Source: Paramicrosporidium saccamoebae KSL3 (lineage: Eukaryota > Fungi > Cryptomycota). From it: a DNA stretch of 17,109 nucleotides. Positions within the stretch are counted from its first letter, which is position 1. The number at the start of each line of letters is the position of its first letter. Below are positions 1 to 17,109 of the stretch, one piece after another. The translations under genes and the position numbers were made by a program. Where the stretch lies: assembly GCA_002794465.1 (NCBI GenBank), contig MTSL01000122.1, positions 1 to 17,109 of the forward strand, in the 5' to 3' direction. The notes under the pieces were generated by a model. It did no database searches and was not told where the DNA came from. It saw nothing but the letters and a program-made list of their open reading frames with translations.

Positions 1-74
1 CGCTCCCGGGTGGGCTCGAACCACCAACCTTACGATTAACAGTCGTACGCGCTAACCGGTTGCGCCACGGAAGC
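1..74 (-). tRNA. tRNA-Asn (anticodon GTT), intronless
   Basis: The reverse complement folds as a cloverleaf: acceptor GCTTCCG/CGGGAGC plus discriminator G (position 1), D arm GCGC-AACCGGTTA-GCGC, anticodon arm TACGA-CTGTTAA-TCGTA (GTT at 38-40) and T loop GGTTCGAGCC. The window starts at the discriminator base, so the Pol III terminator is not visible. Confidence 0.97.
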
Positions 75-149
75 TTCGAGTGGGGAAGGCGCGTATAATA
101 TCTGTTATTTCAAATACAACTCTCGTGACAGCTTGTACCTGGCCTGGCA

Positions 150-3100
150 ATGAAAGGATATCCATGCAACCTGGTACAGAGTGGAAAGATACAGGATGCC
201 TCATTGCATGTCCGTAGACCATTCAAGAAACGTCTCTATGTAATGCCATTCGTCGTTGCTTACAGCTCGTGGGTCTTGCTTGCCGCGTATTTAACAAGTG
301 TGGGTCGCTGGGAGGATTTGTGGTATGCATTACTCGTGGCTATCGCAGGAGTTCATTTTCTGACGGTAATGGCGTGTCAGTGGAGTGTCAACTTTGATGC
401 GTTTGTTACGTGTTACTCTGCGGGATTGGATTATGCCGAAATGATACTGGTGTCGCCACGGGAGCATGGCGGAAAGGCCGCCTTGGCGCCCCTCAACCGT
501 AACGCAGGAGAGATGAACTTTGTGTTCCAACGAATGAAATTTATTTACCGGGAGAACAAGAAATGTTTCAGCAAGCTGGAATATCCTAGCAGTCTTCTTC
601 TTGGCGATTATGACAAGGCCACTGGACTGAATGAGGCGCAGGCTGAGAAGGCAAAGACTTATTTTGGGAAGAATCGTTTTGAGATGCCAATGCCGACGTT
701 TATAGAGTTGTTCAAAGAACACGCAGTGGCGCCTTTTTTCGTCTTCCAAGTCTTTTGCGTGGGATTGTGGTGTCTCGATGAGTTTTGGTACTATTCCGTG
801 TTCACCTTGGTGATGCTGGTAATGTTCGAGTCGACAGTGGTTGGACAGCGTCTGAAGAATATGACAGAATTCCGGGCCATGTCCCTGCCGAATGTTGACG
901 TCAAAGTGAAACGTTCTGGTAAATGGGTGTCGCAAAAGACGGAAGAGCTGCTTCCGGGAGATCTAGTGTTGCTGGAGGGGACGGGCGGAGAGGAGATTAC
1001 GGTGCCTTGTGATTTGGTTCTGATTGATGGAACTTGTATTGTCAATGAGGCCATGATATCGGGCGAATCGACTCCCATGTTGAAAGAGTCTATTAGAGAG
1101 GCGAGACAGGAGGAAGAATTTGAGCGACCTTTGGATCTGGACTTGGACCGCAGTCATTTGCTCTTTGGCGGGACTAAGATTCTGCAAATCACCAAGAATA
1201 CGGAGAATGGATGTGTGGCCTTTGTGATGAGAACTGGCTTTAGCACTCTGCAAGGAAAGCTGGTGAGAACCATGATGTTTACCAGCGAGAGGATGACGGC
1301 CAACAATTTGGAGGCCTTTGCCTTTATTCTGTTTCTGCTCATCTTTGCCCTAGCTGCGGCGGGCTATGTACTCTATTATGCCTGGAATGATCCTACTCGA
1401 AGCAAATTCAAGCTGCTCCTTGAAGGTGCACTGATCATTACTGCCGTAGTCCCTCCAGAGCTGCCGATGGAGCTTTCATTGGCGGTGAACAATTCATTGA
1501 TGGCGCTTAGCAAGTTTGCCATCTTTTGTATGGAGCCCTTCCGCATTCCGTTGGCTGGAAAGTTGGATGTGTGCTGCTTTGACAAGACGGGCACCCTGAC
1601 GGGAGAGAATTTGGTGGTAAAGGGAGTGGCAGGGATTAATGATGACCACGAGGCAGTGTTGTCGGACATTGAGAATATTCCGACAAACACGCACATGGTG
1701 ATTGGCACATGTCATTCGCTGTTCAAGGTTGGAGACAAAGTGGTAGGTGATCCCATGGAAAAGACTGCACTCGCTTTTGCCAAGTGGACAATGTCCTCCA
1801 ATGACACCTTGCAGAACGGAAAACGCACGGCCCGCATCTTGCATCGCTTTCCCTTTTCCTCGGCGCTGAAGCGAATGTCATGTCTGGTGCAGACAGGCTC
1901 ATCTATCATGGTCACATGCAAAGGTGCACCTGAGGTGGTGGAGGCAATGTTGACAAATATTCCTTCATGGTATCGAGAGGCATTTACCCATTTGGCACAC
2001 AGCGGCGCCCGCGTGTTAGCTCTGGCCCACAAGACCCTCCCATCGACATTTTCCAATGAGCAAGCTAAACATTATCAGAGAGAAAAGGCAGAGTCAGGAC
2101 TCACATTTGCAGGATTTCTGATCTTTCATTGTCCCCTCAAGCCCGACAGTAAGGAAGCAGTGCGGGCCCTGAAAGAGTCGCTGCACCACGTGGTTATGAT
2201 TACCGGCGACAATGTGCTCACGGCGGTTCATACGGCCTTTGAGCTGGAGATGGTCCGAAAACCAGTACTGCTGCTGCAAGAGAGTGGGGAGGGGGTTGAG
2301 GCTGGACTTGGAATTGGAGTCGACATTTTTGACCGGCACGATCCAACTGCCGTCCCACCGAAAATATTTCTAACTATGGGAATGGACTTTTCTGGATACG
2401 ATTTGGCAATGACGGGAGGGGCGGTTGATATAATGGCCAAACGCAACCAACAGCTGCTAAAGGAGATTATAACGCGCGTCACTGTGTTTGCACGTGCTTC
2501 TCCGTCGCAAAAGGAACTGATCCTCACTACCTACAAGACCCTGGGCCACACGACGTTGATGTGTGGCGATGGAACAAATGATGTGGGCGCACTGAAGCAG
2601 TCACACGTGGGAGTGGCGTTGCTGGATGGAAAGCCAGAGGATTTGCCCAAGATTATCAAACAGATGCAAACGGTGAATATGAAGAAGCGACAGATTGCAA
2701 TGGAAAAGTCGCGTTTGGCCATGGAGCAGAAATGGGCGGGGAATATTGATGGCGCAGGTAACTTGGATACCCGGCGGAGACAGTTTGAAATACAGAAAAA
2801 GATTGAGGCCATGACGATGAGTTTGGAGGAAGAGGAAGCACCAATGGTGCGACTGGGCGATGCCTCGGTGGCAGCACCATTTACCTCGAAAATTTCCACC
2901 ATCAGTGCCGTGTGCAATTTGGTGCGTCAAGGCAGATGCACATTGGTGACGACGATGCAAATGTACAAGATCCTCGCCCTGAATTCGCTCATCTCTGCCT
3001 ATGGCCTGTCAGTGCTGCATCTCGAGGGCATCCGATATGGCGATTTCCAAGTTACTGTGACCGGAATGCTATTGGCCTCGTGTTTCCTCTTCCTCAGCAA

Positions 3101-3639
3101 AGCTCAGCCCATTGAAAAGTTGGCTGCCAAACGTCCCCAACCGAACATTTTCAATTGGTACGTATTGATGAGCGTCCTACTGCAATTCCTGCTGCATGTG
3201 TCAGTGCTGTATTATGTGGTCAGTGCGGCATCACGGTGGTCATTTAAGATTTGGGTGGATGAGAATACGCGATTTGTGCCCGGCCTGGTGAATACGACTG
3301 TCTACCTGATCTCGCTACTGATGCAAGTTTCCACCTTTGTCGTCAATTATCAGGTATACTTTTATCGACAATGACTCATTCTGTTAGGGACGTCCGTTCA
3401 GAGAGGGATTATTGGAAAATCGGCCATTGAGGAACAGTTTGGCCATGGTCAGCGCCATTGCTGTGGTGGCTGCCAGCGAACTGTATCCCGAATTCAACGA
3501 ATGGCTGCAATTAGTGCCCATGCCGCCGATGGTGCGGATGAAGCTGCTGGGAGCCATGGCAGTGGATTTTGGAGGCTGCCTGCTTATCGAGTACGTGTGT
3601 GAGCGCTTTCTCTTTGACTCTCGGCCCCGCATTCAATGA
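150..3639 (+). CDS. SPF1: P5A-type ATPase (Spf1/ATP13A1 ER transmembrane-helix dislocase), ~1151 aa
   Basis: Motifs: CCFDKTGTLT phosphorylation site, P5A signature VVPPELPMELS, SGES actuator, MITGDN and MCGDGTNDVGAL. Exons are 150-3353 and 3388-3639. Removing the 34-nt intron 3354-3387 (GTATAC...TTAG) restores the conserved NYQ|GRPFRE junction and joins ORF 3412-3639. Confidence 0.95.
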
Positions 3640-3835
3640 ACTATAGACTATGAGCAAGTTACGGTAGTTAAAGCATTGATTAGGAATTCATAAATGTATG
3701 GAATCATTAAGTGTGACATTATTAAATGTGAATTCATAAGCGTGCGGGCTCGCTATTTGGGGACATTAAGAGGGGCATCTATGGTTTATAATTAAATTGG
3801 TCAGCTTTGGTTCATTGTCAAGCTGAAATTCGGAT

Positions 3836-5073
3836 CTAATTAGTATTTGCTTGTATCGGCTTGTAATAGGAAATGCATTCGAGTAGGGATGCCCAGTCGA
3901 TGCTATTTGTGCCATCCTCCAGGTCGATGGGTTCGTCATGGACAATCCAATGGGCAGTGTCAAGCTTCTCTGGGTTACGAGTCACCTTTCCACCACCGGC
4001 AGTAATGAGTAGGGCTAGATCGGATTTTTTTGGCGCTGGTGCCCTAAACGTTCCCTCCAAGTGAAACGAAAGCCCCTCAAATAATCGCGCCCCTGTTGAA
4101 GAAATGGACTTTTCGACTGCATATGTGGCGCCCGCCACTTCATCGCCTGTAATCAGAAATGGCGTTTCATCGACAAACTTGTCGGCTGACAGAGATGCAA
4201 GATACCAATCGTAGCTGACAATTAACAGTCCATCTAGCAGTCCGCGAAGATATTTGACAGTCCGTGGACAGTGCCGTTCGGCGTTGCAATGGCTGATCAG
4301 ATGCGTTACATCTGGCATATGGCGGGATCTAAGAGTGGCCTTTACGTGTCCAATCTTGTCGTGTGAAGACGTAATGATATCCTAAGAAAATTAGTAGATC
4401 ATTATGCCGTTGATACCCTTTGATCCTCGCTCAGCCCAGTACTTAGAAAGACGTATGTCTTTTTCCTGGATCTGGATCCGGATCTATTGTCTGTCCCACT
4501 GGAGTCGTCTCTACTGCCTGTCTTACTGGGTTTCTTACTGGCTGCCTTACTGGCTGTCTTACTGGCTGCCTTACTGGGTGTCATATTGAGTGTCTTTTCA
4601 ATAGGGTTGGGCCTGTTAGCTGCTCTTATGCTGGAAGGTGTCCTTGGCTTCTTTGCGCTATGAACTGTTTCCACTAGTTGCAGCGACGATTTTTTCACAG
4701 GAGTTTTTGCACTGCGAGTCATTTCTACCATTTGCAGTGGTGACTTTCTAACAGGCGTCCTGGGCGTCTCCAATCGCAGCGCCCCCAATTCCGATGCTGG
4801 TGTTTTTACGCTCGGTGACGTTACAACACTGGCGAGCTTTCGGACGCACCCGACAATGGTGCCATACATGGCGTTTCTTCTTAAATTTTTGATTAGGAAG
4901 CGCGTCCCGCACCGAGGACACTGGCGTCCTGTAATGCATCGCCTATTCATCAATGATGGCAGACATTGTTACTGACAAAAGGTGTGCTCGCATTCTCCAA
5001 TAGTATACGGGTTAACTTGCAGACCTGAGCAGACGTGACAGTTCAGGAGGGCGGCAAGACGCGCGAGCGACAT
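3836..5073 (-). CDS. BRCA1/BARD1-like protein: N-terminal C3HC4 RING plus C-terminal tandem BRCT, ~390 aa
   Basis: Exons (minus strand) are 5073-4973, 4942-4417 and 4381-3836. Introns are 4972-4943 (30 nt, GTAACA...ATAG) and 4416-4382 (35 nt, GTATCA...CTACTAA...TTAG). The spliced RING reads CHVC-x12-CEHTFCQRC-x5-CPRC. BRCT1 contains YVFLSTGLSEDQ...VTHLI...RTVKYLRGLLDG...IVSYDW, and BRCT2 contains RLFEGLSFHLEGTF...LITAGGGKV. The total of 1173 nt is in frame. Confidence 0.85.
4521..4580 (-). repeat. Coding 12-nt tandem repeat, 5 copies (xSKx tetrapeptides in the RING-BRCT linker)
   Basis: Plus-strand units are tcttactgggtt / tcttactggctg / ccttactggctg / tcttactggctg / ccttactgggtg, encoding TPSKAASKTASKAASKKPSK. 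Confidence 0.85.
4651..4758 (-). repeat. Coding 54-nt duplication (2 x 18 aa) in the RING-BRCT linker
   Basis: TPVRKSPLQMVEMTRSAK is followed directly by TPVKKSSLQLVETVHSAK. Confidence 0.75.
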
Positions 5074-5118
5074 TTACTGGAGCCAGCCAAGAAGACGAAA
5101 TTTATTATCCGCGGACCA

Positions 5119-5549
5119 ATGATGCTTCGACTATTCCGTTCTTTTTCGACAAGCAGACCGGTGGATGCGGTGCAAAGGCTTTATTTAGGCAATTTATATC
5201 GTCTCACCGGAAGGGTAATCGTTCATAAATGGTTTGTTACGTGTAGCAAGTTCCGGTTGAATATCAGTTCGACCAAGTGGAGACGACGAGCAATGTGGAT
5301 AGTGTGAGTGAAGAGGGCGTGGGTAGAGATTTGAGTGGTGTGAGTAAAGAGAGTGTGGATAGAGATTTGAGCGGGGTGAACAAAGAGAGCACGGAAAAAG
5401 AGGGCATGTACAAAGAAAGTGTTGACAGCCCTGCTACATCTACTATGACAAATGCCGAAATGGCCAAAGTCATTGAATCTACACTGGGACCCACTCAAAT
5501 ATTGGCCAAACCGATAGTAAAGGGACGCAAAAAGAAGGCAGCCAAATAA
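5119..5549 (+). CDS. Small hypothetical protein with a mitochondrial-presequence-like N-terminus, ~132 aa (weak resemblance to ATP synthase subunit h/F6)
   Basis: Exons are 5119-5214 and 5247-5549. The 32-nt intron 5215-5246 (GTAATC...GTAG) joins the two supplied ORFs in frame. The N-terminus MMLRLFRSFSTSRPVDAVQRLYL is Arg/Ser-rich and free of acidic residues up to D16, and the protein ends in the basic tail KGRKKKAAK. The family call is weak. Confidence 0.65.
5304..5400 (+). repeat. Coding 36-nt tandem repeat, about 2.7 copies (VS-E/K-E-x-V-x-RDLSG)
   Basis: Units are gtgagtgaagagggcgtgggtagagatttgagtggt (5304-5339), gtgagtaaagagagtgtggatagagatttgagcggg (5340-5375) and a partial third copy from 5376. 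Confidence 0.8.
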
Positions 5550-5557
5550 AGATGGTA

Positions 5558-5687
5558 TGAGTCAATGTAATCAGGTGATAATGTGACCCATTAGAATCGG
5601 GTTATAGTAGGGAATATTGGATTCTGTATGAGATGACTCACTCTACCAATATCAATCTCATTGTTATTGCAATTGATAGGTGAGTCA
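5558..5687. promoter_or_regulatory. Cluster of three perfect Gcn4/CpcA/AP-1-type sites, TGA(C/G)TCA, upstream of the LysRS gene
   Basis: TGAGTCA at 5558-5564, TGACTCA at 5634-5640 and TGAGTCA at 5681-5687, plus a one-mismatch TGACCCA at 5584-5590. All lie in the 211-bp spacer before ATG 5761. Confidence 0.7.
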
Positions 5688-5721
5688 CAATGCACCCATG
5701 TCAAGATGATTACGACACGGG

Positions 5722-5728
5722 TATAAAA
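5722..5728 (+). promoter_or_regulatory. TATA-box-like element of the LysRS gene
   Basis: TATAAAA lies about 33 nt upstream of ATG 5761 and downstream of the TGASTCA cluster. Confidence 0.5.
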
Positions 5729-5760
5729 GAGCCGGGGATAACGACCTTGACACCACCATA

Positions 5761-7482
5761 ATGAGTAACGTTGAGGAGACTGTACAAGTCGCAGAGGTTG
5801 CAGAAGTCGCAGAGAGTGTATCGAAGCTGTTTCTTGATGAAGCCTCGGGAGAGATGGTCTCCAAGAGCGAATTGAAGCGTCGTGCCAAACACCGCGAGAA
5901 GGATGCGGCCAAGGCTGAGAGACTGGCATCGGCCCCCGCCAGCACCACTCCCGAAGAGCAGTTGGACCCAAACCAGTATTTTGAGATGCGTCTGAATGCA
6001 CTGGCCAAGACCAAGGAGGCGGGCAAGAATCCCTACCCCCACAAGTTCCTTGCCAGCATGACCATTCCTGAATTTGTTGCCAAGTACGCCCATCTCGCCG
6101 AGGGAGAGCATTTGGAGAATGAAGTTGTCTCTGTTGCCGGACGTGTGTATGTCAAGCGCGAGTCGGGTGCCAAGTTGATCTTTTACGACGTGCAGGGAAT
6201 GGGCCAGAAGCTGCAAGTAATGGCACAGGCACAGTACTCGGAGTCGCAGGAAGAATTTACCACCACGCATGACGCCATCTATGCTGGTGATATTGTGGGA
6301 CTAATTGGTTTTCCAGGGCGCAGCAAGAAGGGAGAGCTGTCTATTTTCCCATACGAGACAGTACGACTCAGCGGATGTCTCCGAATGTTGCCCAAGCAGC
6401 ACTTTGGACTCAAGGACCAGGAAGTGCGGTACCGTCGCCGCTATCTCGATCTGATCATGAATAATGATGTCCGTAATCGCTTCATTGCACGCACCAAGAT
6501 TATCAACTACTTGCGCAACTTTTTGAACAATCTTGGGTTCTTGGAAGTTGAGACGCCCATGATGAATATGATTGCTGGAGGAGCCACGGCCAAGCCGTTC
6601 ATCACTCACCACAATGACCTGTCGCTGGATCTGTTCCTCCGTATCGCGCCTGAGCTGTTCCTGAAGCAGCTTGTCATCGGAGGCTTGGAGCGTGTTTATG
6701 AGATTGGACGTCAATTCCGCAACGAAGGAATTGATCTGACCCACAATCCCGAGTTTACCACCTGCGAGTTCTACTGGGCCTATGCCGACTATAACGACCT
6801 GATGAAGGTGACGGAGGATTTCTTCACCGGACTTGCCAAGGAAGTCACAGGAAGCCAGACAGTCATTTACCATCCAAAGGGACGTGAGACTGAGCCGCTG
6901 ACTATTAACTTTGAGGGACCATATAAGCGGATCCCACTCATTGGTGGTCTTGAAGAGGCTCTGAATGTCAAATTCCCCCCGGCTGACCAGCTCGACACTG
7001 AAGAGGCCAACAAGTTCCTCTCGGATCTGTGTGCCAAGCATGGTGTCGAGTGTTCTGCTCCCCGAACCACTGCTCGACTCCTTGACAAGCTTGTGGGCGA
7101 CTTTATCGAGCCCCATTGCATCAACCCCACTTTTATTACTGATCATCCCAAGATTATGTCGCCCCTTGCCAAGGATCATCGTACCATTCCCGGCCTCACT
7201 GAGCGCTTCGAACTCTTTGTTGCTACCAAGGAGCTCGTCAATTCTTACACGGAGCTGAACGATCCCGTGGAGCAGCGACAGCGCTTTGCCGGACAGGCGG
7301 CCGATAAGGCGGCGGGTGATGACGAGGCGCAAGTTTTGGACGAGTCGTTCTGCCAGGCACTCGAGTACGGTCTTCCCCCCACGGCTGGATGGGGTTTGGG
7401 AATTGATCGGTTGACCATGTTCTTGACCGATGCAAACAACATTAAGGAAGTTCTTCTCTTCCCTGCCATGAAGCCCGAATAA
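5761..7482 (+). CDS. KRS1: Cytosolic class II lysyl-tRNA synthetase, 573 aa, intronless
   Basis: Eukaryotic N-terminal extension ([10 protein letters not shown]), OB-fold anticodon domain (VSVAGRV...KLIFYDV), [11 protein letters not shown], motif 1 FLEVETPMM, motif 2 [15 protein letters not shown] and motif 3 [17 protein letters not shown]...[12 protein letters not shown]. Confidence 0.98.
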
Positions 7483-7484
7483 GT

Positions 7485-7544
7485 ATATGTGGGTTAGAGA
7501 AATAATATGTTGGTTAGGGAAATAACATGTGGGTTAGGGAAATA
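7485..7544 (+). repeat. 20-bp minisatellite, 3 copies, containing telomere-like GGTTAG(G/A)G
   Basis: Units are atatgtgggttagagaaata / atatgttggttagggaaata / acatgtgggttagggaaata, starting 3 nt after the LysRS stop codon. Confidence 0.9.
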
Positions 7545-7676
7545 ATATAAAAGTAAACGAGAGAGAATATACAAGTAAACAGGAGAGAATACACGAATAA
7601 ACGAGAGAGAATGCACAAGTAAACGGGAGAGGATACACAGGCAAGCTAGAGATAATATACAAGTAAACGAGAGAGG
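7545..7676 (+). repeat. 22-bp purine-rich minisatellite, 6 copies
   Basis: The consensus is ATAYACAAGTAAACGAGAGAGA. Units start at 7545, 7567, 7589, 7611, 7633 (divergent) and 7655. Confidence 0.9.
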
Positions 7677-7800
7677 ATATATTTACGGATCAGATATAAA
7701 AGGCATTGGCTACAAATCTTTATGAAACAAATGTGACTATAAAAGACGAAAATTAGAATATCTGATCTGAAATATAACACGGAACATGGGATAATAATGT

Positions 7801-9428
7801 CTATTCGGGAATGATATGGGATCTTAAAGGTAGTAACACTTGGGCCTCGTCAGCTATACATGCCTGGTGTTTTATGCCCCGGAAGCAATAGTCGATCCTC
7901 AGCAGTTTGGCATGTCCCACTGCAATATCATAGAATCCCAGCAGATTTGACTTGCTACCCTTTTCTAAACATATTTGCGAATCAACAACAAGCATCTGTA
8001 GTGGGATTGTGACGTCCAGGACATTGGTTGGGTTGGGGGCCTGGAGGGGAGAACCCATGGGAGAGGCACGTTCATAGTAAGCACTTGTAATTATGAGGCC
8101 ATTGGGTTCTTCTTGCAGTCTTTTTCGCTGATAGAATGGTTCCATCAATGTCACTGCCATTGCCGTTTCGTTCCTCCGTTCCTCCACCAGATGAATCTGC
8201 GTGGCGACAAAGTCGCTCCAATACCGCTCCTTACAATGTCGTCTCCACGGCTCCAAAGCAAAATTGTGCACTACCAGCCCAACGAGGGAAGGAAGAGCAA
8301 CACCTAGGAGGATAGAGTGGGAGGAAAGTTCGCGGGAAATGTAGATGGGCAAGATGAGAGAGAGATCACGGAGGGTATGGACAATCTTGAGACCCACTCC
8401 AATGGGACCGGCTTCGAAATGAAAGGCAGTCTTTGTGTCAGAGTCCGAGGAACGCACCAAACCCAAACCGAGCAATACTGGGCCAGCCGTATTCAGTTTC
8501 ACCTTGAGAGTGTTAGTGTCATCCAATTGTTGGGCGTATTTTGCACTCAGACTGATGCGCTCATCGGCCAGTTGACAGGTCAACGAGGCAGGATTGGTCT
8601 CGCTGATGTAGCCGAGACCAGCTGCAATGTTACCATTACTAAAAGTGAGACTGGCTGCCAGTTGATCAACAATAGCCCGGGAGATGGTGACCTGATAGCC
8701 TGGTTCAATGGCGCCGCCATAGTAATCAGTGGTAAGCAATACGTCCATGCTCATTTTTTGAGAAAGTGCATAGGAAAGTCCCCATCCGAGACGACGCTGG
8801 CTGCCGACGGCAAACTCTAGTCGACCATAAAGTCGCTCGCTCATCTGTCGAGTGATGGTGCCGCTAACAATGCCATTTCCTTGACCATTCTTTGTAGCCG
8901 CTGAATAAGCGACGCTGTACGAGGTTCCATCCTCCAAAGTACCCTCTAATTTGTGTGTCAATGCAACGTTGCTGACTTGTGGCACGTAATCTGACCAGAC
9001 CAATTCATTCTGAATCGGCGTCCAATCCTCCAGCAACATGGACGCATCAATCCCTGCCGAAACAACGGTGCGACTGCGGAGGCCGCTACGACGACGAGCC
9101 AATTCATCGCGGAGCTTCTGCAAGTCGCCATCTAGATAGTCGCCCAGCTGCTTGGCGGCCTCCACACCCTGTATTCCGTGTTCGTCATATATTGGACGAA
9201 GCTGTGCATCGCTTAATACCGAGTAGGCAGTGTGAATTTTGTTGAATATGCACTGGGCCGCCGTCTTTTGCAGCTCATCGAGGTGTTTGTCGGGATGAAA
9301 GAGCACACACATTCGCCGGTAGGCATTCTTGACATCCTCATTCGTCGCCTAATTGTCAGTCCACTGCATTTCGATACGGTGCGGGAAACGTTTAGCAGAC
9401 TGTAATAGTCGGGCTGCGAGTCGGTCAT
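7801..9428 (-). CDS. DNAJC11: DnaJ subfamily C member 11-like (J domain plus C-terminal DUF3395), ~532 aa
   Basis: Exons are 9428-9378 and 9348-7801. The 29-nt intron 9377-9349 (GTATCG...ACTGACAATTAG) gives DYYSLLNVSRT|ATNEDVKNAYRRMCVLFHPDK (J domain with HPD). The C-terminal GLIITSAYY...VLDVTIPLQ...SKSNLLGFYD...LPLRSH is typical of the family. Confidence 0.88.
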
Positions 9429-9431
9429 GGG

Positions 9432-9871
9432 ATGGACCCCGTGGTTTCTGCATATCCCCGTCCACCCGACTACTTCAATGGGCTCAGCCTAGAGGAGATA
9501 CGGGCCATGGCTCCACCCTCCCCACCAGAACAAGAGTGTAGCACATTTGGCGTTCCAATTATGCGGGATGGTCAATGGTGTCCTGCCGTCTCGGCATTTA
9601 CCGAACTGGAGACTGAGAATAAGAGTGCGAGTGAGCTGGTCGCCTTGGCCAAGACGGTGAAGGAATCAGTGTTATTGAACTATTTGCAACTCTTGGAACA
9701 TGCCACCACACCGAGCGAGAATTGTTTAGAGGATTTAAAAAAGGCACAGCATGCATTTATGCACATTTTGGTCGAACTAAGGAGGAGACAGGTATTTCAT
9801 TAATTTGGATACTAACCGTTTAGAGTTTGCTTGCGGTTAGAGACGAATTGGAACGGCTGTTGAATGTTTAG
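9432..9871 (+). CDS. MED7: Mediator subunit 7-like protein, ~135 aa (short C-terminus)
   Basis: Exons are 9432-9791 and 9824-9871. The 32-nt intron 9792-9823 has a perfect TACTAAC branch point (9810-9816). Med7-like blocks are SAYPRPPDYF, PPSPP...STFG, SVLLNYLQLL and HILVELRRRQ|SLLAVRDELE. Confidence 0.6.
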
Positions 9872-10069
9872 CGCAACAAAGCCCCCATTACAAGCGCATG
9901 GCATGTTTCCATGCCTGTAATTTACTAGCACATTACGAGCAAATAATGTTGATTGATACTGGTGCGTGGTATGTTAGTAGACCCACCAGCACATTACTAG
10001 CACAATACTAATTGATATGAATATAAACGTCCACTTGCTCTGTTATTAATTACTAGGTCCTAGCGTGAT

Positions 10070-10381
10070 TCAGGCGATTTGGGCAATGGCAGCTTCCACC
10101 TTGCTTGGGTCGGCACCAACAACAGTCTCCACCTTTTTTCCATCCTTAAAGAACATGAATGTCGGCATGGCAGTAATTTGCATCGCACCGGCGATTTCTG
10201 CAGCCTGGTCCACGTCGACCTTGATAAACGTGACACCAGTGTACTTGGCGGCCCATTGTTCGAATTTGGGGGAGATGGCCTTGCAGGGACCGCACCAGAC
10301 GGCATAAAAGTCAATGGCGACGGGCTTGCCGCTAGAGATGAGCTCTTGGAGGGCGGACAGTGAGGTAACAGACTGGACCAT
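10070..10381 (-). CDS. TRX: Thioredoxin, 103 aa
   Basis: IDFYAVWCGPCKAISP active site, FIKVDVD, cis-Pro loop AMPTFMFFKDG and VVGADP. Confidence 0.97.
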   Translation of the reverse strand: MVQSVTSLSALQELISSGKPVAIDFYAVWCGPCKAISPKFEQWAAKYTGVTFIKVDVDQAAEIAGAMQITAMPTFMFFKDGKKVETVVGADPSKVEAAIAQIA

Positions 10382-10437
10382 AGCTAAGGGAAATACTATT
10401 TCGTTGTAACTCTGCCGCCTGAATCGTCAGAAAGCAG

Positions 10438-11041
10438 ATGGAAGGTGGGCCTTCGTAGCTTGTCTTAACCTGTACTAGAAGCTGCCATTAGACAGCGGCT
10501 ATTAACAGATGAAAAACTTTTCAAGAGGATAGCAAAGCGATATGTGACACTGGAAAAGTCACCCGTTCTGGAAGCCGACATGTACAGTCTTGGTTAATTG
10601 ACTCATTTTAGACCGCAGCTGCAGGTTGCCTTGCAAACAGAGTTGGAATTGTTAGAACTGTGTTTGGTCCGGCAAGAACGTTCCCTTCAGGTACATGGAA
10701 CGGAAGAGCAGTACTACAAAAGCGAGCAGACAAGGCTGGAGACGGAGAGGGCAACTCTTCAGGAGGAAATCTCCTCCCTGAAGGAAGTCTTGACTGTAGA
10801 AACGCGTCTCCGGTCAAACAAGGATGAGTACGATGCACTTGCCAAAAAGATTCTCAAGTATCCAACACGAGCCGAACTGATGGGGTCATTGGAGGAAGTT
10901 GAAGTTGACATCCTTGCCATGGCCAATCAGCAGGCTGACATCCAACGGTTCATCGAAAAGGACGCGCTTGCTGGATACGAAGCTATAAAAGCATTTAAAG
11001 AGGTAAAGAAGGATGTAGAGGCAGATCTTTGTTCCTTTTAA
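10438..11041 (+). CDS. THOC7: THO complex subunit 7 (Mft1/THOC7 family), ~179 aa
   Basis: Exons are 10438-10444, 10479-10581 and 10612-11041. Introns are 10445-10478 (34 nt, GTGGGC...CTAG) and 10582-10611 (30 nt, GTACAG...TTAG). The spliced N-terminus is MEEAAIRQRLLTDEKLFKRI, and the family motif NKDEYDALAKKILKYPTR is present. Confidence 0.8.
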
Positions 11042-11086
11042 TAAAGCATGTAAAATCTGGACGGTGGGTGCCGGGGATTGGTTGGG

Positions 11087-13603
11087 ATGAATCCTGAACA
11101 AGAGTATTATAGATTCGACCTTGATCGAACCCTCGGACTGATATGCACGCCGCTGTGCAACACCGTATACGACTCTAAGGGAAAATATGCCATCTCTGGA
11201 GCTTTAGAGTACATGTATGTATGGAACATTCGCACGGGCGAAGTGGTGCAAAAGTGGCACGATAGCTCGAATACGGCGCAGGCTGTGATTGTTGCGTCCT
11301 CTCCTGCAGACGCTAATGTGTTTGCAGTTGGATATTCTGATGGCACTGTCCGTCTCTGGAGCCTGAAAGATGGCAGTCTGGGGCTAGTATTTAGTGGACA
11401 CAAGAACCAAGTCACCTCTCTCGTCTTTGATGCGTCCGGAACAAGACTGGCCAGCGGTGGTCGCGATAATGCCATTGTTATCTGGGACTTGGTAAGCGAA
11501 ATGGGACTTTTCCGTCTAAACGGACACACCAGTGCTGTAAATGGACTATTTTTTACCAAAAATGGAAACGCCCTAATTTCCATCTCCAAAGATACGCTGC
11601 TAAAGGTATGGGACCTGCCCACCCAACACTGCGTCGAAACGGTAGTCCTGCACCACGCCGAGATTACTGATATTGTTGCAAGCCATGACGGAATCGTCAC
11701 TGTGGGGAGCGACAACAAAATGCGCCTTTTTACAGTAAATGAGGAGCACTTGACGACCAACACTGCAGAAGTGAGCATTGTGCAGCTGGTGGAAACTATC
11801 AACCGCAGTTCAAATGAGCGAGCCTTGACTATTGTAAGGGACCTGAAGGACAAGTATTTTGCTGTGCTTGGAGCAGACCGGTCTATTGAGATCTGGAAGC
11901 GTCGATCGGAGGAGGAGTATGCCAAGAAGAGTGGAAAGAAGAATGCATCTCGGTTCAAACAGGTCCGCTACACTCGTCTGCAGTCCAAGGCACGGTCTAT
12001 TGAGTTTACACCAGGCTGGAAGGAAAAATCTACCTTGAAGCTTTTGGCCGGATTCATGGACAACCAAATTGGCGAGGTCATTGTTCCCCTAGAGACCACG
12101 GGGGAGCTTTCCTATCCGGCGGCCATTGATGCTGCGGGTCATCGCGGAGAGTGCAAAACGTGTGCCTTTAATGCTGATGGAAGTCTGTTTGCCTCGGCGT
12201 CGAAGGAGTGTATTAAAGTCTGGAACCCGGAAACTGGTGCGCTTGTTAGAACCATTGAAAGCGAAGATTCCACCGCCCTTGCATTCCTAAGCGACGATTC
12301 GGGATTGATCATTGGTGACATGGAGGGAGTTATTCACTTGGCCGATCTTGCAAGTGGTGACATTTTAGACTCGAACAAGGCCCATGAGGGTGCAGTACGC
12401 TGCTTGGCTCTACGTCCTGATATGAAAGGCATGATGACGGGCAGTGCTGACAAGAGTATCAAATTTTGGGAATTTAAATCTTTAAAGGGCTCGGTGGGTA
12501 AAAAGCTAAAGATGATCAAGACTTTGCAGATGAACGACGAGGTTTTGGGCTTAAAGTATTCTCCGGACATTAAGTACATTGCCGCGGCAACGTTGGATCT
12601 GACCATCAAGGTGTTCTTTGAGGATTCGCTCCGATTCTATCTGTCACTATATGGACATAAATTGCCCGTCACTGGAATGGAGATTTCCGAGGACAGCAAA
12701 ATGCTGATTTCAGTCTCATCTGACAAGAATATTAAGATTTGGAGTCTTGAGTTTGGCGAATGCCGCAAGTCCATTTTCGGACACTCTGAGGCAATTACGG
12801 GCATTGTAATGATTCCGAGAACGAAACAGTTTATCACCTGCTCCAAAGACAAGACCATCAAGTACTGGGATGCTGAAAAGTTCCAAGAACTCCAAAAGAT
12901 AACTGCACATCAAGGCGAGATTTGGGCAATATGCATTAATCCGTCTGGTACCTCGATAGTTTCAGTTTCGAGAGATCGGTCCATCCGCGTTTGGAAGAGC
13001 GGGTCTGAGATGCTCTTTCCTGATGAAGAACGGGAATTGGAGCTCGAAAGCCAATTTGAAAAATCGCTGTTGGAGGACAACAAGCACGAACAAGAGGACC
13101 CGTCTGAGACTGGCCGTGCGCCTACCAAAACACTAACGTCGATGAAGGCGGGTGAACGCATCATGGAATGCATTGAGGCTGCTGATGACGAACGTCGCAA
13201 GTGGGACGAATATCATGCCACAAAATCGCAGGGATTGGCAGCACAAGAACCCACACCGGGTGCATTTTTCCTTGCACTTGGACGAGACAAGACGCCGTCC
13301 GAATTTGTAATGTCGGCCTTTGAGCGGATCCCTTTGCCTGATATTGAGGAAGCTTTGCTGTGCTTGCCGACAAAGTCGCTACCGTCGCTCCTTTACTATC
13401 TTCATGAATGGCTCAAGGGACGCCGTAATGTTGTGCTGAGCTCACGCATCTTGGATCTGATTCTTCGCCTGTTCCATCGGTCGATTATTGCCAACTCTGG
13501 ACTGCGAGTACTACTAGAGTCTATCCGTGACACTGAGCGAGAAACCTTAAAAGAGCTGAAGAATGTTATCGGATTCAACAATGTCTGTATGCAAATGGCC
13601 TAA
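11087..13603 (+). CDS. UTP12: WD40-repeat SSU processome subunit Utp12/Dip2/WDR3, ~838 aa
   Basis: The first in-frame ATG is 11087 (MNPEQEYYRF). Multiple WD repeats include GHKNQVTSLVFDASGTRLASGGRD, GLFRLNGH and LSLYGHKLPV...DKNIKIWSLEFGECRKSIFGH. The C-terminal Utp12 domain reads LPDIEEALLCLP...VIGFN. Confidence 0.93.
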   Translation: MNPEQEYYRFDLDRTLGLICTPLCNTVYDSKGKYAISGALEYMYVWNIRTGEVVQKWHDSSNTAQAVIVASSPADANVFAVGYSDGTVRLWSLKDGSLGLVFSGHKNQVTSLVFDASGTRLASGGRDNAIVIWDLVSEMGLFRLNGHTSAVNGLFFTKNGNALISISKDTLLKVWDLPTQHCVETVVLHHAEITDIVASHDGIVTVGSDNKMRLFTVNEEHLTTNTAEVSIVQLVETINRSSNERALTIVRDLKDKYFAVLGADRSIEIWKRRSEEEYAKKSGKKNASRFKQVRYTRLQSKARSIEFTPGWKEKSTLKLLAGFMDNQIGEVIVPLETTGELSYPAAIDAAGHRGECKTCAFNADGSLFASASKECIKVWNPETGALVRTIESEDSTALAFLSDDSGLIIGDMEGVIHLADLASGDILDSNKAHEGAVRCLALRPDMKGMMTGSADKSIKFWEFKSLKGSVGKKLKMIKTLQMNDEVLGLKYSPDIKYIAAATLDLTIKVFFEDSLRFYLSLYGHKLPVTGMEISEDSKMLISVSSDKNIKIWSLEFGECRKSIFGHSEAITGIVMIPRTKQFITCSKDKTIKYWDAEKFQELQKITAHQGEIWAICINPSGTSIVSVSRDRSIRVWKSGSEMLFPDEERELELESQFEKSLLEDNKHEQEDPSETGRAPTKTLTSMKAGERIMECIEAADDERRKWDEYHATKSQGLAAQEPTPGAFFLALGRDKTPSEFVMSAFERIPLPDIEEALLCLPTKSLPSLLYYLHEWLKGRRNVVLSSRILDLILRLFHRSIIANSGLRVLLESIRDTERETLKELKNVIGFNNVCMQMA

Positions 13604-13639
13604 TATAATATGTGAGTGTGTAGCAGATTAGAATTTTCC

Positions 13640-13645
13640 AATAAA
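13640..13645 (+). terminator. Canonical AATAAA polyadenylation signal of UTP12
   Basis: AATAAA lies 37 nt downstream of the UTP12 stop and upstream of the 51-bp repeat array. Confidence 0.45.
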
Positions 13646-13695
13646 GTCCATCAACAAACGGAAAGGAATGAGGGATGTTTTATATTAAAATATAT

Positions 13696-13954
13696 GGGAT
13701 CCGATGGACTTGGATTGTGCGACAGCCATCTAATATTTATCTAACCGGGATCCGATGGGCTTGGATTGTGCGACAGCCATCTAATATTTATCTAACCGGG
13801 ATCCGATGGGCTTGGATTGTGAGACATCCATCTAATATTATCTAATCGGGATCCGGTGGGCTTGGATTGTGAGACATCCATCTAATATTATCTAATCGGG
13901 ATCCGGTGGGCTTGGATTGTGAGACATCCATCTAATATTTATCTAATCGGGATC
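13696..13954. repeat. 50/51-bp intergenic minisatellite, 5 full copies plus a 6-nt partial
   Basis: Units start at 13696, 13747, 13798, 13848 and 13898, with a partial copy at 13949. The consensus is GGGATCCGRTGGGCTTGGATTGTGMGACAKCCATCTAATATT(T)ATCTAAYC. There are no spacers between copies. Confidence 0.97.
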
Positions 13955-14027
13955 ACTAAATCTCACATAACTGATGCAATTGGTATAGCTGCTGGAATAA
14001 ACGAGACCCCTGGTCGAATTCCTTTCC

Positions 14028-14915
14028 ATGGAGGTATAAGGCTCCTCTGGGCTTCTAAATGGCGTAGTTTGAAAGTAATGAGCCTGCCGAGGGTGCCTTT
14101 CCGGTTCGAGAACGTTCGGCTTCGCCGGAGCAAAGACGGTCTCGGTCGCGCAGCCGCTCTCCTGTACGTCAGAGGAACGAGTCCCCCCGCGGTCGTCCCA
14201 AGTACGGACCAAAGGTTTGGGAGCGCATCGTCGCTTGATTATTTAGGGAACTCCGGCACCCCCTTCCAATGTGCTCGGTATATTTGGACTGAGTCACTAC
14301 ACACGCCAACGGGACCTGGAAGATATTTTCAGCAAATATGGAAATATCAAGGAAGCAACCCTTGTGATGGACCGTCGAAGCAATCAGTCTCGAGGATTTG
14401 GCTTTATTTATTACGACAACATTGAAGATGCCGAGCGTGCGCTGAAAGAAACTAACGGAATGCGTCTTGATGGTCGCTACATTAGAGTCGACTTTTCAGC
14501 CACCAAGCGAGCCCACTCACCAACTCCAGGAAAGTATATGGGCGAGCGTGACTATCGCAGCAGCCACGATAACGACCGACAGAGATCGTATCGTTCTCGA
14601 TCAAGATCGCCCCGTCGTCGCGATCGAGACTCTCGAGACGCCAGGGACTCTAGAGACACTAGGGATTACCGCGACTATCGCGGCGATCGCAGTTATCGTT
14701 CCCGCGATGATCGTCCTCGACGTGATGATCGTTGGCAACGCGATGACCGTTTACAGCGTGACGATCGTTCATATCGTGACGATCGTTTTCAGCGTGATGA
14801 CCGCTCTCAACGCGATGACCGTTCACAACGTGACAGTCGTTCGTACCGCGAAAGTCGCCGTGCTTCCAGATCTCGGTCTCGCGCGAGATCTCGTTCAAGA
14901 TCACAGTCAAAGTAA
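14028..14915 (+). CDS. TRA2: Transformer-2-like SR splicing factor (RS1-RRM-RS/RD), ~273 aa
   Basis: Exons are 14028-14033, 14068-14214 and 14247-14915. Introns are 14034-14067 (34 nt, GTATAA...GTAG) and 14215-14246 (32 nt, GTTTGG...TTAG). The N-terminal RS tract is RSRSRSRSP. The RRM has Tra2-type PSNVLGIFGLSHYTRQRDLEDIFSKYG, RNP1 RGFGFIYY and RIRVDFS-like YIRVDFSATKRAHSPTPGKYMG. Confidence 0.88.
14703..14846 (+). repeat. Coding 18-nt repeat, 8 copies (RDDRxx hexapeptide)
   Basis: RDDRPR RDDRWQ RDDRLQ RDDRSY RDDRFQ RDDRSQ RDDRSQ RDSRSY. Confidence 0.9.
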
Positions 14916-15353
14916 CAAAATTGCAAGAGATCAGGAAAATATATTGAACAAGAAATTTATTGAGCATTAAGCGTGTTATTATTGAAGATCTTGTACAGCA
15001 AACAATCGCCATATAGAGCGAGTTGGTTTCATTAAAGGCGTTGTTAAACAGTATACACTTGTTATTGGTAATTCTGGTGGTGATCCTACAATCTAGTGAG
15101 TTGAGGGGGAGGAGTCTGTGTGCCATATGCTTTATTACAACAACTCGCTATTCAACAGGCACGTGGCTCTTCCCACTGCGCGACGTATCTACGAGGCAAG
15201 GATCCTAGGAAAGATCATATGAACTCACAATTCACAACCCATGGTTCACAGGTGTATACCCAGTCACAATTACATTGCTAAATAGTCGCGCAATTTGCCA
15301 CATCGGTCACATTAATTACTCGCGGGTCGAAATTGAGATATCGCCATTGCGGG

Positions 15354-16239
15354 ATGTGGAAGAAGCCTCATCTTTCGGCAGGCGCTAATAAGCTTGTATT
15401 CTTGCTGCGGATTGTTTCCTTGGCATCTGTCATTTATGGATTCCATTCTCATACCAGTGAACCTCAGTTTCGTATGCACCCCCCGTCCATGATTGCTAAT
15501 GGACCCAGAACAGCTGAATCAGGATCGTTATGGTGGAACCTTTGAGGTACAAGGATCGCTGAGTGTTCACGGTATATGCTTAGTTTCTGACAATGATTTC
15601 TGCTGCATTAACCGTGATAATCATGTCATTTGGGCTTATTTGCACCCTTCTTCAACGCTTTCAACGTTGGCCGTTCTCAGTGTTCTGTCATGTTTTAGGT
15701 TTCCATATGCATCTGGTCTCTATTGTTCTTCCCGTAGAGGCGGTTGTGACGCTCTGTTCATGGGCAATGTATGTATTCTTCCGTGACGGCATTCTCTCTC
15801 CCGAGGCTATTGCGATTGGGTGCAAAGCTAGCCACCTTATTGTGACATTTTAGATATCTAGAGTTTAACGATGTTACTCATTGCTGTCTGCATCTTATGC
15901 CGTTTGTGGGGCTATCGCTAGATTTCCTGGCAGAGATGGATCAATACAAGTAGCTCGTCATTCGAGACAGCCATTTACAAATGTAGATATCAAATGTGGC
16001 AAGGTGTGCTCGTGATTCTTTTTGGATTGTCCTATTTGGGATGGCTTGTTTTTCTGTACACCAAAAACAAGCGTTGGGTTTACTATTGTCTCACGCATCT
16101 GAGCAAACTAGAGTTCGCCGGGCTGGCCTTTTCCACCTGCCTGGGAGCATGGCTATCATGGTGCATAGTCGTGTTTGTGTGGCGACAAATGTTCAAAAAT
16201 CCATCGCCGAACGAAAAGGCGGCTCTCGACATGGTCTAA
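15354..16239 (+). CDS. FAR-17a/AIG1/ADTRP family multi-pass membrane protein (putative Thr/His lipid hydrolase), ~246 aa
   Basis: Five exons: 15354-15471, 15509-15546, 15584-15819, 15854-15949 and 15987-16239 (741 nt, in frame). Introns are 37, 37, 34 and 37 nt. Splicing creates the family motifs YGGTFE|FLT, LPVEAVVTLCSW, HCCLHLMPFVGLSLDFL and YLGWL...KRWVY. Confidence 0.8.
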
Positions 16240-16280
16240 CAGGTCCTAATACATTTTCTATTTTGTTGCTACCGGGGCAC

Positions 16281-17078
16281 ATGAAGCTGACAGCAGCACT
16301 AGTGAGCAGCAAGGCCGAAAAGACTGACGAGGCCAAGAGTCTGGACTTTTCCAAATGCAAGATTACTGAGGTTGAGGACATTTCGTTTTGTGTTTCGCTA
16401 CGGAAGCTGACCTTGTCACACAACTCGATCAAGAATTCCAAGTCTGTCGCGGCTTTGCGTCATTTGCCATCGTTGACTTGGCTGGACCTGTCGCACAACG
16501 AGCTGACTGAGATTGACGGAGTCTGTCAAATACAGTCCCTTAACGTCCTAAATGTTAGCAACAACAAGATTGATATAGTATCGACCCGCATTGTAACCAT
16601 GGTACATCTTCAGGCATTCATTGCCACTGACAACGGCATTACGGCTTTACCCTCCCTTCCCCCTAACCTGGATACAATTGTAATATCAAGGAACAAGATT
16701 GAAGATTTGGGTAGCTGTTTGCGTGGACTAGAGCTCCTTAAAAAGCTGTCTGCATCACACAATTTGCTAAGAAGCCTTCCAGATGTCTCCAAGTGTGCCT
16801 CTCTAAAGGAGCTTCGTCTGAACAATAATAGAATCCACACACTGGGGAATAAAGTCGTCATCCCCACTGGCACCAGCATTATTGATCTTGGGAAGAATTG
16901 TCTCACCACGTTTGAATCGCTCGAGATTATTCGAAATCTCCCTGCGCTCCGATCTCTAAATATTAGCGGAAATCCTTGGAAGGAAGATGACATTTCCCAA
17001 AAAGTGCGAGACTCTATCAAAACACTAAATATCCTAGACAATCAACGAATTGTTGAAAAGAAGCGTTCTAATAAATAG
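16281..17078 (+). CDS. Leucine-rich repeat protein (SDS22-like LRRs with LRRcap), ~265 aa
   Basis: Repeated LxxLxLSHNxL units are capped by LPALRSLNISGNP...LNILDNQRI and a short basic tail. The likely start is ATG 16281, because the supplied 15996 start overlaps the last exon of the AIG1-like gene in another frame. Confidence 0.85.
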   Translation: MKLTAALVSSKAEKTDEAKSLDFSKCKITEVEDISFCVSLRKLTLSHNSIKNSKSVAALRHLPSLTWLDLSHNELTEIDGVCQIQSLNVLNVSNNKIDIVSTRIVTMVHLQAFIATDNGITALPSLPPNLDTIVISRNKIEDLGSCLRGLELLKKLSASHNLLRSLPDVSKCASLKELRLNNNRIHTLGNKVVIPTGTSIIDLGKNCLTTFESLEIIRNLPALRSLNISGNPWKEDDISQKVRDSIKTLNILDNQRIVEKKRSNK

Positions 17079-17109
17079 AGTGAGTATATGTGTGTGGGGG
17101 GGGGGGGGG

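Follow-up and report, generated by a model that had tools for sequence, protein, structure and literature searches.

What does the minus strand between positions 3836 and 5073 of the window (the 17 109-nt stretch of contig MTSL01000122.1 from Paramicrosporidium saccamoebae KSL3 analysed here) encode and, if the product belongs with the breast-cancer protein BRCA1 and its partner BARD1, with which of the two? The NCBI model at this place, PSACC_01716, is a hypothetical BRCT protein of 274 amino acids (aa) without a RING and without the first strand of BRCT1. Our analysis points to a functional three-exon gene of this amoeba-parasitic member of the Rozellomycota, the predicted spliced product of which (390 aa) would fall in an ankyrin-less BARD1-type lineage of early-diverging fungi. 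Support for this placement is moderate, and we give the gene model and the BARD1-type assignment, taken jointly, a probability of about 65%.

The three exons (Table 1) join to 1173 nt in frame, i.e. 390 codons and a stop, and an in-frame TAA lies immediately 5′ of the initiating ATG. Intron 1 interrupts codon 34 between its second and third bases, and its retention leads to a stop immediately after FCQ. Micro-introns are normal in the P. saccamoebae genome; the neighbouring P5A-ATPase gene has one of 34 nt. In three relatives (L001, L002 and L003) the RING exon likewise lies upstream and is followed by an intron (41, 49 and 33 nt respectively) at the very codon position of intron 1, and a further homologue (P0160) is intronless at this site and reads through CGHTFCQPC. 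At the site of intron 2 the sequence YVFLTTGLNEDQK.. is uninterrupted in all relatives, none of which has an intron there, and this uninterrupted sequence fits the junction made by the 35-nt intron and not the one that NCBI's model makes with a 71-nt intron. Because relatives either share intron 1 or read across the junctions, both splice junctions appear to be supported. The gene is also present, with gene order kept, in several related organisms. The first-pass annotation had proposed three fragments spliced across two micro-introns, in a gene hidden from annotation. Its coordinates proved exact, the joined frame stays open throughout and the relatives' junctions agree with the predicted joins; PSACC_01716 indeed begins at M105 and omits VFLSTGLSEDQR.

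Table 1. Features of the proposed RING-BRCT2 gene; positions are those of the window and residues those of the predicted 390-aa protein.
Feature	Position	Strand	Description
Exon 1	4973..5073	-	ATG (5073), N-terminal helix, first half of RING (C12, C15, C28, H30, C33)
Intron 1	4943..4972	-	30 nt, phase 2, GTAACA...TTGATGAATAG, end ATAG; splits codon 34
Exon 2	4417..4942	-	Second half of RING (C36, C42, C45), C-terminal helix, disordered linker, first strand and loop of BRCT1 (YVFLSTGLSEDQR)
Intron 2	4382..4416	-	35 nt, phase 0, GTATCA..CTACTAAT..TTAG; between codons 209 and 210
Exon 3	3836..4381	-	Remainder of BRCT1, inter-BRCT linker, BRCT2, stop codon (3838-3836)
RING and flanking helices	4819..5073	-	Residues 1-75, interrupted by intron 1; C3HC4, 12 residues between ligands 2 and 3
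Disordered linker	4465..4818	-	Residues 76-193 (118 aa), rich in S, K, P, T, A and R; AlphaFold pLDDT 40-51
BRCT1	4133..4464	-	Residues 194-292, interrupted by intron 2; Pfam BRCT 195-270 (6.3e-07); pLDDT 85-98
BRCT2	3854..4096	-	Residues 305-385; Pfam BRCT_2 309-380 (6.4e-08)
Phosphoserine pocket	4440-4435 (T202-G203), 4264-4253 (R249-T250-V251-K252)	-	Alignment to BRCA1 and BARD1 BRCT

All eight zinc ligands of the RING (C12, C15, C28, H30, C33, C36, C42 and C45) are complete only once intron 1 is removed, and they are invariant in four homologues. Pfam matched the domain with zf-RING_6 (32.7 bits, 6.7e-08) and zf-C3HC4_2 (24.2 bits); the former (PF14835, zf-RING of BARD1-type protein) stays below its gathering cut-off of 35, yet no other RING model matches the window protein better. 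PF14835 is a poor discriminator between BARD1 and BRCA1, because BRCA1-type proteins reach 21–30 bits while the relatives give 32.6, 28.6 and no match. In the AlphaFold model, built with a 34-sequence alignment, the RING has a pLDDT of 91–97 and helices at residues 3–9 and 58–75, the N-terminal one being short (about 9 residues). The BARD1 match to the protein spans residues 2–74, flanking helices included. The window RING reads CHVC-SGLQVNPYTIGE-CEH and that of the human-type BARD1 in the PDB C-SRC-TNILREPVCLGG-CEH, both with 12 residues between ligands 2 and 3. This spacing is found in all ankyrin-bearing BARD1s among the profile-search matches, as against 11 in human BRCA1, Mortierella BRCA1 and the plant proteins. 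Compared with human proteins, the window RING scored slightly higher with TRIM21 (41.1 bits) than with BARD1 (37.6 bits).

Residue V14 lies at the position of BRCA1 I26, an E2 contact. A hydrophobic residue occurs there in 18/18 fungal 12-spacing proteins (7/7 of the window clade and 11/11 other fungal proteins) versus 11/28 animal-type BARD1s, a pattern more in keeping with a subunit that binds E2 than with a silent one. BRCA1-like proteins have Ile at this contact (34/39) and Lys after the last RING ligand (30/39; CPLCK). The window RING ends in CPRCG and is devoid of the BRCA1-type features, namely 11-residue spacing, Ile contact and CPLCK. The mixed E2-binding residues noted at first pass (Val at the I26 position, CPRCG instead of CPLCK) were thus as read, and the accompanying idea that a partner RING may be needed is upheld.

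The linker that follows contains eight S/T-P sites, a 12-nt tandem repeat (4507–4582) encoding (SKxA)n, and a motif, VKTPASELGALRL, found again in two relatives. No ankyrin repeat was matched by Pfam in the 390-aa protein, and residues 76–193 are predicted to be disordered, bearing out the reported absence of ankyrin repeats. The fungal orthologues are likewise without them.

In the tandem BRCT, T202-G203 and R249-T250-x-K252 align with S1655-G1656 and R1699-T1700-x-K1702 of BRCA1. These pocket residues are invariant in four close homologues and, among 34 homologues, K252 is invariant and R249 and T250 are at least 90% conserved. On this alignment and conservation the phosphoserine pocket is intact in sequence, as had been suggested. 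Foldseek searches with the AlphaFold model, both domains of which have a pLDDT above 90, retrieved the tandem BRCTs of BRCA1 (E 7.7e-16, target TM 0.79) and BARD1 (E 8.8e-14, target TM 0.78) ahead of those of MCPH1 and MDC1.

A phmmer search against PDB sequences placed BARD1 at the top (7e-14), with RING and BRCT both matched, and the BRCA1 BRCT at 2e-11. A profile search of the PDB sequences also had BARD1 first (E 3.6e-28, both domains matched), and the profile gave 61–73 bits against the BRCA1 and BARD1 BRCTs. The motif pairs quoted in the first-pass annotation are present in the PDB sequence alignments. Pfam, PDB sequence searches and AlphaFold/Foldseek agree on the RING-linker-tandem BRCT architecture and on the family assignment made there: judged by its sequence, the 390-aa protein is a member of the BRCA1/BARD1 family.

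Which side of this family it belongs to was addressed with an exhaustive profile search, the query profile of which came from uncorrected proteins, not from the splice-corrected alignment. Beyond close relatives, the best matches were RING+ankyrin+BRCT2 proteins (e.g. sponge BARD1) and ankyrin-less RING+BRCT2 proteins, the latter from Mucorales, Mortierellomycota, Zoopagomycota and Calcarisporiella. With group HMMs, the controls of which sort correctly, the window RING scored 62.8 for the fungal 12-spacing group, 61.1 for ankyrin-bearing BARD1 and 44.5 for BRCA1-like proteins; the corresponding scores for the RINGs of three relatives were 71–88, 56–64 and 51–64. The window BRCT scored 131.5 with ankyrin-bearing BARD1 versus 114–118 otherwise. 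In a neighbour-joining bootstrap of RING plus BRCT, the window clade joined the fungal set in 54% of replicates, 12- and 11-spacing proteins were split in 52%, and the window clade joined the BRCA1-like set in 8%; trees from BRCT alone or RING alone gave no resolution. Taken together, these comparisons moderately favour the ankyrin-less BARD1-type lineage of early-diverging fungi. Because ankyrin repeats are absent both here and in the fungal orthologues, we file the protein under a BARD1-type lineage and do not call it BARD1 as strictly defined in animals.

The fungal groups themselves are informative. The 12-spacing RING of a Mortierella BARD1-like protein scored 46 bits with human BARD1 versus 22.9 with BRCA1, and the RING of the Mortierella claussenii 'BRCA1' 62.9 bits with human BRCA1 versus 32 with BARD1. 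Since Mortierella has a separate BRCA1-type gene beside the BARD1-type one, early fungi carry the BRCA1/BARD1 pair. At first pass, BRCT1 had been likened to BRCA1, and the RING and BRCT2 to BARD1. The likeness is borne out by the alignments, but the mosaic is an apparent one and arises because vertebrate BARD1 is derived; sponge and other invertebrate BARD1s retain CPRT[IL]KYL like the window protein.

Among the other readings, the one that survives best, though unlikely, is a single-copy BRCA1/BARD1 protein that acts alone, dating from before the split or surviving the loss of its partner. Such a protein would bind E2 enzymes through a surface of its own and work as a homodimeric E3 ligase. 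The hydrophobic E2-contact position, common to the window clade and the other fungal 12-spacing proteins, would suit such an enzyme. So would the RING of L001, which ends in CPECK (BRCA1-like) and is marginally nearer human BRCA1 than BARD1 (42.7 versus 39.1 bits), and the small, reduced genome of this parasite. Word-indexed homologue searches returning names, even with a profile of 38 sequences restricted to the domains, gave close relatives only, with no second paralogue seen, but these searches missed well-annotated fungal orthologues and their silence therefore says little. The separate BRCA1-type and BARD1-type genes of Mortierella indicate that the duplication is older than these fungi, and the window clade groups, with moderate support, with the BARD1-type set; the single, ancestral-type protein envisaged at first pass is accordingly not supported. 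The position that follows the final RING ligand, occupied by Lys in most BRCA1-like proteins, is moreover not conserved in the window clade. A published survey lists BRCA2, RAD51 and 'BRCA1' (PJF17061.1) for P. saccamoebae, and this 'BRCA1', placed in a tree that includes no BARD1-type proteins from other fungi, may point to a second gene. Somewhat more doubtful still is that the BARD1-type subunit of Rozellomycota, perhaps of early-diverging fungi generally, is catalytically competent, with the Paramicrosporidium protein possibly a partnerless homodimeric enzyme of 390 aa; if true, this would be the smallest self-sufficient ligase of the BRCA1/BARD1 family.

We consider it distinctly improbable that the gene is instead a BRCA1 orthologue, so that its product would be the catalytic subunit that binds E2, in place of the BARD1-type one. 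In single-sequence comparisons the BRCT region scores 42–47 bits with BRCA1 versus 30 with human BARD1, the BRCA1 BRCTs are the top Foldseek matches, residue 14 is hydrophobic, and the UniRef name of one fungal orthologue is 'RING-type E3 ubiquitin transferase BRCA1'. The protein also keeps an Arg (R249) at the site of BRCA1 R1699, an Arg that vertebrate BARD1 has lost; R-T-x-K is, however, also kept by non-vertebrate BARD1s and is therefore not discriminating. The RING argues the other way, with a spacing of 12, not 11, an E-value above 0.01 with human BRCA1 but 37 bits with BARD1, and its lowest group-HMM score with the BRCA1-like set. A true fungal BRCA1 (P0147) is clearly different, and the bootstrap rarely placed the window clade with BRCA1-like proteins.

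We regard it as extremely improbable that the locus encodes some RING-plus-BRCT protein from outside the family, such as one akin to Rad18, Pes1, Dpb11 or MCPH1, or that it is a pseudogene in decay with merely apparent exon joins: RINGs are promiscuous in sequence searches, those of TRIM21, RING2 and PCGF scoring as high as that of BARD1, but both ends of the protein were matched only by BARD1, the tandem BRCTs of BRCA1 and BARD1 stand above those of MCPH1, MDC1 and Brc1 by sequence and by structure, zinc ligands and pocket residues are kept in at least five homologues with gene order and intron position in common, and the spliced frame is open across 390 codons. None of Rad18, Pes1, Dpb11 and MCPH1 matched both domains, and MCPH1 and MDC1 fell below BRCA1/BARD1.

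Under the preferred BARD1-type assignment, the protein is most likely one of the two subunits of a heterodimeric E3 ligase that acts in homologous recombination. Its two RING-flanking helices would pack with a BRCA1-type partner RING into a four-helix bundle, as in human BRCA1-BARD1, and the RING pair would constitute the heterodimeric ubiquitin E3 ligase. The tandem BRCT may dock on a phosphorylated partner of the pSer-x-x-hydrophobic type or on damaged chromatin, and the basic, S/T-P-rich linker could provide nuclear targeting and kinase regulation. Having no ankyrin domain, the protein would not read histone H4 unmethylated at Lys20 as animal BARD1 does. The complex would support homologous recombination and meiosis beside the retained BRCA2, RAD51 and meiotic genes; the P. 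saccamoebae genome paper describes an almost complete meiosis toolkit in a small and reduced genome.

The locus had been put forward as a compact BRCA1/BARD1 protein in a fungal-like lineage, the novelty of which would fall if early-diverging fungi commonly had clear orthologues. They do: such orthologues occur widely in Mucoromycota, Mortierellomycota and Zoopagomycota, some of them named BARD1 by NCBI. Because similar genes are so widespread in early-diverging fungi, the result amounts to a corrected annotation and one more, minimal, member of a known family; the protein is of no new kind, and the present understanding of the BRCA1/BARD1 family is unchanged. Within these bounds, the public gene model PSACC_01716 would be corrected to a complete RING-BRCT2 protein, and introns of 30–35 nt emerge as a cause of systematic mis-annotation in the P. 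saccamoebae assembly. The BARD1-type half of the BRCA1/BARD1 system would be extended to Rozellomycota, the lineage adjoining Microsporidia, consistent with early fungi having retained an animal-like recombination toolkit that was lost in yeasts. The window-clade proteins (380–430 aa, with no ankyrin repeats and a short linker) are the most compact complete family members in this search, a property that could make them handy for studying the structure and biochemistry of the conserved core (RING pairing and BRCT pocket).

Of the known systems, plant BRCA1/BARD1 proteins (Arabidopsis-type, about 650–1100 aa) resemble the window protein in their N-terminal RING and C-terminal tandem BRCT and are recovered by the same profile, but they have, ahead of the BRCTs, a PHD-like zinc domain (PF13771), and their RING spacing is 11 residues. 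BRCA1 (human, and KAI1318181.1 of Mortierella claussenii, 'Breast cancer 1, early onset') resembles it in overall layout (RING, linker, tandem BRCT), in the fold of the tandem BRCT (target TM 0.75–0.81), in the CxRTxKYxxG..SYxW motif of BRCT1 and in having a hydrophobic residue at the I26 position. BRCA1-type RINGs nevertheless combine a spacing of 11 with an Ile contact and Lys after the last ligand, where the window protein has 12, Val and Gly. Animal BRCA1 has a long central region and a coiled coil, and nothing similar is present in the window protein.

Among proteins of solved structure, animal BARD1 (PDB 1jm7_B for the RING, 2nte/3fa2 for the BRCT, 7lyc/8off on nucleosomes) alone matches the window protein at both ends. 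The two are alike in the RING with its helices, the 12-residue spacing and GxCEHxFC; the post-RING helix aligns without gaps, and the S/T-G and T-x-K pocket residues are common to both. Animal BARD1 differs in its size (about 770 aa), in the four ankyrin repeats between RING and BRCT, which are absent here, and in the E2-contact position, variable in animal BARD1 and hydrophobic in the window protein. The ankyrin repeats of animal BARD1 read histone H4 unmethylated at Lys20.

The closest counterparts are RING-BRCT2 proteins of early-diverging fungi that lack ankyrin repeats; as a group they score best for the window RING, and no experimental study of them was found in the searched literature. 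They match the window protein in the N-terminal 12-spacing RING with flanking helices, the hydrophobic E2-contact residue, the absence of ankyrin repeats and the C-terminal tandem BRCT with its R-T-x-K pocket. The second RING loop of the window protein is 5 residues shorter than in its own close relatives. The main difference from these fungal proteins is one of size: they are 520–850 aa long with linkers of 300–520 residues, whereas the window protein would have 390 aa and a linker of 118.

Three minus-strand open reading frames within 3836-5073 can be spliced, by removal of two micro-introns, into an open frame of 1173 nt (390 codons and a stop), with TAA immediately 5′ of the ATG (see table). 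Intron 1 splits codon 34 after its second base and, if retained, ends translation directly after ...EHTFCQ, while intron 2 separates codon 209 from codon 210. A complete C3HC4 RING (C12, C15, C28, H30, C33; C36, C42, C45) exists in the spliced product only. Head to head with the RING exon, 45 bp from its ATG, lies an NCBI-annotated gene of 125 aa that gave no match in a Pfam search.

Features of the RING-BRCT gene, its surroundings and related loci (window positions unless a contig is named)
Feature	Position	Strand	Details
Exon 1	5073..4973	-	
Intron 1	4972..4943	-	30 nt; begins GTAACA; TTGAT branch-like site 9 nt upstream of AG
Exon 2	4942..4417	-	
Intron 2	4416..4382	-	35 nt; begins GTATCA; CTACTAAT then TTTTCTTAG
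Exon 3	4381..3836	-	
Linker motif	4768-4809	-	residues 79-92; VKTPASELGALRLE
12-nt tandem repeat	4507-4582	-	6.2 copies, 82% matches; encodes (SKxA)n in the linker
P5A-type ATPase gene	132-3639	+	
ATPase intron	3354..3387	+	34 nt
125-aa gene	5119-5549	+	
36-nt tandem repeat	5302-5390		inside the 125-aa gene
RING intron of ENA relative	L003 622-654		33 nt; no in-frame stop
446-aa RING-BRCT2 gene and adjoining 795-aa gene	L004 476-4341 (GCA_977009605.1)		446-aa gene intronless, with BRCA1-like 11-residue spacing

The gene model was checked against a further homologue, P0160, and three related contigs (L001-L003) that come from public assemblies of read-archive and metagenome data and encode proteins 42-43% identical to the 390-aa product. 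In each of L001-L003 the gene caller's start lies 3′ of the RING, and in all three a RING exon is present just upstream, separated by an intron (41, 49 and 33 nt respectively) at the same position and phase as intron 1. P0160, whose genomic contig also carries neighbouring genes, is uninterrupted at this site and reads CGHTFCQPCLMDK directly across. Intron 2 is absent from all relatives, whose continuous sequence YVFLTTGLNEDQKIIFKASYNKIG agrees with the junction YVFLSTGLSEDQR/DIITSSHDKIG. The same uninterrupted sequence contradicts the NCBI model (PSACC_01716, 274 aa), which begins at M105 and excises a 71-nt intron, thereby losing VFLSTGLSEDQR, which covers BRCT1's first strand and its phosphate-binding loop. 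A convergent P5A-type ATPase gene lies downstream at all three related loci, as in the window, where it has a 34-nt intron of its own; micro-introns are therefore the norm here. The two-intron model proposed in the first-pass annotation is thus regarded as confirmed at the level of sequence comparison. For the ATPase, the 1140-aa NCBI model stops at 3602 and disagrees at the 3′ end with a model that runs to 3639 and whose C-terminus aligns with relatives to the final residue; the NCBI version is probably another product of mis-splicing due to micro-introns. At L003, the gene caller translated the RING intron, placing 11 spurious residues (YARQPLHLIPR) in the RING of the database protein P0004.

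The layout of RING, linker and tandem BRCT was borne out by several searches. Pfam placed BRCT at residues 195-270 and BRCT_2 at 309-380, and the best RING model, zf-RING_6 ('zf-RING of BARD1-type protein'), scored 32.7 bits, just below its cut-off of 35. Among solved-structure sequences the top match was full-length BARD1, aligned at both ends, with a single sequence (E 7e-14) and with a four-sequence profile (E 3.6e-28), followed by the BRCT pairs of BRCA1 and BARD1 and then MCPH1, MDC1 and Brc1. RING-only scores were unspecific, the RINGs of TRIM21, RING2 and PCGF equalling that of BARD1. An AlphaFold model built from 34 homologues was confident for residues 1-75 (pLDDT 91-97, helices 3-9 and 58-75) and 190-385 (85-98), with residues 80-186 under 50-51; its best structural matches were the tandem BRCTs of BRCA1 (E 7.7e-16, target TM 0.79) and BARD1 (E 8.8e-14, target TM 0.78). 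As initially noted, ankyrin repeats are absent and the phosphoserine pocket is intact: T202-G203 and R249-T250-x-K252 align with that of BRCA1 and are kept in all close homologues (K252 in 34 of 34 sequences).

Of the 118 residues of the disordered linker, 21 are Ser, 14 Lys, 12 Pro and 12 Thr, and eight S/T-P sites are present. Its motif at residues 79-92 recurs as IKTPASELRALKLR in L003 and SKTPASELAALALA in P0160, the remaining linker being not alignable, and may be a short conserved element for docking or phosphorylation.

When 1.84 billion representative proteins were searched exhaustively with a profile, 2304 relatives were recovered (70 with E < 1e-30). Beyond close relatives, the best matches form three groups: proteins with RING, ankyrin and BRCT2, the canonical BARD1 layout (e.g. 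the sponge Oscarella); ankyrin-less RING-BRCT2 proteins of early-diverging fungi, 520-850 aa long; and proteins with a BRCA1-like RING, including plant BRCA1/BARD1 with a PHD-like domain, Balamuthia and Willaertia proteins and Mortierella claussenii 'Breast cancer 1, early onset'. One discrete character divides these groups, namely the spacing between zinc ligands two and three: 12 residues in the first two groups and in the window clade (the 390-aa protein and its close relatives), and 11 in the third group and human BRCA1. The search also returned P0039 (1247 aa), in which RING-BRCT2 and a PHD-like domain are combined with a mid-protein GNAT acetyltransferase domain at residues 576-660, an extra that is unusual for the family. 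On L004, from a eukaryote assembly, the 446-aa RING-BRCT2 gene adjoins one of 795 aa that encodes FHA and BRCT domains.

The first-pass annotation had proposed a possibly ancestral, single BRCA1/BARD1 protein. This reading was not supported: as controls, a Mortierella BRCA1-type RING scored 62.9 bits against human BRCA1 and 32 against BARD1, and a Mortierella 12-spacing RING 46 against BARD1 and 22.9 against BRCA1, so that early fungi have a true BRCA1/BARD1 pair, and the window clade groups, with moderate support, with the fungal BARD1-type set. Group HMMs of the fungal 12-spacing, ankyrin-bearing BARD1 and BRCA1-like sets scored the window RING at 62.8, 61.1 and 44.5, respectively, the RINGs of three relatives at 71-88, 56-64 and 51-64, and the window BRCT at 117.5, 131.5 and 114.4. 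In neighbour-joining bootstraps on RING+BRCT (all trees were distance-based, and the BRCA1-like set contained no animal BRCA1, human BRCA1 being compared through solved-structure searches only), the window clade itself received 98%, its union with the fungal set 54%, the 12- versus 11-spacing split 52% and its union with the BRCA1-like set 8%; a BRCT-only tree gave no resolution. One dissenting detail is a relative's RING that scored 42.7 bits against human BRCA1 and 39.1 against BARD1. The resemblance of BRCT1 to BRCA1 and of the remainder to BARD1 was matched as first described, but this mosaic is only apparent, because vertebrate BARD1 has diverged at the CPRT[IL]KYL motif, which sponge and other invertebrate BARD1s share with the window protein. 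On balance, and with moderate support from these comparisons, the protein appears to be a Rozellomycota representative of a fungal ankyrin-less BARD1-type lineage.

BRCA1 and BARD1 are absent from model yeasts and retained in other fungi; one paper reports BRCA1 from Mucoromycotina, Mortierellomycotina, Entomophthoromycotina and Zoopagomycotina and names Rozellomycota in the legend of its BRCA1 tree. NCBI holds BARD1-named proteins of Mortierellomycota, and no paper discussing fungal BARD1 was found in the literature searched. Orthologues are widespread in early-diverging fungi, which lowers the novelty first envisaged. The window protein is unusually compact and its public annotation is wrong; the spliced model is the first proper one for a BARD1-type protein from Rozellomycota.

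The P. saccamoebae genome paper found almost all meiosis genes, and BRCA2 (PJF18267.1), RAD51 (PJF17429.1) and 'BRCA1' (PJF17061.1) are assigned to this species in a 2024 survey of early-diverging fungi; the meiosis genes, BRCA2 and RAD51 fit the role proposed below. The survey's BRCA1 tree contains Mortierella proteins other than the BARD1-type ones (e.g. KAF9138777.1 versus KAF9144038.1 in strain GBA39) and leaves out the BARD1-type members from Syncephalastrum, Lobosporangium and Thamnocephalis. On this basis PJF17061.1 may correspond to a second gene, of BRCA1 type, or just as well to the window locus itself, detected via its BRCTs.

Residue I26 of BRCA1 is the main E2 contact. The equivalent position is Ile in 34 of 39 BRCA1-like proteins, variable in animal BARD1 (hydrophobic in 11 of 28) and hydrophobic throughout the window clade (seven of seven) and the fungal 12-spacing set (11 of 11), so that E2 binding may have been retained by the BARD1-type subunit of fungi. 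Immediately following the final RING ligand, 30 of the 39 BRCA1-like proteins have Lys, at a position that is not conserved in the window clade. By analogy with established knowledge of human BRCA1-BARD1, we infer that the RING-flanking helices would assemble with a BRCA1-type partner RING into a four-helix bundle, yielding a heterodimeric E3 ligase, that nuclear localisation and kinase control probably reside in the linker, and that the BRCT pair would bind a phosphorylated partner or damaged chromatin. With no ankyrin domain, such a ligase would therefore dispense with the animal-style reading of unmethylated H4K20.

Follow-up and report, generated by a model that had tools for sequence, protein, structure and literature searches.

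The bidirectional promoters of animals, plants and yeast classically retain a non-coding stretch of ~100-1000 bp that contains two separate transcription start sites (TSSs) placed back to back. In the hyper-compacted genomes of some eukaryotes (nucleomorphs and microsporidia), overlapping transcription was reportedly described by Williams et al. in 2005, a study cited in PMC6009652 and PMC3629993. At mammalian genes, the TISU element has been described around the start codon, with the consensus SAASATGGCGGC. In the microsporidian Encephalitozoon cuniculi, 5′ untranslated regions (UTRs) are shorter than 7 nt by RACE, start-proximal CCC/GGG signals are found at nearly all genes, the head-to-head pair S16/L13 lies 35 bp apart, and promoter signals rarely fall inside adjacent coding sequences (CDSs), while overlapping transcription of both strands occurs (PMC2803860). 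Microsporidian gene starts are the closest analogue of the locus considered here, a divergent DNAJC11/MED7 pair in a stretch of 17,109 nucleotides (hereafter the window), in which the gap is 3 bp compared with the 35 bp of E. cuniculi. Tight head-to-head starts are already known as a kind, and this junction is a new and extreme example.

Direct reading of positions 9426-9434 gives CAT (9426-9428), GGG (9429-9431) and ATG (9432-9434), set within the bases gtcggtCATgggATGgaccc (9420-9439), i.e., the DNAJC11 start codon on the minus strand, then three spacer bases, then the MED7 start codon on the plus strand, just as a preliminary description of this DNA had reported. The same description had pointed out that one triplet reads GGG ahead of one ATG and CCC ahead of the other, which is true and is simply the base pairing of that triplet. 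Taking head-to-head to mean divergent genes with <1 kb between their 5′ ends, the pair qualifies with 3 bp between its start codons, and the earlier assertion that no intergenic promoter or UTR could fit holds, since the spacer is 3 bp long; this means that promoters and leaders lie inside the partner CDS, or that leaders are almost absent. The spacer and both starts recur base for base (CATGGGATG, positions 511-519) in L007, an independent JGI metagenome contig, and 29 nt across the junction are identical between the two sequences. Because the junction recurs in spite of a synonymous divergence (dS) of ~0.7-0.8 between L007 and the window, an assembly artefact is excluded. In DNAJC11 and MED7 alike, a conserved N-terminal motif begins at most seven codons from the sole possible in-frame ATG, only 39 bp lie between the codons at which conservation begins in DNAJC11 and in MED7, and these comparisons indicate that the annotated starts are the true starts. 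DNAJC11, a mitochondrial J-protein, and MED7, subunit 7 of the Mediator middle module, form a real, evolutionarily conserved head-to-head housekeeping pair in the compact nuclear genome of an uncultured, fungus-like opisthokont. The junction is also spanned by an imperfect inverted repeat (9394-9484; arms 9394-9413 and 9465-9484, 75% complementary), which arises because the N-terminal parts of both proteins, encoded on opposite strands, contain P-D-Y-(Y/F). RNA folding across the junction revealed no structure beyond chance on either strand (z-scores −1.2 and +0.8), and a scan of 9200-9700 for promoters and terminators of bacterial type, a scan not relevant for a eukaryote, returned nothing.

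The minus-strand gene encodes a DNAJC11 of 532 aa and contains one 29-nt intron. Exon 1 (9378-9428) comprises 17 codons, MTDSQPDYYSLLNVSRT, in which helix I of the J-domain starts; the GT..AG intron (9349-9377; GTATCG...ACTGAC...TAG) restores the J-domain frame when spliced, and exon 2 (7801-9348) carries the rest of the J-domain, the beta-barrel, the C-terminal DnaJ-like_C11_C domain and the stop codon. In the spliced product, Pfam DnaJ covers residues 7-72 (E 8e-20) and HPDKH can be read directly, hence the HPD motif is present, followed by the beta-barrel (PF22774, 4e-11) and DnaJ-like_C11_C (DUF3395, PF11875, 3e-30), while named animal DNAJC11 proteins matched at 1e-41 to 1e-50. No spliced DNAJC11 product was found in the protein collection that we searched. 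The translation confirms that DYY begins at residue 7 and, as had been stated, no in-frame ATG lies upstream before the stop at 9491-9489. With a dN/dS of 0.04 against L007, the gene is under strong purifying selection. The intron is precisely missing in L007 and is also missing in L001 and L015, both genomic contigs, while it occupies the same codon position in L003, L005, L008, L012, L013, L014 and L016. Since L001 and L015 lack it too, genomic intron loss in L007 is more parsimonious than derivation of that contig from RNA, and for the same reason we did not adopt the proposal that L007 resembles a cDNA and thereby proves that the DNAJC11 leader is long.

MED7, on the plus strand, encodes 135 aa and has one 32-nt intron. 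Its first exon (9432-9791) reads as 120 codons, MDPVVSAYPRPPDYF...ELRRRQ, identified by its open reading frame (ORF) and by Pfam Med7; splicing of the intron (9792-9823; GTATTT...TACTAAC...TTTAG) gives SLLAVRDELERLLNV followed by the stop, an arrangement conserved in L007 and L008, and exon 2 (9824-9871) supplies 15 codons plus TAG, as supported by translation, Pfam and comparison with L007. The Pfam Med7 profile scored 31.1 bits against a gathering cut-off of 25.8, residues 21-131 aligning to profile positions 49-166. A phmmer search of PDB with this single, divergent 135-aa sequence gave no Med7 match, and the sole match in the protein collection was the product of L007. In the MED7 frame, an in-frame stop (9393-9395) is followed by no ATG until 9432. 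The motif SAYPRPP was correctly placed from residue 6 by the preliminary description: SAYPRPPDYF makes up residues 6-15, a proline-rich N-terminal motif conserved in 10 lineages, and across these 10 the N-terminus aligns from the first Met. The shared core of this motif, AYP(L/R)PPDY(F/Y), matches the stretch rich in proline at the N-terminus of canonical MED7 proteins (xPPPPxY type). Like its neighbor, MED7 is under strong purifying selection (dN/dS = 0.09 against L007).

The head-to-head DNAJC11/MED7 arrangement was recovered in 10 environmental lineages, the window included, and a check of synteny and spacer length in these relatives, which had been proposed earlier, showed start-to-start distances of 3-139 bp: 3 bp in the window and in L007, 8 in L001, 20 in L003, 37 in L005, 47 in L012, 92-101 in L016, 110 in L008, 117 in L014 and 139 in L013. 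Lengths such as 8, 20, 37 and 47 bp cannot be divided by three, and the spacer is thus non-coding. The window combines the shortest spacer (shared with L007) with the shortest N-terminal tails. An ancestral shared 5′ region of ~100-140 bp between the starts has been deleted down to 3 bp in the window’s lineage, which stands at the far end of a progressive shrinkage of the shared promoter region; the DNAJC11 tree, built from HSPs stitched onto window coordinates, is window-biased and unresolved, and this spacer evolution is not polarised by it. Several assemblies of independent origin also show the wider gene order THOC7-Trx-MED7-DNAJC11-LysRS. In L015, DNAJC11 has no adjoining MED7, and at a distant MED7 locus from the metagenome scan (L017, 5-sequence alignment) no DNAJC11 coding was seen in the ~280 bp read upstream. 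In a LysRS tree, the window falls within a clade made up entirely of environmental sequences, outside the named fungi (Rozella among them), a position that is approximate given that the tree has no non-fungal outgroup; among PDB entries, LysRS scored 753 bits against human, below the 810-865 bits of early fungi.

Tiny 5′ regions are a genome-wide habit that can be seen in the window. For example, 56 bp lie between the starts of thioredoxin and THOC7, the gap from the THOC7 stop to the WDR3 ATG is 45 bp, and 75 bp separate the end of tRNA-Asn (the sole Rfam match in the whole window) from the ATG of a P5A-ATPase, while the 3′-3′ spacers measure 198, 318 and 461 bp and have minisatellites within them. 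LysRS carries a canonical TATAAAAG at −38 to −31 from its ATG, from which, given the usual ~30-bp TATA-to-TSS distance, a leader of less than 10 nt is predicted.

At the conserved DNAJC11/MED7 pair, the sequence evidence makes it on balance probable that the promoters are embedded in the first codons of the partner and that the 5′ leaders are very short. With no non-coding DNA left, the core promoter of each gene would lie within the first ~10-20 codons of the other, that of MED7 possibly also taking in the tiny DNAJC11 intron 1. Transcription would most likely start a few to ~25 nt upstream of each ATG, giving near-leaderless mRNAs with an antisense overlap between their 5′ ends that would not exceed a few tens of nucleotides, and both pre-initiation complexes would share the same ~60-80 bp of DNA, which implies that they could not assemble simultaneously on one template. 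The CATG at the DNAJC11 start creates an out-of-frame plus-strand ATG (9427-9429) only 5 nt before the MED7 ATG, in the strong context G(−3)/G(+4), which opens a 21-codon ORF (9427-9492, TAG at 9490-9492) and makes a very short MED7 leader more likely; unless the AUG at 9427 is bypassed, this leader would be ≤4 nt. For DNAJC11, the nearest upstream ATG is found at −25, also out of frame, and opens a 34-codon ORF.

We identified a candidate MED7 core promoter, GTAATAGTCGGG (plus strand, 9402-9413, −30 to −19 from the MED7 ATG), in which a weak A/T patch is joined by CGGG; its reverse complement gives the DNAJC11 codons for P-D-Y-Y, and it is unchanged in L007. On the minus strand, a putative promoter-proximal element of DNAJC11, CCACGGGGTCCAT (9432-9444, −16 to −4 from the DNAJC11 ATG), is MED7 codons 1-4 read backwards and contains GGGGT, with the equivalents CACCGGGATCCAT in L001 and GGCCGGGTCCAT in L003. 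Three words, CCGGG, GGGGT and CCGGGG, show strand-specific enrichment at −60 to −1 of 50 curated starts, CCGGG occurring in 11 sequences versus 1.4 expected (p 9e-8; the 50 starts include orthologues and are not fully independent). They fall mostly at −32 to −15 and are kept in the WDR3 and LysRS orthologues of very diverged lineages. The window pair has CGGGGT and TCGGGC instead of the exact G-run motif C[CA]GGG, and its A/T patches near −30 (GTAATAG, GATATG) are poor TATA matches. Between the window and L007, a single sequence pair, MED7 dS is 3.6-fold lower over codons 1-60 (0.38) than over codons 61-120 (1.38), with 7 versus 20 synonymous codon changes (Fisher p 0.008). The 5′ codons of DNAJC11 show no such reduction (dS 0.77 vs. 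0.87), and the embedded MED7 promoter is less well supported than the embedded DNAJC11 promoter.

The low dS over MED7 codons 1-60 (~180 bp) would also fit a DNAJC11 leader or promoter that reaches that far, and one alternative, the overlapping-transcript option of the preliminary description, which we regard as possible but rather unlikely, is that both leaders are long, with promoters placed 50 to several hundred nt inside the partner, extensive 5′ sense-antisense overlap, and first AUGs that are bypassed or regulatory. In E. cuniculi, overrun of transcription and overlap between transcripts have been documented (PMC2803860), and L007 spans all of MED7 yet lacks the DNAJC11 intron, as would be expected of a long spliced DNAJC11-sense RNA; however, genomic contigs L001 and L015 lack it as well. 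Any MED7 leader longer than 4 nt would moreover include the strong-context AUG, whose 21-codon ORF extends beyond the MED7 start, and any DNAJC11 leader longer than 24 nt the out-of-frame AUG of the 34-codon ORF. The LysRS TATA at −38 predicts short leaders in this genome, where several other 5′ junctions are also just 45-75 bp.

It is considerably less probable that one start is wrong, such that MED7 initiates at Met26 (9507) or an upstream coding exon has gone unrecognised and real non-coding space exists. Met26 is nearly invariant in the clade and sits 15 nt past the stop of the 9427 ORF, where re-initiation is conceivable, and the introns of this genome are tiny and easily missed. Against this, AYP(L/R)PPDY(F/Y) precedes Met26 and would be lost; it is conserved as protein with synonymous codon variation in 10 lineages, from which we conclude that it is translated. 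In five of the lineages M-D-P stands directly at the first MED7 ATG, and the next DNAJC11 Met would remove helix I of the J-domain. Relatives’ spacers of 8, 20, 37 and 47 bp and longer do not preserve frame and are not coding, which also disfavours an upstream spliced exon. The preliminary description had named this exon and the Met26 start as outcomes that would overturn its interpretation, together with non-expression of the MED7-like ORF, which is likewise disfavoured by the dN/dS values for both genes. A still smaller probability attaches to 5′ ends that arise in trans or far away, by spliced-leader trans-splicing or polycistronic transcription, making local promoters unnecessary. The 45 bp between the THOC7 stop and the WDR3 start could suggest co-transcription, and AG dinucleotides occur at −13 (MED7) and −20 (DNAJC11), but one polycistronic transcript cannot serve a divergent pair, an acceptor at −13 would still keep the upstream AUG in the MED7 leader, and no recurrent polypyrimidine-AG pattern was seen upstream of the 50 starts. 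Spliced-leader trans-splicing is not known from fungi or their relatives. That the contig is chimeric, or one gene a pseudogene, has a vanishingly small probability: the window does come from a single metagenome-type contig of an uncultured organism, but the identical junction in L007 and the recurrent five-gene order speak against an artefact, and dN/dS values of 0.04 (DNAJC11) and 0.09 (MED7) against a dead locus.

Eukaryotic genome compaction reaches a real extreme at this junction. If the mechanism of embedded promoters and very short leaders holds, DNAJC11/MED7 would be close to the tightest head-to-head protein-coding pair possible in a eukaryotic nuclear genome, two Pol II promoters would work without any private DNA, sharing their bases with codons that are constrained to encode helix I of the J-domain and the proline motif at the MED7 N-terminus. 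With spacers graded from 139 to 3 bp, the relatives offer a comparative handle on promoter migration into coding sequence, on the minimum eukaryotic leader length and on the tolerance of overlapping pre-initiation complexes. The locus also points to a fungus-like clade with unusual gene-start architecture that is apparently diverse and found in many public metagenomes, and it carries a warning for annotation, as assumptions of minimum intergenic or UTR length mis-call starts in such genomes. A broader reading, which we offer tentatively and hold to be rather less probable than not, is that this lineage independently evolved near-leaderless Pol II genes in the style of microsporidia or Giardia, with promoter elements routinely placed in neighboring CDSs. 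The MED7 M-D-P and DNAJC11 P-D-Y-Y codons might then be dual-use, with a coding and a promoter function, C[CA]GGG(G)W at −15 to −32 might be a new lineage-specific start-proximal promoter element, and the spacers from 139 to 3 bp might be a natural record of a bidirectional promoter being absorbed into coding DNA.

Compared with described systems, the locus resembles animal, plant and yeast bidirectional promoters in that divergent housekeeping genes have kept their arrangement in different lineages, which suggests that their 5′ regulation may be shared or coupled; unlike in the classical case, no non-coding DNA is present and the TSSs would have to coincide or overlap. A likeness to TISU would lie in a dual transcription/translation element around the ATG, through which housekeeping genes with very short leaders can be translated. 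By direct reading, the MED7 start is TGGGATGGACCC and the DNAJC11 start TCCCATGACCGA; TISU was rejected, its consensus being absent, as was a Kozak-type explanation, whose consensus is likewise absent at the junction. As in microsporidia, the genome is compact and fungal-related, with a C or G triplet immediately upstream of each ATG of the pair. This GGG/CCC start triplet is present at the pair and at WDR3, whereas, in contrast to E. cuniculi, GGG/CCC falls within −10 to −1 at just 15 of the 50 curated starts against a background of 15%, and a general microsporidian start signal in this lineage was rejected on this basis. The enriched word here is instead C[CA]GGG(G)W at about −15 to −32, there is ample room in the 3′ spacers, where minisatellites lie, the window’s proteins are neither shortened nor fast-evolving in the microsporidian manner, and the LysRS tree (microsporidia unsampled) sets its clade outside the named fungi. 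The transcripts of nucleomorphs and microsporidia, which start or end inside neighbors where spacers are too short, offer a further likeness to the window; those genomes, remnants of endosymbionts or parasites, are compacted at the 5′ and the 3′ ends of their genes, whereas the window is compacted mainly at 5′ ends.

Positions 9420-9439 of the window, read directly, are gtcggtCATgggATGgaccc, in which CAT (9426-9428), the start codon of the mitochondrial J-protein gene DNAJC11 on the minus strand, and ATG (9432-9434), that of the Mediator subunit gene MED7 on the plus strand, are separated by GGG (9429-9431). DNAJC11 (9428-7801, minus) reads MTDSQPDYYSLLNVSRT from its ATG at 9428 and then breaks; on excising a 29-nt GT...AG intron (9377-9349, minus, GTATCG..ACTGAC..TAG) the frame is regained, NVSRT being followed across the splice by ATNEDVKNAYRRMCVLFHPDKH, and the 532-aa spliced product carries a complete J domain (Pfam DnaJ, residues 7-72, E 8e-20) as well as the DNAJC11 beta-barrel and DnaJ-like_C11_C domains of Pfam. 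MED7 (9432-9871, plus) reads MDPVVSAYPRPPDYF from its ATG at 9432, with a first exon ending at 9791, a 32-nt intron containing a TACTAAC box (9792-9823) and a second exon of 15 codons closed by TAG (9869-9871), and its 135-aa product passes the Pfam Med7 model (31.1 bits vs. a gathering score of 25.8). The protein ends shortly past the conserved ELRRxQ...ELxRLL helix, a short form also seen in the metagenome loci L007 and L008; MED7 of yeast and human is 220-233 aa long. Neither frame holds an upstream in-frame ATG, from 9428 to the stop at 9491-9489 for DNAJC11 or from the stop at 9393-9395 to 9432 for MED7. The preliminary description had argued that no promoter or leader fits between the two genes; re-reading the window bore out its coordinates and residue numbers, including the TAG it placed near 9490, which is this DNAJC11-frame stop, and we find its reasoning on the pair sound and the finding real.

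Both genes are functional, under selection and correctly started, 3 bp apart. Against L007, the close relative used for comparison, dN/dS is 0.04 for DNAJC11 (166 codons, dS 0.83) and 0.09 for MED7 (120 codons, dS 0.71). When the lineages are aligned, MED7 proteins match from the first methionine, which is invariant, the A(Y/F)P(L/R)PP motif lies within 3-16 residues after it, and an M-D-P N-terminus is found in five lineages. The motif codons vary synonymously between lineages (GCA TAT CCC CGT CCA CCC GAC TAC TTC vs. GCT TAT CCT CTT CCG CCA GAT TAT TTT), so the motif is translated, and this protein-level conservation rules out initiation at the downstream Met26 (9507), which had been named as an alternative start.

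In contigs that encode relatives of DNAJC11 or LysRS, the junctions were determined by visual reading and tblastn. The order THOC7 - thioredoxin - MED7 - DNAJC11 - LysRS recurs among these relatives, and the comparison of synteny and spacers that the preliminary description had proposed found the pair kept, with 3-139 bp between start codons: 3 bp in the window and L007 (the same CATGGGATG), 8 bp in L001/L002, 20 bp in L003/L004, 37 bp in L005, 47 bp in L012, 92-101 bp in L016, 110 bp in L008/L009, 117 bp in L014 and 139 bp in L013. Spacer lengths that are not multiples of three mark the spacers as non-coding. No MED7 adjoins DNAJC11 in L015, and no DNAJC11 coding was found within ~280 bp upstream of MED7 in L017, a distant MED7 locus. 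L014 carries a perfect TATAAA overlapping its MED7 start codon (4453-4462, GGTATAAATGGGC). By hand counts between the codons for D of DYY (DNAJC11) and A of AYP (MED7), the anchor-to-anchor distance is 39 bp in the window and L007, 95 bp in L001, 98 bp in L003, 103 bp in L005, 116 bp in L012, 168 bp in L014, 179 bp in L016, 196 bp in L013 and 197 bp in L008. L001 and L003, at about equal distance, have a long low-complexity DNAJC11 N-terminal tail (Ser/Pro runs) that looks like former spacer captured via an upstream ATG, and the spacer of the window lineage seems to have been shortened by real deletion; upstream-ATG capture and deletion thus seem to be two processes that shrink it. The pair is ancient within the clade, and its shrinking spacer reaches its extreme in the window.

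The DNAJC11 intron itself varies among these loci. In L007 its 29 nt are precisely missing, which confirms the intron model, and the MED7 intron is kept. The position is filled in L003, L005, L008, L012, L013, L014 and L016. L001 and L015 lack the intron too, so its absence from L007 is simplest as another genomic loss. Most simply, this first intron is ancestral and has been lost repeatedly, the alternative being that L007 derives from RNA. As to the host, the nearest named relatives of the window LysRS are early-diverging fungi (Dimargaritales, Zoopagales, Mucorales, chytrids and Rozella; 63-67% identity, 810-865 bits; human LysRS scores 753 bits). In a LysRS tree built without a non-fungal outgroup, all named fungi, Rozella among them, form one clade (support 99), and the window falls outside it, in a clade of 13 purely environmental members (support 100). 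We class the lineage as an uncultured opisthokont that is probably related to fungi. Base composition within the environmental clade runs from AT-rich (L012, L016) to GC-rich (L003), and that region of the tree also contains two more environmental clades.

The window is eukaryotic and densely packed with genes, whose introns are tiny (29-34 nt). Its other genes are tRNA-Asn(GTT) (1-74, minus), P5A-ATPase (150-3374, plus), a RING/BRCT gene (5073-3836, minus), LysRS (5761-7482, plus), thioredoxin (10381-10070, minus), THOC7 (10438-11041, plus), which opens ATG GAA G before a 34-nt intron (4 nt after the ATG), WDR3/Utp12 (11087-13603, plus), an RRM/RS-domain gene and, last, an LRR gene. Start codons of thioredoxin and THOC7 lie 56 bp apart (10379-10440), the THOC7 stop is 45 bp from the WDR3 ATG (11039-11089), also preceded by GGG, and tRNA-Asn is 75 bp from the P5A-ATPase ATG. 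The 3'-3' spacers measure 461, 318 and 198 bp, and minisatellites occupy the LysRS-DNAJC11 3'-3' spacer (7485-7681, 20-22-nt units) and the region downstream of WDR3 (13696-13954, 51-nt unit x5, 96% matches). Roomy, minisatellite-bearing 3' spacers against tight 5' junctions indicate that compaction is not uniform and that it is specifically at 5' ends that almost no DNA is tolerated. Downstream of MED7, L007 terminates in a tandem repeat as well. Some ~690 bp (5074-5760) separate the start of the RING/BRCT gene (5073, minus) from that of LysRS, with a third minisatellite upstream of LysRS (5302-5390, 36-nt unit x2.5); a 90-aa open frame there (5277-5549, plus) includes the 36-nt repeats, has no family match and could represent a small gene that escaped recognition or an upstream exon of LysRS. 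Small unassigned ORFs also occur in this stretch in L008 and L010.

Several features bear on leader length. LysRS has a canonical TATA box, TATAAAAG, at -38 to -31 from its ATG at 5761 (5723-5730), and as the TATA-to-TSS distance is ~30 bp in most eukaryotes outside budding yeasts, a leader of <10 nt is predicted. Read on the plus strand, the CATG at the DNAJC11 start supplies an ATG (9427-9429) 5 nt before that of MED7 and out of frame with it; this ATG has G at both -3 and +4 and opens a 21-codon ORF ending at 9492, and a ribosome scanning a MED7 leader of >4 nt would meet it first. The nearest ATG upstream of DNAJC11 is at -25. For both genes these ATGs are constraints on leader length rather than measurements of it.

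Candidate promoter elements were sought by comparing the -60 to -1 regions of 50 curated start codons with 60-mers sampled at random from the same loci. Among these starts (8 in the window and 42 in ten related loci, orthologues included and hence not independent), CCGGG occurs in 11 sequences (expected 1.4, p 9e-8), GGGGT in 10 (expected 1.4, p 8e-7) and CCGGGG in 6 (expected 0.34, p 1e-6). The G-run word C[CA]GGG(G)[AT] is strand-specific and enriched upstream of start codons. Sense-orientation C[CA]GGG lies within -45 to -1 in 18/50 regions, mostly at -32 to -15, and is kept upstream of WDR3 in five lineages and of LysRS in six, including the AT-rich L012 and L016; its retention between lineages at only 50-80% protein identity suggests a functional role. 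We regard C[CA]GGG(G)[AT] as a candidate lineage-specific, start-proximal promoter element; it resembles C2H2 zinc-finger sites of the SYGGGG type.

At the junction, MED7 codons 1-4 on the DNAJC11-sense strand read CCACGGGGTCCAT in the window, CACCGGGATCCAT in L001 and GGCCGGGTCCAT in L003, a G-run-type word at -16 to -30 from the DNAJC11 ATG, and the DNAJC11 codons for P-D-Y-Y read GTAATAGTCGGG on the MED7-sense strand at -30 to -19. Since DNAJC11 (QPDYY) and MED7 (PPDYF) each specify P-D-Y-aromatic close to the N-terminus from opposite strands, the junction is flanked by an imperfect inverted repeat (arms 9394-9413 and 9465-9484). The window and L007 are identical over 29 nt spanning the junction. 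MED7 dS between them is 3.6-fold lower over codons 1-60, at 0.38 with 7 synonymous codon changes, than over codons 61-120, at 1.38 with 20 such changes (Fisher p 0.008), with no such synonymous gradient in DNAJC11 (0.77 vs. 0.87). The 29-nt intron indel, at -55 to -83 from the MED7 ATG, would place any spacing-sensitive MED7 promoter element within ~54 bp of the ATG. Promoter roles for all these elements are putative.

The account we consider probable is that each gene's core promoter lies inside its partner's first codons, with leaders that would run from a few to ~25 nt, mRNA 5' ends that would overlap by tens of nucleotides at most, and two pre-initiation complexes that would compete for the shared DNA. 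Its main rival, long overlapping leaders driven from promoters deeper inside the partner gene, is possible though markedly less likely, and both the upstream AUGs of the two genes and the position of the LysRS TATA count against it. That one of the start codons is wrong is improbable, as the MED7 motif upstream of Met26 is translated; trans-splicing or polycistrony is more doubtful still, and we give an artefact almost no credence.

The pair is of wider interest for three features: its conserved spacer series, running from 139 bp down to 3 bp, the asymmetry between tight 5' and loose 3' ends, and a candidate lineage-specific start-proximal motif in a widespread fungus-like clade. Classical bidirectional promoters, unlike the window pair, retain non-coding DNA between two separate TSSs. 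For translation from very short leaders the TISU element is a functional analogue (PMC3177215), but its consensus is absent at the MED7 and DNAJC11 starts. Among described systems the closest is the microsporidian gene start: RACE in E. cuniculi gave 5' UTRs of <7 nt, a CCC-like, rarely GGG-like, motif directly precedes the ATG, a head-to-head pair of ribosomal protein genes is spaced by 35 bp, transcription of both strands occurs, and signals in rare cases lie inside adjacent CDSs (PMC2803860). A microsporidia-type start signal is not general in the clade, GGG/CCC occurring within 10 nt of the ATG at 15/50 starts vs. a 15% background. The lone GGG/CCC triplet of the window pair resembles the microsporidian signal read from both strands, and by analogy the locus may work similarly. 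The pair is an extreme case, among compacted eukaryotic genomes, of head-to-head genes whose promoters would have been pushed into coding sequence.
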